Below, piece by piece: positions 1 to 64,000 of a stretch of DNA of 64,000 bases. The stretch is from contig CAKZRW010000031.1 of NCBI GenBank assembly GCA_937148845.1, forward strand, positions 22,038-86,037. The letters run 5' to 3'. The DNA is from an uncultured Actinomycetes bacterium (GTDB lineage: Bacteria > Actinomycetota > Thermoleophilia > RBG-16-64-13). Below the pieces are notes generated by a model that searched no databases, was not told the DNA's origin, and worked only from the letters and a program-made list of their open reading frames with translations. Numbering within the stretch: the first letter of the stretch is position 1; every line of letters begins with the position of its first letter. The position numbers were made by a program, and so were the translations under genes.

Positions 1-475
1 CCCAGAGCAGTTTCTGGAGACCTTTGCCCGGGCTGGAGCCGACGCCTTGAGCGTGCATGTCGAGGCCTGCCCCCACCTGTACCATGCCCTCCAAAGGATC
101 AAGTCGCTGGGGATGGGTGCTGGATTGGCTCTCAATCCTGGAACCAGTGTGGAGCGGGTCGCTGAAGTGCTCGACCTGGTGGATTACCTACTGGTGATGA
201 CGGTCAATCCCGGTTTTGGCGGTCAAGAATTGATCGAGAGCGCCCTGGCCAAGGTGCCTGTCTTACGCCCCCTACTCCCAACCACCGCGGCCATAGAAGT
301 GGATGGGGGAGTCAACCGCGAGAATATCCGCCGAGTGGTGGAAGCTGGCGCCAACTGGATCGTGGCCGGAAGCGCGGTGTTCGGGGCAGGGGATCCGTTC
401 CGCCAGGCACAAGAACTAGCTGCCCTCATGAGGGAGCCGGCAAAGTGCGGGCCAACCAGGGAGGGCTTGCCCTGA
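1..475 (+). CDS. rpe: Ribulose-phosphate 3-epimerase, 3' portion (5' end lies outside the window)
   Basis: The frame starting at nt 2 reads PEQFLETFARAGADALSVHVEACPHLYHALQRIKSLGMGAGLALNPGTS...MTVNPGFGGQ. This matches the RPE C-terminal barrel. The ORF-track start at 47 is an internal TTG. Confidence 0.85.
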   Translation, partial: PEQFLETFARAGADALSVHVEACPHLYHALQRIKSLGMGAGLALNPGTSVERVAEVLDLVDYLLVMTVNPGFGGQELIESALAKVPVLRPLLPTTAAIEVDGGVNRENIRRVVEAGANWIVAGSAVFGAGDPFRQAQELAALMREPAKCGPTREGLP

Positions 476-549
476 GTGGGCGCGGGGGTCGAGATGACGT
501 TCGTGTTGCACCTGTGCTAGATTGTGCCGCGTACCGCTCTGATGCGGAA

Positions 550-675
550 AGAAGAGATGGTCTTCGGGGTCGGGTGAGATTCCCTACCGGCGGTGAAAGC
601 CCGCGAGCCTACTGGGCAGACCAGGTGGAATTCCTGGGCCGACAGTGAAAGTCTGGATGAGAGAAGGCCGGACGC
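550..675 (+). promoter_or_regulatory. FMN riboswitch (RFN element) aptamer in the ribD leader
   Basis: The conserved RFN blocks are visible directly: CTTCGGGGTCGGGTGAGATTCCCTACCGGCGGTGAAAGCCCGCGAGCC ... GGCAGACCAGGTGGAATTCCTGGGCCGACAGTGAAAGTCTGGATGAGAGAAGG. It lies immediately 5' of ribDE-BA-H. Confidence 0.85.
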
Positions 676-691
676 GCTTGCGTTCCTCCGA

Positions 692-730
692 CCCCTGGGC
701 CTGGAGCCTGAGGGGTTTCCTGTTTGGTGC
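692..730 (+). terminator. Riboswitch expression-platform hairpin (CCCCTgGGC...GCCtgAGGGG) followed by TTTCCTGTTT. It overlaps the ribD SD/start, so it is a sequestrator/attenuator.
   Basis: An imperfect GC-rich hairpin whose 3' arm contains the GAGGGG Shine-Dalgarno. It is followed by a U-rich tract that runs into the TTG start at 724. Confidence 0.5.
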
Positions 731-1908
731 TTAACAAAGAGGACTACCAGCATCTGCTGAGAGCGATGGACCTCGCCGAACAGGCGAGGGGCTGCACTAG
801 CCCTAACCCGCTGGTAGGGGCGGTCATCGTCAAGGACGGGTGGGTCCTGGGCGAGGGGTACCACGCCGGCCCCTGGCGTGACCATGCCGAGATCGCGGCT
901 TTGCGGGACGCTTTGGGGCGGACCTCGGGGGTGCAGGCCGACGTTCTCGACCGCGCCAGTCTGGCAGAACTCTGCCGCGAGCTTTGCTCGGGCGCCACCC
1001 TCTACGTGACTTTGGAACCTTGCTGTACTTACGGTCGCACTCCCCCCTGCACGTCGGCGGTCATAGGAGCGGGTTTCTCGCGCGTCGTAGTGGGGGCGAT
1101 CGATCCTTCCCCGGCCGTGAACGGCCGGGGGCTGGCGCTTCTCCGAGAAGCGGGGCTCCAGGTCGAGCTGGCCGAAGGCGAGGTTGCACACAAGATCAAG
1201 CGGCAGAACGACGGTATGCGCAAGGCCGTGTCTCGCGGCCTTCCCTTCGTCGTCTACAAGTACGCCGTCACCTTGGACGGGCGGGTAGCCACGGACTGCG
1301 GGGACTCACGCTGGATCTCCAGTGAAGAAAGCCGGGCCCTGGTCCATCGGTGGCGCAGTTGGTCGGACGCTGTAGCAGTCGGCGCGGGCACGCTGACAGC
1401 TGATGACCCCACCTTGACCGCACGGACCAGCGGGTGCGGCCGGCAACCCCTGCGGGTGGTCATAGGAGATACACCGGCCCTCGGCTCGGGCAGCGCTCTG
1501 GTCCGCACGATAGAGGAGGGTCCCGTGCTTGTGCTCTGCGGCCCGGGGGTCGATCCACGGCGGCGTAGCGAGCTGGAGTCCTGGGGACTGGAGACTCTGG
1601 CTACGTCGGCCGGCGAAGGCCGATGGCCAGACCCGTTAGAGAGCGCTCGCCTGCTTGCCACCCGCGACGTCCAGACGGTTCTTTTCGAAGGCGGTCCGCG
1701 GGCAGCAGGGGCGTGGTGGGCAGCAGGCCTCATCGACAAGGTGGCGGCGTTTGTGTGCCCGAAGATGGCGCCGGGTTTCGTAAACCGGGGACCTCTACAG
1801 GGGCCAGGACCTGCGCGCATGGGCGAGGCCAGCGAGTTGGTCGAAGTCGAGATGGAGCGGGTGGGGCCGGACTTCCTGATCAGCGGCTATACGGGAGGAC
1901 CGTTCTGA
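724..1908 (+). CDS. ribD: Bifunctional riboflavin biosynthesis protein RibD (deaminase/reductase)
   Basis: N-terminal CMP/dCMP-deaminase motifs are present (HAEIAAL, TLEPCCTYGRTPPC). The C-terminal reductase domain is also present. It lies downstream of the FMN riboswitch. Confidence 0.9.
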   Translation: MVLNKEDYQHLLRAMDLAEQARGCTSPNPLVGAVIVKDGWVLGEGYHAGPWRDHAEIAALRDALGRTSGVQADVLDRASLAELCRELCSGATLYVTLEPCCTYGRTPPCTSAVIGAGFSRVVVGAIDPSPAVNGRGLALLREAGLQVELAEGEVAHKIKRQNDGMRKAVSRGLPFVVYKYAVTLDGRVATDCGDSRWISSEESRALVHRWRSWSDAVAVGAGTLTADDPTLTARTSGCGRQPLRVVIGDTPALGSGSALVRTIEEGPVLVLCGPGVDPRRRSELESWGLETLATSAGEGRWPDPLESARLLATRDVQTVLFEGGPRAAGAWWAAGLIDKVAAFVCPKMAPGFVNRGPLQGPGPARMGEASELVEVEMERVGPDFLISGYTGGPF

Positions 1909-2585
1909 TGTTCACTGGCTTGATAGAAGAGGTCGGCGTGGTCAGGCGGCTGGAACGACTGGGGCAAGGAGGCCGGTTGAGCATCGCTGCCCGCACCGTA
2001 TTGGAAGGGACCCGAGTGGGGGACTCGGTTGCGGTGAGTGGAGCCTGCCTGACCGTGGTGGCCCTGGACGCAGACGGTTTCGTCGTAGACTGCATGCCCG
2101 AGACTCTGACTCACACCACACTAGGCGAGGCCAGACCGGGGACGCTGGTCAATCTGGAGCGCGCCCTCGCCCTGGGGGATCGGCTGGGAGGGCATCTTGT
2201 CTTAGGCCACGTCGATGGAGTGGCCCAGATCGTGGAAGTCCGCCGAGCTGGCATAGCTTGGGAGGTGGATATCAGTCTACCCGCCGCGCTGGTCGGCTAC
2301 GTCGCCCCCAAGGGTTCCGTCGCGGTCGATGGCATCTCGCTCACCGTGATCTCGGTAGGGCAGGAAGCGTTCACAGTGGGGATCATTCCTCATACCGTCC
2401 AGGCCACCGCTTTGCGGTCCATGAGGGTGGGTCAGAAAGTGAATCTGGAAGCCGATGTCATCGCCCGCTACGTGAGACAGAGCTTGCTCAGTCTTGCTGG
2501 TCAGTCGCCGAGTCCGCCAGCATCTACGGTTGGCTCTCCCAGCGGGCTCACTGAGGAGTTCCTTCGCGAACAAGGCTTCCTCTGA
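1908..2585 (+). CDS. ribE: Riboflavin synthase alpha subunit
   Basis: The protein begins MFTGLIEEVG and contains duplicated lumazine-binding repeats. ATGA overlap with the ribD stop. The true start is internal to ORF-track entry 1623..2585. Confidence 0.9.
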   Translation: MFTGLIEEVGVVRRLERLGQGGRLSIAARTVLEGTRVGDSVAVSGACLTVVALDADGFVVDCMPETLTHTTLGEARPGTLVNLERALALGDRLGGHLVLGHVDGVAQIVEVRRAGIAWEVDISLPAALVGYVAPKGSVAVDGISLTVISVGQEAFTVGIIPHTVQATALRSMRVGQKVNLEADVIARYVRQSLLSLAGQSPSPPASTVGSPSGLTEEFLREQGFL

Positions 2586-2677
2586 GCGAGCCGGCGGCGG
2601 CCTGGCAGGCAAATGATCAAGAGATACGGGTTGTGAAGGGGTAAGCAACTAGTGCGCAGAATAGCAGGAGGCATTAG

Positions 2678-3940
2678 ATGACACGAAAAGGCGCCGCATT
2701 CGCCAGCATCGAGGAGGCGCTAGCGGAGATACGAGCCGGCCGCATGGTCGTCGTGGTCGATGATGAAGATCGCGAGAATGAGGGTGACCTGACGCTGGCG
2801 GCGCAGTTTGCCACCCCTCAGGCCATCAACTTCATGGCTACTCATGGGCGAGGGCTTATCTGCCTCGCTATCACTCCCGAGCGTGCCGAGGCGCTCAGAC
2901 TACAGCCCATGGTGCGTAACAACCAATCGCGCTTCGGCACGGCTTTTACAGTCTCGATCGAGGCTCGGGAAGGGGTCACCACCGGCATCTCGGCGGCCGA
3001 CCGAGCCCGGACCATCCAGGTGGCGATAGACCCCAATAGCAAGCCGGAAGATCTCGTCCAACCCGGACACGTGTTTCCTCTGATTGCGCGGAACGGGGGC
3101 GTGCTGGCTAGAGCGGGGCAAACGGAAGCCGCGGTCGACCTGGCTCGACTTGCCGGGCTCATCCCAGCCGGAGTGATCTGCGAGATCATGAACGAAGATG
3201 GGAGCATGGCCCGGGTTCCCGACCTGGTGAAATACTGCCAGCGGCATGGGCTGAAGATGATCACCGTCGCCGACCTCATCCGCTATCGCAGAAGGACGGA
3301 GAAGCTGGTGCGTCGGGTAGCCTCAGTACAGTTGCCCACGCAGTTCGGGGACTTCATGGCCTATGGCTACGAGAGTCTCATCGACGGCGAGCAGCACCTG
3401 GCCCTGGTCAAAGGGGAGGTGGAGGGTCAAGAGAACGTCTTGGTGCGGGTCCATTCGGAGTGCCTGACCGGAGACGTCTTCCACTCCCTGCGCTGTGACT
3501 GCGGTGACCAACTGCAGGCGGCGTTGGCCGCCATCGAGCGGGAAGGCCGGGGCGTGCTCCTCTACATGGCCCAGGAGGGTCGAGGCATCGGCCTTCTCAA
3601 CAAGCTACGCGCTTATGAGCTTCAGGAGCAGGGGAGAGATACGGTCGAAGCTAACCTGGAGTTGGGGTTCGCCCCCGACCTTCGGGACTACGGCATAGGG
3701 GCCCAGATACTGGCGGATCTCGGACTCACCTCCATCCGGCTGATGACCAACAATCCGCGTAAGCTCGTGGGGCTGGAAGGCTACGGCCTTGTCATCACCG
3801 AGCGCGTTCCCTTGGAGGTCTGCCCGACAGAAGCCAACATGCGCTACCTTCAGACCAAACGCGAGAAGCTCGGGCACATCCTCCATCACCAAGGACTCCA
3901 GTACGACAGAGACAACGGAAAGGACGGCGCGAATGACTGA
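2678..3940 (+). CDS. ribBA: Bifunctional 3,4-dihydroxy-2-butanone-4-phosphate synthase / GTP cyclohydrolase II
   Basis: RibB motifs ([11 protein letters not shown]) and RibA motifs (CxCxxC: [11 protein letters not shown]) are both present. AGGAGG RBS upstream. Confidence 0.9.
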
Positions 3941-4421
3941 CAAAGGGCAGGTGTACGAAGGAGTACTCAAGGGAGAAGGTCTCCGTTTCGCGGTGGTGGT
4001 CAGCCGCTTCAACGAGTTCATCAGCAGCAAGCTCCTCTCGGGCACTTGGGACTGCCTGACTCGGCATGGAGTGGACTTGGGTGATATCGACGTGGCTTGG
4101 GTCCCCGGAGCGATGGAGATCCCCCTCGTCGCCAAACGCATGGCAGCCACCCACCGCTATGACGCCGTCATCTGTCTCGGCGCAGTGATCCGGGGCTCTA
4201 CTCCTCACTTCGACTACGTGGCTGCGGAGGTAGCCAAAGGTGTGGCCGCGGTCCAGTTGAGCGAAGGGGTTCCGGTCATATTCGGCGTGCTCACCACTGA
4301 CACCATCGAGCAGGCAGTCGAACGGGCAGGGACCAAAGCCGGCAACAAGGGTTGGGACGCGGCCCTAGCCGCGATAGAGATGGGGAACCTGATCCGCCGC
4401 CTGGACGGGCGGGTAGTGTGA
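3933..4421 (+). CDS. ribH: 6,7-dimethyl-8-ribityllumazine synthase
   Basis: [30 protein letters not shown]... is typical RibH. The start overlaps the ribBA stop. Confidence 0.9.
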
Positions 4422-4424
4422 AGA

Positions 4425-4616
4425 TCAAGCCACCTTTTCGACTTTGTGGGCCTTGAGGCACTTGGCGCACACATAGGCGCGCGTCGGCTTACCCTCGAGG
4501 ACTATGCGGACCTTCTGAACGTTGGGGTCCCAGCGACGAGGGGTAGCCCGCATGGAATGGCTTCGATTGTTGCCGAAGGACGGCTTCTTGCCACAGATCG
4601 CACAGACTCTTGACAT
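4425..4616 (-). CDS. rpmB: 50S ribosomal protein L28
   Basis: MSRVCAICGKKPSFGNNRSHSMRATPRRWDPNVQKVRIV... is the canonical L28 sequence. Confidence 0.9.
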   Translation of the reverse strand: MSRVCAICGKKPSFGNNRSHSMRATPRRWDPNVQKVRIVLEGKPTRAYVCAKCLKAHKVEKVA

Positions 4617-4863
4617 CTATGTCTCACTCCGGTTCGGGGGCTCTTCGCGAGTCGCATAGTATGCCGCAGGGCCCTGCGGATGACAAGAGAGCAGTGGATC
4701 TCAGCGCGGAGAGACAAGAGGAGAACCGGATGTCCACTTCGAAGGCGGTGAACCTTCGGCACCCTGCCAGTCTCGATTGGCCAGGAGGCGCTCAGGGTGC
4801 GCTAGAATTGAGAGGTACCTCACCCTCCCGGCGGGGAAAGGAGTGGCGATTTTCACCAAGGAG

Positions 4864-5061
4864 ATGTCCATCCTGGAGGCACTGCAGGCCGACCCTCGCG
4901 CCCGCGATGTCTTTAACGCTCATGGCCTGGGATGTCTGGGGTGCATGGGGCTGAGCCAGGAGTCCATCGAGGAGGGTGCCAGGATGCACGGCATCGACCC
5001 TGATGTCATCGTGGCCGATCTCAATCGGCTTGCTTGTCTGGAAGAACAGCCGGCGGAATGA
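4864..5061 (+). CDS. DUF1858 small redox-disulfide protein (CxxC; hybrid-cluster-protein-associated domain family)
   Basis: MSILEALQADPRARDVFNAHGLGCLGCMGLSQESIEEGARMHGIDPD is about 65 aa with a GCxGC motif. The start is uncertain; 4777/4822 are alternative upstream starts. Confidence 0.55.
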   Translation: MSILEALQADPRARDVFNAHGLGCLGCMGLSQESIEEGARMHGIDPDVIVADLNRLACLEEQPAE

Positions 5062-5474
5062 GCGAAATGACAGAGACTAGCTCGCAGGCAGACCGGCCGT
5101 CCGCCGCAGATCCCTCAGCCAAGACCACGGTCGGGGAGGTCGGCGGGGGGCTGGTGGTGACCGACCGGGCCATCGCTGACATCGTAGGCCACACGGTGAT
5201 GGAGTGCTACGGCATAGTGGGTATGGCATCTCCTGGTCTGCGGCGAGGGGTCGCGGCTCTTCTTGCTCGCGACCGTCTGCACCAGGGCATCAAGGTGGAC
5301 CAGAGCGAGGGGCTTCTTCGTATCGGTCTGTATGTCATCGTGGAATACGGACTGAACGTGGCCGAAGTGGCGGGCAACGTCCGGGCCCAGGTCGCTTACA
5401 ACGTCGAGAAGATGACCGGCAGGCGGGTAGACGCTTTGCAGATACACGTGCAAGGGGTCAGGGTCAGTGAGTAG
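5058..5474 (+). CDS. Asp23/Gls24 family alkaline-shock protein
   Basis: The Asp23 core GGLVVTDRAIADIVGHTVMECYGIVGM is present. ATGA overlap with the upstream stop. It precedes yloV, as in Firmicutes and Actinobacteria. Confidence 0.8.
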   Translation: MSEMTETSSQADRPSAADPSAKTTVGEVGGGLVVTDRAIADIVGHTVMECYGIVGMASPGLRRGVAALLARDRLHQGIKVDQSEGLLRIGLYVIVEYGLNVAEVAGNVRAQVAYNVEKMTGRRVDALQIHVQGVRVSE

Positions 5475-7137
5475 AGTCCTGGGGGCTCTGACGGTGGCCC
5501 AGATGCGCGCGCTGTGGAGTGCCGGCTACCAGGCACTTGAGGGGCGCAAACAAGAGATAAACGATCTCAACGTGTATCCGGTGCCCGACGGTGATACCGG
5601 CACCAACCTGGCCCTTACCGTGCGCAGCATCGTCGAGGGAGTGGCTCGACTTCCCGCTTCTAGTAGTCACCCTGAAGTTTGCCAATCGGTGTCTCAGGCA
5701 GCGCTCATGGGGGCGCGCGGCAACAGCGGGGTGATCCTTTCGCAGATCGTGCGCGGAGCCATGGAGGTCCTGAGCCAGACCTCTGCCCCCTCCATAGAAG
5801 TCTTGGCTGCCGCCTTGCGTCATGCCACCGACACAGCTTACAGAGCCGTACGCCGGCCCGTAGAAGGCACCATGCTGACTGTGCTGCGGGATATGGCCGA
5901 TGCGGCAACAGCCGCCCGGGGGATGACCGATCTTACCGCCTTCTTGGAGCGGGTCCTGGCGGCCGGCTGGGAGAGCGTGGCAAGAACGCCCAGGCTGCTC
6001 AAGGTCCTGGCTGACGCCGGTGTGGTCGATGCGGGTGGTTTCGGCCTGGTAGTGCTCCTGGAAGGTGTGGCAAACGGCCGGCACGCCATGGAGACGCCCA
6101 TCTCTCTACGGTGGGTACCGCAGCCAGAGGTGGAGACGGGGGTCTTCGAGCCGACCACTGAGGAAGAGAGTCGGTTTACGTACTGCACCAGTTTCTTGCT
6201 GACCGGAAGGGACCTTGATCCCCGATCCCTCGAGGAACGGCTTAGCGAGCTAGGTGACAGTCTGCTCGTAGTGGGCAATAGCGATCAGGTGAAGGTGCAC
6301 GTCCACACCGACTGTCCGGGCGACGTCCTCAACATGGCGACTGCCCTGGGTATCCTCACCGAGATTGAAATCGACAACATGAAAGAGCAGGAAGCCGAGC
6401 GCACCGCTCGTCTGGAAGCCCAGGCTCGCGCAGGCCAAGCTGGCCGTGGCGAGCCGGCTGGTCCGCCCGGGACAGAGACGAGTGCTGCACAAGTCGTGGC
6501 TGTGGTGGCCGGAGAGGGGAACAAGGCGCTGTTCCGTAATCTAGGCGTCGATTTCATAGTGGACGGGGGCCAGTCGATGAACCCGTCTGCAGAGGAACTG
6601 GTGCGAGCCATCAGCCAGGCAGAAGCTCCGGCGGTGGTGCTGCTTCCCAACAACAGCAATGTGATCATGACCGCAGAACAGACCGTCGGGTTGGTGGAAC
6701 GCGAGGTCTATGTGATCCCGACCCGCTCCCTGCAAGCCGGCTTGAGCGCGGCTGTGGCCTTCGACAGGCGTAGACCTGGAGAAGTGAACGCCAAGGAGAT
6801 GGAGATGGCGGCCCGGGGGGTGATGACTGCAGAGATCACACGCGCCGTGCGTGACTCTCTTGTCGACGGCGTCCAAGTGCGGGCGGGTGAGTTCATCGGG
6901 TTGGTCGAGGAGAAGGTGGTAGTGGGCTCGGCCGATTTGGACCACGTCTTGGAAGTAGTCGTCGGTAGACTGCTCGGTCAGGGACGGGAGGTGCTCACGG
7001 CACTCCTGGGTCAAGGGGAGGAGGCCTTACAGGCTCGCGAGAAACTGGAAAGACTGAGCGAGTCCTACCCAGGAGTCGAGTTCGAGATGCATGACGGCGG
7101 GCAACCGTTTTATCCTGTCTTGTTGTCAGCAGAGTAG
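5467..7137 (+). CDS. yloV: DAK2 domain fusion protein YloV
   Basis: NVYPVPDGDTGTNL is the Dak2 phosphate-binding motif. 556 aa. Conserved Asp23-YloV-DegV-RecG neighbourhood. Confidence 0.85.
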   Translation: MSRVLGALTVAQMRALWSAGYQALEGRKQEINDLNVYPVPDGDTGTNLALTVRSIVEGVARLPASSSHPEVCQSVSQAALMGARGNSGVILSQIVRGAMEVLSQTSAPSIEVLAAALRHATDTAYRAVRRPVEGTMLTVLRDMADAATAARGMTDLTAFLERVLAAGWESVARTPRLLKVLADAGVVDAGGFGLVVLLEGVANGRHAMETPISLRWVPQPEVETGVFEPTTEEESRFTYCTSFLLTGRDLDPRSLEERLSELGDSLLVVGNSDQVKVHVHTDCPGDVLNMATALGILTEIEIDNMKEQEAERTARLEAQARAGQAGRGEPAGPPGTETSAAQVVAVVAGEGNKALFRNLGVDFIVDGGQSMNPSAEELVRAISQAEAPAVVLLPNNSNVIMTAEQTVGLVEREVYVIPTRSLQAGLSAAVAFDRRRPGEVNAKEMEMAARGVMTAEITRAVRDSLVDGVQVRAGEFIGLVEEKVVVGSADLDHVLEVVVGRLLGQGREVLTALLGQGEEALQAREKLERLSESYPGVEFEMHDGGQPFYPVLLSAE

Positions 7138-7181
7138 CCCGCCACCTTCGCGGAGATTGTGCTTGGCAAAGGGAGGGGGAG

Positions 7182-8039
7182 ATGATCATCAATCGCGACA
7201 CCACTGCCATCGTGGTGGATTCCACCGCTGATCTGCCGGAGCATCTGGCCAACGATCCCAATATCAGCATGGTCCCCCTCACTGTGTACTTCGGCGAGGA
7301 GGCTTACCTGGACTGGGTCGAGCTCAAGCCCGAGGAGTTCTACCAACGCTTGAAGGCCACGCCCTCGCTCCCGCGCACGTCGCAACCTTCGGCAGGCGCC
7401 TTCTTGGAGCGGTACAAGGCGCTGCGCGAGCGTTTCGAGCGCATCTACTCGGTCCACCTCAGCAGCAAGTTCAGCGGCACGTGCGCCAGCGCCGAGGTAG
7501 CCCAGAGTCAGGTCGACGGGGTACGGGTGGTCGACTCGGAGCTAGCGACCGGGGGTATCGCTCTGTTCGTGGACCGCTTGCTGGACAGGCTCGACCGGGG
7601 GACCCCTGAGGAGGAGTTCGAGGCGTACATCGAGCGGTTTCGGAGAGAGAAGATCTTCTATTTCTTGCCCACTACCCTGGACTACCTCTACAAGGGAGGG
7701 CGGATCGGTCGTGCTTCTCACCTGGTCGGTACCATGCTCAACGTGAAGCCGGTCTTGGCGATCGAAGGCGGCGTGATCGACGTGTACCGCAAGGTGCGCG
7801 GTCTATCCCAGGCGCTGCAGGTCATGCGCGATGGACTGGTGGAGAACACCGTACCGGGCAAGACCACCTACGTGGGGTACGCTCACGCTCTGAACGAGCC
7901 CGTGCTTGCCCAACTGCGCGAACTGGTGGAAAGCATACCGGACCGAGACATCCAGGTGCGGACCGTCAGCATCGTGGGCTCAGTGATCGGCACCTATGTC
8001 GGTCCTGGGGCGGTCTCTCTCTCCTTCATCCAGGAATGA
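7182..8039 (+). CDS. DegV family fatty-acid-binding protein (FakB-like)
   Basis: AIVVDSTADLP...YFLPTTLDYLYKGGRIGRAS are DegV hallmarks. Confidence 0.85.
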   Translation: MIINRDTTAIVVDSTADLPEHLANDPNISMVPLTVYFGEEAYLDWVELKPEEFYQRLKATPSLPRTSQPSAGAFLERYKALRERFERIYSVHLSSKFSGTCASAEVAQSQVDGVRVVDSELATGGIALFVDRLLDRLDRGTPEEEFEAYIERFRREKIFYFLPTTLDYLYKGGRIGRASHLVGTMLNVKPVLAIEGGVIDVYRKVRGLSQALQVMRDGLVENTVPGKTTYVGYAHALNEPVLAQLRELVESIPDRDIQVRTVSIVGSVIGTYVGPGAVSLSFIQE

Positions 8040-10264
8040 GGAATGCCGCACACGGCGGACCGTTCTATCCTCTTGGCGCCACCACCAGGTTCCCGCGGCC
8101 CGGACCTGAGCTGAGACACAATTCCAAGGCTTCCTTGCAGCCGGCCTTGCTCGAGCAACCGGTGGCTGTGCTGCGAGGAGTGGGCAGGGACACAGGGCGG
8201 AGACTGGGCCAGCTGGACATCCACACGATCCGCGACCTGCTTTTCCATCTCCCCTTTCGCCACGAGTCAGCGACAGACCTTGTGACCATCGCCTCTCTCC
8301 CGGAAAAAGAGGAGGTGAACCTGAAGGTTCGTGTCGTCTCTTGTGCGGTACACGAGACCTTGCGTCGCCGGATCAAGGTGTTGGAAGCGCTGGTGAGCGA
8401 CGACACGGGCAGCATAGTCGCCGTCTGGTACAACCAGGCCTATCTCGAGACAGCCTTTCGTGAGCATCCCGAAGTCCTCTTGCGGGGCATGCTGGTCAGA
8501 AAGCGTCAGCGCGGCCCTCTTTTTGTGGTCAGACGCCACGAGATCCTCGGGGGAGGCGAGGAAAGCCGGCACATCCTTGGTCTGATTCCTGTGTACCCGA
8601 GCACAGGCGACCTGAGCGTACGCACTATCCGCAACCTATTGCATTCGGCGGCGCCGCTGGCCCGGCACCTGCCCGAACCCCTGCCTTCAGAACTGCTGGC
8701 AAGGCGTGGCTATCCCCGGAAAGCGGAGGCGATCCTCGCCTGCCATTTCCCGACCGTCTCTCGCGAAGCCCAGGCGGCTAGGGAAAGACTGGCCTTCGAA
8801 GAGCTCTTGCTGCTGCAGTTGGCTCTGATCGAGCGTCGTCATCAGCTCGATTGTGAGCAGACCGCCTTGCCTTTAGGTCCCCCAGGGGAGCTGGCCGGTG
8901 CCTTCCTGGCCGGTCTTCCCTATCGGCCGACTGCGGCGCAGCTGCGGGTCATGGGCGAGATAGATGCCGACCTCGCGCAGTCCGTGCCTATGCGGAGGCT
9001 CCTGCATGGGGATGTCGGCTCGGGCAAGACCGTGGTTGCCGCGTATGCTTTGGTGAGGGCGGTAGAAAAAGGAGGCCAGGCTGCCCTGATGGCACCGACT
9101 GAGGTGTTAGCGGATCAGCATTATGTAGGTCTGAGGGACCGGCTGGCACAGCATGGCATACGAGTGGGCCTGCTGAAGGGAAGTCTCCCGGCCAGCGAGA
9201 GGCGGGCGATCCGGGTCTCTGCGGCAAAGGGCCAGGTTGACATACTCATCGGCACCCATGCCCTCATCCAGGAGGGGGTCCGCTTCCACGACCTCCGTTT
9301 GGTGGTAGTCGACGAACAGCACCGCTTCGGCGTACGGCAACGTGAAGCCATGCTTTTGGCCAGGCCGGATGGACGCAGGCCGCACACCCTGCACATGTCA
9401 GCTACCCCGATTCCTCGCACCTTGAGCCTCACGCTGTATGGCGACCTGGATGTGAGTGTCTTGGATGAGATGCCGCCGGGCCGTCAGCCGGTGAAGACCA
9501 GACTCGTGTTCCCGAGAGCGGAGAGCCGCATGTGGGAGTTCGTCAGGGGTCAGCTGAACAAGGGGCGCCAGGCCTATGTGGTCTGTCCCCTTATCGAGGA
9601 AAGTGAGGCCCTGCAGGCTGTTTCTGCCAATGAGACCTTCCGCCGACTCTCCGCCAGCGAGCTTGAAGGGTTTCGTGTCGGCCTGCTCCACGGACAACTG
9701 CCCGCAGCGGAGAAGGGTGCAGTGATGTCCGCGTTCGCGGCAGGTCAGCTTCAAGTGCTGATCAGTACGTCCGTGATCGAGGTCGGGATCGATGTTGCGA
9801 ACGCCACTGTCATGGTGATTCTGGGCGCTCGCCGCTTTGGGCTGTCCCAGCTTCACCAGCTGCGCGGCAGAGTGGGAAGGGGTGCGCACGAGTCATACTG
9901 TCTGCTCGCTGTGGAGGAGGAGGATCCTGCAGTGGCTGACCGCCTGGCGCTGTTCGCCCGGACCAGTGACGGGTTCGTCCTGGCTGAGGCTGACCTTGCC
10001 TTGCGGGGTGCAGGCCAACTGTTCGGGGAAAGGCAATCCGGGGCCAGCGACCTCCTGGTAGCCTCCTTGGTCCGCGATCGGCACTTGCTAGAAGAAGCCA
10101 GGGCCGAGGCGGAGAGGCTGCTTGCCTTGTGGGAAGGTAGGCAGGCCTCGCCTGCAGGGGTTGGCTCTGGCCAGGAATCGTCTGCGATAGCGGCTTGGCT
10201 CCCCGCTGTAGAGGCGGCGCGCAGCCGTTTCGGTGACCTCATCAGTAGGATGGAAAGGGCATGA
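8036..10264 (+). CDS. recG: ATP-dependent DNA helicase RecG
   Basis: Wedge domain plus helicase motifs (GDVGSGKT, DEQHRFG, TATPIPRT). ATGA overlap with degV. Confidence 0.9.
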   Translation: MRNAAHGGPFYPLGATTRFPRPGPELRHNSKASLQPALLEQPVAVLRGVGRDTGRRLGQLDIHTIRDLLFHLPFRHESATDLVTIASLPEKEEVNLKVRVVSCAVHETLRRRIKVLEALVSDDTGSIVAVWYNQAYLETAFREHPEVLLRGMLVRKRQRGPLFVVRRHEILGGGEESRHILGLIPVYPSTGDLSVRTIRNLLHSAAPLARHLPEPLPSELLARRGYPRKAEAILACHFPTVSREAQAARERLAFEELLLLQLALIERRHQLDCEQTALPLGPPGELAGAFLAGLPYRPTAAQLRVMGEIDADLAQSVPMRRLLHGDVGSGKTVVAAYALVRAVEKGGQAALMAPTEVLADQHYVGLRDRLAQHGIRVGLLKGSLPASERRAIRVSAAKGQVDILIGTHALIQEGVRFHDLRLVVVDEQHRFGVRQREAMLLARPDGRRPHTLHMSATPIPRTLSLTLYGDLDVSVLDEMPPGRQPVKTRLVFPRAESRMWEFVRGQLNKGRQAYVVCPLIEESEALQAVSANETFRRLSASELEGFRVGLLHGQLPAAEKGAVMSAFAAGQLQVLISTSVIEVGIDVANATVMVILGARRFGLSQLHQLRGRVGRGAHESYCLLAVEEEDPAVADRLALFARTSDGFVLAEADLALRGAGQLFGERQSGASDLLVASLVRDRHLLEEARAEAERLLALWEGRQASPAGVGSGQESSAIAAWLPAVEAARSRFGDLISRMERA

Positions 10265-10836
10265 CTGGTCGGTTCCCGGGCAGGGTCCGGATCGTGGCCG
10301 GTGCGAAGGGCGGCCTCTGGCTGCGGGTACCGAGCGGCCGGCAGGTACGACCCACAAGCGAGATGGTGAGAGGAGCCATCTTCAACGCCTTGGGGGCCGT
10401 GACGGGAGCACGCGTGCTCGACCTCTTCGCAGGTACGGGGGCGTTGGGGCTGGAGGCACTATCTCGAGGAGCCCGGGATTGTGTGTTCGTAGAGGGTGAC
10501 CGCGCTGTCGCCGAGACGCTCAAGGACAACATCAGGTGGCTCGGCTACGAGGACCGCGTGCGCGTAATGGTCGCCGACTACCGGTCGGCGGTGGAGAACT
10601 TGGTCGGCCAGAACCAGCGCTTTGATTTGCTCTTTGTAGACCCTCCCTATAGAATGCTACCCGAAGTAGAGGCGAGTCTAGTGCCGTGGATATCCGCATT
10701 GCTGTCGGCGGACGGTATCGTGGTCACCGAAGGGAGCAAGCGGCTGCGAGCCACCTTCGGACTGGAGGTGGTATTCGACCGCGTATACGGGGATACCAGG
10801 GTGACCATGGTCAGCGCAAGGAAGGAGAGAGCGTGA
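10261..10836 (+). CDS. rsmD: 16S rRNA (guanine966-N2)-methyltransferase RsmD
   Basis: VLDLFAGTGALGLEA and DPPY motifs. Overlaps the recG stop. Confidence 0.85.
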   Translation: MTGRFPGRVRIVAGAKGGLWLRVPSGRQVRPTSEMVRGAIFNALGAVTGARVLDLFAGTGALGLEALSRGARDCVFVEGDRAVAETLKDNIRWLGYEDRVRVMVADYRSAVENLVGQNQRFDLLFVDPPYRMLPEVEASLVPWISALLSADGIVVTEGSKRLRATFGLEVVFDRVYGDTRVTMVSARKERA

Positions 10837-11324
10837 AGACGGTGCTTTGCCCCGGCACCTACGACCCGGTCACGATCGGTCATCTGGATATCATCACGCG
10901 CTGCAGCGCAATGTTCGACGAGGTCGTTGTGGGGGTGGTGGACGAGTCGTACCGCAAGACCGTACTATTTAGCACCGGAGAACGCGTGCATTTCTTGCAG
11001 GAGTCGACCAAGCACCTGCCGAATGTCAGGGTGGCTGTGATGCGGGGACTCGTGGTCGACTTTGCTCGGGAGGTGGGAGCCAGAGTCCTGGTCAAAGGGC
11101 TCCGGGCTTTGACAGACTTCGAGTACGAGTTCCAGATGGCGCAACTCAACCGCAAACTGGACCCCGAGCTGGAGACAATGTACCTTATGGCCTCGCCAGA
11201 GTATTCGTTTCTCAGCTCGAGCGGGGTGAAGGAGATCGCCAGGTATGGCGGATGTGTGGCCGACCTCGTTCCTCCCGTGGTCGCAGAGCGGTTCGCGGAA
11301 ATGTATGGATCCGTGGAGGGTTAG
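10833..11324 (+). CDS. coaD: Phosphopantetheine adenylyltransferase
   Basis: VKTVLCPGTYDPVTIGHLDII contains the T/HxGH motif. GTGA overlap with rsmD. AGGAGAGAG RBS. The true start is internal to ORF-track 10686..11324. Confidence 0.88.
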   Translation: MKTVLCPGTYDPVTIGHLDIITRCSAMFDEVVVGVVDESYRKTVLFSTGERVHFLQESTKHLPNVRVAVMRGLVVDFAREVGARVLVKGLRALTDFEYEFQMAQLNRKLDPELETMYLMASPEYSFLSSSGVKEIARYGGCVADLVPPVVAERFAEMYGSVEG

Positions 11325-11327
11325 GGC

Positions 11328-11795
11328 ATGGACGTTCTGGTTCTGATCGACAAGCTCGATGATCTGGTCCACAGCGCCAGCACATTCCCTATGACCGACA
11401 AGGTCATGATCGACAGGGAAGAGATCTACGACCTGCTCGACCAGATGCGGGCGACCATCCCTGAAGAGATCAAGCAGGCGCGGTGGATCGTCAAGGAGCG
11501 GCAAGAGATGCTCCAGGAGGCCAAGGAAGAGGCGGAGCGCATCTTGCGGGAAGCGCGCGAAGAGGCGGAGCGGCTGGCAAGTGAACAAGAGATAGTGCGT
11601 CGAGCTCAGCGGCAAGCCGAAGAGATAATCCGCGAGGCAGAGGCTCGGGAACGGGAGATAAGACTGGGAGCCGAAGACTACGCGGACGAGATCCTGAAGA
11701 CCTTGGAGACCAACCTGGACAAGTTCCTGGCCGCCGTCCAGCGCGGACGTCAGCGTCTGCAAAGCGGCTCCTCCGGATCGTCCGATCTCACCTGA
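11328..11795 (+). CDS. Coiled-coil protein of unknown function (E/R/A-rich heptads)
   Basis: 155-aa ORF sitting between coaD and yceD. No recognisable catalytic motif. Confidence 0.5.
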   Translation: MDVLVLIDKLDDLVHSASTFPMTDKVMIDREEIYDLLDQMRATIPEEIKQARWIVKERQEMLQEAKEEAERILREAREEAERLASEQEIVRRAQRQAEEIIREAEAREREIRLGAEDYADEILKTLETNLDKFLAAVQRGRQRLQSGSSGSSDLT

Positions 11796-11829
11796 TCCGG
11801 GCTCGACTTGCGAAACACGGATAACCCCC

Positions 11830-12348
11830 ATGCATCTCAATCTTGTCGAACTGGCTCTGCGCGGGGGGGAGCACTACGAGAGGGCGTTCGCCCTCGAGGT
11901 GGAGCCCATCCTGTTGGGCGGGGCTTCCTTCCAAGTGAGCGTGCCTGAGGGCGTGTGCGTAGCGGTCGACCGGGTGACCGGCGGGTACCTGGTCAAGGTC
12001 GCTCTCACGGCTACGGTCTATGGACCGTGCATGCGTTGTTTGAAGGACACCCGCCTGGAGGTTGTGGCGGAGCAAGAAGAGTTCGCTCCCACGGCGGGCG
12101 GGCAGTGGGACCCTGCTGAGCTCAGCGAATTCATCACCGACCTGGTAGTGGATGTGGATTCCCTCGCTCGCGAGGCGGTCGTGCTGGCGCTACCTTTTCA
12201 GCCTCTATGCAGCGAGGAGTGCAAGGGACTCTGCCCGCACTGTGGGGCCGACCTCAACCTGGGCCCCTGCGGTTGCGAGGGTGTCGAACCCGACCTGCGC
12301 TGGGAGGGTCTACGTGGACTTCTGGAGAGGCGGGAGGAGGCGGAATGA
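11830..12348 (+). CDS. YceD/DUF177 family protein (large-subunit rRNA accumulation)
   Basis: C-terminal CxxC...CxxC (CSEECKGLCPHCGADLNLGPCGCEG). It sits directly upstream of rpmF, as is universal. Confidence 0.8.
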   Translation: MHLNLVELALRGGEHYERAFALEVEPILLGGASFQVSVPEGVCVAVDRVTGGYLVKVALTATVYGPCMRCLKDTRLEVVAEQEEFAPTAGGQWDPAELSEFITDLVVDVDSLAREAVVLALPFQPLCSEECKGLCPHCGADLNLGPCGCEGVEPDLRWEGLRGLLERREEAE

Positions 12349-12438
12349 CCCGGGCCCGGGAGCGCGGAGGTCTTGAAATCTGAGGGACGATAGGGTACAA
12401 ACTCTGGGTTTTATACAGGTCAGGAGAGAGGCGTTCAG

Positions 12439-12618
12439 ATGGCAGTTCCAAAGAGGAAGACTTCCCGCGCTCGCAGAGACTCGCGGCGGGCCACCCACCG
12501 GCCTGCCGCTCCCGCGTTCACAGAGTGTCCCCAGTGTCACAGCCCCCGGTTGCCGCACCGGGTCTGTCCTAATTGTGGGACCTATGGTGGACGTCAGGTG
12601 CTGAAGGTCGAAGAGTAA
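12439..12618 (+). CDS. rpmF: 50S ribosomal protein L32 (59 aa; below the ORF-track size cutoff)
   Basis: Translation reads MAVPKRKTSRARRDSRRATHRPAAPAFTECPQCHSPRLPHRVCPNCGTYGGRQVLKVEE. AGGAGAGAGG RBS 7 nt upstream. It follows yceD. Confidence 0.88.
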   Translation: MAVPKRKTSRARRDSRRATHRPAAPAFTECPQCHSPRLPHRVCPNCGTYGGRQVLKVEE

Positions 12619-12635
12619 GGTCAGGTGGTCGGCTG

Positions 12636-12887
12636 ATGCCCATCATCGTGCAAGAAGGCGAGGCGATGGTAAGCCTGGCTATGGCCATCCAGGCGCCGGA
12701 CGAGAATCTACGGACCAACTCGACTACCACCTTCAGCGGCCCGGTCAAGGTCTTCTACCGCGACTTCGAGGTAGTCCGTATAGAGGCCCGCGAAGGCGAT
12801 CTGGAACTCCTGCCTCCGGTAGTGGGGGCTATCACTTGGCTTCGCAAGGACCGCCGGTATCAGCTCCGGTTAGGCGAGCAGCAGTGA
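12636..12887 (+). CDS. Hypothetical small protein (83 aa)
   Basis: ORF between rpmF and the EF-G paralog: MPIIVQEGEAMVSLAMAIQ.... No recognisable motif and a weak RBS. Confidence 0.35.
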   Translation: MPIIVQEGEAMVSLAMAIQAPDENLRTNSTTTFSGPVKVFYRDFEVVRIEAREGDLELLPPVVGAITWLRKDRRYQLRLGEQQ

Positions 12888-12950
12888 TCGCATTGTGCGA
12901 ATTCTCCACAGGATAGTCGGATAGTTCTCGGTCTCTTTCTAGGAGGATGC

Positions 12951-15032
12951 ATGGCGCTCGTAGGCCCTGACAGGATCAGGAATATCGCGGTGGTCGGTCA
13001 TCGCGGAGCGGGCAAGACCTCGTTGGTCGAGGCTTTGCTCTACACAACGGGCGCCAAGAATCGGCTCGGCTCCGTTATGGACGGGACTGCCACCACGGAC
13101 CACGACGAAGACGAGATCAAGCGTCAGATGACCATTGCGGCCGCATTGGCCCACGTGGATTGGGGCGGCCATAAGATCAACCTGCTCGACACCCCCGGCG
13201 AGGCGTCGTTCATCAACGAAGCGCTCGGTACCCTGGCGGTGGTGGAGGCCGCCCTCGTAGTCGTGAATGCAGTGGCCAAAGTCGAGGTCCAGACGGAGCG
13301 CCTCTGGAAACGTGCACGCGATATGGCGGTGCCTCGGCTGGCCGTTGTCAACATGATGGACCGCGAGCGAGCCGATTTCAGCGACGTCATGGACGCCTTG
13401 CAGGCCCGCTTCGGTGACGAGGTGGTGGCTGTCGCCCTTCCTCTAGGCCGGGAGGCGCAGTTCGAGGGCGTCATCGACCTGGTCGCCATGAAAGCGTGCA
13501 GTTACTCGGGGGCTACGGGCAAGGGGGCAGAGAGGCCGATTCCAGACGAGCTGGTCTCTGCCGCGGAGAAGGCTCGCGAGGTTCTCCTTGATCGGGCGGC
13601 CGAAGCCGACGATACGCTACTCGAGAAGTACCTTGAAACAGGGGAGCTCACCAGTGACGAGCTTCTGGCCGGGCTGAGGGCGGCAGTGGCTGCGGGCACA
13701 TTGTCACCGGTGATTCCAGTGGCAGCCACCAAGAACATCGGCAGCGACCGCCTCCTCGAGCTCTTGCTCAGTGTTCCCTCACCGGTCGCGAGAGGCCCCC
13801 GCAAAGCGACCTCGATGACTGACGGGAGTGAGGTTGAGATAGCCCCGGAAGTCGGCGCTCCTGCCTCTCTCTTCGTGTTCAAGACTATCTACGACCAGTT
13901 TGCCGGTCGTGTCAATCTGGTCCGCATCTTCTCAGGGAAAATCGCCACCGACACGCAGTTGGTAAATGATCGCACGGGTGACAAGGAACGGACCGGCAAC
14001 ATCTTGCTTATGCAGGGCAAAGAAACCAAGGCCATCGAGGAAGCCGGGGCGGGGGACATCGTGGCTTTGGCCAAGCTCAAGGACACGGGCACCGGCGACA
14101 CCCTTTCCGACCCCGCCCGGCCGGTGCGGTTCCCGCGCTATGAGTTTCCGCCGGCTGCTATCTCGTTCGCCATTTCGCCCAAGACTCGCGGCGACGAGGA
14201 GAAGGTCTCCAACGGTCTCAAGCGGCTGAGTGAAGAGGACCCCGCTATGGAGGTGCGCTTCGACCCTCAGACCAAGGAGATGCTCATATCGGGTACGAGC
14301 CAGGTGCATGTGGAAGTGATCCTGGACCGACTCAAGAGAAGATTCGGCGTCGAGGTGGAATTGCACCCGCCGCAAGTGCCTTACCGGGAGACGATCCGCA
14401 AGAAAGCCACCGCCCAAGGGCGGCACAAGAAACAGACCGGCGGTCGGGGGCAGTTTGGCGATTGTTGGATCGAGATAGAGCCGCTGCCAAGGGGTGCCGG
14501 TTATCAGTTTGAGGACGCTATCTTCGGAGGGGCTATCCCCAGGAACTTCATTCCGGCAGTAGAGAAGGGCATCCTGGAGGCCATGGAACACGGAGTGGTG
14601 GCCGGGTATCCCGTGGTCGACGTCAAGGTCAAGCTGTACGACGGGTCCTACCACCCAGTGGATTCGTCTGAATTGGCCTTTAAGCTGGCAGGTGCGCTGG
14701 CCTGGAACAAGGCCATGACCGAGGCTTCTCCAGTACTTCTGGAGCCGGTGATGAACGTGGAAGTGATAGCGCCCGAAGAGAACATGGGCGACATCATGGG
14801 CGACCTATCCAGTCGGCGCGGTCGGCCGCAGGGCAGCGAGAGCATGGGGGAGATGCATGTCATTCGAGCTCAAGTACCGCTAGCCGAGATGCTGACCTAC
14901 GCCGCCCAGCTTCGCTCCATGACGGGCGGCCGGGGCTCGTTCACGATGGAATTCGATCACTACGAGGAAGTACCACCGCATCTCGCGGAGAAGATCATCG
15001 CCGAGGCTAAGGCCCGTAAGGCGGCAGAATGA
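12951..15032 (+). CDS. Elongation factor G paralog (EF-G-like translational GTPase)
   Basis: G1 AVVGHRGAGKTS, DTPG and NMMD G-motifs, plus EF-G domains II-V. 693 aa. GGAGGA RBS. Confidence 0.85.
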   Translation: MALVGPDRIRNIAVVGHRGAGKTSLVEALLYTTGAKNRLGSVMDGTATTDHDEDEIKRQMTIAAALAHVDWGGHKINLLDTPGEASFINEALGTLAVVEAALVVVNAVAKVEVQTERLWKRARDMAVPRLAVVNMMDRERADFSDVMDALQARFGDEVVAVALPLGREAQFEGVIDLVAMKACSYSGATGKGAERPIPDELVSAAEKAREVLLDRAAEADDTLLEKYLETGELTSDELLAGLRAAVAAGTLSPVIPVAATKNIGSDRLLELLLSVPSPVARGPRKATSMTDGSEVEIAPEVGAPASLFVFKTIYDQFAGRVNLVRIFSGKIATDTQLVNDRTGDKERTGNILLMQGKETKAIEEAGAGDIVALAKLKDTGTGDTLSDPARPVRFPRYEFPPAAISFAISPKTRGDEEKVSNGLKRLSEEDPAMEVRFDPQTKEMLISGTSQVHVEVILDRLKRRFGVEVELHPPQVPYRETIRKKATAQGRHKKQTGGRGQFGDCWIEIEPLPRGAGYQFEDAIFGGAIPRNFIPAVEKGILEAMEHGVVAGYPVVDVKVKLYDGSYHPVDSSELAFKLAGALAWNKAMTEASPVLLEPVMNVEVIAPEENMGDIMGDLSSRRGRPQGSESMGEMHVIRAQVPLAEMLTYAAQLRSMTGGRGSFTMEFDHYEEVPPHLAEKIIAEAKARKAAE

Positions 15033-15063
15033 TCGTCTGACCTATCCTTGTCTATGTGGGGGG

Positions 15064-15102
15064 GCGACCGGCGGTCCGCAGGGACCGCCGGTCGCGTCTT
15101 CC
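15064..15102 (+). terminator. Rho-independent terminator after the EF-G paralog
   Basis: Perfect 14-bp stem GCGACCGGCGGTCC / GGACCGCCGGTCGC with a 4-nt loop, followed by GTCTTCC. Confidence 0.7.
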
Positions 15103-15120
15103 GAGCGAGTAGCAGGATGC

Positions 15121-15141
15121 TTGCAATGTCTGTTGTATAAT
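15121..15141 (+). promoter_or_regulatory. AT-rich promoter/operator candidate upstream of the RpiR gene (TTGCAA ... TATAAT)
   Basis: Perfect TATAAT at 15136-15141 with TTGCAA only 9 nt upstream, which is non-canonical spacing. It is embedded in the imperfect inverted repeat GTTGTATAATTCAGCATATGCAAC. This is the only AT-rich stretch in the local GC-rich context. Confidence 0.35.
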
Positions 15142-15177
15142 TCAGCATATGCAACTCGCTCGCATGGCGGAGGGGCG

Positions 15178-16041
15178 TTGGACGAAGTCAGACCACGACG
15201 GCTGAGCGACCTGCTGCGAGAAAGATTCGAGACTTTCTCAAGATCGCAGAAGGCTATAGCGCGCTACATCATCGACCACCTGGAGGAGGTCGGGTACATG
15301 AGCGCCGAGGAGCTGGGTCGCAAAGGTTCCACCTCCAGCTCCACCGTGGTCCGTTTCGCCCAGGCTCTTGGCTTTGCAGGCTATCCCGAGCTACAGCAGG
15401 CTTCCCGGGACGAGTACCGACTAGGCGCTACGGCTCGTCCCATGGTGCACGAGGACCAGCTCGGCTTTGCCATCGAGGAGGACATCCTTACCCGCTCACT
15501 CAAGACCGACGCTATCAGTCTGGAAGAGACCATAAGCAAGAATTCCCTGGAGCGCTTCAATCGGGCTGTGGATCTGCTCGCGGGTGCTTCGCAGGTGCTC
15601 GCCGTGGGCCTGCACGAAGCGGCCGTGGTAGTACTGCATGCCGCCTACGTCCTCGAACTGCTCGGCATCCCCTGCGTGCCGGTCACCGACGGCAATGAGG
15701 CCAACGTCGCCCGCCTCAGCCGTCTCAAAGAGGGTGGTGTCCTGCTTGCCGTAGGCTTCCGCCGGGCCCATCCGGTGACGATCTCTTTCGCGGAGACAGC
15801 TATGGCGCAGGGAGCGACGGTCATCATCATCACCGATAACTCGCTTTCGGAGCTGGCCGGGCGAGGGACGGTCACCCTGTACGCCGATATAGACTCCACT
15901 TTCTTCGCCCACTCTCTGGCGGGACCGGTGAGTCTGGTGGGCGCTTTGGCGTCAGCGATCTACAGCCGCGACCGGGATCTTTACGACGTACGGGTAAGAG
16001 CGGTTCGGGACCGAGCTACAGAGTCGGGCTGGCTGCGGTAG
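15178..16041 (+). CDS. MurR/RpiR family transcriptional regulator (HTH + SIS domain)
   Basis: The N-terminal HTH (SQKAIARYIIDHLEEVGYMSAEELGRKGSTSSSTVVRFAQALGFAGY) and a SIS domain are present. The start is uncertain: TTG 15178 is chosen because ORF-track start 15121 lies inside the putative promoter. Confidence 0.75.
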   Translation: MDEVRPRRLSDLLRERFETFSRSQKAIARYIIDHLEEVGYMSAEELGRKGSTSSSTVVRFAQALGFAGYPELQQASRDEYRLGATARPMVHEDQLGFAIEEDILTRSLKTDAISLEETISKNSLERFNRAVDLLAGASQVLAVGLHEAAVVVLHAAYVLELLGIPCVPVTDGNEANVARLSRLKEGGVLLAVGFRRAHPVTISFAETAMAQGATVIIITDNSLSELAGRGTVTLYADIDSTFFAHSLAGPVSLVGALASAIYSRDRDLYDVRVRAVRDRATESGWLR

Positions 16042-16178
16042 CACCCGGCCGCGCGCAGGACGGGACGCCGGGCGCGTTGAAGCCCCTGCAGGGCTCGGCT
16101 AAACTCTGAGAGCAACGTCGAGGACTGAAAGACAGACGGCCCAGCGGGCGTCAGCTCCAACGGAGGTTCGACCGGAAG

Positions 16179-16931
16179 ATGTCTGGGCATTCCAAGTGGG
16201 CAGGGATCAAACACAAGAAAGCGTTGGTCGATGCGAAGAGAGGGAAGCTCTTCGCCAAGTTGTCGCGCGCCATCACCGTGGCTGCCAGGGAAGGCGGCGG
16301 CGATCCTGAGCACAACGCCGCCTTGGCCCAGGCCATTGTCAAGGCCAAAGACGCGAACATGCCCAATGAGAACATCGAGCGCGCGATCAAGAAGGGCGTC
16401 GGGGCGGGCTCCGAAGCCGAGACCTACTACCACCTTACTTACGAAGGATACGGTCCCGGGGGAGTGGCTTTCTACCTGACCGCACTCAGCGACAATCGCA
16501 ACCGGACAGCAGCCGATGTCAGGCACATCTTCGATCGTAGCGGCGGGAAGTTGGGGGAGGATGGGTCGGTCAGCTGGATGTTCGAACGCAAAGGGGTCAT
16601 TTTCGTCGATGCGACCGCCTACGATGAGGACGAAGTAATGCTGGCGGCTATCGAGGCGGGAGCGGAGGATGTCATCCAGTCCGGAGACTCCTACGAGATA
16701 CGGTGCAGCGTGGCGGATTTCATGAAGGTGCGGGAAGGCCTCCAGAACGCTGGTATCCGCTATACGTCGGCGGAGCTTACGATGATGCCCAAGACCACCG
16801 TGCCCGTCGACGAGAACGACGCCAAGAAAGTCCTACGCCTTCTGGAAGCCCTCGAAGACAACGACGATGTCCAAGAGGTGTATGCCAACTTCGACATCGC
16901 CGACGAGGTCATGGAAGCTTTAGCTAGTTGA
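16179..16931 (+). CDS. yebC: YebC/PmpR family DNA-binding regulator
   Basis: MSGHSKWAGIKHKKALVDAKRGKLFAKL is the canonical YebC N-terminus. It precedes ruvCAB. Confidence 0.9.
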   Translation: MSGHSKWAGIKHKKALVDAKRGKLFAKLSRAITVAAREGGGDPEHNAALAQAIVKAKDANMPNENIERAIKKGVGAGSEAETYYHLTYEGYGPGGVAFYLTALSDNRNRTAADVRHIFDRSGGKLGEDGSVSWMFERKGVIFVDATAYDEDEVMLAAIEAGAEDVIQSGDSYEIRCSVADFMKVREGLQNAGIRYTSAELTMMPKTTVPVDENDAKKVLRLLEALEDNDDVQEVYANFDIADEVMEALAS

Positions 16932-16941
16932 TCGCGGTTGG

Positions 16942-17505
16942 ATGCAGATGAAGCAAGGGCTTGACCGGGTCATCCTAGGTCTGGATCCGGGGACAGCCTC
17001 GACCGGTTACGGCATAATCGCCGTAAACGGCAACTGCTTCCGCGCCTTGGCATACGGAGTGGTGGAGACGGATCCGTCTCTGCGCACGGAGCAACGACTA
17101 GACCGCATCTTCGGAGAGTTGCAGGCTTTGCTTGCCGAGCATGGACCGTCCGCGACAGCGGTGGAGTCGCTCTACTTCAACACCAACGTGCAGACCGCAC
17201 TGGCCGTGGGGCAGGCCAAGGGGGTGGCTCTCCTGGCGTGCGCCAGGGCCGGCTGTGAGGTCTTCGAGTACACACCTCAGCAAGTAAAGCAGGCCGTCGT
17301 GGGATATGGCAAAGCGAGCAAGGAACAGGTCATGGAAATGACGCGGGTGCTCTTGGGACTGCAAGAGGTACCACGCCCCGATCACGCGGCTGACGCTTTG
17401 GCGGTGGCCATTTGCCATGCCAACACCTGCGGGTTGCGGGAGAGGTTGGCTCGCTCCCTGGGCCTGGAGGGTACCCGGCCCCAAGCCCGAGGCAGGCGGC
17501 CATGA
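16942..17505 (+). CDS. ruvC: Crossover junction endodeoxyribonuclease RuvC
   Basis: ILGLDPGTASTGYGII...ESLYFNTN are RNase H-fold RuvC motifs. Confidence 0.88.
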   Translation: MQMKQGLDRVILGLDPGTASTGYGIIAVNGNCFRALAYGVVETDPSLRTEQRLDRIFGELQALLAEHGPSATAVESLYFNTNVQTALAVGQAKGVALLACARAGCEVFEYTPQQVKQAVVGYGKASKEQVMEMTRVLLGLQEVPRPDHAADALAVAICHANTCGLRERLARSLGLEGTRPQARGRRP

Positions 17506-18098
17506 TCGACCGTTTGACAGGGGTAGTGGCCGCCAAGAGTCCGGAGGGTATCGTCGTGGACGTGGGCGGCGTGGGCTTCTTGGCCGAGGTGTCAGGCTTC
17601 ACCATGCGCGAGGTACCAGCCGTGGGAGCGCCCGTGACCCTATATGCCCATTTGCATGTGCGAGAGGACGCCCTGCAGCTCTTCGGCTTTGCTAACGAAG
17701 AGGAGCGAGAACTCTTCCGCCAACTCATCGGGGTCAGCAAGATCGGGCCCAAACTGGCCCTGGCCGTGCTTTCTTCGCGGCGGCCTCGCGAGTTGAAACA
17801 GGCCCTAGCTACCGGTGACGTGGGGACCTTCGCTGCGGTACCAGGGATCGGACGCAAGACGGCCGAACGGTTGATACTTGAGTTGCGGGAGAAGGTTGTG
17901 GCGCAAGGCCTGGGCGGTGCTGCCGCCGAGGGAGGGCCGGGCGCAGGGGCGGCGGAGAGCAGTCCGCTCGCCCTGGCCCGCGCAGCCTTGATGGAGCTGG
18001 GATACTCTTCACTGGACGCCGAGCGGGCATTGGCAGGGCTCGACCCCGCTCTTCCAGTCGAAGAACTGATACGCCATGCCCTCACCCGAGGTCGGTGA
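17502..18098 (+). CDS. ruvA: Holliday junction branch-migration protein RuvA
   Basis: MIDRLTGVV... with an OB domain and a tandem HhH (GIGRKTAERLILEL). ATGA overlap with ruvC. The true start is internal to ORF-track 17412. Confidence 0.88.
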   Translation: MIDRLTGVVAAKSPEGIVVDVGGVGFLAEVSGFTMREVPAVGAPVTLYAHLHVREDALQLFGFANEEERELFRQLIGVSKIGPKLALAVLSSRRPRELKQALATGDVGTFAAVPGIGRKTAERLILELREKVVAQGLGGAAAEGGPGAGAAESSPLALARAALMELGYSSLDAERALAGLDPALPVEELIRHALTRGR

Positions 18099-18104
18099 GA
18101 CTAG

Positions 18105-19142
18105 ATGGACCGAGAACGACTGGCTGACCCCGAGGAAACACCGCAAGAACAGGAGCTGGAGCGGACACTACGGCCCCGCTCGCTCGCCACTTTTGTAGGG
18201 CAACCCGCTCTGCGCGAGCAGCTCGCCATCTTTATAGAAGCAGCCCGTTCGCGGGGGGAACCGTTGGATCACGTGCTACTGGCCGGTCCCCCAGGACTGG
18301 GCAAGACGACGCTGGCCTACATCATCGCCCAGGAGATGGGCGTGAACATCTCGACCACCTCCGGGCCTGCGCTGGAACGCAAGGCAGACATGGCGGCCAT
18401 CTTGACCCATCTAGAGGAAGGGGACGTTCTTTTCATAGACGAGATCCACCGTCTCAATCGCGCGATCGAGGAGATCCTTTACCCTGCTATGGAGGACTTT
18501 CAGATCGACATCGTTGTAGGTCAGGGTCCGAGCGCTCGCACCATACGGCTGGAGTTGCCCCGCTTCACCCTCATCGGGGCTACCACGCGCTCTGGTCTCA
18601 TCACTACGCCTTTGCGGGATCGGTTCGGCTTCTCCCACCGCCTCGACTACTATTCGGTGGAGGACCTCAAGCTCATAGTCCGGCGGTCGGCTGACATCCT
18701 GGGAGTAGAGATCGACGAGGAGGGTGCGCACCAGCTGGCTCTCCGCTCGCGCGGCACCCCGCGCATCGCCAACCGGTTGCTGCGCCGAGTCCGTGACTTT
18801 GCGCAGGTGAGACACCAAGGCAAGATCACTGGAGAGATAGCGTTGGAGGCCCTGCGGCTCTTCGAGGTCGACGACGAGGGACTGGACCGTGTCGACAGGG
18901 AGATACTCAACCTCATTCTTCATAAATTCGACGGCGGACCCGTGGGCCTTTCCACCTTGGCAGTGGCCATCGGAGAGGAAGAGGGCACCATCGAGGATGT
19001 CTATGAGCCGTACCTGCTTCAGCGGGGCTTCCTCATGCGTACGCCGCGAGGGCGCGTCCTCACTCGGCTGGGATACGAGCATTGCGGGGTGACTCCGCCG
19101 GCCCGACCCCACTCACCGCGGCCGGGTACTCTGTTTGAGTGA
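18105..19142 (+). CDS. ruvB: Holliday junction ATP-dependent DNA helicase RuvB
   Basis: AAA+ Walker [12 protein letters not shown], Walker B FIDEIHRL, and the RuvB C-terminal winged helix. Confidence 0.9.
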
Positions 19143-19175
19143 GCCGATTGCTCCCGGTAGGCAGAGAGAAGGTGG

Positions 19176-19724
19176 ATGATGAAAGACATGCTGCTGCATA
19201 CCTGTTGCGGACCCTGTGCCAGCGCAGTCTTTCCTTATTGGACGCAGAAGGGCTTCCGGATAGGCGGGCTTTTCTTCAATCCGAACATCCATCCGTTCCA
19301 AGAATGGCGATGTCGGGCTGAGGGTGCTGTCCAAGTGGCGGAGAAGTGTGGGGTGGAGCTGCTGATCGATGGGACCTATGATCCTGCCGCTTGGTTTGCG
19401 CAGGTGAGAGAAACGGACGAGCGTCGCTGCTTGGTATGTATCCGAGAGCGGCTCCGCCAGACTGCTCAACAAGCCGCCAAGGAAGGCTATTCTTGCTTTT
19501 CTACCACATTGGCGGTCAGTCCTTACCAGGACCACCCGGCCATCCGACAAGCAGGGCAGCAGGCAGCGGAGCTCTCGGGGGTTGAGTTCGTGTATAGAGA
19601 CCTCAAAAACCTCTACAATGAGTCGCGCCGACGAAGCCGGGAGTGGGGCATCTACCGTCAGAAATACTGCGGATGTTTGATCTCGGAGTGGGAGCGGTTC
19701 CGTGAATCTCGAACAGATCGCTAG
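19176..19724 (+). CDS. queH: Epoxyqueuosine reductase QueH (DUF208)
   Basis: LLHTCCGPCAS N-terminus and a C-terminal YRQKYCGCL, which are the QueH cysteine signatures. Adjacent to queA-tgt. Confidence 0.8.
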   Translation: MMKDMLLHTCCGPCASAVFPYWTQKGFRIGGLFFNPNIHPFQEWRCRAEGAVQVAEKCGVELLIDGTYDPAAWFAQVRETDERRCLVCIRERLRQTAQQAAKEGYSCFSTTLAVSPYQDHPAIRQAGQQAAELSGVEFVYRDLKNLYNESRRRSREWGIYRQKYCGCLISEWERFRESRTDR

Positions 19725-19920
19725 GGTGCTGCTATGGGTAGGGGTAGCCGTCTTAGTCCTGGGCGGGTTGCTGTATCTTGCCGCCAAACTAGGCCTGACC
19801 AAGCTGCCGGGGACTTTGGTGTTCCGCGGCGAGAATGTCACCGTTTACATCCCGCTTGGTCTCATGGTGCTGGTGAGCATCCTGGGCTCGCTCCTGCTTC
19901 ATTTCCTGTCCCGACGTTGA
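19702..19920 (+). CDS. DUF2905 small membrane protein
   Basis: Two transmembrane helices and LPGTLVFRGENVTVYIPL, matching the DUF2905 pattern. Overlaps the queH 3' end by 23 nt in another frame. Confidence 0.6.
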   Translation: MNLEQIARVLLWVGVAVLVLGGLLYLAAKLGLTKLPGTLVFRGENVTVYIPLGLMVLVSILGSLLLHFLSRR

Positions 19921-19953
19921 CAGCGGACACCCCGAGACCGGTCGGAGGGCGTT

Positions 19954-21039
19954 GTGCAGCTGGAAGAGCTTGAGTTCCCTCTGCCCGAGGAACTCATCGC
20001 CCAAGCGCCTGTGGAGCCACGCGACTCCTGCCGTCTTCTCTTTCTGCCGGCCAGAGGGCCGATTCAACACCGTATCTTCCGGGAGCTTCCCGATCTTGTA
20101 AGACCCGGGGATTGCCTTGTATTCAACGATTCTCGAGTGCTGCCGGCCAGGGTGACTGCACACAAGAGTACCGGGGGTAAGGTGGAGCTCCTTTTCCTCA
20201 AGCGTCTGGGGACCGCCCTTACCGGGAAGGGTGAAGCCTGGGAGGTACTCGCCCGGCCCTCGCACCGGTTGCGCGCCGGTCAAGAGCTGGTCCTTGCCGG
20301 CGGGGAGAAACTCCGCCTGGAGACCGCCATCGGGGAAGGTCGGTGGTTGCTTGCAATCCCTCTTGGAAACTCGGGCCTCGCGCTCATGGATACGTACGGG
20401 GAAATGCCGCTTCCTCCGTATATCCGTCGCAAACCTAAGGATCCCTCCGAGTACCAGACCGTGTACGCGCGCCATCCCGGCTCAGCCGCTGCCCCCACTG
20501 CCGGTCTTCACTTCACGGAGGAGCTATTGGAGCGGTTGGACAGACGGGGAGTGAGGCGGGCGTTCGTGACCCTGCATGTGGGGCTCGACACCTTCCAACC
20601 GATCCGGGAAGCCCTGGTAGAGGAGCATGTGATCCACAAGGAGGACTTCCACGTCACAGCTGATGCGCTACGGGTCATCCTGGAGGCCCGTGAGAAAGGA
20701 GGACGGGTCGTCGCCGTAGGCACCACTTCGGTCAGGGTGCTGGAGACACTTGCCAAAGAGGGCAGGCTGGACGGTACCTCTCGCGTGGAGGACGTGCAAG
20801 GAACAACGGGGGTTTTCATAACTCCCGGGTATCGTTTCCGGGCTGTGGATGTCCTTATCACCAACTTCCACCTCCCGCGAAGCACGGTGCTTGCTCTCAC
20901 CATGGCTTTTGCGGGAGTCGAGCGTTTGCGTGCTGCTTATGCGGAGGCTGTGGCGATGCGCTATCGCTTCTTCAGTTGGGGAGATGCCATGCTGATAGAG
21001 CCTGCGGAGGCTGACCAAGGCGGGGTCGGCCGTGCGTGA
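19954..21039 (+). CDS. queA: S-adenosylmethionine:tRNA ribosyltransferase-isomerase
   Basis: Full-length QueA homology (LPEELIAQAPVEPRDSCRLL, PGDCLVFNDSRVLPAR). GTG start. Confidence 0.9.
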   Translation: MQLEELEFPLPEELIAQAPVEPRDSCRLLFLPARGPIQHRIFRELPDLVRPGDCLVFNDSRVLPARVTAHKSTGGKVELLFLKRLGTALTGKGEAWEVLARPSHRLRAGQELVLAGGEKLRLETAIGEGRWLLAIPLGNSGLALMDTYGEMPLPPYIRRKPKDPSEYQTVYARHPGSAAAPTAGLHFTEELLERLDRRGVRRAFVTLHVGLDTFQPIREALVEEHVIHKEDFHVTADALRVILEAREKGGRVVAVGTTSVRVLETLAKEGRLDGTSRVEDVQGTTGVFITPGYRFRAVDVLITNFHLPRSTVLALTMAFAGVERLRAAYAEAVAMRYRFFSWGDAMLIEPAEADQGGVGRA

Positions 21040-22171
21040 ACTTGACGGTATCCCCGACTTCCCCTTTCGTGTGGTCGCGACCGACGGCAAGGCCAGGGCC
21101 GGTCTTCTGGAGACACCCCGGGGCATCGTGGAGACACCCTGCTTCATGCCAGTCGGTACCAAGGGAGTGGTTAAGGCCGCGCATCCCCAGCAACTCAGAG
21201 AGGCCGGGGCCCAGGTCATCCTGGCTAACACCTATCACCTGGCGCTGCGACCAGGGAGCGAGAACGTGAGAAGACTGGGCGGCCTACATCGCTTCATGCA
21301 GTGGCACGGGCCCATACTCACGGACAGCGGGGGCTATCAAGTGTTCAGCCTCCGTGACAGCGTGAAGATAGACGACGACGGGGTGGCGTTCCGGTCGGTC
21401 TATGACGGGTCTCGTCAAGTCTTCACGCCAGAGAGGGCGATCACGGAACAACGCAACCTGGGAGCTGATCTTGTGATGTGCTTCGACGAGTGTCCGCCCG
21501 GGGAGGCCACCTGGGCCCAAGTGGCGGCTGCGGTGAGGCGGACCTCCGAGTGGGCCCATCGGTGCAAGCGGGAACACCAAAGATGGGGGGGACAGGGCTG
21601 CGATGGGCCGCAGATGCTGCTTGGCATCGTTCAGGGCGGAGTCTATTCCGACTTACGCACCGAGAGCGTGGGGAAGTTGCTTGACATCGGTTTCCCCGGC
21701 TATGCCATTGGCGGCTTGACGGTAGGGGAGGACCGCGCGGCGATGCTCGAAACGACGGAGTTCACTTGCGGGCTGCTGCCGGCCGATAGGGTGCGCTACT
21801 TCATGGGGATCGGGGACCCCGAAGGGGTCTTGGAGGTAATCGCCAGGGGGATCGACATCTTCGACTGTGTGCTGCCCACCCGGACCGCTCGTATGGGGAC
21901 TGCCTTCAGTAGCGAGGGCAGACTCAACCTCCGCAATGCCGAGCACGCCTCCTCGACCGCTCCCTTGGAAGAAGGTTGCCCTTGTCGGGCCTGTGCAGGA
22001 TTCAGTCGGGGTGTGCTGCGTCACTTGGTCCTGCAGAAGGAGATACTCGGTCTCATGTTGCTTACCGAGCACAACCTGACCCATATGTTCAGGTTGGTGA
22101 CGGCGGCCCGCAGAGCGATCCTCGCCGGCACCTTTGAGAGCCTGCGAAGAGGTTTGTCTGCTCCGTGCTAA
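21032..22171 (+). CDS. tgt: Queuine tRNA-ribosyltransferase
   Basis: TPCFMPVGTKGVVK, the zinc site CPCRAC...H, and a DIFDCVLPTR active-site region. 8-nt overlap with queA. Confidence 0.9.
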   Translation: MRELDGIPDFPFRVVATDGKARAGLLETPRGIVETPCFMPVGTKGVVKAAHPQQLREAGAQVILANTYHLALRPGSENVRRLGGLHRFMQWHGPILTDSGGYQVFSLRDSVKIDDDGVAFRSVYDGSRQVFTPERAITEQRNLGADLVMCFDECPPGEATWAQVAAAVRRTSEWAHRCKREHQRWGGQGCDGPQMLLGIVQGGVYSDLRTESVGKLLDIGFPGYAIGGLTVGEDRAAMLETTEFTCGLLPADRVRYFMGIGDPEGVLEVIARGIDIFDCVLPTRTARMGTAFSSEGRLNLRNAEHASSTAPLEEGCPCRACAGFSRGVLRHLVLQKEILGLMLLTEHNLTHMFRLVTAARRAILAGTFESLRRGLSAPC

Positions 22172-22244
22172 CATAGCCATTCGCACACTTAGGAAGGTCA
22201 GACGCCCGCTTCACAGCGGGTCGGTCCAATAGAAGGAGGACAGT

Positions 22245-22691
22245 TTGTCCAGCTCGGCCGGCATGTTGATCATTTACGTGGTCGCGTTCATCGCCATCTT
22301 CTACTTCTTGGCGATCCGACCGCAACAGAGGCAGCGCAAGGCTCACCAGGCCTTGCTCTCGTCCCTCAAGAGAGGCGACCGGATCATGATGGCCTCTGGT
22401 ATCTACGGCACTGTGAAGCGGGTGGAGGAAAACGTCGTGGTGGTGGAGGTGGCCAAGGGCGTGAACGTCAAGATCGCGCGTCGGGCCGTGGCTGAGATCA
22501 TCCGCGACTCGGCGCAGGCACGAGCCACTGCGCCTGAGCCTGCCTCCCGCGCAAAGGCTTCAGTCGCTGAACTGGAGGCTGCTGAGGCTGAGGAGTCTCC
22601 CGCTCAGGATACGAATGAGCGCGCCACCAGCGGAAGCTCCCCGGAGAGCCCGGCCCCGGAGCAAGACGAATCCAACACCGCCAAAGACTGA
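22245..22691 (+). CDS. yajC: Preprotein translocase subunit YajC, with an acidic low-complexity C-terminal tail
   Basis: FIAIFYFLAIRPQQRQRK...GDRIMMASGIYGTV is the YajC core. Extended to 148 aa. AAGGAGGA RBS. Confidence 0.85.
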   Translation: MSSSAGMLIIYVVAFIAIFYFLAIRPQQRQRKAHQALLSSLKRGDRIMMASGIYGTVKRVEENVVVVEVAKGVNVKIARRAVAEIIRDSAQARATAPEPASRAKASVAELEAAEAEESPAQDTNERATSGSSPESPAPEQDESNTAKD

Positions 22692-22713
22692 CAGTGACAA
22701 GAAGGGCACTTTC

Positions 22714-24132
22714 TTGTCCAAGGTAAGGCGTGACGCAGTCATCCTGATCGTGGTGGCCATCTTTCTCGGGGTGGCCTCGTACTTTGCCTTTCCTCTGAGT
22801 AAGACCCGCCTCGGATTGGATCTCCAGGGCGGGCTTGCTGTCATCCTGGAGGCGCAGGAAAGCGCGGCCACACCTCGGACTGACCAGGCGATGGACCAGG
22901 CGGTCAAGATCATCCAGAACCGCGTGAACAAGCTGGGCGTCACTGAGCCGGAGATCCAGCGGCAAGGCCAGTGGAAAATCAGTGTGCAATTGCCGGGGGT
23001 CGGCAACCCCGAGCAGGCCTTGGCCATAATCGGCAAGACAGCCATGCTCGGATTTTGGGACGTCAAAGATTTCGGCGCCCCGTATGCCAATGAGCAAGAG
23101 GCGTTGGCTGCGGCAGGCGTAGCCTCAGCCGAGGAGCTGCCAGCCAGTGTCTACCTCATTCACTGGCCGGTCTCGGGGGGAAATGTCAGCGATCAATGGT
23201 TCCTTGTCAAGACTCCACCGGCAGTGACAGGGAGCATGCTGACCGGCGCTCAGACCGGTTTCGATCAATTCAACCGCCCAAAGGTCGACATGCAGTTCAA
23301 CGACGAGGGTGCGAAGGTCTTCCAGCAAGTGACCGCCCGCATGGCTCAGATCTCCGAGATCACGGGCGAAGACCAGCGGCTCGCCATCGTTCTAGACGGA
23401 GAGGTGGCCTCGGCTCCTCGGGTGCTCGAGGAGATCCCCAATGGGCGAGCGGAGATCACGGGGCGGTTCACTCAGGAAGAGGCTAAGAACCTGGCCTTGG
23501 TGCTTCAGACTGGTGCACTGCCGGTGGTGTTGAAGCCGGTCAGTCAGAACGCCATCGGGGCTACGCTGGGCAAGGCGGCTCTGGAGCAAGCCCTGATCGC
23601 CGGGTTGGTGGGGGTAGCGCTGATCATCGTGTTCATGGTCGGCTATTACCGACTCTTGGGTCTCGTGGCAAGCGTCGCCTTAATCATTTACGCGGTCTTG
23701 TTCCTCGGCATCCTCAACGGTATCGGGGTGACCATGACCTTGCCCGGCATAGCAGGCATGATCTTGACCTTCGGTATGGCCGTGGACGCGAACGTGCTGA
23801 TCTTCGCCCGCATGCGTGACGAGGTGGCAGCGGGTAAGACGGTGGGGGCCGCCTTCGAGGCGGGTTTCAAGAAGGCGTTTCGGGCGGTATTCGACTGCAA
23901 CATGACCACCATACTCACCGCCATCGTCTTGTTCTGGGCTGCCACGGGAGGCATCAAAGGCTTCGCCCTGACCCTGGGAGTCGGTGTAGCCCTCTCTATG
24001 TTCACCGCGGTCCTGGTCACCCGCTCCATACTCAGCCTGGTGAGCGGTTGGCGACCCTTCCGCAACCAGCGCCTTCTGGGACTCCACGTGCCCAAAGCCA
24101 GGCGCCCGGCTGAGCGAGAGGAGATGGCATGA
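22714..24132 (+). CDS. secD: Protein translocase subunit SecD
   Basis: LGLDLQGGLAVILEA and the conserved C-terminal transmembrane block. TTG start at 22714 with an AGAAGGG RBS. ORF-track 22615 start overlaps yajC. Confidence 0.85.
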   Translation: MSKVRRDAVILIVVAIFLGVASYFAFPLSKTRLGLDLQGGLAVILEAQESAATPRTDQAMDQAVKIIQNRVNKLGVTEPEIQRQGQWKISVQLPGVGNPEQALAIIGKTAMLGFWDVKDFGAPYANEQEALAAAGVASAEELPASVYLIHWPVSGGNVSDQWFLVKTPPAVTGSMLTGAQTGFDQFNRPKVDMQFNDEGAKVFQQVTARMAQISEITGEDQRLAIVLDGEVASAPRVLEEIPNGRAEITGRFTQEEAKNLALVLQTGALPVVLKPVSQNAIGATLGKAALEQALIAGLVGVALIIVFMVGYYRLLGLVASVALIIYAVLFLGILNGIGVTMTLPGIAGMILTFGMAVDANVLIFARMRDEVAAGKTVGAAFEAGFKKAFRAVFDCNMTTILTAIVLFWAATGGIKGFALTLGVGVALSMFTAVLVTRSILSLVSGWRPFRNQRLLGLHVPKARRPAEREEMA

Positions 24133-25235
24133 GGGTCTTTCACTTCATGCGCTACAAGTGGTGGTTCCTGGGTTCGCTGACCGCGGTGACTGTTTTCGCC
24201 TTCGTCACTGTCTTCATCATAGGCTTGGACCTGGGCATCGACTTTGTCGGCGGGGTCCGCATGCAAGTGGGACTGGAATCCCCTGCCAGTGTGGAAGAGG
24301 TGCGTTCCGTCGTACGGGCGGCCGGGGTCCAGGAGCCGGTGGTGCAGTCAGTCACGGGCGCCTCGGCTACCAACTCGTTCATGATCACTGCTGAATCAAT
24401 GGACGAGGCGCAGCAGAAGGCTATCGTGAACAGCCTTCAAAGCAAGTACGGAGTGACTGAGGGGTCGTTAGGGGTAGAGACAGTGGGGGCCAGCTTCGGT
24501 CGCGAAACCACCAACCGTGCTTTTATCGCCGTCGCTATAGCCGTAGTGGTCATCATCGGTTACCTGTCTTTTCGTTTCGAACCGAAGTTTGCGATTCCGG
24601 CCATCGTGGCTCTCATCCATGACGTGGGTCTCACTCTTGGTATCTATGCCGCTGACAACCGTCTGGTGACCTCGGCCACCGTGGCTGCTATTCTCACCAT
24701 CCTGGGTTACTCGGTGCACGACACCATCATCGTGTTCGACCGCATCCGGGAGAACACGCAGTTCATGAAGAAAGAGACTTACGGAGACATGGTGGACCTT
24801 TCCATCCGCCAGACCATGGTCCGCTCCATCAACACCACGATCTGTCTGCTCCTGCCGCTCCTTGCTATCCTGATCTTCGGCGGTCCTACGCTCAAGGATT
24901 TCGCTTTCGCGCTGACTATCGGCACGATAACCGGGACTTACTCCTCTTTCTTTGTCGCCTGTCCTATGCTAGTCATCTGGAAGGAGCGCGAGCCACGTTA
25001 CCGGAAGCGCTTGCTTCAGGTTGAGACGGGGGCAGGGGGTGACTCAGGGGAGGATCAGGGGGCTGCTCGGGCGCCGGTCGCTGTGCTGGCGAGCGGTGAA
25101 CCGATGGGCGCAACCGGGACGGCGCCTACGTCTCCCCGCCAGCCGTCCGGTGCCAAAGTGGCAACCAAAGCAACCAAGAAGGGCAAGCCAGCCAGGCGTC
25201 AAGGGGCCAAGAGTCCAAAACGGCCCACACGTTGA
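24129..25235 (+). CDS. secF: Protein translocase subunit SecF, with a basic low-complexity C-terminal tail
   Basis: SecF transmembrane core (GLDLGIDFVGGVRMQV). ATGA overlap with secD. The last ~80 aa are a K/R/P/A-rich tail. Confidence 0.85.
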   Translation: MRVFHFMRYKWWFLGSLTAVTVFAFVTVFIIGLDLGIDFVGGVRMQVGLESPASVEEVRSVVRAAGVQEPVVQSVTGASATNSFMITAESMDEAQQKAIVNSLQSKYGVTEGSLGVETVGASFGRETTNRAFIAVAIAVVVIIGYLSFRFEPKFAIPAIVALIHDVGLTLGIYAADNRLVTSATVAAILTILGYSVHDTIIVFDRIRENTQFMKKETYGDMVDLSIRQTMVRSINTTICLLLPLLAILIFGGPTLKDFAFALTIGTITGTYSSFFVACPMLVIWKEREPRYRKRLLQVETGAGGDSGEDQGAARAPVAVLASGEPMGATGTAPTSPRQPSGAKVATKATKKGKPARRQGAKSPKRPTR

Positions 25236-25246
25236 AAGGGGGCGTC

Positions 25247-25657
25247 ATGAACGATCACCCGCCGGATGAAGAGCGCCGTGAAGGCAAGGCCGGAGGCGGG
25301 CAGAGCTTCCGCGACCTCATCGAAAAGACCTTCCTCATCGGCATCGGCGCAGCGGCCCTCACTAAGGACCGCATCCAGGAACTGGTGGACGAGTTTGTCA
25401 AGAGGGGGCAGCTGTCAGGAGAAGAAGGCCGCGACATGGTAGAGCGGTTGGCCGCCCGCAGCCGGGAAGAAGCCCGTAGTGCCCTCAAACGAGCGGATTC
25501 TTCCTTCCAGAACGCCATGCGTGAACTCGGGTTCGTCACCAAAAGGGACTTGGAAGACCTGGAACTCCGCCTGCGTCAGCTCGAGCACCGGGTGGCGCTA
25601 CTGGAAGGCACAACTGGGGGTGGAGAAGCCGCCAATGCCGGAACCAGCTCGCCCTGA
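25247..25657 (+). CDS. Phasin-family / PHA granule-associated-like protein
   Basis: FLIGIGAAALTKDRIQELVDEFVKRGQLSGEEG ... LGFVTKRDLEDLELRLRQLE resembles the phasin (PF05597-like) pattern. AAAGGGGG RBS upstream of ATG 25247. Confidence 0.6.
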   Translation: MNDHPPDEERREGKAGGGQSFRDLIEKTFLIGIGAAALTKDRIQELVDEFVKRGQLSGEEGRDMVERLAARSREEARSALKRADSSFQNAMRELGFVTKRDLEDLELRLRQLEHRVALLEGTTGGGEAANAGTSSP

Positions 25658-25715
25658 GAGCCCGGCTCTCGGGCAGGTCTAGGGTTGACTTCGGCAGGGG
25701 CTACGGTCGGCTGTC

Positions 25716-27392
25716 GTGCCCGCTGTCGTACGACACGGAGGGCTACTTACCCGGATCCGGAATCTTGAGCGGATCCGGGTGATAGCGGAGGTCGCAGCCA
25801 AGCATGGCTTCGGCTACCTCTTCGAACGGCATCGTCTCCTGCGAGCGGGGGTGCGGCGCAGACGGCCAGGTGTCCCTGTCGACGCAACCCGGGGCCGGCA
25901 TATCCGTGAGATGCTCGATGAGCTGGGGCCGACCTTCGTCAAGTTCGGCCAGCTGCTCAGTACCCGTCCCGACGTAGTCCCGCCTGACATCGTGCAGGAG
26001 CTCGTGCTGCTGCAGGATCGCGTTTCGCCGGTTCCCTTCCTAGAGATCCGACAAGTCATAGAGCAGGAGCTGGGGCTGCGTCTGGAGCAGGCCTTCGCAC
26101 ACTTCGAAGAGACACCGCTTGCGTCTGCCTCCATCGGCCAGGTCCACGCCGCTGTCCTCCCTGGGGGAGACCGGGTCGTAGTGAAGGTCCAGCGACCGGG
26201 GGCGGCCCGCCAGATCAGGCGGGATGTGGACCTTCTGTTGCAGCTCGCCGAGCTTCTCGAGCATCGCGTGGATTGGGGTTTCTCACTCGTCGGGCTGGTG
26301 CAGGAGTTCTCTCGGGCTATCAACCGAGAGCTTGATTATCTCTTGGAGGCTCGTAACGCCGAACGGCTAGGGCAGAACTTCGCCGCTTCCACTTCTGTGA
26401 CTATCCCCAGGGTCTACTGGCACTACTCGACCAGCCGTCTTCTCACTCTGGAAAGGCTGGAGGGGCCCACTCTGAACCTGCCCGAGCTGGCGGCACTGGA
26501 TCCTGCTCGGAAGAAGGTCCTTGCCGAGACCATCGCCGACTGCTGGTTTCAGCAGATTCTGCATGACGGCTTCTTCCATGCCGATCCTCACCCGGCCAAC
26601 ATCGTGTACCTGGGTGAAGGCCGTATCGGCTTGCTCGACTTCGGCAACGCGGCTGTGGTACGCAAAGAGGACCTGCAGGAGGGTGTCACACTTTTCTTGC
26701 GGGTCATGGATTCCGACATCGCCGGCATCAAACGCTCACTGCGACGTCTGGGGGTCTCTTGGCCCCCGTCTGTCGAGGAAGCGGTGACCCAGTCCATCGA
26801 GGACGGGTTCAGTCGCTACTTCGGCGTGTCCTTGGCAAGCGTCGACGTGCGGTCTCTCTTGCAGCAGACCTTCGACCTGATCTACTCGCTTCATCTGCGG
26901 CTTCCCACTCGGTTCCTATTACTCGATAAAGCCCTGGTGACCCTGGAGGGCGTTATACGCCAGCTGTACCCTGACCTCAACCTCTTCGAGAGAGCCAGGC
27001 GTTACGCTCGCGAGCTGAGATACCAGCGCCTAGACCCGCAGAGGTGGGCGGAGCGGATGGAACGGGATCTGGCCGCCTATGCCTATGTTCTCCGCGACTT
27101 CCCGATGCAACTGCACGACCTCCTAGAGGAGATGCGTTCGGGCGAACTGGAGATCAGATATCGCCATACAGGCCTTGAGGAGATGATCCACCGGCTCGAC
27201 CTTATCACGAACCGCTTGGTGGTAGCGCTTCTTTCTATCGCCCTGGGGGTCACTGGTGCCGCCGTGGCGATCTTGGTGGACAAGGGGCCCCACATCCTCG
27301 GGTTATCCGCCTGGGGTCTCCCGGGTTTCTTGCTTTCGCTGTTCTTCGGTTTATGGCTGATTTACGCGATCATCCGATCGGGGCGCTTGTGA
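25716..27392 (+). CDS. UbiB/ABC1 (AarF) family atypical kinase
   Basis: LGPTFVKFGQLLSTRPDVVPPDIV, ASASIGQVHAA, HADPHPANI and a DFG motif. C-terminal transmembrane helices. Confidence 0.85.
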   Translation: MPAVVRHGGLLTRIRNLERIRVIAEVAAKHGFGYLFERHRLLRAGVRRRRPGVPVDATRGRHIREMLDELGPTFVKFGQLLSTRPDVVPPDIVQELVLLQDRVSPVPFLEIRQVIEQELGLRLEQAFAHFEETPLASASIGQVHAAVLPGGDRVVVKVQRPGAARQIRRDVDLLLQLAELLEHRVDWGFSLVGLVQEFSRAINRELDYLLEARNAERLGQNFAASTSVTIPRVYWHYSTSRLLTLERLEGPTLNLPELAALDPARKKVLAETIADCWFQQILHDGFFHADPHPANIVYLGEGRIGLLDFGNAAVVRKEDLQEGVTLFLRVMDSDIAGIKRSLRRLGVSWPPSVEEAVTQSIEDGFSRYFGVSLASVDVRSLLQQTFDLIYSLHLRLPTRFLLLDKALVTLEGVIRQLYPDLNLFERARRYARELRYQRLDPQRWAERMERDLAAYAYVLRDFPMQLHDLLEEMRSGELEIRYRHTGLEEMIHRLDLITNRLVVALLSIALGVTGAAVAILVDKGPHILGLSAWGLPGFLLSLFFGLWLIYAIIRSGRL

Positions 27393-27428
27393 ACACTATC
27401 CGCTTGTCCCGGTACACTGCACCCTGAG

Positions 27429-30125
27429 ATGAGGTCTACGTCGGGTATTGAAAGCGTGCGTTGGGCGGTAAAGCCTTATTCGTGGACAGCAGCCTGTCAC
27501 CTGGCTGAGACTCTGCGACTACCGTTCGCGGCAGCGATGGTGCTGGCGGCGCGCGGTCTGGTGGACCCCACTGAAGCTAGGCGGTTCCTCGAATGCGCCC
27601 CTCTGATTCCCGACCCCTTCTTGTTTGCACACATGGAGGCAGCCGTCGCCACCGTGGAGAGGGCCCTTCGGACCAGCGGTCGGGTGATCATCCATGGAGA
27701 CTATGATGCGGACGGCATCACCGCCACCGCCACGCTGGTTCTCGGCCTTCGCCACCTGGGACTTCAGCCCGAGTGTTACCTGCCCAGCCGTTTTCGGGAG
27801 GGCTACGGCCTGTCGCGTGCTGCCGTTGAGGAGATAGCGGCGGGGGGGCCCGGGCTTCTCATCACGGTCGACTGTGGCATCAACTACCCCGACGAGGTGG
27901 CGCTGGCTCAGGAGCGTGGACTGGAGGTGGTGGTCATCGATCATCATCATCCCGGGCCTCGCCTCCCGGAGTGTCTCATCGTACACGAGGCGGTAGGTCG
28001 CTATCCAGCCGGGCCGCTCTGTGGGGTGGGCCTAGCCCTCAAATTCCTGCACGCTCTGCATATCGCTCTGAAGGGAGCCCCTAGAGACCGCCTGCCCGAG
28101 GAGTTGATGCAGTTACTCGATCTGGTGGCGGTGGGTACCATCGCCGATCTGGTCCCGCTGGTGGGGGAGAATCGCTACTACGTGAGCGAAGGGCTCAAGC
28201 TCCTCACCATAGGGAACCGGTTGGGGCTGCGAGCTCTGGGCGAAGTCTCGGGCTGCACCGGAATGGTCGATTCCGCGATGGTTGCTTTCCGCTTGGCACC
28301 CCGCCTGAACGCAGCAGGACGTCTCGCCGATCCATGGCCTCCGCTCCACCTGCTGCTCACCGAAGATGAAGGTGAGGCCCGCTGCCTGGCCAACCAGCTC
28401 CATGAACTCAACGGAGCGCGGCAAGACGTCGAACGACAGATCCTACAGGCGGCTATCGGTGCTCTCGATGAAGAAGCGCCACTGCCACCTGTCATCGTGC
28501 TTGCCGGCGAGGACTGGCACGAGGGGGTCGTGGGTATAGTCGCGTCGCGCCTCGTGGAACGTTACTATCGTCCCACTATCCTGTTAGGTGTCCGCGACGG
28601 AGTGGCCAAAGGCTCGGGGCGCAGCATCAGTCAGTACAACCTGATTGAAGGCTTGGATGCCTGCGCGGAGCACCTGACGGTGTACGGAGGGCATCCTCAG
28701 GCGGCCGGTCTGACCTTGCCGGCAGAGCGAGTGGAAGACTTCCGCAGGAGCATAGTACGACATGCAGCCGAACGCCTCGATGTCTCTGCGTTGACCCCTC
28801 GTTACCAGGCCGACGTGGTACTGCGGGGAGAAGACCTCACAGTCGATACTGCCCTGGCCCTAGCCTCGCTAGGACCGTTCGGGTTGGGCAACCCCAGGCC
28901 CAGGCTCTTGCTGGTAGGGGCAGGAATACGCGATTGCGAGCAGACACGCTCCGGAGCACATCTGCGACTGAGTGTGGAGCTGGACGGGGTCAAGACCCCA
29001 GGTATCGCTTTTGGTCTGGGCGAGATGGCCCCCCAGCTTCTGTCGGGAGATCACCGCCATGTGGTCGGCGGTCAGTTCCGGACCGAGACCTGGCAAGGCA
29101 CCCTACGTGCCGACCTCCTGGTGGAGAGATTAGAGCGCGAGGAGCCGGCGGAGCTCATCTCGGTAGAACCGGACTGGACTGAGTGGGCGCGCGTTGACGA
29201 CACAGACCCTGCGCACGGGGAGAAGTGCTCTGAGCGGGAAGTACCAGTCGGGAGCCGTGGTCATCGTTCACACCCCTTTGCGGAAGCCTCGCGCGATCTG
29301 CGCGACCGGGGAGGCTGCGTATCCGCCCTCGCTCAAGTCATAGCCACGGGCGAGCCCACACTCATCGTGGCGGGTTCGATCTGGTGGTGGCTCCCATATC
29401 TCCGACCGACCGTGCAGCTTTGCCTGGACGCCGACCGGGGGCTGGTAGTCCTTCCTCACGGTCACTGGAACGGAGCCACGCCTCCCTCTGAGATCCTGCC
29501 GTCTGACGTGGTACTCACCGAGTGGGAAGCCCTCGCCTCTCGGCCTGAACTTCTTTGCGGTCGGCAGCACGTGGTCGTGGTAGGCCCGCCGCTACGCGCC
29601 GGTCATCTAGACATCCCCTGGCCCCGATGGAAGAAGGAGGCCTATCTCCACCTTTACTACGGTAGGATCGAACGGGAGATGTCTGAAAAGCTGCTCAGAT
29701 ACTTGGTCCACCCCCGCTTCGCCTTGGTGTGTCTATATCGTGCCCTGGAGGCGGAGGCAGAAAGGGCAGGACGCACGTCACCGTCGGGTGAAGACGGCAG
29801 GTCCGACCAGCAGTCCAGGCTCAACCAGGGCGCCTGGTCGAATGCCGACCCTGAGTCGGAGAGCATCTCCGGTCCAAGCCCCAGCTCCAGCGAACCGCCC
29901 TCTCCAACAGCGGCCCTGCTGCTCGCGGCCGCCAAGTTGGGTTGGGAGGAGGCGAGAGTGGTCCTCCGTAGGGCTCAGCTGCAACAAGCCTGGGCGATAC
30001 TGCTGGAGGCCGGTCTTGAACGGGCCGAGCCGAGAAGGGCTAAACTAGAACCGAAAAAAGTGACCGACTATCGCCTCGCTGAGGCGGAATACCAGGAGTG
30101 CCTGCGACTGTGTCGGAGCCTTTGA
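27429..30125 (+). CDS. recJ: Single-stranded-DNA-specific exonuclease RecJ with a ~300-aa C-terminal extension
   Basis: DHH (VIIHGDYDADGITATA, DHHHPG) and DHHA1 (GGHPQAAG) motifs. Residues ~600-898 are non-canonical, including an S/P-rich linker. Confidence 0.85.
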   Translation: MRSTSGIESVRWAVKPYSWTAACHLAETLRLPFAAAMVLAARGLVDPTEARRFLECAPLIPDPFLFAHMEAAVATVERALRTSGRVIIHGDYDADGITATATLVLGLRHLGLQPECYLPSRFREGYGLSRAAVEEIAAGGPGLLITVDCGINYPDEVALAQERGLEVVVIDHHHPGPRLPECLIVHEAVGRYPAGPLCGVGLALKFLHALHIALKGAPRDRLPEELMQLLDLVAVGTIADLVPLVGENRYYVSEGLKLLTIGNRLGLRALGEVSGCTGMVDSAMVAFRLAPRLNAAGRLADPWPPLHLLLTEDEGEARCLANQLHELNGARQDVERQILQAAIGALDEEAPLPPVIVLAGEDWHEGVVGIVASRLVERYYRPTILLGVRDGVAKGSGRSISQYNLIEGLDACAEHLTVYGGHPQAAGLTLPAERVEDFRRSIVRHAAERLDVSALTPRYQADVVLRGEDLTVDTALALASLGPFGLGNPRPRLLLVGAGIRDCEQTRSGAHLRLSVELDGVKTPGIAFGLGEMAPQLLSGDHRHVVGGQFRTETWQGTLRADLLVERLEREEPAELISVEPDWTEWARVDDTDPAHGEKCSEREVPVGSRGHRSHPFAEASRDLRDRGGCVSALAQVIATGEPTLIVAGSIWWWLPYLRPTVQLCLDADRGLVVLPHGHWNGATPPSEILPSDVVLTEWEALASRPELLCGRQHVVVVGPPLRAGHLDIPWPRWKKEAYLHLYYGRIEREMSEKLLRYLVHPRFALVCLYRALEAEAERAGRTSPSGEDGRSDQQSRLNQGAWSNADPESESISGPSPSSSEPPSPTAALLLAAAKLGWEEARVVLRRAQLQQAWAILLEAGLERAEPRRAKLEPKKVTDYRLAEAEYQECLRLCRSL

Positions 30126-32404
30126 AGACTTCCTCCGGCGCCTCGACCGACGAACCCACGAAGACGCTCGAGAGCACGACCCCTTTCCAACTGGGGCCCG
30201 GAGAGCAAGAGCGGTCTGACGAGGAATTGCTGGCCGGCCTTTTCGCCAAGGTCGGCCGGTACAACCCTGCCTTCGACCGCGACCTGCTTTCCCGGGCCTT
30301 CGCCGTGGCCTCCTCGCAACACCGCGGCCAGGTGCGCGCCAGCGGTGAACCTTACATCAACCATCCGCTCGGCACTGCCGAGATATGCGCCGACCTCAGA
30401 CTTGACAGCGCCACTTTGGCGGCTGCTCTGCTGCACGACGTGGTCGAAGATACGGAACTGTCCATCGAAGAGGTGCGGGAACAGTTCGGGGCAGAAGTCG
30501 CGCTGCTGGTCGATGGCGTGACCAAGCTGTCGCAGATGCAGTTTCGTACTGTCGAAGAGGAGCAGGCCGAGAACGTCCGCAAGATGATCTTAGCTATGGC
30601 CAAGGACCCCCGCGTGATTCTGATCAAGCTGGCCGACCGCCTCCACAACATGCGGACTCTGCGCTACTTGGGCAAGGAGAAACAGCTGGACAAAGCTAAG
30701 GAGACCCTCGAAATATACGCCCCCCTGGCTCACCGCCTAGGCATCGAGCAGGTCAAGTGGCAGCTGGAGGACCTGGCTTTCGCCACCTTGCACCCCCGTA
30801 AGTATGCCGAGATACAGCAGATGGTGGCCCAGCGTCGTGCGGACCGAGAGCGGGATGTGGAGGAGGCCCGTCAGACATTGGGCAAGGAGCTCGCCGCCGT
30901 GGGCATCAAGGCGGAGATTGTGGGAAGGGCCAAACACTTCTATTCCATATACGACAAGATGGTGCGCAAGGGCCGCGAGTTCAACGAGATCTACGACCTC
31001 ATTGCCTTGCGTGTGCTGGTGGACTCGGTCAAGGATTGCTATGCCACTCTGGGTGTGATCCACTCCTTGTGGAAACCCGTCCCTGGGCGATTCAAGGACT
31101 ATATCGCCATGCCCAAGTTCAACATGTACCAGTCGTTGCATACCACGGTGATAGGTCCTCAAGGCAAGCCGCTCGAAATCCAGATCCGCACTTACGAGAT
31201 GCACGAGACAGCCGAATATGGCATCGCTGCTCACTGGATGTACAAAGAAAAGGGGGGCCGGGCCGGCCAGCGTGCGGAGACAGACGCCGAGAAACTGCTG
31301 TGGCTGCGCCAGATCATGGAATGGCAATCCGAAGCCAAGGATGCCACCGAATTCATGGAGTCGCTGCGCATCGACCTGGTGCAGGACGAGGTTTACGTCT
31401 TCACTCCCAAAGGTGAGATCAAGAGACTGCCCCAGGGCTCCACTCCGGTCGATTTCGCCTACGCCATCCACACAGACGTGGGTCATCGCTGCATCGGAGC
31501 CAAGGTCAACAGCCGCATCGTTCCCCTGACTTACAAGCTCCAGTCAGGCGACATCGTCGAGATACTCACCTCCAAGTCGCCCCAAGGTCCTTCTCGGGAT
31601 TGGCTCCAATTCGTCGCCAGTCCGGGAGCGCGGACCAAGATAAGGCAGTGGTTCAAACGAGAGCGCCGCGAAGACTTCGAGCACATCGGGCGTGAGGCTC
31701 TGCTTGAGGCTCTCCGTAAGCAGGGTCTCCCCGCCCAGCGCCTGATCAGCTCCGAGGTGCTCGCGGAGGTGATGAAGGAGACCGGTCACGCGAAGAAGGA
31801 AGATTTCTTCTCTGCTGTAGGCTCCGGAAAGATCAGCTCTCACCACGTGGTGACCAGGGTGGTCCAAAGCCTTGACCGCAGTCCCCAGGCCGTCAGCGGC
31901 GTCGCGCTCGCTCCTGAGACGGTGTCGCGGGGGGTGAAGGCTGCCCCCAGCGACCAGCTTGGAATCCACGTCAACGGGCTGACCGATGTCGCCATCCGCA
32001 TCCCGCAGTGTTGCCGACCGGTCCCCGGCGATGACGTGGTCGGGTACATCTCCATGGGTCGGGGAGTGACAGTGCATCGGCGGGACTGCCCCAACCTCAA
32101 AGCACTGGAGAAGAACCCGGAGCGCTTCATCCCTGTGCGTTGGGACACCCGGGCGAAGGCACCGGTCCGGGTAGAGATACAGGTCGAGGCCTATGACCGT
32201 AATCATCTGCTCGAGGACATCTCGCGCACTCTCAGCGAGAGCGGCATCAGCATTATTGCCGCCCAGATCTTTACGGCGCGCAACAACATGGTCAAGGATC
32301 GTTTTGTGTTCGATGTCCCCGACATTGACTATCTGGAGACCGTTCTGCAGCGCCTACGTCGCATAGACACCGTGTACGACGCCTACCGAGTCACGCCGCG
32401 CTGA
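30110..32404 (+). CDS. relA: Bifunctional (p)ppGpp synthetase/hydrolase Rel/SpoT
   Basis: HD hydrolase (HRGQVRASGEPYINHPLG), synthetase (RAKHFYSIYDKM), TGS and ACT domains. The start is uncertain: GTG 30110 or GTG 30098, overlapping the recJ stop. Confidence 0.88.
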   Translation: MSEPLKTSSGASTDEPTKTLESTTPFQLGPGEQERSDEELLAGLFAKVGRYNPAFDRDLLSRAFAVASSQHRGQVRASGEPYINHPLGTAEICADLRLDSATLAAALLHDVVEDTELSIEEVREQFGAEVALLVDGVTKLSQMQFRTVEEEQAENVRKMILAMAKDPRVILIKLADRLHNMRTLRYLGKEKQLDKAKETLEIYAPLAHRLGIEQVKWQLEDLAFATLHPRKYAEIQQMVAQRRADRERDVEEARQTLGKELAAVGIKAEIVGRAKHFYSIYDKMVRKGREFNEIYDLIALRVLVDSVKDCYATLGVIHSLWKPVPGRFKDYIAMPKFNMYQSLHTTVIGPQGKPLEIQIRTYEMHETAEYGIAAHWMYKEKGGRAGQRAETDAEKLLWLRQIMEWQSEAKDATEFMESLRIDLVQDEVYVFTPKGEIKRLPQGSTPVDFAYAIHTDVGHRCIGAKVNSRIVPLTYKLQSGDIVEILTSKSPQGPSRDWLQFVASPGARTKIRQWFKRERREDFEHIGREALLEALRKQGLPAQRLISSEVLAEVMKETGHAKKEDFFSAVGSGKISSHHVVTRVVQSLDRSPQAVSGVALAPETVSRGVKAAPSDQLGIHVNGLTDVAIRIPQCCRPVPGDDVVGYISMGRGVTVHRRDCPNLKALEKNPERFIPVRWDTRAKAPVRVEIQVEAYDRNHLLEDISRTLSESGISIIAAQIFTARNNMVKDRFVFDVPDIDYLETVLQRLRRIDTVYDAYRVTPR

Positions 32405-32508
32405 CCTGGCCGCAAGAGACCGCCTTTCTGCCTCTGGTAGAATTGCACGCCGTGGAGAAGGGCGGCCGGGGTGGAGAGCACCCGGCCACTGGAAAAAGAG
32501 GTCACCAG

Positions 32509-33144
32509 ATGGAGATACTGTGCGTGCCCGTGGGGGCGTTGCAAGCCAACTGCTATTTGGTGTGGGATGAGAAGATGAAGGCTTGCGCTGTCGATCCCGG
32601 GGGAGAGCCCGGTCGTCTAGCTGAACTTGTCGACCGTCGAGGCTTGGACGTCGAGGCTATCTTGGTGACCCACGGCCACTTCGATCACGTCGATGGGGTC
32701 AAGGGCCTGGCTGAAGCCACGGGCGCCAAGGTGTATTGCTCAGCCCCGGTGCTTCCCATCGTGGCGGGAAGTAAGGGCTGCCCGGCCAGCGGGTACCCTA
32801 TAGCCTCCGTCGACCAGCGCCAGGTGCAGGTCGTTAGCGACGGTAGCACCTTCAGGGTGGGGGACCTGAAGGTCAAGGTCATCGCCACGCCCGGCCATAC
32901 GCCGGGCGACCTGACCTACGACATAGAGGGTCATCTCTTCTGCGGTGACCTCTTGTTCCATCGATCGGTAGGACGTACTGACTTTCCGGGCGGAGATTTC
33001 TCGCAGCTCTTGGGGTCCATCGCCAAGCTTGTTTCTCTGTATGATGGGGACACCCCCGTTTTCCCTGGCCACATGCAGGCCACCACCTTGGGGGACGAAA
33101 TCGCGTTCAATCCATTTCTGTCCGGGCTGGTCAGGCGTGGCTGA
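32509..33144 (+). CDS. MBL-fold metallo-hydrolase (glyoxalase II-like)
   Basis: THGHFDHVDG metal-binding motif. ATG 32509 with an AAGAGG RBS. The true start is internal to ORF-track 32443. Confidence 0.8.
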   Translation: MEILCVPVGALQANCYLVWDEKMKACAVDPGGEPGRLAELVDRRGLDVEAILVTHGHFDHVDGVKGLAEATGAKVYCSAPVLPIVAGSKGCPASGYPIASVDQRQVQVVSDGSTFRVGDLKVKVIATPGHTPGDLTYDIEGHLFCGDLLFHRSVGRTDFPGGDFSQLLGSIAKLVSLYDGDTPVFPGHMQATTLGDEIAFNPFLSGLVRRG

Positions 33145-34429
33145 CCTCCTGACAGCCCCCAAGGGAACCTACGATATCCTGCCCGAACAGCAACCGCTGC
33201 GACGGTGGGTCATCGCTATTGCTGAAGACGTCTTCACCCGGTACGGGTATCGGCGGATCGATACCCCGATGTTCGAAGACACGCGGCTCTTTCTGCGCGG
33301 CATCGGAGAGGCCACCGACATCGTCCGCAAAGAGATGTACACCTTCACGGATTTGGGTGGACGCAGCATTACTCTCCGACCCGAAGGGACCGCTCCGGTA
33401 GCGCGGGCGTACGTCGAGCACGGCATGCACACGCTGCCGCAACCGGTCAAGCTCTACTACCACAGCCCCATGTTCAGGTACGAAAGTCCGCAGGCAGGTC
33501 GGTACCGCCAGCACTATCAGCTGGGCGTAGAGGCTTTCGGGTCTAGTGCGCCCGAGCTGGATGCCGAAGTCATCGGATTGCTTGCCACCCTGTACCGCGA
33601 ATTGGGGTTGCGGCAAGTCGAGCTGCGCCTCAACTCTATGGGCTGTAAGGAGTGCCGTCCCGGATACTCGAAGGCCTTGCGTTCTTACCTGTCTCAGAAC
33701 TTCGACGGCCTCTGCGCGGAGTGTCGGGAACGTACCCGGCTGAATCCTTTGCGCACCTTCGACTGCAAGGTGGAGGGCTGTCGGGGGCTGCTAGCAGACG
33801 CTCCTCGTCTGCCTGACTACTTGTGCGCTCCTTGTCGGGGCCACCATGAGCGGGTCAAAGCCTGCCTGGAGCTACAAGAACTTCAGTATGTCGATGACCA
33901 TACTCTGGTGCGCGGACTCGACTACTACACCAGGACCACATTCGAGTTCCAGTGTTCACTGCTTGGCGCCCAGTCCGGTATAGGTGGTGGCGGACGCTAT
34001 GACGATCTGGTGGCCACGATCGGAGGGCCCCCGGTCCCTGGGGTCGGTTTTGGCACTGGGGTGGAGCGCATCCTTCTGGCTTTGGAGCGTTCCGGAGTCC
34101 AGGGTCCCCGTCCGGCTTCTCCGGTGGTCTACTTGGTGGCCTTGGCCGAGTCGGCCCGGAGTGCAGTCTTCCGGCTGGCGCACGAACTCCGGCAGGCGGG
34201 GATTTGCGCAGACCTCGATTATGTGGAACGGTCCCCCAAGGGGCAGATGAAGCAGGCCGGGCGAAGCGGCGCCCGGTATGCGTTCATACTCGGAGAGGAA
34301 GAATTGGCGACCGGCGTCTTGACTGTGCGCGATCTGACAACCGGCGAGGAACAGCGGCTTGACGCCGCAGCGGCGGGCAAGCTTGCCCGCGCTGCGGCCA
34401 GGCAGGCATCCACAGCCTTCACGGAGTAG
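33137..34429 (+). CDS. hisS: Histidine--tRNA ligase
   Basis: APKGTYDILPEQQ, class II motifs, and an anticodon-binding domain. GTG start overlapping the MBL gene stop by 8 nt. Confidence 0.9.
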   Translation: MADLLTAPKGTYDILPEQQPLRRWVIAIAEDVFTRYGYRRIDTPMFEDTRLFLRGIGEATDIVRKEMYTFTDLGGRSITLRPEGTAPVARAYVEHGMHTLPQPVKLYYHSPMFRYESPQAGRYRQHYQLGVEAFGSSAPELDAEVIGLLATLYRELGLRQVELRLNSMGCKECRPGYSKALRSYLSQNFDGLCAECRERTRLNPLRTFDCKVEGCRGLLADAPRLPDYLCAPCRGHHERVKACLELQELQYVDDHTLVRGLDYYTRTTFEFQCSLLGAQSGIGGGGRYDDLVATIGGPPVPGVGFGTGVERILLALERSGVQGPRPASPVVYLVALAESARSAVFRLAHELRQAGICADLDYVERSPKGQMKQAGRSGARYAFILGEEELATGVLTVRDLTTGEEQRLDAAAAGKLARAAARQASTAFTE

Positions 34430-34461
34430 TCTGAACTTGACCGGAGAGAAGAGGGCGACGA

Positions 34462-36216
34462 GTGGCGCATAGAGATCATTGGTGTGGCGAAGTACTCGAC
34501 CACCTTATCGGCCACCGTATCCAGGTGGCTGGTTGGGTCCACCGACGGCGAGACCATGGCGGCCTTGTTTTCATCGACCTCCGTGACCGTACTGGCATCC
34601 TGCAGCTGGTCATCTCGGAGGACAGGGACCCGCAGGTCCACGCTACGGGGCAGATGTTGCGCAACGAGTATGTGGTGGCTGCTGCAGGCGAGGTAGTGGC
34701 CCGCAGCCCTGAGCGGGTCAACCCCAAGCTTGCTACAGGCATGGTGGAGTTGCTGGTGGAGCGACTCCAGATTCTGGCTGCGGCCCAGACCCCCCCGTTC
34801 TTCCCCGAGGATCAGCTCGAGATCGACGAGACCCTGCGACTCAAGTACAGGTATATCGATCTGCGGCGTCCCCGCATGTACCGTAACCTGCTCCTCCGGC
34901 ACAGAGTGGTGCAGGCCGTGCGCCGCTATCTGGAAGCCCAGGGCTTCATCGAGGTGGAGACTCCCATCCTGACCAAGAGCACTCCAGAGGGCGCTCGCGA
35001 CTTCTTGGTGCCGTGCCGGCTTCAACCAGGCGAGTTCTACGCCCTGCCACAATCACCACAGTTGTTCAAGCAGCTGCTCATGGTGGGCGGTTTCGAACGC
35101 TACTACCAGATCGCGCGAGCCTTCCGGGACGAAGACCTGAGAGCCGACCGCCAGCCGGAGCACACTCAAATCGACTTGGAAATGAGCTTCGTCGACGAGG
35201 CTGACCTCCAGGAAATCGTCGAGGGCATGTGGGCCGCAGCTTTCCGGGAGACCTTGGGCGTCACTCTGGCTCGGCCTTTCCCGCGCCTCAGCTACCGAGA
35301 GGCTATGGCCCGCTACGGGAGTGACAAGCCTGACCTCCGGTTCGGTATGGAGATAGTCGACGTGAGCGACCTGGCCGGAGGGATTGACTTTCGCATCTTC
35401 CAGGAGGCGTTGGCGAGAGGAGGCACGGTCCGTGGCCTGCGCGCGGAGCGTGGCGGGGGTCTCTCGCGCCGAGAAGTCGAGGAGTTGGGAGCGCAGCTAG
35501 AGGATTTCGGCCTGGGCGGGCTGCTCCCCCTCTGGGTCGAGGCAGGAGGGGTCCGGTCGCCCTTGGTGAAGCATGCCGGACCTGAGCTTGTGGAGTCGAT
35601 CGTGGCTCGCCTGCAGGGTCAGCCTGGCGATCTTCTCTTGCTGGCCGCTGGGCCAGTGGCGAATGTGGAACCGGGATTAGGGGCTCTGCGGCTTTCTCTT
35701 GCTGCCAAACTGGGTATCGAGCGCAGCGGATGGGCTTTCGCCTGGGTAGTCGATTTCCCGATGTTCGAGTACGACGCCGTGGAGAAGCGTCTGAAAGCTC
35801 AGCACCATCCGTTCACCAAACCCAGGATCGAGGATCTCTCGGACTTGAAGACGAAGCCGCTGGCCCTCGGGACGTATGCCTACGACCTGGTGCTGAACGG
35901 AGTGGAGCTCGGCAGCGGATCCCTACGTATCTCTGAACCCGAATTGCAGCAAGCGGTTTTCGAGGCTCTGGGCCTGACGGAAGAAGAGATCCAGGCCAAG
36001 TTCGGGTTCCTGGTCGAGGCTATGAAGTACGGTGCGCCGCCTCACGGCGGAATAGGACTGGGCCTAGACCGAGCGGTCATGTTGATGGCCGGGGAGTCTT
36101 CCATCCGCGATGTCATAGCTTTTCCTAAGACCCAGAGTGGCTCCTGTCCCTTGACGGAGGCTCCTTCACCAGTCTCAGCCGAGCAGCTGCGGGAGCTACG
36201 CATCCGGACCTTCTGA
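34462..36216 (+). CDS. aspS: Aspartate--tRNA ligase
   Basis: OB anticodon domain (GWVHRRRDHGGLVFIDLRD), class II motifs, and a GAD insertion. 584 aa. Confidence 0.9.
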   Translation: MAHRDHWCGEVLDHLIGHRIQVAGWVHRRRDHGGLVFIDLRDRTGILQLVISEDRDPQVHATGQMLRNEYVVAAAGEVVARSPERVNPKLATGMVELLVERLQILAAAQTPPFFPEDQLEIDETLRLKYRYIDLRRPRMYRNLLLRHRVVQAVRRYLEAQGFIEVETPILTKSTPEGARDFLVPCRLQPGEFYALPQSPQLFKQLLMVGGFERYYQIARAFRDEDLRADRQPEHTQIDLEMSFVDEADLQEIVEGMWAAAFRETLGVTLARPFPRLSYREAMARYGSDKPDLRFGMEIVDVSDLAGGIDFRIFQEALARGGTVRGLRAERGGGLSRREVEELGAQLEDFGLGGLLPLWVEAGGVRSPLVKHAGPELVESIVARLQGQPGDLLLLAAGPVANVEPGLGALRLSLAAKLGIERSGWAFAWVVDFPMFEYDAVEKRLKAQHHPFTKPRIEDLSDLKTKPLALGTYAYDLVLNGVELGSGSLRISEPELQQAVFEALGLTEEEIQAKFGFLVEAMKYGAPPHGGIGLGLDRAVMLMAGESSIRDVIAFPKTQSGSCPLTEAPSPVSAEQLRELRIRTF

Positions 36217-36592
36217 CCCGGACCTGCGAACGGGAACCCGCGGGCGCGGACCTCCTGACCTTGACTTTCCCACACGTCGGGAGACGCGCCGCCCCGGCGC
36301 CATGCACGCTCAAGCTAACGGCGTATACAGCCGAAAACAGCTATGGGCGCTGTTCCCAGGTCGGCGTGGCAGAGGTTAGGGGCAGTGTTGTCGGCTTCAG
36401 GCCCTTATGCTAACCTCGTGGTGCTCGACCTTGTGCGTGATCTGGCTCTAACTTGAGCCAACACACAATGCTTGGGAGGCAAGCTCGCCTGGGCGGTCTT
36501 GGACCCTCCAGGGGTAGCCACCCACCTGCTTCGGCAGGTTCAAGCGCCCGTCAGACACGGCAAGGTGGAGCACATTTTTTGGAAGGAGAGAC

Positions 36593-37114
36593 GTGACCGG
36601 ACGAAGCTTACGGTGGCGGAGCGTGGTTGTCCTCCTCGTTCTCGTCCTGCTGGGCACGGCGGCTGCCTGCGGGAATGAGAGCGACAAGGCGACTTCGACC
36701 ACTCGGCAAGTCTCCGGTACCACGCGCACCACGGCGGCCGGCGAGGTGGGTCGGGCTGCCGAGAGACTGGTAGGTACCACCTTGGCCGTCAGCGAGGACA
36801 CGCCGGCTGAGTATGTAGATGCCGTCGGGCAGGGTCGGCCGGTGGTGCTGGTCTTCTATGTGGCCGGTAACGTCGACGACACCAAGGTCTTGGAGGCGCT
36901 GGACCGTCTTCGCGCTGAATTCGCCGACTATGCCTTCCTAGCTTACGACTGGAAGAGCCCCGACAGCTACGGGGACTTGGCCGTGCTCCTCCAAGTGGAC
37001 TATCCCCCAGAGACGGTGCTGATCGACCGTAAAGGCGTCATTCAGCGCATCTGGAATGGCTACGTAGATGAAGGTACTTTGAGGCAGTGTCTCGTGAATC
37101 TGGGTCAGAGCTGA
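36593..37114 (+). CDS. Putative secreted lipoprotein (thioredoxin-fold-like, no CxxC)
   Basis: Signal peptide with a lipobox-like LLGTAAAC. AAGGAGAGAC RBS immediately after a T-tract. Confidence 0.55.
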   Translation: MTGRSLRWRSVVVLLVLVLLGTAAACGNESDKATSTTRQVSGTTRTTAAGEVGRAAERLVGTTLAVSEDTPAEYVDAVGQGRPVVLVFYVAGNVDDTKVLEALDRLRAEFADYAFLAYDWKSPDSYGDLAVLLQVDYPPETVLIDRKGVIQRIWNGYVDEGTLRQCLVNLGQS

Positions 37115-37145
37115 ACGTGAGCGACGAACAGGAGCGCGTGACGGA

Positions 37146-37173
37146 GGCCGGGACACCCCGGCCTTCTTCATCT
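37146..37173 (+). terminator. Rho-independent terminator after the lipoprotein gene
   Basis: GGCCGGG-acac-CCCGGCC hairpin followed by TTCTTCATCT. Confidence 0.65.
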
Positions 37174-37242
37174 AGAGCGGAGTCGACCCCGCTACATCGA
37201 CCGACTCAGCAGAGGCCGACAGGTCAAGCCTACGGAGAACTA

Positions 37243-38697
37243 GTGGCTGAGAAGGTATACCATGCTTCTCACGCCGGCAGACTCGCACGGGCGGACGGGG
37301 TCGGCGTAGGGGGCAGCAAGGAGTGCGGCAGTCTCGTGACTATCGAGCTCCGCGTGCAAGACGGGGTCATAAGCGAGGCTCGTTACCAGGCCTATGGTTG
37401 CCCCGCCACCTTGGCCTCCGCGGAGGCGGTGTGCGAATACGCGGAAGGCACTAGTCTCCTGACTGCTGCCCGCTTGAGCGAGCAGACCATCTGTGCTCAC
37501 TTGGGTCTGCGCTCTGACAAGAGGTATGCGGCGACCAACGCCCTCGATGCCCTGCACGCGGCGCTCGGCTGCATCCTCTCCCGGGCCTTGGCGGCGGGTC
37601 GGAGCGAGCGCAGCCGCTTGTTTCCCCCCAGCCTCGGGGGCAGTGGTGTCCTTGTGGGGATGAGTGGAGGGGTCGACAGTGGTTATGCCGCCTTGCGTCT
37701 ACTCGAAGCTGACCTTCTGCCGGTTGGCATCACTCTGCGCCTATGGACAGAGGGGGGAGTGCCCGACCAGAGAAGCTGCTGTTCTTTCGCTGCCGTGAGG
37801 CGTGCCCGCGAGGTCGCTCACAGCCTGGGTATGCCTCACTTCACCTTGGATGCGTCGGAAGTCTTTCGGGAGCAGGTCGTCGCCTATTTCGTGACTGAAT
37901 ACGCTCGCGGGCGCACTCCCAACCCCTGCGCCAAATGCAACGCCCGTCTGCGCTTCGCCTTGCTTCTGGAGGTGGCTCATTTGCTAGGCCTGGAACGAGT
38001 AGCCACCGGTCATTATGCTCGCCTGACCGGCTCGCGCCCCTGTCTGACCAGGGGAGTCGACACGAAGAAGGATCAGTCGTACGTACTCGCCGAGGTACCG
38101 CCCGAGGTCCTTAGCGGTTACATGTTCCCCCTCGGAGAACTGACCAAGAAGGAGGTGCGTACGGCAGCGGCCAGAGCGGGCCTTAAGCATCACCTCACGC
38201 CCGAGAGTCAAGAGATCTGCTTTGTGCCTGACAATGACTATCGACGCTTCCTTAGGCGCTGTTTGGGTGAGCTTCCCGGAGAGGTGGTGGATACCAGCGG
38301 ACGGGTCCTAGGTAGTCACTCCGGTACTTACAACTTCACTATCGGTCAGCGCAGAGGCGTCGGCATAGCCGGGGGTGGACCGCTCTATGTCGTAGGGGTC
38401 GACGGCGAGTCGAGACGGGTCGTGGTCGGCCGAAGGGCGGAAACGGTGGTCAAAGTGGTCCACTTGGAGTCCCTGGTGTTCCACCCGAGCGACGGGCTGG
38501 GCGCGGTCACGATACAGCTCCGCTCCTCCGGGCCGGCGGTCCCTGTGCGAGAGGTCAGAGTGGAGGGGGGTAAAGCTCTGGTGACCCTGGCACAGCCTGC
38601 CTACGGGGTGGCTCCTGGGCAAACGGGCGTCATCTATCAGGGACCGCAGGTTTGGATCGCCGGTACCATCGGGGCGACAGAACCATTGGAAACATAG
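37243..38697 (+). CDS. mnmA: Fusion protein: N-terminal NifU/IscU-like Fe-S scaffold domain joined to tRNA-specific 2-thiouridylase MnmA
   Basis: N-terminal VAEKVYHASHAGRL...SKECGS...YGCPATLASAEAVC is an IscU/SufU-like fold. The MnmA PP-loop (VGMSGGVDSGYAALRL) and CAKCN catalytic Cys region follow. GTG 37243 has a GGAGA RBS. The ORF-track start 37087 overlaps the upstream gene. Confidence 0.75.
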   Translation: MAEKVYHASHAGRLARADGVGVGGSKECGSLVTIELRVQDGVISEARYQAYGCPATLASAEAVCEYAEGTSLLTAARLSEQTICAHLGLRSDKRYAATNALDALHAALGCILSRALAAGRSERSRLFPPSLGGSGVLVGMSGGVDSGYAALRLLEADLLPVGITLRLWTEGGVPDQRSCCSFAAVRRAREVAHSLGMPHFTLDASEVFREQVVAYFVTEYARGRTPNPCAKCNARLRFALLLEVAHLLGLERVATGHYARLTGSRPCLTRGVDTKKDQSYVLAEVPPEVLSGYMFPLGELTKKEVRTAAARAGLKHHLTPESQEICFVPDNDYRRFLRRCLGELPGEVVDTSGRVLGSHSGTYNFTIGQRRGVGIAGGGPLYVVGVDGESRRVVVGRRAETVVKVVHLESLVFHPSDGLGAVTIQLRSSGPAVPVREVRVEGGKALVTLAQPAYGVAPGQTGVIYQGPQVWIAGTIGATEPLET

Positions 38698-38802
38698 GAG
38701 AGGTGGAGTCGCAGAGAAGGCTACAAGCGCGGGGCCGCCGGGGCCTGTGGTATAGTCTCACAGCCAATCGATGCGCCTGAGAAGCCGGAAGGGGGTCGAG
38801 AC

Positions 38803-39177
38803 ATGGAGTGGGATGCTGGCGCCTTCATGCGGATAGCAATCGGCATCTTCTTCCTGTTGTTCGGTGCCGGTTGTATCTTCGCGCTCATCCGTCTTGCCTC
38901 GGTCCTCGCTCGCGTGACTGATATTCTCGCCGACACCAGGACCCAGGTGATCCCCCTGCTCACTCGGATCGAGAGTACCTTGGACGGCGTGAACGCAGAA
39001 CTAGCTAGAGTGGATGAGATCACTGAGTCAGTCGGAACTATCGTGAAGACGGCGGCGAGCACGACTTCGGCAGTACAATCTGCTGTGGCGACTCCTCTGA
39101 AGAAGGTCGCGGGGCTTGCTTCTGCCGTTAGCGAGGGCATAGCTACGTTCGTGTCTGGCAATAGGAAGGAGAATTGA
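38803..39177 (+). CDS. DUF948 membrane-anchored general stress protein (YtxG-like)
   Basis: N-terminal transmembrane helix then coiled coil. DUF948 pattern. Paired with a downstream YtxH-like gene. Confidence 0.7.
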   Translation: MEWDAGAFMRIAIGIFFLLFGAGCIFALIRLASVLARVTDILADTRTQVIPLLTRIESTLDGVNAELARVDEITESVGTIVKTAASTTSAVQSAVATPLKKVAGLASAVSEGIATFVSGNRKEN

Positions 39178-39181
39178 GACC

Positions 39182-39424
39182 ATGGTGCGTTCCATACTGC
39201 TACTTGCAGCGGGTGCTGCCATCGGAGCGGCTCTTCTCATCGCCCACCGGGTCTCGCAGGAGACGGGCAAGAGCATGCCCGAAGCGTTTGCTGATGTCCC
39301 CAGTGAGGCCAAGCGCATTCTCAGCGAGGTGAAGCAGCGCGCCGAGGGTGCGGTCGAGCGGGGACGTCAGGCCTACCAACAGAAGCTCTCTGAGATCGAC
39401 CAAGAGCTGGGTGGCATCTCCTAG
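39182..39424 (+). CDS. YtxH-like small general stress protein
   Basis: N-terminal transmembrane helix plus charged coiled coil. 80 aa. Immediately downstream of DUF948. Confidence 0.65.
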   Translation: MVRSILLLAAGAAIGAALLIAHRVSQETGKSMPEAFADVPSEAKRILSEVKQRAEGAVERGRQAYQQKLSEIDQELGGIS

Positions 39425-39431
39425 GTGTGAA

Positions 39432-39863
39432 GTGGTGGGGAGTCCGTCGCACGCGAGCAGGGGGACGATACCAGTTCTTCTACGCACTCCTCGCACTCCT
39501 GGGTGTCTCAGGCTTATGCGGGTCGTGATGGCAGGGGTGGCCTCCCGGCATGACCTGCCGTTGGATGCTTTGGACGATGTGGAGTTGGCCGTTGAGACTC
39601 TGCTTGCCGAGGAGCCGCCTGTCGGCGGTGACCTTGAACTGAAGGTCGTAGTAGAGGGTGGCTCTTATCGTGTCTGGCTGGCCGGACTGGAAAACCAGCA
39701 TCTGCGCAGGGTCTTGGTGGACGCAGGGCCTACTCCGGACGTAGGACACGCCATTCTGCTCCATGTCCGTCGTCTTCTTTCGTCTTTGGTCGACGACTTC
39801 GCCGTGGATACAGGGCCGGGATCGACCTTCGTAGTGTGCCTGGAGAAACGAATCTCGGCCTAG
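39432..39863 (+). CDS. RsbW/SpoIIAB-like anti-sigma factor homolog with degenerate ATP-binding motifs
   Basis: VVMAGVASRHDLPLDALDDVELAVETL aligns to RsbW [27 protein letters not shown]. The N-box Asn/His and the G1/G2 glycine boxes are absent. GTG 39432 after an AGGTG SD. Immediately upstream of a SigB-type sigma. Confidence 0.6.
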   Translation: MVGSPSHASRGTIPVLLRTPRTPGCLRLMRVVMAGVASRHDLPLDALDDVELAVETLLAEEPPVGGDLELKVVVEGGSYRVWLAGLENQHLRRVLVDAGPTPDVGHAILLHVRRLLSSLVDDFAVDTGPGSTFVVCLEKRISA

Positions 39864-39893
39864 ATGGCTACTCAGGGCTAGGTGTGAGACGAG

Positions 39894-40709
39894 ATGGGTC
39901 CCCAGGAAGACAGCCACCCAGAGCGGCCAGATCTTGCGGCACTTTCGGAGCACGAGCTGCTTCGTCGTTTCAAGCAATACGGAGACCCGGCAGCACGAGA
40001 GGAGCTGATCCTACGCTATCTGCCCCTGGTGAAGAGCCTGGCCAGACGGTTCGCCTCGCGCGGGCAACCTGTGGAGGACCTGGTCCAGGTGGGGGCGATA
40101 GGGCTTATCAAGGCGATTGACCGTTTCGACCTGGACCGGGGAGTGGAGCTATCGACCTACGCTACCCCCACCATACTGGGAGAGATAAAGCGGTTCTTCA
40201 GAGACAAAGGCTGGGCGGTCAAAGTGCCCCGTGCTCTGCAAGACCTGAACGTCCGACTGACCAAGGTTACCGAACAGTTGAGTACCGAGCTCGGCCGCTC
40301 CCCCACCATTGCCGAGCTGGCAGTGGCGACCGAGGCTAGCGAGGAGGAAGTAGTCGAGGCGCTGGAGAGTGGGCGGGCGTATAGTTCCGTGTCTATCTTC
40401 ACGGGTGGAGGAGAAGACGAAGAGCCACTCAGTCTTTTGGACAGTCTGGGCGGGGAGGAAGAAGCTTATGAGATCTTCGAGCAGAGGCGGCTTCTTGCGC
40501 CAGCCATGGAGCGGCTCGAACCACGGGAACGACTGATACTCCATCTGCGTTTCTTCGAAGGCATGACCCAGACTCAAGTGGCTGCCCGGGTCGGCATCTC
40601 GCAGATGCATGTTTCGCGGCTCATACGGAAGTCGATAGAGGACCTCCGGCAATTCATGTTGGAGGGCGAGACACCGGCCCCAGCGGCCGGGAAGGGAGGC
40701 GAGGACTAA
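39894..40709 (+). CDS. Group-3 alternative sigma factor (SigB/SigF family)
   Basis: Region 2 (LVQVGAIGLIKAIDRFD, STYATPTILGEIKRF), region 3, and the region 4 HTH (TQTQVAARVGISQMHVSRL). Confidence 0.88.
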   Translation: MGPQEDSHPERPDLAALSEHELLRRFKQYGDPAAREELILRYLPLVKSLARRFASRGQPVEDLVQVGAIGLIKAIDRFDLDRGVELSTYATPTILGEIKRFFRDKGWAVKVPRALQDLNVRLTKVTEQLSTELGRSPTIAELAVATEASEEEVVEALESGRAYSSVSIFTGGGEDEEPLSLLDSLGGEEEAYEIFEQRRLLAPAMERLEPRERLILHLRFFEGMTQTQVAARVGISQMHVSRLIRKSIEDLRQFMLEGETPAPAAGKGGED

Positions 40710-40712
40710 ACT

Positions 40713-43331
40713 GTGAAAACGGCAGAACTGCGCAAGATGTTCTTGGATTACTTCGTGGAAAGGGGACACCTGCTGGTCCCCAGCTCTTCCCTCGTACCGT
40801 ATCGGGACCAGTCGGTCCTCTTGACCACTGCAGGCATGCAGCAGTTCATGCCCTATTTCATGGGTCTCGCCGAACCGCCGAGTCGCCGCCTGACCAGCGT
40901 GCAAAAGTGCTTCCGCACCTCGGACATCGACAAGGTGGGGTTCACCGGCAGGCACTGCACATTCTTCGAGATGTTGGGCAATTTCTCCATCGGCGACTAC
41001 TTCAAAGAAGGAGCCATCCGTTTCGCCTGGGAGTTCTCGCTCGAGTATCTGAAACTCGATCGCGACCGGCTTTGGATCTCCTACTTCGAGGGGGACGAAG
41101 AAATCGAGCCCGACTATGAAGCCGTCAACTACTGGGAGGCTGTGGGACTGCCCAAGGAGCGCATGGTGGGGTTACCCCGCAGCGCCAACTTCTGGGGACC
41201 CGTCGGCCAAACGGGCCCATGCGGACCCTGCTCCGAGCTCTACTACGACCGTGGTCCCGAGTTCGGCTGCTCGCGCCCGGATTGCCGGCCTGGTTGTGAC
41301 TGCGACCGCTACGTCGAGTATTGGAATCTGGTTTTCACCGGCTACAACATGGACGAAGACCGCCACCTCACGCCTCTGCCGGCGCAGAACATCGACACGG
41401 GCATGGGATTGGAACGCGTGGCGGCCTTGAAGCAGGGGGTCGACTCGGTCTTCTTGACCGATGCGTTCAGGCCGCTCGTAGAGCTGGGACAGGAGATAGG
41501 CGGAACACCCTACGGCTCCGATCCTCGCGTAGACGTTGCCCTCCGGGTTCTGGCCGACCACGGCCGGGCCATGACGTTCCTGGTGGCAGACGGAGTGATC
41601 CCGAGCAACGAAGGCCGAGGCTACGTACTGCGCCGGATCATAAGGCGGGCAGCTCGTTTCAGTCGCCTTGCTGGCATGAAGCCGCCGCTGCTCAAGCGGT
41701 TCGCGGAGCTCACCATCGAACTGATGGGCGGGACTTACCGCGAACTGACAGAGCGGGCGGAAACCATTCTGCGGGTCATCCAAAGCGAAGAAGAAAGGTT
41801 CAATCGCACTCTGGACCAGGGTCTCGTGCTGGTCGAAGAAGCGGTAGCAAGAGCGAAGACGGAGGGCTCATCTGTCTTCCCCGGACAGGTCGCTTTTCAG
41901 CTGCACGACACCTACGGTTTCCCCGTGGAGGTGACCAGGGAGATCGCCGAGGAACACGGCCTCAGTCTTGACCTGGAGGGTTTCCATTCTTCCATGGAGG
42001 ATCAGCGTCGCCGCGCCCGCAGAGCCCAGAGAGGGGGCGACACTCTGCAGGCGGCGGTGGTGGAGTTTGCCAGGCGTACCGAGCACCCCACAGAGTTCCG
42101 CGGCTACGAGCGTGAGGACCTCTACACGGTGGTGGACAACGTGGAGTTGCTGGAGGACGGTCACTTGCTGCTAGCCCTTCGCGAGAGCCCCTTCTACGCG
42201 GAGATGGGAGGGCAGACGGCGGATACCGGCGTTGTGGAGTCCGAAACCGGCAGAGCCGAGGTCGAAGACGTGCAGACGCATGGTGAGGTCCAGGTCATCA
42301 TCGCCCGTCTGGTCGAGGGCCAGATCGAAAAGGGCACCCGGGTGAGAGCCACTCTGTCCTCCAGCTACCGTCACGCGGTAGCGGCTAATCACACCGCGAC
42401 CCACCTGCTCCATTACGCTTTGCGCTCACGCCTCGGCAAAGATGTCACTCAGGCGGGTTCCTCGGTCCGGGCCGACAAGTTGCGGTTCGACTTCGCGTTC
42501 CACGAGCCCCTGGGAATGGAGCGACTGCGCGAGATAGAGGACCTGGTCAACCGGCGTATCGTGGAGCACCATCCTGTGCGAGCCTTCACCACCAGTCTCG
42601 AGCACGCCAGAGACCTGGGCGCTATCGCCCTGTTCGGCGAAAAGTATGGCGAGTTTGTGCGAGTTGTGGAGATCGACGACTTCAGTCGTGAGCTCTGTGG
42701 AGGGACCCACGTAGCTTGGACCAGTGAGATCGGCGCCTTCAAGATACTGTCGGAGAGCAGCGTGGGGGCCAACGTGCGTCGGATCGAGGCCATCACGGGT
42801 CGGGAAGCGGTCGCCTATTATCGTGAACGTGACCGGACCCTGAGCGAGGCCGCCCGCCACCTCCAGGTTAGCGAAGACCGCGTCCTCGACACTATCAAGA
42901 AGCTTACCGAAGAAGTCTCGTCACTCCAGTCCGAACTGAAGTCCTTGCTCTCCCGGTCGGCCAAGGATCTGATAGCCGACCTCCTGGCGACAGCGACTAC
43001 GGCCAACGGAGTCTCGATCATCGCTGGCGTCGTGGAGGCGCGGGACATGGACCATCTCCTTGCCCTGGCCGACCAGGTGCGTGACCGCGTACAACCGGCT
43101 GTGGTCGCCCTGGGGTCCGTACTCTCAGGCAAAGGTGCTCTAGTGGTGGCTGCAACCCGCGGGGTGGACCAGGTGAACGCCGGCCTGATTGTTAAGGAGG
43201 CCTCTGCTGTCATTGGCGGCAAGGGGGGAGGGACTGCTCAGCTCGGCCGTGGTGGGGGAGGGGACCCTGCCCGTTTGCGGGAGGCGGTGGAAGCAGCCCG
43301 TCGTTCTATTACCGCGGCTTTGGAAGGTTGA
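40713..43331 (+). CDS. alaS: Alanine--tRNA ligase
   Basis: Class II AlaRS catalytic domain (FTGRHCTFFEMLGNFSIGDYFK), editing domain (HTATHLLH), and a C-terminal DHHA1-like domain. 872 aa. Confidence 0.92.
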   Translation: MKTAELRKMFLDYFVERGHLLVPSSSLVPYRDQSVLLTTAGMQQFMPYFMGLAEPPSRRLTSVQKCFRTSDIDKVGFTGRHCTFFEMLGNFSIGDYFKEGAIRFAWEFSLEYLKLDRDRLWISYFEGDEEIEPDYEAVNYWEAVGLPKERMVGLPRSANFWGPVGQTGPCGPCSELYYDRGPEFGCSRPDCRPGCDCDRYVEYWNLVFTGYNMDEDRHLTPLPAQNIDTGMGLERVAALKQGVDSVFLTDAFRPLVELGQEIGGTPYGSDPRVDVALRVLADHGRAMTFLVADGVIPSNEGRGYVLRRIIRRAARFSRLAGMKPPLLKRFAELTIELMGGTYRELTERAETILRVIQSEEERFNRTLDQGLVLVEEAVARAKTEGSSVFPGQVAFQLHDTYGFPVEVTREIAEEHGLSLDLEGFHSSMEDQRRRARRAQRGGDTLQAAVVEFARRTEHPTEFRGYEREDLYTVVDNVELLEDGHLLLALRESPFYAEMGGQTADTGVVESETGRAEVEDVQTHGEVQVIIARLVEGQIEKGTRVRATLSSSYRHAVAANHTATHLLHYALRSRLGKDVTQAGSSVRADKLRFDFAFHEPLGMERLREIEDLVNRRIVEHHPVRAFTTSLEHARDLGAIALFGEKYGEFVRVVEIDDFSRELCGGTHVAWTSEIGAFKILSESSVGANVRRIEAITGREAVAYYRERDRTLSEAARHLQVSEDRVLDTIKKLTEEVSSLQSELKSLLSRSAKDLIADLLATATTANGVSIIAGVVEARDMDHLLALADQVRDRVQPAVVALGSVLSGKGALVVAATRGVDQVNAGLIVKEASAVIGGKGGGTAQLGRGGGGDPARLREAVEAARRSITAALEG

Positions 43332-43763
43332 ATGCGACTATTGGGCGTGGATGTAGGTCGTGCGCGCACGGGATTGGCTCTCTCCGATCCCCACGGAGTG
43401 AGCTGCTCTCCGCTACCGGCTATCGAGGAGCGGGACCCTGGACGCACCATCGAAAAGCTTGCGGCCGTGGTTAGTAAAGAGCAAGTCGGACTCGTGGTAG
43501 TGGGACTGCCCCGTCCTCTTAGTGGGAGGACCAACGAGCAGGCGGAACTCGTGTCGTTGTTCGTCGAGCGACTGCGGGCGGCGCTCACGGTCCCGGTCGT
43601 CACCTGGGATGAGCGCTATACCTCCAAGTTGGCGGAAGCCAAGGGGGTAACAAAGCCATCAAGACGTCGTCGGGTCTCGCTCGATTCGGTGGCTGCCTGC
43701 TACATTCTGCAAGACTACCTCGATTGGCTTCGCAATCGTTCCCAGACCCAGGGGGCGGGATGA
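43332..43763 (+). CDS. ruvX: Putative pre-16S rRNA nuclease / Holliday junction resolvase-like YqgF
   Basis: LLGVDVGRARTGLALSD is the YqgF/RuvC-fold N-terminus. Conserved alaS-ruvX-mltG order. Confidence 0.85.
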   Translation: MRLLGVDVGRARTGLALSDPHGVSCSPLPAIEERDPGRTIEKLAAVVSKEQVGLVVVGLPRPLSGRTNEQAELVSLFVERLRAALTVPVVTWDERYTSKLAEAKGVTKPSRRRRVSLDSVAACYILQDYLDWLRNRSQTQGAG

Positions 43764-44863
43764 ACGACTGGTATAGAGACATTCCCCGCGTAGGGGAACC
43801 ACCTAAGAGGCGGCGTTCCTCGCTGCGTAGATGGCTCCTGCGGTTCGTGGTAGTGGTCGGCTTCTTCGCTTTTGTCACTGGCGTGGCCGTGTTCGTCCTG
43901 CGGGGAGCTGAATGGCTTCAAGCTCACTCGACTACTACTACCGTCACCCAGGCGGTGACCACGGTGCAGGTCCAGATCACTCCGGGCATGACTGCCACCC
44001 AGATCGCCCGCCTCCTCGAGGAGAAGGGCGTCATCGCCTCAGCCTCCCAATTCATAGAGCTGGTCAAGTCCAGACAGTCGGAGAACAAGCTGCAGCCAGG
44101 TACCTATCGTTTGCGCACAGACTTGACTCTGATCGCCGTGGTGGAGAAGCTGGAGACAGGAGAAGGCTCCTCGACCTTCCGAGTGACCATCCCCGAGGGA
44201 CTCACCGTTTCACAGGTGGCTGCGCTACTTGACAAGGATGGTAAGATACCGGGCAAGGACTACGTGACGCTTAGCAAAGACCCCTCCAAGTTTGTCCTGC
44301 CGAAAGTAGGAAGTTCGGTACCCGAGGTGACCACTCTTGAGGGCCTACTGTTCCCTGACACCTACTATCTCTTGCAGGGCGACGGGGCCACCCAGCTGAT
44401 CGGCGCCCAGTTGGTCGCCTTCGAGAAGAAGACCGGGGTATTACCTTGGAGTAAGGCAGAGGCCCTGGGGAGGACGCCCTATGAGATAGTCATCGTGGCC
44501 TCGCTTGCCGAGAAAGAAGCGGTGGCCACCGAGGACCGAGCCAAGGTCGCCGCCGTGATCTATAACCGTCTGAAGGAGAACATGACGCTGGGGCTCGATG
44601 TTACGGTGCGCTACGCCCTGGACAAGTGGACCGGGGAGCTGACCGCCGAGGACCTCAAGGTAGACTCCCCCTACAACACCCGAGTACACAAAGGCTTGCC
44701 GCCTTCCCCCATAGCCAACCCGGGCGTCGACACCCTTCGAGCCGCGCTTGAGCCGGCTGATGTCGACTACCTGTACTTCATCGCTAACAAGGAAGGCAAA
44801 CTCTTCTTTACGGCCGACTACCAAGAGTTCTTGCGTTGGAAGAAGGAGTTCCAAGCTCAATAG
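43760..44863 (+). CDS. mltG: Endolytic murein transglycosylase MltG (YceG family)
   Basis: N-terminal transmembrane helix plus YceG domain (SPYNTRVHKGLPPSPIANPG). ATGA overlap with ruvX. Confidence 0.85.
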   Translation: MNDWYRDIPRVGEPPKRRRSSLRRWLLRFVVVVGFFAFVTGVAVFVLRGAEWLQAHSTTTTVTQAVTTVQVQITPGMTATQIARLLEEKGVIASASQFIELVKSRQSENKLQPGTYRLRTDLTLIAVVEKLETGEGSSTFRVTIPEGLTVSQVAALLDKDGKIPGKDYVTLSKDPSKFVLPKVGSSVPEVTTLEGLLFPDTYYLLQGDGATQLIGAQLVAFEKKTGVLPWSKAEALGRTPYEIVIVASLAEKEAVATEDRAKVAAVIYNRLKENMTLGLDVTVRYALDKWTGELTAEDLKVDSPYNTRVHKGLPPSPIANPGVDTLRAALEPADVDYLYFIANKEGKLFFTADYQEFLRWKKEFQAQ

Positions 44864-45034
44864 GCGCGAGAGAATGGCTGCAGCTGTCCGTTGCTGCGTT
44901 GCCTCGTCACCTGCGCCGTTGACGGGCCAGGCTCATACTTTCGGCCTATGTCAGTGCGAGCCTGGTCTGGTAGGGTAGGCGCGGGCCGACGGCCAGAATG
45001 AGCCGCAAACTGCGGGCGAGGAGGGTGAACAACT

Positions 45035-45967
45035 GTGGAGACGTCGCCCATTCCAGTCTTACACGGGCACAAGCCGATGCATCTCTTGGGAGTGATCGGA
45101 CATCCCATAGCTCACTCCTTGTCCCCGCGGATGCACAACGCGGCTCTGCGTCATCACGGCATCAATGCCGTGTACCTGGCGTTCGACGTGCTGCCCGAGC
45201 ACCTTCTTGTGACCGTTGAGGCGATGCGGGTCCTCGGGCTGCGGGGACTTAACGTGACTGTGCCCCACAAGGTCGCTGTGCTTCCGTTGCTGGATGAGGT
45301 CGAGTCAGTGGCCGCCCGTGTCGGCGCTGTGAACACAATCGTTCGTCGCGGCGAGCGGCTGCTGGGGTACAACACTGACGTAGTCGGCTTCCGTCTGGCC
45401 TTGCGCGCCATCATGCCGGAGGGAGCGACTGGCCTTCCTTGTCTAGTTCTCGGCGCTGGGGGAGCGGCGCGTGCAGTGGTTGCTGGCCTAGTGGAAGAGG
45501 GTGCGGCACAAGTCGGTATCTTCAATCGAACACTGGAGAGAGCCACCCTCCTCGCGGAAGCGGCCGCGTCGTGGGGGTCGACGCGGTGCCTGGTTGTCGA
45601 CGCGGGGGATCTTCTCGAGGTGGCTCGAAGCGCGGATGTGATCGTTAACGCGACGTCCGTCGGTATGCACGGAACCTTCAAGGAAACGCCTCTTCCTGTC
45701 GATATTCTCGACAGCCACCATGTGGTGCTTGACGTCGTGTACGGTGGGGAGCCCACGGCTCTCGTAGCCGGGGCCCAGGCAAGGGGGGCTCGCGCAGCGG
45801 ACGGCAGGGAGATGCTCATCCGCCAGGCTGCGGCCGCCTACGAGTTGTGGTTCACGCGACCGGCGCCGCTGGCAGTGATGCGCCGGGCTGTCGAGCAGGC
45901 AGAGAGGAGAGGACCCGTAGATGCAGGCCGCGCGAGAGGAAAGGCTGGAGCGCAGGCAAGTCGGTAG
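45035..45967 (+). CDS. aroE: Shikimate dehydrogenase
   Basis: GVIGHPIAHSLSPRMHNAA, NVTVPHK, and a GAGGAARA Rossmann motif. GTG start with a GAGGAGGG RBS. Confidence 0.85.
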   Translation: METSPIPVLHGHKPMHLLGVIGHPIAHSLSPRMHNAALRHHGINAVYLAFDVLPEHLLVTVEAMRVLGLRGLNVTVPHKVAVLPLLDEVESVAARVGAVNTIVRRGERLLGYNTDVVGFRLALRAIMPEGATGLPCLVLGAGGAARAVVAGLVEEGAAQVGIFNRTLERATLLAEAAASWGSTRCLVVDAGDLLEVARSADVIVNATSVGMHGTFKETPLPVDILDSHHVVLDVVYGGEPTALVAGAQARGARAADGREMLIRQAAAAYELWFTRPAPLAVMRRAVEQAERRGPVDAGRARGKAGAQASR

Positions 45968-47657
45968 ACCGACCGGTGAGATCCTGGTCGAGATGGGCCT
46001 ACTCACGCCCGAACAGGTCGAGCAGGCCCTGGCTGAGCAGCGACTAACCCACCAACGCATTGGCGACATAGTGCTCAACAAGGGTTGGGTGACCAAGCGT
46101 GATCTGATGGAGGCCTTGGCTCGGCGCATCGGGGTCCGCTACCTTGACCTGGCGAATCTTCGTGTCGATCCTCTTGCGGTCGACCTCATCTCCGAGCGAG
46201 ACGCCCGTCGTTACTCGGCTGTCCCCGTGGGGTTTGCAGACGAACACACCCTGTTGGTGGCCATGGCCGATCCTTCCAACATTGTGACGATCGACGATCT
46301 CAGGATCCTCACGGGGTTCGATATCGAGCCCGCTTTGGTCAGCAGCGAGGACCTAAGTGAGCTGCTCTCGAAACTAAAACCGGCTGTCGACGAGCAGCTG
46401 TCCCAGCAACTGGAGACCCGTCTAACGGAGACTGATGATGAGGCCAGCCACGAAGATGTTCGTGACCTCCACGAGCAGGTCGACGCTGCTCCTGTGGTCA
46501 AATTGGTCAACGGCATCCTGGCTCGGGCAGTGGACGAACACGCGTCCGACGTGCATTTCGAGCCCCAAGCTAGAGAGCTGGTCATACGCTTCCGCCATGA
46601 CGGGGTGCTCCACGAGATCATGACCGTGCCCAAGAGGCTCCAGGCGGGTGTGATCTCGCGCCTCAAAGTAATGGCCGACTTGGACATCGCCGAAAGGCGC
46701 ATTCCCCAGGACGGACGTATAGGTTTGACTGTGGGGGGGCGCCCCATCGATATGCGGGTGGCTTCGCTTCCCACCGTCTATGGCGAGAAGATAGTGGTGC
46801 GGTTGCTCGATCGCTCGAACGTCATGCTCCGCCTGGAGGAACTCGGATTCTCGGAACAGGCTTTGGCCCGCTACCGGCGATCTTTCACTAGACCCTACGG
46901 GGCGATCCTAGTCACCGGACCTACCGGTTCGGGGAAGTCGACTACCCTGTACGCGACCCTGAACATTCTGAACACCCCCGAGAAGAACATCATCACGGTA
47001 GAAGATCCGGTCGAGTATCGCCTGGCCGGCATCAACCAGGTGCAGATCAACCCCAAAGCCGGCCTGACCTTCGCCTCGGGACTACGCTCGATACTGAGGT
47101 GTGACCCTGACATCATCATGGTGGGGGAGATCCGCGACCGTGATACTGCCCAGATTGCAGTCGAGTCGGCGCTCACTGGCCATCTCGTCCTCTCCACCCT
47201 GCACACCAATGATGCTCCGGGCGCGCTTACCCGGTTGACCGAGATGGGGGTGGAGCCGTTCTTGACCGCCTCTGCCGTAGACTGCGTGATAGCTCAGCGC
47301 CTGGTGCGCAAGCTGTGCGACTACTGCAAGGAACCGTTCCGCCCCACGTCTGGCGCTCTGCGAAATGCCGGGTTCGACGATGATGTGGTCCAGCGCGCTA
47401 ACGTCGGTGAGTTAACTCTTTACCGGGCGAGAGGTTGTGCTCGCTGCAACAACACAGGCTACAAAGGCCGGGTGGGCATCTATGAAGTTATGCTGGTCAG
47501 CGAGGCTATCGAGAGACTCATCGTCGAACGCAAGAGTGCCGATGAGATAGGTCGGGTGGCGCGCGCCGAGGGCATGGTGCCTTTGCGCGAAGATGGCCTA
47601 GCGCGCGTGCTGAAAGGAGTCACCAGCATCGAAGAGATCTCGAGAGTGATAGTCTGA
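45921..47657 (+). CDS. pilB: Type IV pilus assembly ATPase PilB (GspE family)
   Basis: N-terminal T2SSE_N domain, Walker A GPTGSGKSTT, the tetracysteine CDYC...CARCNNTGYKGR, Asp and His boxes. GAGGAGAGG RBS. 47-nt overlap with aroE. Confidence 0.88.
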   Translation: MQAAREERLERRQVGRPTGEILVEMGLLTPEQVEQALAEQRLTHQRIGDIVLNKGWVTKRDLMEALARRIGVRYLDLANLRVDPLAVDLISERDARRYSAVPVGFADEHTLLVAMADPSNIVTIDDLRILTGFDIEPALVSSEDLSELLSKLKPAVDEQLSQQLETRLTETDDEASHEDVRDLHEQVDAAPVVKLVNGILARAVDEHASDVHFEPQARELVIRFRHDGVLHEIMTVPKRLQAGVISRLKVMADLDIAERRIPQDGRIGLTVGGRPIDMRVASLPTVYGEKIVVRLLDRSNVMLRLEELGFSEQALARYRRSFTRPYGAILVTGPTGSGKSTTLYATLNILNTPEKNIITVEDPVEYRLAGINQVQINPKAGLTFASGLRSILRCDPDIIMVGEIRDRDTAQIAVESALTGHLVLSTLHTNDAPGALTRLTEMGVEPFLTASAVDCVIAQRLVRKLCDYCKEPFRPTSGALRNAGFDDDVVQRANVGELTLYRARGCARCNNTGYKGRVGIYEVMLVSEAIERLIVERKSADEIGRVARAEGMVPLREDGLARVLKGVTSIEEISRVIV

Positions 47658-47693
47658 CGACCTTTGCCTAGTAGATGCGGAGGAAATGACCCT

Positions 47694-48758
47694 ATGGACA
47701 TCGGCGAAATCCTGAGGGAGACGGTCCAGCGACAGGCTTCTGACCTCCATCTGGCGGTCGGCCTGCCTCCCGTACTTCGTATCGATGGCCGTTTGCAGCC
47801 CATGGATCGGCCTCCTCTTACGCCAAGCCAGGTACGGGAGATGGTTTACAGCATCCTCACCCAGGACCAACGCCAGAAGCTGGAGACCGACTGGGAGGTG
47901 GACCTCTCGTACTCGCTCTACGGGCAAGCGCGTTTCCGGGTAAATGCCTATTTCCAAAGGGGCACGGTGGGAGCCGCCTTCCGGCACGTCCCTACTGTGA
48001 TCAAGTCCATCGAGGAGCTGGGGCTTCCCAAGGTTCTTCATACGTTCAGCCAGAGACCACGGGGTCTCATTCTGGTCACTGGGCCCACTGGCTCGGGCAA
48101 GTCCACCACTCTCGCCGCCATCATCGACGAGATAAACGAAACCCGGAACGACCACATAATCACAATAGAAGATCCTATCGAGTTCCTGCATCGGCACAAA
48201 CGCTGCGTTATTCACCAACGAGAGGTAGGGAGCGACACGCGAGCTTTTCCCGTTGCCCTACGTTCTGCTCTCAGGCAAGACCCTGACGTCATCCTGATCG
48301 GGGAGATGCGTGATCTGGAGACGATCCAGATCGCCCTGACCGCAGCAGAGACCGGCCACCTGGTGTTCGCCACTTTGCATACTCAGGACTGCGCCCAGAC
48401 CATCGACCGGATGATCGACGTCTTTCCGCCTCACCAGCAGGAACAGGTGCGCGTGCAGATCGCTGGGACGTTGGAAGGGGTGGTGACTCAACAACTGCTG
48501 CCCAAAGCCGGGGGCGTGGGGAGGGTGGCTGCCTGTGAGGTCCTTATCGCTACCCCAGCCGCGAGGAACCTGATAAGGGAAGGCAAGACGCATCAACTTT
48601 ATACGGTTATGCAGACTGGAGGGCAGCACGGGATGCAGACGATGAACTCCTCGTTGGCTGACCTGGTACGGCGGGGGCTGATAACCAAGGAGCTTGCTCT
48701 CCAGCGTTCTTCCAGCGCTGACGAACTGGAAAGATTGCTGCGTACAGGTAAAGTCTAA
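47694..48758 (+). CDS. pilT: Twitching-motility retraction ATPase PilT
   Basis: ASDLHL, Walker A GPTGSGKSTT, and the GEMRD motif. About 354 aa. GGAGGA RBS. Confidence 0.88.
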   Translation: MDIGEILRETVQRQASDLHLAVGLPPVLRIDGRLQPMDRPPLTPSQVREMVYSILTQDQRQKLETDWEVDLSYSLYGQARFRVNAYFQRGTVGAAFRHVPTVIKSIEELGLPKVLHTFSQRPRGLILVTGPTGSGKSTTLAAIIDEINETRNDHIITIEDPIEFLHRHKRCVIHQREVGSDTRAFPVALRSALRQDPDVILIGEMRDLETIQIALTAAETGHLVFATLHTQDCAQTIDRMIDVFPPHQQEQVRVQIAGTLEGVVTQQLLPKAGGVGRVAACEVLIATPAARNLIREGKTHQLYTVMQTGGQHGMQTMNSSLADLVRRGLITKELALQRSSSADELERLLRTGKV

Positions 48759-48940
48759 GACCTACGAGCAGACCGGCGAGGGGACGGGGGGAGAGGATCC
48801 AAGCTCTTGAGGAGGCGACCCTCCCTGCCGATACATACAGACAGAACCGGTCGACACCGACGGCTAATTGCACCAACGCCGCAGATGTAACACGAAAGAC
48901 TGCTACAAAAGAAGGCAGCGAACGAAGGACAGGGTGGACA

Positions 48941-50155
48941 GTGGCAACCTACGTGTATACCGCCAAGAAGGACAGAGCCACGCTTCTCACGGGGGAGATC
49001 GTTGCCGACTCCAAAGCAGCGGTGGTTGCGGATCTCCGTCGCAAGGGTCTCACCGTGGTCCGCTTGGAAGAGAAGCGGGGGCTGCCCGACCTGAAGTCCC
49101 TTCTCGAGAACAGTAAGCGCATAAAGGTCCGCGACAAGGCGGTTTTCGCCCGCCAGTTCGCCACCATGATCAGCTCGGGATTGGCTGTGCTTCGTGCTCT
49201 CTATGTGCTGGAAGAGCAGACCCAGAACCCGCGCTTCAAGAAGATCATCCGAGCCGTCAGGGACGACGTCGAGGCCGGCGCGCCGCTCTCCGACGCCATG
49301 GCCAAGCATCCTGCCGCGTTCGATCGGCTCTATGTGGCAATGGTCAGGGCAGGTGAGACAGGTGGAGCTTTGGACCAGACCCTCGAACGTCTGGCTGTGC
49401 AGCTCGAGAAGCAGGACGCTTTACGCCGGACTATCAAGTCCGCCATGACCTATCCTGTGTTGATAGGTGTCTTCGCGATCCTCGTCATGATAGGGATGCT
49501 GATCTTCATCATCCCCATCTTCGCCAGCATGTACAAGGACCTGGGAGGGGAGCTCCCCACTTTGACGAAGGCCATGATGGGCGTGAGCAGCGCACTCAAG
49601 GGTTATTGGTTCATCATCTTCCCCGCCCTGGGTCTGCTCGGTTGGGCCCTGGTCAGGCTGAAGAAGACCGAGCAGGGGAGAAAGGCCTGGGACCGGGCGA
49701 AACTGCAGTTACCCATGAAGCTAGGCCCGATCATCCAGAAGATAGCCCTGGCTCGTTTCAGCCGGACCCTAGCCACCCTCATGAGCTCAGGGGTGCCGAT
49801 TCTCCAGGCCATCGACATCACTGGCAAGACATCCGGGAACAGTGTCATAGAACAAGCCATGGTAGATGTCAAGGAAGCAGTCCGTAGCGGCGAACCGTTG
49901 GCCCGACCTCTCACGCGGGCACCCGTATTTCCGCCTATGGTCACGCACATGATATCGATAGGGGAGGAGACCGGCGCTCTCGACTCCATGTTGAACAAGA
50001 TCGCCGATTTCTACGAGACCGAGGTCGACGCTGCCGTCAAGTCGCTCACCTCGATCATCGAACCTATCATGATGATGTTCGTCGGAGGTCTGGTGGGTCT
50101 CATCGTGATCTCGATGTACCTGCCGATGTTCAACATGATGAACTTGGTGAAGTAG
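48941..50155 (+). CDS. pilC: Type IV pilus inner-membrane platform protein PilC (GspF family)
   Basis: Two GspF repeats (RQFATMISSGLAVLRAL ...; SRTLATLMSSGVPILQAI ...) and three transmembrane segments. Confidence 0.85.
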   Translation: MATYVYTAKKDRATLLTGEIVADSKAAVVADLRRKGLTVVRLEEKRGLPDLKSLLENSKRIKVRDKAVFARQFATMISSGLAVLRALYVLEEQTQNPRFKKIIRAVRDDVEAGAPLSDAMAKHPAAFDRLYVAMVRAGETGGALDQTLERLAVQLEKQDALRRTIKSAMTYPVLIGVFAILVMIGMLIFIIPIFASMYKDLGGELPTLTKAMMGVSSALKGYWFIIFPALGLLGWALVRLKKTEQGRKAWDRAKLQLPMKLGPIIQKIALARFSRTLATLMSSGVPILQAIDITGKTSGNSVIEQAMVDVKEAVRSGEPLARPLTRAPVFPPMVTHMISIGEETGALDSMLNKIADFYETEVDAAVKSLTSIIEPIMMMFVGGLVGLIVISMYLPMFNMMNLVK

Positions 50156-50277
50156 ACGGGGCCCCAAGAAAGCACCCTGGTGAGTGGCCAAGCAACTTCG
50201 TGAACAAGTGACGAGGTCAAGGGCAACTTAGGCAAGAAGCAGCAGTCCGGTCGAGGAGAAACTGCGCTGGTGAGCCG

Positions 50278-50312
50278 GGCCGCGGGACTTCAGTCCCGCG
50301 GCCGTTCTTGTG
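50278..50312 (+). terminator. Rho-independent terminator after pilC
   Basis: Perfect 11-bp stem GGCCGCGGGAC / GTCCCGCGGCC with loop TTCA, followed by GTTCTTGTG. Confidence 0.65.
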
Positions 50313-50457
50313 ATCCCGAGTTAACGCACGATAATGTATATTATGTAAAGCGTATGCGCGGCCGGACTGCGACTCGATCGTGTCGCCTCGGCCCACCCAG
50401 ACGGCCCCGATCCCCCTGGACTGCCTCCAAGGGCCGCCTCCGCCCCGCCTCTAGCGG

Positions 50458-50976
50458 TCACACTTCGTACTGCAGGAGGCTGAAAACGTCATAGCCTGCC
50501 AGCTTCTCTCGCCCTCCCAGCTCAGTGAGTTCGATGATGAAGGCGAGGCCGGCGACGATTCCGCCCGCATTTTCCACCAACTTGATCTTGGCCTTGGCGG
50601 TGCCGCCGGTCGCGAGCAGATCGTCATGGATCAGGACCCGCTGCCCCGGCTTGACAGCATCTATGTGCATCTCCAGAGCGTCGGTCCCGTATTCCAAGGC
50701 ATACTCACAGCGGTTGACTGTCCAGGGCAGCTTACCTGGCTTGCGCGCTGCCGCAAAACCGACGCCGAGCGCGTAAGCCAACGCCGCTCCCAGGATGAAG
50801 CCGCGAGCCTCCGCCCCTAGAACCAGGTCGACCTGCTTCTCGCGTCCAAACTCAGCCAGTTGATCGACCGCATAGTGCAGAGCCTCTGGGTCCTGGAGCA
50901 TGGGCATGATGTCGTGGAAAAGTATGCCCTCCCTTGGAAAGCCCGGAATATGCCGGATGAACGCGCTTAGATCCAT
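50458..50976 (-). CDS. apt: Adenine phosphoribosyltransferase
   Basis: PRPP-binding VLIHDDLLATGGTA and the APRT N-terminus DLSAFIRHIPGFPREGILFHDI. Confidence 0.9.
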   Translation of the reverse strand: MDLSAFIRHIPGFPREGILFHDIMPMLQDPEALHYAVDQLAEFGREKQVDLVLGAEARGFILGAALAYALGVGFAAARKPGKLPWTVNRCEYALEYGTDALEMHIDAVKPGQRVLIHDDLLATGGTAKAKIKLVENAGGIVAGLAFIIELTELGGREKLAGYDVFSLLQYEV

Positions 50977-51107
50977 GCCTCTCCTTCAAACCGCACTTTA
51001 CGACCTGGCTTGCGAACGACCCTTCCCGCCTCTGGCGCAGACTCTGCGCAGGCAGGCCAATGACTACGGAGTGCGCCACTACCGCGTCGTGGGTCAAGCA
51101 CCCCAGA

Positions 51108-51857
51108 CTATAACAAGCGACGCAACTCCCGCGCCAACAGCAGGGCTGATAACTGGGACAACAGCGACCCGAGATCGGCGAGCAGTCGCTCGCCGTACTC
51201 CCGCCTGTCGGGGTGACTGGACCGGAGCGACGGCACAGTCAATTGTTCCACCAGGGCCGCCTCTCGCTCGACTGAGGAGACCAGTAAGCGCAAATTACGA
51301 GGCTCTACGCCGAACCGAGCCAGAACCTGGCATAGCCGCGCCACTTCGACGTCGCTCTCGGTGTAGACCGGGCCCTGGCCCGCAGGCCGGTCGAGGACCC
51401 GGTATTCGCTTAACGTGCGGATGAAGTCTGGGTCGCATCCGGCGGTCTCGCGAAGTTCTTCAAGGCTGTATAGCGCCTGTTCGCGCCTGAGCGCAGGAGT
51501 GAGCCGCAGCGCTCCTGTAGCTGTCCCAGTTGTACCGAGAGGAACTGCCGCCCTTTCCACGCGCTGCTTTATGACCTCCAAGGGCAAGAATTCGTCCCGC
51601 TGCAGGGTAAGTATGGTCCGCAGCCTTCTCACATCGGCATGCGAGTATTTCCGATACTTACCGGGAGTACGCGCAGGAGCAAGCAGCCCCCGGTCTTCAA
51701 GGTACCGAACCTTGGTGATGCTGAGATCCGGAAACTCAGGTCGAAGCAGCGCTACGACCTGGCCGATGGTCAAAGGGCGGTCGCTATGTTGACCAAGCGC
51801 ATCCGCCTGGACTGTCGAGGGGCTGGAGCGGGCTTGCTGCTTGCCGGTGTCGCTCAT
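51108..51857 (-). CDS. MerR-family transcriptional regulator (FtsR / Rv1828-like, with C-terminal domain)
   Basis: MerR HTH (LTIGQVVALL...ITKVRYLEDRGLL). About 150-aa C-terminal domain. Downstream of an FHA gene, as in actinobacterial garA/odhI-MerR pairs. Confidence 0.75.
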   Translation of the reverse strand: MSDTGKQQARSSPSTVQADALGQHSDRPLTIGQVVALLRPEFPDLSITKVRYLEDRGLLAPARTPGKYRKYSHADVRRLRTILTLQRDEFLPLEVIKQRVERAAVPLGTTGTATGALRLTPALRREQALYSLEELRETAGCDPDFIRTLSEYRVLDRPAGQGPVYTESDVEVARLCQVLARFGVEPRNLRLLVSSVEREAALVEQLTVPSLRSSHPDRREYGERLLADLGSLLSQLSALLLARELRRLL

Positions 51858-51868
51858 GCCCGCCTCCG

Positions 51869-52342
51869 CTACGATTCCGCCTTTGTCAAGAAAACCAACT
51901 TGTACTTGCCGATCTGCAGCTCGTCACCGTCCCGCAGACGATGCCGTTCAATCCGGCGGCGGTTGACGTAGGTGCCATTAAGCGAGCGCAGGTCCTCTAT
52001 CAAGTACCCACGCCCGTCCCGCAAGATACGGGCATGACGTCGCGACACCGTCACGTCGTCAAGGAACAAATGGTTGTCCGGGTTCCGGCCGATGGTAAGA
52101 ACGTCCGTCTCCAGCACGACGAGCTCCCCTTCCCTGCCTCCCCCACTCCGAATCTGGAGCGCTGGCCCCGCAGCCCCAGCTGAAGGCCGCCGGGCTATCT
52201 GCTTCTGGTCGAGCTCAGGGGCTGGGTAGCTGACGGTGGAGTCCTCCAGACCAGCAGTCGCCAGCTTGGTGCCACAGCGCCTACAGTAATTGGAATCCTC
52301 GCTGTTCTCGAAGGAGCAGGTCGGACACTCGATCATGCCCAC
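51869..52342 (-). CDS. Zinc-ribbon + FHA domain protein
   Basis: N-terminal CPTCSFENSEDSNYCRRCG zinc ribbon. C-terminal FHA (LTIGRNPDNHLFLDDVTVSRRHARI...GSLNGTYVN). GTG start. Confidence 0.8.
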   Translation of the reverse strand: MGMIECPTCSFENSEDSNYCRRCGTKLATAGLEDSTVSYPAPELDQKQIARRPSAGAAGPALQIRSGGGREGELVVLETDVLTIGRNPDNHLFLDDVTVSRRHARILRDGRGYLIEDLRSLNGTYVNRRRIERHRLRDGDELQIGKYKLVFLTKAES

Positions 52343-52351
52343 GCCCTCCCG

Positions 52352-52657
52352 CTAATCGTCCGGTGGCTCCTCGCCTGAGGTCCCGCCGATCTTCTCGCCA
52401 AAGTCGGCAAACTGGCTGCGAAGGCCCTTCTCCAGAGCCTGGATGACCTCAGGATGCTCAAGGAGCGCCATCCGGGTGGTCTCCATAGAATGATCTACCA
52501 CGTACGCGTCCCTGAGCACATCGTCCAGGTGACGTCCCAACTGGAGCTGGCGAATCACATACCGCACCAGACGCTCCTCACGCACATCCGCTGTGAGGTC
52601 GCGAAACCGTTTGGAAACGTCGCTCCCCGGCTGCTCCGCCTTTTCGGTCATCTTCAC
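52352..52657 (-). CDS. Hypothetical protein (101 aa), conserved-looking, in the gcvH-FHA operon
   Basis: ORF with good coding character. 4-nt overlap with the upstream small ORF. No recognisable motif. Confidence 0.45.
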   Translation of the reverse strand: MKMTEKAEQPGSDVSKRFRDLTADVREERLVRYVIRQLQLGRHLDDVLRDAYVVDHSMETTRMALLEHPEVIQALEKGLRSQFADFGEKIGGTSGEEPPDD

Positions 52658-52944
52658 GAGCCTTCCGTGCCTGTCGAGCTCTTCCGCGTCTTCCCGGAGA
52701 GGATGTCGACCAACATGCTGATATCCCCATCCTTGACCAGAGCGGCACCCTCATCGTGCTTGGCTTTCAACCTGCGCACAAGCTCCGCTCGCAAGATGTC
52801 GATCTGAGCATGGAGAAGTCGCCTACGTTTGGAGATCTCCTTCTCGTCAGCTGCCAGTCGGTCGGCAAGCTCTCTGAGCTCTTCGTCGGTAAGCGATTGT
52901 AGGTTAAGGAGCAGTTCGAACCCGCCGTCATCCATGTCGGTCAT
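52654..52944 (-). CDS. Hypothetical small helical protein (96 aa)
   Basis: LQSLTDEELRELADRLAADEKEISKRRRLLHAQIDILRAELVRRL is a predicted helix / coiled coil. It sits between gcvH and the FHA gene. Confidence 0.45.
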   Translation of the reverse strand: MTDMDDGGFELLLNLQSLTDEELRELADRLAADEKEISKRRRLLHAQIDILRAELVRRLKAKHDEGAALVKDGDISMLVDILSGKTRKSSTGTEGS

Positions 52945-53065
52945 ACCCCCATCATAAGCCTTGCCGACCTAAACATCAAGCTGAGGTGGAGATTATTCAG
53001 TACCACCCCAAGGAAACGCGCGACTGCTCTCCAGTTCCGCCCCTTAGGGGACCGGTCGAGACGGC

Positions 53066-53449
53066 CTATTCCTCTTCTCTAAGGAGTTCCTCGTACTCTT
53101 CGGCGGTCATCAGGTCGTCGATCTCCGAGGGATCGCTCAAGCGCACTTTTATTAGCCAACCGTCCTCAAAGGGACTCTCGTTGATAAGCTCGGGAGCATC
53201 GACGACTTCTTCGTTCACTTCGATGACAGAGCCGCTCAGGGGTGCATACACATCGGAGACAGCTTTGACCGATTCGACCTCGGCGTACGGCGTGCCCGCT
53301 GTGACATCCGTACCTACCTCGGGGAGCTCGATGAAAACGATCTCGCCTAGCGTCTCCTGGGCGTAATCAGTAATCCCGAACACTGCTGTGTCACCCTCGA
53401 CCCGGGCCCAATCGTGCTCCCTGTGGTACTTGAGGTTCCTAGGATTCAC
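53066..53449 (-). CDS. gcvH: Glycine cleavage system H protein
   Basis: Lipoyl-lysine motif EVESVKAVSDVYAPLSG. 127 aa. Confidence 0.9.
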   Translation of the reverse strand: MNPRNLKYHREHDWARVEGDTAVFGITDYAQETLGEIVFIELPEVGTDVTAGTPYAEVESVKAVSDVYAPLSGSVIEVNEEVVDAPELINESPFEDGWLIKVRLSDPSEIDDLMTAEEYEELLREEE

Positions 53450-53545
53450 ATGCGCTCCTTTCTCGCCACCATCGGCTGGACGTCATGATAGCACGACCAC
53501 TTGTATACTCTGGAAGCAGTACCCGACTGCAAGGAGGACCGCCCA

Positions 53546-54040
53546 GTGCCACGCCGCAAGGGTCTTATCATAAGCGATGAACAGATGAGGGTGGTCGAGA
53601 CGGTGCTTGACAAGCTGCGCCGAGTGACCGGGGGTACCTTGGTGGCTCTGGTGTCCACCAGCGGCCAGCCCATCAGCACGTCCCCCTCTGAGTCGAGCTC
53701 CGACACCCTCTCCCTAGCTGCCCTCACCGCCAGCTCCTTCGCCGCTACGCGTCAGCTCGCCGAGGTACTCAATGAACGAGAGTTCACCCTCTTGTTCCAC
53801 GAGGGCAAGGAATCGAATCTTCACGTGGTGCAGGTCACCGAGCGCATCCTGCTCTTGATCACCTTCGGCCATGACACCCAGGTCGGACGAGTGCGTCTTT
53901 ACACCTCCCGCGCCCTGGAGGTTCTCAAGCCTGTCCTGCAGTCTGCCGAAAATAGCGAAGAGGATGATGCTTTGCTTGATGGCGACTACCGGCAAGAACT
54001 CGGCAAAGCCATCGATGGTCTCTTCTCCAGCGACGACTGA
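53546..54040 (+). CDS. mglB: Roadblock/LC7 domain protein, MglB-like GTPase-activating partner
   Basis: Roadblock fold core plus an acidic C-terminal tail. GTG 53546 with an AAGGAGG RBS 8 nt upstream. Immediately upstream of mglA. ORF-track 53501 start is too early. Confidence 0.75.
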   Translation: MPRRKGLIISDEQMRVVETVLDKLRRVTGGTLVALVSTSGQPISTSPSESSSDTLSLAALTASSFAATRQLAEVLNEREFTLLFHEGKESNLHVVQVTERILLLITFGHDTQVGRVRLYTSRALEVLKPVLQSAENSEEDDALLDGDYRQELGKAIDGLFSSDD

Positions 54041-54058
54041 AAGAGCAGGGAGCGGCCT

Positions 54059-54643
54059 GTGGCATTGATCAACCTGGCAGCACGGGAGATTAACTACAAG
54101 ATCGTCTACTACGGCTGCGGTCTCTGCGGAAAGACCACCAACATCCAGTACATCTATCGGAGGGTGAACCCGGCCACGCGCGGCCGGCTGGTTAGCATCG
54201 CCACCGAGGAGGAACGCACCCTCTATTTTGACTTTCTCCCCCTGTCGCTGGGCACCGTGAAGGGCCTTCGCACTCGTTTTCACTTGTATACGGTGCCCGG
54301 CCAGTCCTTCTACAACGCGTCTCGTCGCCTCGTACTCCAGGGGGCCGACGGGGTCGTCTTCGTGGCCGATAGTCAGATCTCTCGCTTGGATGAGAACGTA
54401 GACAGTTATCTTAACCTGTGGGAGAACTTGATGTCACTGGATGAGGATCCGGCGAAGATAAGCATGGTCCTCCAGCTCAACAAGAGGGACCTGACTGATA
54501 TCTTCTCAGTCTCTGATCTCTGCGAGTTGTTGAATCACACCGGCTCGCCCGTGATCGAAGCTTGCGCCCTCACCGGGGTGGGTGTTTTCGAGACGCTGAA
54601 GACTGTATGCAAGCAGGTCATTGCCCGCAGCAACGAGACTTGA
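54059..54643 (+). CDS. mglA: MglA-family Ras-like small GTPase (motility polarity regulator)
   Basis: [28 protein letters not shown] ... [12 protein letters not shown] ... LNKRDL is nearly co-linear with Myxococcus MglA ([28 protein letters not shown]). Confidence 0.85.
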   Translation: [194 protein letters not shown]

Positions 54644-54689
54644 CCGGAGACTTGAGCGAAGCCGCTCGGAAGCACAGCGTGCGCCAGGG

Positions 54690-57200
54690 TCACTCGCCTT
54701 TAGCCTCAGCGATCACTGCTTCCAGGGTGGCCCGGTAACGTCCGGCAAGATCGGCAGCCTTGGGGTCATCTGAGGCTTCAGCGTAGACATGGAAGTATGG
54801 CTCTTCGGCATCCGGTAGGACCAGGACCCACTCATTATGATCAAGGAAGACCTTGATGCCGTCTATCAGAGATACCCTTCCCTCCCGCAGGGTCTCAGTC
54901 ATCCTGCGCATGACCGTCCCCTTCAAGTCCCAGGAGCACTCGACCCGCAGGTGAGCAATATGAGCCCGCGGCAGCCGACCAGCAAGCTGCGAGAGGGGGG
55001 CATCGGAGGCAGATACCAGTTCCAGCACCTTCCCCAGAGCGTAAAGAGCGTCGAGTGACGGTAGCACCTGGGGATAGATATAACCCCCATCGGCAGTGGC
55101 GGCAAAGATCGTATTAGGCCGGCCGGCTTCGGCCATCAGTGCCGCTTTCGAGGCTCGAGTGCGGCGGACGGTCACGCCGCTAGAGCCCACTACATGCTCG
55201 GCAAGGCGCGTCGCCTGCAGGGGCAAGGCTACCACCCCGGACCCGGCTTCTTTCACGGCCCGTTCCAATAGCAGCAACAACAACGCGGAATCGGGAATAA
55301 GGCTGCCGGTCTCGTCGACCAGAAAGAGATATTCCGCTCCCGGGTCCAGTATGGCCCCGAGTTGGGCCTCGGTGCTGCGGACCAGCTCCCCCACGCGGGC
55401 AGCAGCGGTCGGTAGCTGCTCCTCGAGGGTGAAACGCCCACGGGCCCGCGAGAAAGTGTTGAGAGCGATGGACTCGACACCCAGCTTGTCGAGAGTGGCC
55501 GGGAAGAAAAAGGCCGGAGGCGATAGCGAATAATCTATTACGAGGCGTGGCTGCCGACTGCGGATCGCCACTATATTCCAGTTCTCAAGCAGGGAGTTGA
55601 TGTATGTCTCTATGACCCGAGGCGGATAGATCACCGCGCCCATCTCTTCAAATGCTGCCCTGCGGAAATCCTCCCGGAAATAATAATTCTCTATCGCTCG
55701 CTCCCGCTTGTTTTCGATAGCCACTCCCGGGGGCTCGGAGAAGACTATCTCGATCATTTCGGGATTTTCCAGGCTGATCTGGACATGCACCCCGCCCACG
55801 GCGTTGCCACTCTTGATGTCGAACCGGTTGACGGCGAGAGGAGCGATGGTCAGGTCTCTTACATTGACACCGGTGGCATTGAAGCCGCTTATTATGGCCC
55901 GTTTGAAGACCCGACTGGCGTGGTGAGTATCTCGACTGGTGGTGACATAAGCGCCTGGCGGGATCAGGGAGCCATAGGACATGGCAAGCCTCATGGCCAT
56001 CTCCGGAGTGAGGTCTATGTTGGCGAGGCCTCGCACCCCGTTACGGCCGAAAAGAGTGCTCGGGCCTCGTGTCTCCCAGACTAGCGAGGTACGCACGGTG
56101 GACCCAGGTTCGACATTCTTAAGGGGGTAAACCTTGACATTGTTGGCCACGAGGGCGTTGCGACCGATGACCGACCTATCCCCTATGACCGCCCCGTCGG
56201 CCACGTGAGCGTTCTCGTGCACCTCTACGGCCGTTCCCAGTATGGCCCCGCTGACGACCGCGCCTGAAGCCACGTAAGTGTTCTCGGCCAGCACCGAGTC
56301 ACCGATCTGCGCTCCCCTCCGGATGACGCTGTTGTTGCCTATGACGGTGTGGGAAAGGATCTTGGCGCCGGGTTCGAGACGCACGTTGTCACCGATAACA
56401 GCCGGGCCCTCCACGTCGTCCAGACTGTCCACGGTCACGTCTTTCCCCACCCAGATGTTTCCCCTCAGCCTCACTCCCGGCGGGTTGATCCGTACTTTGC
56501 CGTCCAAAGCGTCACGGTTCGCCTGCAAGTACTGTTCCAGGCTGCCGATGTCTTGCCAATAGCCTTCGCACACCACTCCGTACAGGGGCTTCTTCATCTC
56601 GAACAGCTTGGGAAAGAGCTCATGACTGAAATCGTAGGGCTGACCTTCAGGGATATGATCGAAGATCTCCGGCTCGAGCACATATATGCCAGTGTTGACC
56701 GTGTCTGAGAAGACTTGGCCCCACCCAGGTTTCTCCAAGAAACGTTGTACACGACCCTCATCGTCCACAATGACGACCCCGAACTCCAGGGGATTCTCCA
56801 CACACGTGAGCGCGATGGTTACCAGAGCTTCGCGCTCCTTGTGGAAGGCGATGATGCGGCTGAGATCGAAGTCTGTGAGAGCGTCTCCACTGATGACCAG
56901 GAAAGTGTCGGTCAAGAGGTCCTTGGCCAGCCGGATGGATCCCGCTGTTCCTGCCGGAGTCTCTTCCGTAGTGTAGTCGATGTGCATGCCGAACGTGCTG
57001 CCATCACCGAAGTAGTTGCGGATGAGCCGCGGTAAGAACGCAAGCGTGACCACCACTTCGTTTATGCCATGGCGCTGTAGGAGCTCAAGGATGTGCTGCA
57101 TGGTCGGTTTGTTCACCACGGGAACCATGGGCTTCGGTTGATTGGACGTCAGCGGGCGCAGGCGCGTACCCTGGCCCCCTGCCATGACGACTGCCTTCAT
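54690..57200 (-). CDS. Bifunctional sugar-1-phosphate nucleotidyltransferase (GMPP/ManC-like, with left-handed beta-helix) fused to a phosphomannomutase/phosphoglucomutase domain
   Basis: N-terminal [18 protein letters not shown] nucleotidyltransferase, hexapeptide repeats, then the PGM/PMM alpha-beta-alpha domains (LFGRNGVRG...). ATG 57200 with a GGGAGG RBS. ORF-track start 57224 lacks an RBS. Confidence 0.8.
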
Positions 57201-57327
57201 GCGGGCCTCCCGGTCAGGGTGCACTACTTCAACAGAGTACTACCCAGAAACCAGGAGCGTGTAAGTCCAGCGCCAAGGATTCCACATTACAAAGCGGCAT
57301 AACCAAGAGAATCCGGATGAGAAGAAG

Positions 57328-57401
57328 TCGGGACGGGCGGATTTGAACCGCCGACCTTCCGGCCCCCAGCCGGATGCGCTACCAAGCTACGCCACGTCCC
57401 G
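57328..57401 (-). tRNA. tRNA-Pro (anticodon GGG)
   Basis: Minus-strand sequence CGGGACGTGGCGTAGCTTGGTAGCGCATCCGGCTGGGGGCCGGAAGGTCGGCGGTTCAAATCCGCCCGTCCCGA folds as a cloverleaf. C1-G72 is the bacterial tRNA-Pro identity pair and A73 the discriminator. Anticodon loop CTGGGGG with G37. T-loop GGTTCAAATCC. CCA is not encoded. Confidence 0.85.
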
Positions 57402-57522
57402 ACGCGCACCCAGTATAGCGCGCCCTGCGCCCCGGGACTAGGGTCGATCACGGGCTTCCCTTGCCGGCGTGGCGACCAGACACGGCCTCCCCGGCCTTAG
57501 GGGGCCGACCGTCAGCCCCACC

Positions 57523-58140
57523 TCACTTGTGCTTACGCCAGGGAAAATCAAAACGGGCTTCTTGCCCCCTAACCAGCCTTATCAGGTTCTTGCGGTGAGC
57601 CCAGAGCACTACGCCCGACATGACACAAGAGGCCACTAGGTAAGGAAGGGGTTCGTGGAAAACATAGGCCAAGATCGGGAACAACACGGTGCAGGTCACG
57701 GAGGCTACAGAGACTATGCGCACAGAAAGCACCAGAACCGCAAAGACCGCGAACAGATAACCGCCGATCACGGGCATCATAGCCAGCACCGCCCCGGCTC
57801 CCGTGGCCACACCCTTCCCCCCCCGTCCCCCCAGGAAAAACGAGTAGTTGTGACCCAAGACGGTCGCGAACGCTACGATGACGACCACGACCGGGCCAGC
57901 CAGGAAGCGGGCGGCCAGCACAGGCACTACCCCCTTGAGGATGTCGGCGAATAGCACCGCTACCCCGATCCGTACCCCCAGTACGCGGAAGGCATTGGTA
58001 GTGCCGGCATTGCCACTGCCATGCTTACGCAGGTCGATCCCTTTGAGAGCCTTCCCCAGAAACACACTGGGCGAAAGAGAGCCCACCAAATAGCCCAGAA
58101 CGACCAGCAGCACTGCAGTCGCCCACTCGGTCCCGGTCAC
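57523..58140 (-). CDS. plsY: Glycerol-3-phosphate acyltransferase PlsY
   Basis: GSGNAGTTNAFR motif and a multi-pass membrane protein. 205 aa. Confidence 0.88.
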   Translation of the reverse strand: MTGTEWATAVLLVVLGYLVGSLSPSVFLGKALKGIDLRKHGSGNAGTTNAFRVLGVRIGVAVLFADILKGVVPVLAARFLAGPVVVVIVAFATVLGHNYSFFLGGRGGKGVATGAGAVLAMMPVIGGYLFAVFAVLVLSVRIVSVASVTCTVLFPILAYVFHEPLPYLVASCVMSGVVLWAHRKNLIRLVRGQEARFDFPWRKHK

Positions 58141-59456
58141 GAGTAACGCTCCTCCTTACCCTCGAAATCGATCACCAGAGGTATGCCCCAGAACTCGTAA
58201 TCCTCGCGAAGCCTGTTCTCCAGGAAATACGCGAACGGCTTGCTCACCAGGGCGCGCGAGTTCACCATCACTTTGAAGCGAGGTGGCGCCGTGGCGTACT
58301 GCACCATGTAGTAGGTCTTTATCACCTTCCCCCCTTTGCCCGGAGGTTGGTGACCCACCTTCACTGCCCCCAGCCAACGGTTGAGCTCCGCCGTGGGGAT
58401 GCGACTCGTATACTTCTCGTAAAGCTGGACGGCCAGGGGCAAGATCTTGTCCACGCCGCGGCCGGTGAGTGCCGATACAGCCAGCCACGGTGGCTTGAGT
58501 TGCACCTTAGCCCGCAGTCTTTCCACCGCCCGTTCAAGGTCCAAGGCCTGGATGTCCCACTTGTTGAACAAAACCACGGTGGCACACTTCGCACGCTGGG
58601 CCTCATAAGCCACCTGGAGGTCAAGATCGACAAGCCCCTCTGCTGCATCCACCACGACCAAGGCGACATCACTTCGCTCTAGCGCCCGCAGAGAGCGCAG
58701 GGCGCTGTAGTACTCCACGTCCGTGGTGGTGCGTTTTCCGGGTCGGCGCAAGCCGGCAGTGTCGATAAGCGTAATGGCCGTTCCAGCGAACTCCAGGTCT
58801 GTGTCGATGGCGTCGCGCGTGGTCCCCGGCCGGGGGCTTACAATGGTGCGCTCGTCACCCAGGAGACAGTTGAGCAGCGAGCTTTTTCCCACGTTGGGAC
58901 GGCCCACGATGGCGATCCGGATGGAGTGCGTCTCTTCGACTTCCTCACGAGCATCGGGCAGGCGAGAGACGACAGCGTCGAGCAAGTCTCCGACACCCAG
59001 ACCATGCTCCGCAGATATGGCCATCGGCTCTCCCAGGCCGAGGGCCCAGTAGTCGGGAAGGCTGTCCTGAGCGAGTCGGGTATCGCACTTGTTGACTGCC
59101 AGCACCACTGGTACTCCGCTGCGGCGCAAGAGATCGGCTATCTCTGCGTCCTGAGGGGCCAACCCTGTTTTCCCGTCGACCAGAAATATCGCTACCACAG
59201 CCTCCTGGAGAGCCAGCTCGGCCTGGCGTCTGACCTCCTGATGCAGAGGCTCCTCGGCGGCCATATCTATCCCCCCGGTATCGATGAGGATGAACGGGCG
59301 GCCGGCCCATTCTGCCAGCCCCTCCTTGCGATCCCGGGTCACCCCGGACTCGGGCGCCACTACGGCTTCCCGCGTACCGGTTATCCGGTTGAAGAGAGTG
59401 GATTTGCCCACGTTCGGGTAGCCGATGATGGCTACTCGGGGCAGAGAGGCGTTCAT
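58137..59456 (-). CDS. der: Ribosome-biogenesis GTPase Der (EngA), tandem G domains + KH
   Basis: Two G domains (GYPNVGKSTL; GRPNVGKSSL). ATG at 59456 gives ~440 aa and an ATGA overlap with ispH. ORF-track start 59615 is too early. Confidence 0.88.
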   Translation of the reverse strand: MNASLPRVAIIGYPNVGKSTLFNRITGTREAVVAPESGVTRDRKEGLAEWAGRPFILIDTGGIDMAAEEPLHQEVRRQAELALQEAVVAIFLVDGKTGLAPQDAEIADLLRRSGVPVVLAVNKCDTRLAQDSLPDYWALGLGEPMAISAEHGLGVGDLLDAVVSRLPDAREEVEETHSIRIAIVGRPNVGKSSLLNCLLGDERTIVSPRPGTTRDAIDTDLEFAGTAITLIDTAGLRRPGKRTTTDVEYYSALRSLRALERSDVALVVVDAAEGLVDLDLQVAYEAQRAKCATVVLFNKWDIQALDLERAVERLRAKVQLKPPWLAVSALTGRGVDKILPLAVQLYEKYTSRIPTAELNRWLGAVKVGHQPPGKGGKVIKTYYMVQYATAPPRFKVMVNSRALVSKPFAYFLENRLREDYEFWGIPLVIDFEGKEERYS

Positions 59457-60301
59457 GGGTCGAACCCCCTCAGCCGCTCGGCGACCGCCTCTATCTGCTC
59501 CGGGGGAGTGGAGGCGCCCGCGGTGACACCCACCACTCTCAGACCGCGAAACCAGGCAGGGTCCAACTCCGCCGCCGTCTCCACATGGAAGGTGCGGGGC
59601 TGCCGGGTTGCGCACAGCTCGGCCAGACGCCTGGTGTTGGCAGAGTTTCTTCCCCCTACCACCACTACTGCTTCGACTTCACCAGCCATGGCCACCGCGG
59701 CCGACTGGCGCTGCTCAGTGGCGCTGCAGATGGTGTTGTGGACCAAGAGTTCTCGGCAACGGGGGGCGAGCTGCGCGGCCAAGGCAGCCAGTTGCTCCCG
59801 ACTTTGCGTGGTCTGGACCACCAGTCCGACCCGGGCGGCCGGAAGAGATTCGGGTAGGTCCGCGGGAGTCTCGACCACGAGCGAGTCATCTCCCGCATAG
59901 GAACGGAGAGCGAGCACCTCGGGATGGTCCTTCTCACCCAGAATGACGACAAAGTAACCAGCTTCACGGAGATTGTGGGCTTTGACCTGAGCCGAGGTGA
60001 CAAAGCGACAAGTGGCATCGACTACCTTCACATCCGAGGCAAACAGCCGCTCTCTCGTCTCGCGCGGCACGCCGTGAGACCTTATGATCACCGTGCCCCG
60101 TTCCGCTTCCTCCGGTGCATGTATCACTCTGACTCCGCGCTTCTCGAGCTCCGTGATCACGGAGGGGTTGTGGATCAAGGGACCAAGCGTGGCGACGGGG
60201 GCGGGAGCCTTCTCTGCAGCCTCTTCTGCTAATTCTAGCGCCCGTTCGACGCCCCAACAGAAGCCTGCACAAGCGGAGATGCGCACCTCTAGTGGGCTCA
60301 T
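59453..60301 (-). CDS. ispH: 4-hydroxy-3-methylbut-2-enyl diphosphate reductase
   Basis: Conserved Cys in ACAGFCWGVERA, plus HNP and TICSATE motifs. Confidence 0.88.
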   Translation of the reverse strand: MSPLEVRISACAGFCWGVERALELAEEAAEKAPAPVATLGPLIHNPSVITELEKRGVRVIHAPEEAERGTVIIRSHGVPRETRERLFASDVKVVDATCRFVTSAQVKAHNLREAGYFVVILGEKDHPEVLALRSYAGDDSLVVETPADLPESLPAARVGLVVQTTQSREQLAALAAQLAPRCRELLVHNTICSATEQRQSAAVAMAGEVEAVVVVGGRNSANTRRLAELCATRQPRTFHVETAAELDPAWFRGLRVVGVTAGASTPPEQIEAVAERLRGFDP

Positions 60302-61749
60302 GGAGCCTCCCCCAATCCGTGGGAGGTCCCTCGTCCCCGAGGGGTCTCGGCACCGTGCCCAGTGGCAGCCTCGCTTGAGCTTTCTGCTCCGCTGCCAGCG
60401 TCGGCCCCTCTCAGAAGCGACAAGAACGCCGCTCTCAGTTCCTCAGCAATGGCTCGGGCCCGTTCTGCCTTCGGCAGGTCGGTCGGGGGAAGGGCAAGCG
60501 GCGGACCGAAGGTCACCCATACCCGCGGAAATCGCAGACGTTTTCCTTGTATGACCTTCTCGCTGCCCTCAATGACCACCGGAAGCGTGGTCACCCCTTC
60601 TCGTAGTGCGAAGAGGGAGACACCCGGGTTGATGGGGCCCAGAGTGCCGTCACGATGGCGGTGCCCCTCAGGGAAAAGACCGACTACTGCGCCGCCGTCA
60701 AGTAGTTCCAAAGCCCTGCGCACCGCTGTCCGGTCCGCCTCTCCGCGATTGACAGGGAAAGCACCGAAAGCCTCGATGACGCGCCCCAAGAGCCGCACCC
60801 GCCACAGCTCAGCTTTAGCCATGAAATGTATTTGGCGCGGAGACGCCACCCCCAGAAAGAACGGGTCCAGGTTGGAACGATGATTGGAAGCAAGGAGTAC
60901 CGCCCCTTGCAGAGGAAAATAATGGCGACCTTCGATCCGCATGCGGAACGCGGCCCGCCACAGAGGCGGAAGAAACCCGTAGGCGAACCGCCACAGGAAG
61001 GTGTCCTGGGGGCTGCGGACCAGCCGGGAAAGGCGCCACCGGCTCAGCTTGCCCACCTCGGGCACGCGCGCCTGTGGCACTCGAGTGCCCTTGCGCTGCT
61101 CGGCGAGCCGGGCTATGGTCTCCACCACTTCTGAGATGCTCAGGCCCGTGGTATCGATCTCCACCGCATCGTCGGCCTTCCGCAGGGGGGCGACCGCCCG
61201 CTCCGAGTCATAGGTGTCGCGGCGCTCAATGCCAGCGACCAGCTCCTCCAGAGCCTGCTCCACCCCTTGCGCGCGAAGCTGCAACTGCCTACGGCGGGCC
61301 CGTTCCTGGATCGAGGCGTTCAGAAACACCTTGAGGTCCGCGTTAGGAATCACCACCGTGCCCGCGTCCCGACCTTCCAGCACCAAATCGCCCTCAGCCG
61401 CCTCCTTCCGCTGCCAACCAGTGAGGACCTCTCTTACCCCGGGCACAGCCGAAACAGCCGATACGTGCTGTGACACCAAGGGACCGCGGATCTCGTTGGT
61501 CACCTCCCGCTGGCCTACGAAGACCCGACAGAGGTCGTCGTCTCTGGCTTCAAGGCGGATATGCGCAGTGCGGGCCAATTCTGCTGCTTCCGCTATCCGT
61601 TCGGGAACCAGACCCGCCTCCAGGGCAAGCAACGTGACAGTGCGGTAGAGCGCCCCGGTATCCAGATACCGCATACCCAGCCGCTTGGCCACTTCACGAG
61701 CCACCGTACTCTTGCCGGAGCCGGCCGGACCGTCGATGGTGATGATCAC
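60298..61749 (-). CDS. cmk: Fusion ORF: cytidylate kinase (N-terminal) + 1-acyl-sn-glycerol-3-phosphate acyltransferase PlsC (C-terminal)
   Basis: N-terminal ITIDGPAGSGKST (Cmk P-loop). C-terminal LASNHRSNLD (the HX4D acyltransferase motif) and FPEGHRHRDG. Single uninterrupted 483-aa frame. Confidence 0.75.
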   Translation of the reverse strand: MIITIDGPAGSGKSTVAREVAKRLGMRYLDTGALYRTVTLLALEAGLVPERIAEAAELARTAHIRLEARDDDLCRVFVGQREVTNEIRGPLVSQHVSAVSAVPGVREVLTGWQRKEAAEGDLVLEGRDAGTVVIPNADLKVFLNASIQERARRRQLQLRAQGVEQALEELVAGIERRDTYDSERAVAPLRKADDAVEIDTTGLSISEVVETIARLAEQRKGTRVPQARVPEVGKLSRWRLSRLVRSPQDTFLWRFAYGFLPPLWRAAFRMRIEGRHYFPLQGAVLLASNHRSNLDPFFLGVASPRQIHFMAKAELWRVRLLGRVIEAFGAFPVNRGEADRTAVRRALELLDGGAVVGLFPEGHRHRDGTLGPINPGVSLFALREGVTTLPVVIEGSEKVIQGKRLRFPRVWVTFGPPLALPPTDLPKAERARAIAEELRAAFLSLLRGADAGSGAESSSEAATGHGAETPRGRGTSHGLGEAP

Positions 61750-63077
61750 GCCGTCTCACCCCCTAGCTGCTCAAGCACCGCGTTGAAGGTGGGGAAAGAC
61801 ACAGCCACGCAGTCGGCATCCTCCACCCACACGCCTTCACTTGAGGCCACTCCCGCCACTGCGCCCACCATGGCGATGCGATGGTCCCCCAGACTTTCTA
61901 ATCTGCCACCCGACCACCCCCCCGGATTTCCGACGACCTCCATGCCATCGTCCGTCTCCTTGACGGCGATGCCAAGCCCCCCTAACAGCGCCGCCATGCT
62001 GGCCAGACGGTCGCTCTCCTTGGCTCTCAGCTCCCTCGCTCCCCACAAGCGCGATACCCCCTCTGCCCGGGCCGCCGCCAGTAGAAAGAGAGGGAGCTCG
62101 TCGATCACGTTGGGGACCTCGTCCGGTGCCACCTCCGTCGCCCGAAGGAGCGAAGAGCGAGCCGTCACCCGGCCTATGGGCTCCGGCCCGGACTGGTCGG
62201 TCATCTCCACCTCCAAGTCCGCCCCCATGCGGACCAGCACGTCGAGAAGACCCGTGCGGGTCGGGTTAAGACCCACGTCCTCCACCACCACTTCGGAGCT
62301 GGGAACCAGCAGGGCCGCTACGATGAAGAAGGCGGCCGAGCTGAAGTCACCAGGTACCCTGATGTCACGGAGTCGCAGCCGCTCCACCGGTCGCAGACTG
62401 ACGCTCCACGCCCCGCCTGCTGCCGGTTCTCGGCGGACCTGCCCGCCCGCGAAAGCGATCATGCGCTCTGTGTGGTCTCGCGTGGCGGCCGGCTCCACGA
62501 CCGTGGTCTCACCCTCGGCGCGCAGCCCTGCCAGGAGCAAGCAAGACTTCACCTGGGCAGAAGCAACGCCAAGCTCGTGGTGTAGACCCACAAGTTTCCC
62601 ACCCCGGATGGCAAAGGGCGGCAGCGAGTCTCCCCCGCGCCCGGCTACGTCCGCGCCCATGCGGGCCAGCGGCTCCAGTATCCGGCGCATGGGGCGACGT
62701 CTGATGCTGGCGTCACCGGTGAAGACGCACAGAAAGGGGCAGGAGGCCACAAGGCCAGGTGCTAGGCGGATGAGAGTGCCCGCATTGCCCACGTTGATGA
62801 CGTCTTCCGGCTCTCTCAGCCCCTCCCAGCCCTCACCATACACCCGCAGGTCACTGCCATTTTCTACGTCGACCCGCACACCCAGCGCGCGTACTGCAGC
62901 CACGGTGGCCTCGGTGTCAGCGCTGGCGAGGAAGTTGTGCACAGTGAGGGGGCCGTCGTTCACTGCCCCGAGCAAGACAGCGCGATGGGACACCGACTTG
63001 TCGCCCGGGATCGTCACTCTGCCGCGCAGACCACGCCGGGCCGGCAAGAATAAGACTACTCGCTTGAGTTCATTCAT
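61746..63077 (-). CDS. aroA: 3-phosphoshikimate 1-carboxyvinyltransferase (EPSP synthase)
   Basis: LPGDKSVSHRAVLL, the two-domain EPSPS fold, and a C-terminal RESDRL motif. 443 aa. Confidence 0.9.
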   Translation of the reverse strand: MNELKRVVLFLPARRGLRGRVTIPGDKSVSHRAVLLGAVNDGPLTVHNFLASADTEATVAAVRALGVRVDVENGSDLRVYGEGWEGLREPEDVINVGNAGTLIRLAPGLVASCPFLCVFTGDASIRRRPMRRILEPLARMGADVAGRGGDSLPPFAIRGGKLVGLHHELGVASAQVKSCLLLAGLRAEGETTVVEPAATRDHTERMIAFAGGQVRREPAAGGAWSVSLRPVERLRLRDIRVPGDFSSAAFFIVAALLVPSSEVVVEDVGLNPTRTGLLDVLVRMGADLEVEMTDQSGPEPIGRVTARSSLLRATEVAPDEVPNVIDELPLFLLAAARAEGVSRLWGARELRAKESDRLASMAALLGGLGIAVKETDDGMEVVGNPGGWSGGRLESLGDHRIAMVGAVAGVASSEGVWVEDADCVAVSFPTFNAVLEQLGGETA

Positions 63078-64000
63078 CGCTCTCCCCCGTGAAGGCCACC
63101 GCTACTGGGAAGCCTGCTTCCCGCAGCAGAGTCGCGGCCTTTTCAGCAACCTCGCGGCCCTGGATGTAAAGCACGAGGTCGCCACCAACGCTGCGGTTCA
63201 CATGATGGAGAGTCAGGTCTTCTACGTTGATCTCGGCCTGGCCTAGAGTGTTCATCACGCGGGAGACTGCTCCTGGCTGGTCGGGGATGCGGACAGTGAC
63301 CTTGAACAGAGTCTCCGGGGTGATGTCTTCGAACTCGAGCAACTCCTCCCTATACTCCGCGGCTGTCGCAATAGCCTCGGCCACTTTCTCTTCGTCTGCT
63401 CGCTCCAGCAGGCTGACGAAGCCCTCGAGGTCGGCGGTGACAGCGCGCAGAACCTCAGCCAACGCATTTCTGTTCTCCAAGAAGATGTCGCGCCACATCG
63501 GTGGATTAGCGCCCGCAACGCGGGTCAAGTCCTTGAAACTGGGACCGACGCAGTGCAGGGCACGCTTGCCCCCAATCACAGAGGCACCGGCCTGCGCCAT
63601 CAGCACATTCGCAAGCACGTGGGGCAGGTGGCTCACCAGTGCCATCAAACGGTCATGCGCCGCCGGATCGATCAGTACGGGCCTGGCGCCCAATTCCACG
63701 ATGAACTCCTGCAGCATCTCGTAGAGTCGTGGGAAGGCTGCCCCCGTGGTGCAAAGGAAGTAGGTGGCCCGATTGAACAGATCGGAGCGCGCATAGCGCA
63801 CGCCCGAATCGGCCGCACCACACATGGGGTGCCCGCCGATGAAGAGCGCGCGAGCCGCTGGCGACAGAGCGGCCATGACGGCCGATTTCGTACTGCCCAT
63901 GTCGGTCACCAAGCGCGGCGCGGGCTGGGCGGCTACACATTCTTCGACCAAGGCCGGGATGCTACGGACAGGAGTGCAGATGACCACCAGGTCGGCGTAC
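63070..64000 (-). CDS. tyrA: Prephenate dehydrogenase (TyrA) C-terminal portion including ACT domain; 5' end beyond the window
   Basis: Prephenate dehydrogenase dimerisation domain (AHDRLMALVSHLPHVLA) plus a C-terminal ACT domain. The ORF runs off the window end. Confidence 0.8.
   Translation of the reverse strand, partial: YADLVVICTPVRSIPALVEECVAAQPAPRLVTDMGSTKSAVMAALSPAARALFIGGHPMCGAADSGVRYARSDLFNRATYFLCTTGAAFPRLYEMLQEFIVELGARPVLIDPAAHDRLMALVSHLPHVLANVLMAQAGASVIGGKRALHCVGPSFKDLTRVAGANPPMWRDIFLENRNALAEVLRAVTADLEGFVSLLERADEEKVAEAIATAAEYREELLEFEDITPETLFKVTVRIPDQPGAVSRVMNTLGQAEINVEDLTLHHVNRSVGGDLVLYIQGREVAEKAATLLREAGFPVAVAFTGESDE

Follow-up and report, generated by a model that had tools for sequence, protein, structure and literature searches.

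A NifU/IscU-like domain fused to a C-type MnmA is common in Thermoleophilia-type actinobacteria

The PP-loop (SGGxDS) of the tRNA 2-thiouridylase MnmA functions in ATP binding and U34 adenylation, and the PRC-barrel and C-terminal barrel of the E. coli enzyme are tRNA-binding. ThiI, the tRNA s4U8 synthase, is a PP-loop thiouridylase with an attached persulfide-accepting domain fed by IscS, and this rhodanese domain is one precedent for a tethered sulfur acceptor. Eukaryotic ISCU accepts persulfide on its equivalent of Cys106. C-type MnmA proteins are defined by a CC-CxxC-C motif whose [4Fe-4S] role comes from the enzyme of Thermus thermophilus, in which Cys105 and Cys108 are cluster ligands and which takes sulfur in vitro from IscS or SufS plus cysteine (PMC7025502). 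The Fe-S dependence of bacterial MnmA and its sulfur source are still argued (PMC8053098 versus PMC11784392). Another precedent for a tethered sulfur acceptor is Arabidopsis SufE3, a SufE-NadA fusion whose accessory SufE domain was tested experimentally and is required for quinolinate synthase activity (PMC5890173). In IscU, Tyr3 and Lys103 are listed as required for dimer-based cluster fusion (PMC13066941).

The locus described here lies in a stretch of 64,000 nucleotides from an uncultured actinobacterium, referred to as the window. It encodes a single polypeptide in which a complete MnmA follows an IscU/NifU-fold domain and a linker that varies between homologs (Table 1). The reading frame is open from 37087 to 38697 on the forward strand (536 aa) with no in-frame stop. 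The sequence at the database and first-pass gene call (37243..38697), taken straight from the letters, is ctacGGAGaactaGTG.

Table 1. Features of the fusion locus, in window coordinates.
Feature	Position	Strand	Remarks
Upstream 173-aa gene	36593..37114	+	Adjoins the fusion gene; kept here throughout the clade of the window protein
IscU-like::MnmA fusion gene, probable full extent	37117..38697	+	GTG start, 526 aa, stop codon included
Database and first-pass gene call	37243..38697	+	484 aa; GGAG lies 5 nt before the GTG; may be an alternative or internal start
N-terminal leader, low-complexity, poorly conserved, ~38 aa	37117..37230	+	Exists only with the upstream start
IscU/NifU_N-like domain	37231..37569	+	Residues 49-161 of the 536-aa open frame; Pfam PF01592
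Cys28-Gly29-Ser30 codons (484-aa numbering)	37324..37332	+	IscU Cys37-Gly-Asp39; Cys kept, Asp39 replaced by Ser
Gly52-Cys53-Pro54 codons	37396..37404	+	IscU Gly62-Cys63-Gly64; second cluster-ligand Cys kept
Tyr95-Ala96 codons	37525..37530	+	Replace IscU His105-Cys106; both ligands lost
Linker between the domains; both length and sequence vary	37570..37647	+	Mean pairwise identity 16% in the clade, many indels
MnmA HUP (PP-loop ATPase) domain	37648..38229	+	Pfam PF03054 tRNA_Me_trans, E=1.5e-59, residues 188-381 of the 536-aa frame
PP-loop SGGVDS (Ser141-Ser146)	37663..37680	+	Invariant in 107 homologs (alignment A2)
Cys179-Cys180, CC of the C-type motif	37777..37782	+	Invariant in A2
Cys229-Ala-Lys-Cys232, CxxC of the C-type motif	37927..37938	+	T. 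thermophilus Cys105/Cys108; invariant in A2
Cys326, third cluster-ligand Cys of the C-type motif	38218..38220	+	T. thermophilus Cys200, E. coli Cys199; ESQEICF; invariant in A2
PRC-barrel and C-terminal beta-barrel	38245..38652 (38245-38433; 38470-38652)	+	PF20259, E=8.8e-18; PF20258, E=8.7e-8; residues 387-449 and 462-522 of the 536-aa frame (Pfam)

GTG 37117, 126 nt upstream of GTG 37243, is the probable start of the gene, because the closest homologs, P0002 and P0003, begin at the equivalent place. GTG 37117 lies 2 nt past the stop codon (37112-37114) of the upstream gene; the start of P0002 (locus L088) likewise lies 2 nt past the stop of an upstream 173-aa gene, and the ATG of P0003 (L089) overlaps the stop of its upstream gene. 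The conserved Tyr of an AYG motif (tac, 37231-37233) falls upstream of GTG 37243, and the stretch 37117-37242 is very probably coding, with a leader that differs in length and sequence between homologs (alignment A1). The 484-aa version is identical (100%) to database protein P0001, which is found in the NCBI MAG record GCA_036725945.1 and in a separate ENA assembly record, both loci (L001 and L002) carrying the GTG 37243 call; the start codon of this database entry is probably placed too far downstream. Databases name the fusion proteins plainly as MnmA and ignore the extra domain.

The MnmA half exceeds the cutoffs of the MnmA equivalog models (NF001138, 342.9 bits versus 284; TIGR00420, 280.4 versus 236.95), and in an AF2 model its body matches 2hma and 2der with target-normalised TM values of 0.87-0.89 (Foldseek). 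The spacing of the CC, CxxC and third Cys agrees with that of the T. thermophilus protein within 2 residues. Together, these features place the MnmA half in the CC-CxxC-C, C-type, [4Fe-4S]-dependent class of tRNA U34 2-thiouridylases, the cluster being assigned by analogy with T. thermophilus, and the question posed by the fusion is thus one of cluster supply as well as of persulfide delivery.

The domain ahead of it is recognised by the Pfam NifU_N model (PF01592, E=1.9e-16, 60.8 bits versus a gathering cutoff of 22), matches the IscU sequences of 4eb5 (1.9e-14) and 7c8m (1.7e-13) in the PDB, and superimposes in the AF2 model on IscU structures with target-normalised TM values of 0.78-0.85 and rmsd of 1.1-1.8 Å (Foldseek). 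Each half of the model (pLDDT 94.5, pTM 0.93) matches its own set of structures separately, IscU for one and MnmA for the other, and the linker is predicted helical (pLDDT 85-95). The single frame with an IscU/NifU-like domain before MnmA that the first-pass annotation had read from the letters is thus upheld by profile models above cutoff for both halves, and the three IscU motifs that it had named align as it claimed with the solved IscU sequences of A. fulgidus (4eb5) and Methanothrix (7c8m): GSKECGS with GNPVCGD, YGCPATLAS with FGCAAAIAT, and DKRYAATNALDALH with KQKMHCSNLAADAL. The last alignment puts Ala in place of the third Cys and Tyr in place of the preceding His. The same annotation was right that the third Cys is degenerate, but degeneration goes further: with the ligand positions aligned to E. 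coli IscU, Roseburia NifU and the PDB IscU sequences, the equivalents of Asp39 and His105 are also replaced, so that two of the five canonical cluster-site residues are kept. Where IscU has His105-Cys106, the consensus of the subclade is Tyr-Thr and the window protein has Tyr-Ala. Conversely, none of the 107 fused homologs in alignment A2 (mean column identity 47%) departs from Cys28, Gly52, Cys53 or Pro54, and most fused proteins also have counterparts of IscU Tyr3 and Lys103.

Judged by its residues, the domain lacks the complete ligand set by which a true IscU scaffold is defined. The best NCBIfam scaffold model is NifU_clost, and the scores stay under the equivalog cutoffs of both this model (TIGR03419, 52 versus 187.9 bits) and IscU (TIGR01999, 45.6 versus 192.4). 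The LPPVK motif recognised by the chaperone HscA is degraded as well, the window protein having G-L-R-S-D-K where Roseburia NifU has G-L-P-P-V-K, with only the Leu and Lys equivalents kept. A SufU identity was rejected (TIGR01994, 33.7 versus 92.5 bits; PDB SufU E of about 0.004; Zn-site Asp and third Cys absent), and the fusion protein has no Pfam match indicative of rhodanese, SufE or TusA homology. Cys64 and Cys84, which occur in about 45% of the two-Cys clade (window protein included) and are absent from the rest, were considered as compensating ligands and set aside, their helix positions looking too far from the site in the IscU alignment. To call the domain a sulfur-relay or scaffold domain, as the first-pass annotation did, is a reasonable hypothesis.

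The architecture is widespread. Among the best 120 homologs (48-85% identity), 114 have the NifU_N-linker-MnmA order, and a second fused family, from Thermoleophilaceae, adds at least 119 further clusters, giving more than 230 database clusters from many samples. The clade thus carries the fusion as a rule and not as an isolated case, and what had at first been taken for an unusual arrangement is a common feature of MnmA in this group. Judged by the source names of the homologs (Thermoleophilia, Thermoleophilaceae, Actinobacteria bacterium), these sequence comparisons show the fusion as ancestral to and typical of Thermoleophilia-like Actinomycetota. By contrast, 23 Firmicutes loci with a tblastn match over both domains are not fusions, ORF inspection having shown nifU and mnmA to be separated by a stop codon in 23 of 23; the sole real fusion in this both-domain genome scan was a Thermoleophilaceae locus (L004).

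The fused proteins fall into three site types: C-D-C-x-C, C-[SAG]-C-x-[TSA] (the type of the window protein) and C-D-C-H-A. Alignment A2 holds 84 two-Cys and 20 canonical sequences, the canonical-site fusions being basal in a neighbour-joining (NJ) tree, and 117 of the 119 Thermoleophilaceae sequences are C-D-C-H-A. Together, the two-Cys clade and the Thermoleophilaceae type probably reflect two or more losses of the third Cys in fused proteins. Four MnmA proteins without the domain (P0114, P0116, P0118 and P0119) are nested inside the fused clade in the NJ tree, which suggests that the domain may be dispensable, unless these are truncated gene calls.

At the locus, the fusion gene sits in a conserved housekeeping synteny, hisS-aspS...alaS-ruvX-mltG; nearby genes code for a SigB-like sigma factor and for stress-type proteins resembling DUF948/YtxH. 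Like-sized genes are found directly upstream in loci L001, L083, L084, L086, L088 and L089. The upstream 173-aa protein has a lipoprotein-type signal (...LLGTAAAC); it matches Thioredoxin_2 weakly (E=0.006) and lacks a CxxC, and its gene is probably context that lies outside the mechanism. We found no terminator-like site between it and the fusion gene; the two are tightly coupled, contrary to the first-pass picture of a terminator-separated upstream region. The accompanying claim that no cysteine desulfurase adjoins the gene did hold: tblastn with Roseburia NifS revealed none next to the gene or elsewhere in the 64 kb of the window, 64-92 kb of this genome being available to the analysis, and none of 10 fusion loci has a NifS-like gene within 8-10 kb of the fusion. 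Elsewhere, separate and adjacent nifS-nifU-mnmA genes occur at no fewer than 24 Clostridia-type loci (in Roseburia faecis nifU stops at 10402 and the ATG of mnmA is at 10403), and nifS or iscS lies directly upstream of mnmA, without nifU, at at least 18 actinomycete or Chloroflexi loci.

We tentatively prefer, with confidence a little short of even, a model in which a desulfurase encoded in trans docks on the tethered, IscU-derived two-Cys module, which then relays sulfur to the MnmA cluster. The fusion would have originated from a nifS-nifU-mnmA operon of the kind still present in Clostridia, in which the nifU stop abuts the mnmA start, and the IscU-like module would then have lost three of the five canonical site residues (Asp39 to Ser, His105 to Tyr and Cys106 to Ala) while retaining its fold and Cys28/Cys53. 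With three ligand residues lost and the two Cys and the fold under selection, the module is most likely no longer an autonomous [2Fe-2S] scaffold. Instead, it may dock the desulfurase as IscU docks IscS, accept sulfur on the Cys28/Cys53 pair, and pass this sulfur to the [4Fe-4S] site of MnmA (Cys229, Cys232 and Cys326), whereupon the MnmA domain would thiolate adenylated U34 of tRNA-Glu, -Gln and -Lys. Against such a relay stands the fact that the residue equivalent to the ISCU persulfide acceptor, Cys106, is exactly the one lost in the window protein. Against any single function for all fusions, the basal Cys-Asp-Cys-Cys members could be true scaffolds, and function may differ by site type.

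Alternatively, the IscU-like domain could act as an in-cis Fe-S scaffold, still assembling or carrying a cluster with which to build or repair the [4Fe-4S] centre in the MnmA domain of the same polypeptide. SufE3 offers a parallel, its SufE domain doing this for NadA, and in the window protein a second protomer, a desulfurase Cys or the CC motif of MnmA would make up for the absent ligands. We regard this as possible, if unlikely. It accords with the IscU fold and its two invariant central ligand Cys, with the partner domain being an Fe-S enzyme, with the about 24 basal fused homologs that retain Cys-Asp-Cys-Cys and with the four potential ligands (Cys, Asp, Cys and His) of the Thermoleophilaceae family. 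The Tyr3 and Lys103 equivalents needed for dimer-based cluster fusion (PMC13066941) are mostly kept, and loss of Asp39 is known to stabilise IscU clusters, D-to-A variants having been crystallised (e.g. 7c8o). However, three of the five canonical site residues are gone from the window protein, the probable loss of the third Cys on two or more occasions suggests that it is not needed in fused proteins, both NCBIfam scores are far under cutoff (45.6 versus 192.4 for IscU, 52 versus 187.9 for NifU), and the chaperone-binding LPPVK has decayed to L-R-S-D-K.

If instead the chemistry were gone, the domain would be a structural relic that packs on MnmA for stability, solubility or tRNA positioning, with its two Cys serving as a structural element such as a disulfide or a metal pin. 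This we consider improbable. Three site residues are lost, some nested relatives are wholly without the domain, and AF2 predicts a compact two-domain body (pTM 0.93). Yet four site positions (Cys28, Gly52, Cys53 and Pro54) are invariant over 107 sequences in which mean column identity is 47%, and the hypervariable linker argues against a rigid co-folded unit. Comparison of the window gene with that of L088 gave dN/dS values of 0.18 for the N-domain, equal to that of the catalytic domain (MnmA, 0.16), and 0.56 for the N-terminal leader, indicating that the IscU-like domain is still under purifying selection; within the two-Cys clade the N-domain is 53% identical pairwise, similar to the MnmA barrel domains (54%).

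Cys28/Cys53 and the CC pair of MnmA might also form one inter-domain site, either a bridging Fe-S cluster or a persulfide relay, an arrangement that we consider a long shot. The enzyme would then be self-contained and draw sulfur or a cluster directly from a general desulfurase, which would explain the purpose of the CC motif in all C-type MnmA proteins. A hint in this direction, confounded by phylogeny, is that an extra Cys in an MnmA loop (Cys173, 6 residues before the CC) co-occurs with the third Cys of IscU: both are present in 23 sequences and neither in 101, and 17 are mixed. The counts are real, but because intermediates exist and the events are few, we did not take the joint loss of Asp39, Cys106 and Cys173 as evidence of contact.

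Still less can be said for a redox or Fe-S status sensor, in which the Cys28/Cys53 pair would read oxidative stress or the supply of sulfur and iron and switch the thiouridylase accordingly: an invariant Cys pair, vicinal in space within a former cluster site, and the SigB-like and stress-type neighbours are compatible with it, but nothing speaks for it specifically and the surroundings are conserved housekeeping synteny, making it very improbable. Finally, a join of adjacent nifU and mnmA by sequencing or assembly error or by a frameshift, conceivable in view of the separate, abutting genes of Clostridia, is refuted by the comparative data and has next to no probability left, since a second assembly record carries the identical protein, the window frame is free of stops and as continuous as in the 85%- and 60%-identical homologs, and the fused clusters, more than 230, derive from numerous samples.

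Among the titles and abstracts found by keyword searches of the literature, none describes an MnmA-NifU/IscU fusion; to this extent the fusion is undescribed, yet it is common in Thermoleophilia-type actinobacteria. As a natural "Rosetta-stone" fusion it links an IscU-derived module to a C-type enzyme across a whole actinobacterial class, and it may show how MnmA obtains its sulfur or its cluster. It offers a compact one-protein system for testing how a [4Fe-4S] thiouridylase is loaded with either, and lets one ask what an IscU fold does with two Cys only and what, in these bacteria, takes the place of a dedicated desulfurase (YrvO/IscS) or of the Tus relay.

Compared with known systems, the window protein shares with the C-type MnmA of T. 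thermophilus (PMC7025502) the PP-loop and the three-domain MnmA body, and Cys55/56/105/108/200 of the latter correspond to Cys179/180/229/232/326 at offsets of 124-126 residues. The T. thermophilus enzyme stands alone at about 370 aa, whereas the window MnmA is preceded by the IscU-like domain and linker (about 175 aa from GTG 37117). With IscU scaffolds (4eb5, 7c8m and E. coli 3lvl) the N-domain has in common the fold, the equivalents of Cys37/Cys63 and Tyr3/Lys103, and the D-A-L-H of the C-terminal helix; it differs from them in its Ser, Tyr and Ala at positions 39, 105 and 106, in the degraded LPPVK, in its tether to an enzyme and in scoring below the equivalog cutoffs.

The likeness to the relay domains of ThiI (rhodanese) and SufE3 (SufE) is one of logic and not of membership. 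In ThiI the relay domain is a C-terminal rhodanese with one Cys, and most bacterial ThiI proteins are Fe-S-independent. In Arabidopsis SufE3 (PMC5890173) a desulfurase-binding sulfur-acceptor domain is similarly tethered to a [4Fe-4S] enzyme, NadA, but fold (SufE, not IscU) and enzyme are unrelated to those of the window protein, whose role is a proposal from sequence. Closer in composition is the clostridial iscR-nifS-nifU-mnmA operon (Roseburia faecis, locus L035), which has like modules in like order, a NifU-type scaffold followed by a C-type MnmA. There the genes are separate, NifU has the full Cys-Asp-Cys-His-Cys site and the desulfurase gene is directly upstream, whereas the window has a fusion of the two modules, with degenerate ligands and no desulfurase gene in the vicinity. 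The "abbreviated" YrvO-MnmA pathway of B. subtilis and the actinomycete iscS-mnmA pairs provide a dedicated route from desulfurase to MnmA without a Tus relay, and they share the chromosomal neighbourhood of the fusion, hisS-aspS ... mnmA ... alaS-ruvX-mltG. In these systems specificity comes from the co-encoded desulfurase; in place of that gene, the fusion locus has an IscU-like domain attached to the thiouridylase itself.

The frame 37087..38697 (+) runs for 536 codons without a stop, and Pfam divides it between NifU_N and the three domains of MnmA (see the table). The MnmA equivalog NF001138 (NCBIfam) covers the C-terminal 340 residues at 342.9 bits against a cutoff of 284, and the NifU_clost, NifU, IscU and SufU models match the N-terminal part, all far under their cutoffs. 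AlphaFold2, given 107 homologs, produced a model of very high confidence (mean pLDDT 94.5, pTM 0.93); Foldseek matched the model's C-terminal body to the MnmA crystal structures 2hma and 2der (target-normalised TM 0.87-0.89) and its N-terminal domain to IscU (7c8m, 4eb5 and 4eb7; TM 0.78-0.85, rmsd 1.1-1.8 Å), with no solved structure covering both halves among the matches. These results show that a C-type MnmA is covalently joined to an IscU-fold domain in one polypeptide, and they bear out the first-pass annotation, which had read the gene as MnmA preceded by an IscU/NifU-like domain: the architecture is real and conserved. A database protein identical (100%) to the 484-aa version of that annotation (P0001) is carried by NCBI MAG contig DAIMDH010000003.1 (GCA_036725945.1) and by a separate ENA assembly record, and the notion that the fusion is an artefact can practically be dismissed.

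Features in the window and site residues of the IscU-like domain (Pfam domains in residues of the 536-aa frame, site residues numbered on the 484-aa version)
Feature	Position	Strand	Remarks
FMN riboswitch	556-672	+	RF00050, 113.8 bits; just upstream of ORF 724..1908
Housekeeping block recJ-relA-MBL-hisS-aspS...SigB-like sigma factor-alaS-ruvX-mltG(YceG)-aroE-pilB/pilT	27429-48758	+	
6S (SsrS) RNA gene	36420-36575	+	Rfam RF00013, full-length; between aspS and 173-aa gene
173-aa gene	36593-37114	+	stop 2 nt before probable fusion-gene start
NifU_N	residues 49-161	+	Pfam E=1.9e-16, 60.8 bits, gathering cutoff 22
MnmA HUP/PP-loop domain	residues 188-381	+	Pfam E=1.5e-59
MnmA PRC-barrel	residues 387-449	+	Pfam
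MnmA C-terminal barrel	residues 462-522	+	Pfam
IscU Cys37 equivalent	Cys28		alignment
IscU Asp39 equivalent	Ser30		alignment
IscU Cys63 equivalent	Cys53		alignment
IscU His105 equivalent	Tyr95		alignment
IscU Cys106 equivalent	Ala96		alignment
Single tRNA gene	57328-57401	-	Rfam, 63.1 bits

Comparison with relatives moves the start of the gene upstream of GTG 37243, where the first-pass annotation had placed it. In the homolog P0002 (85% identity) the start GTG lies 2 nt past the stop of an upstream 173-aa gene, and in P0003 (60% identity) the start ATG overlaps the stop of the upstream gene. The window has the same junction, ...CAGAGCTGAACGTGAGCGACGA..., with an in-frame GTG at 37117, and positions 37228-37236, upstream of GTG 37243, encode a conserved 'AYG' motif, its Tyr matching IscU Tyr3 in the alignment; the DNA of the motif (GCCTACGG) is invariant among the window, P0002 and P0003 loci. 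On the basis of these starts, the shared junction and the upstream motif, the fusion gene most likely spans 37117..38697 (+) and encodes 526 aa; GTG 37243, preceded by GGAG, could act as an internal start. The database call, starting at 37243, is probably short by 42 residues, including the Tyr aligned with IscU Tyr3. The supposed separation of the gene from its upstream region by a terminator is unsupported, because no terminator-like hairpin was found between the 173-aa gene and the fusion gene.

The fusion is not peculiar to one genome: such an N-terminal extension of MnmA is common in the clade, an outcome that the first-pass annotation had itself listed as refuting. Of the 120 best database clusters (48-85% identity, 450-560 aa), 114 combine NifU_N with the MnmA domains, the Thermoleophilaceae MAG locus L004 (the sole fused locus of the genome scan) retrieved as query at least 119 further fused clusters (66-100% identity), and an N-domain profile searched against 1.84 billion representative proteins returned more MnmA fusions along with unrelated NifU_N fusions. 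Source names of homologs, where given, were 'Thermoleophilia bacterium', 'Thermoleophilaceae bacterium' and 'Actinobacteria bacterium'. The fusion is the norm across the whole class and hence not rare, which, together with how often operon neighbours fuse in evolution, limits the surprise; the literature searched, in which few papers matched, held no description of an IscU/NifU-MnmA fusion, and the architecture is apparently undescribed so far. Other NifU_N fusion proteins from public data also emerged from the profile search (P0131, P0132, P0183, P0208 and P0220); such fusions included three tandem NifU_N repeats with the first Cys replaced (R-G) and NifU_N joined to a metallo-beta-lactamase domain or to a pyridine-nucleotide-disulfide oxidoreductase, and many stand-alone IscU-like proteins had degenerate ligand sets too.

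Alignment to Roseburia NifU, PDB IscU sequences and E. coli IscU placed Ala at the Cys106 equivalent, in agreement with the degenerate third cysteine noted earlier. Cys28 and Gly52-Cys53-Pro54 do not vary in 107/107 aligned fusions, the equivalents of IscU Tyr3 and Lys103 are mostly retained, and the LPPVK chaperone motif is lost in the window's domain. The fusions fall into three site types. Type A (C-D-C-x-C; about 24 clusters) branches basally when the MnmA part is placed in an NJ tree; 84 of the 107 are type B (C-[S/A/G]-C-x-[T/S/A]), a single derived clade to which the window belongs; type C (C-D-C-H-A) corresponds to the Thermoleophilaceae family, where the third-Cys position is Ala in 117 of 119 sequences, the remaining two having Thr or Gly. 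As types B and C both lack it, the third Cys was probably lost at least twice within the fused proteins; the first two were never lost. Nested in the type-B clade are P0114, P0116, P0118 and P0119, MnmA proteins of 366-374 aa that lack the IscU-like domain; either the domain was secondarily lost or the gene calls are truncated. The N-domain belongs to the NifU_N fold family, falls short of an IscU/NifU scaffold in its third Cys, Asp, His, LPPVK and equivalog scores, and falls short of SufU as well; the fitting label should be 'IscU-like, two-cysteine', not scaffold. That it serves as an in-cis scaffold for the MnmA cluster is rather doubtful; with four potential ligands remaining, types A and C are the likelier candidates for such a role. 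Measured against the P0002 locus (85% identical), the window's N-domain has a dN/dS of 0.18 and its MnmA part 0.16, compared with 0.56 in the leader and 0.38 in the linker; within the type-B clade, pairwise identity averages 53% in the N-domain and 54% in the MnmA barrel domains. Judged from these comparisons the IscU-like domain is not decaying, and a structural relic, for all its missing ligands, seems improbable. What makes the fusion of interest is that scaffold ligands have disappeared in a pattern while two cysteines are strictly kept, and this on MnmA, an enzyme whose need for Fe-S and source of sulfur are being actively debated (PMC8053098 vs PMC11784392).

Shigi et al. split MnmA into a D-type (C-DxxC-C; for example, E. 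coli) and a C-type (CC-CxxC-C), the latter able to draw its sulfur in vitro from cysteine together with IscS or SufS; for activity the T. thermophilus enzyme needs a [4Fe-4S] cluster on Cys105, Cys108 and Cys200, and its Cys55/56 have no assigned role (PMC7025502). The window's protein has the same cysteine-motif spacing as T. thermophilus MnmA, and its Cys179-Cys180, Cys229-x-x-Cys232 and Cys326 are, like the PP-loop, invariant in the 107 fused homologs. By motif the MnmA half is C-type, and we infer that it binds a [4Fe-4S] cluster. A further Cys, six residues ahead of the CC motif (WSDPxC....CC; residue 173 in the 484-aa numbering of the window's protein), is almost confined to fusions keeping the IscU third Cys (23 with both, 101 with neither and 17 mixed among the 107 and P0131-P0279), which could reflect functional coupling of the two domains or mere shared ancestry.

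At least 24 Clostridia/Negativicutes-type loci carry (iscR)-nifS-nifU-mnmA as separate genes, and the Roseburia faecis mnmA ATG begins at 10403, directly after a nifU stop codon ending at 10402; at least 18 actinomycete and Chloroflexi loci have nifS/iscS directly upstream of mnmA and no nifU. No NifS-like gene lies within 8-10 kb at 10/10 fusion loci examined or in the 64-kb window, consistent with the earlier remark that no cysteine desulfurase adjoins the gene. The simplest history would start from an ancestral nifS-nifU-mnmA cluster, in which the nifU stop codon may have been lost in the Thermoleophilia stem, nifS then lost from the locus and the scaffold ligands finally eroded. Type-B synteny (recJ-relA-MBL-hisS-aspS-[6S RNA]-[173-aa gene]-fusion-DUF948-x-x-sigma-alaS-ruvX-mltG-aroE-pilB) mirrors the Bacillus hisS-aspS...yrvO-mnmA...alaS region; the housekeeping block is collinear in L001 and L083-L086, relatives with only about 50% MnmA identity, and its order resembles Firmicutes. 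The 6S RNA scores 69.2 bits (gathering score 46.4); Bacillus subtilis 6S-1 (bsrA), we assume, also adjoins aspS, and if so the synteny is deeply conserved from Firmicutes to the window's actinobacterium. The 173-aa protein has a lipoprotein-type signal (...LLGTAAAC) and a weak Thioredoxin_2 match (E=0.006, below cutoff, without CxxC), and a gene of the same size stands here at every type-B locus checked (L001, L083, L084, L086, L088 and L089) and is absent at the type-C locus L004; the pairing places a seemingly exported protein in translational coupling with a tRNA enzyme.

With two invariant cysteines kept, three canonical site residues absent and no desulfurase co-encoded, we tentatively read the IscU-like module, as a close call, as a putative desulfurase-recognising feeder of sulfur to the MnmA cluster site. 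The tethered module would keep desulfurase recognition from IscU biology, handle sulfur transiently on Cys28/Cys53 and pass it to the cluster site of the attached MnmA, taking the place both of the dedicated desulfurase that other Gram-positives encode alongside MnmA and of the E. coli Tus relay. The persulfide acceptor of eukaryotic ISCU is the Cys106 equivalent, and its absence here counts against a sulfur relay. A redox or status sensor is very unlikely. For the sulfur-feeder reading, the rhodanese domain of ThiI offers a precedent in relay-domain logic. SufE3, a SufE-NadA fusion, offers another (PMC5890173), and the window's protein would work like such fusions, with relay domains that are not homologous.
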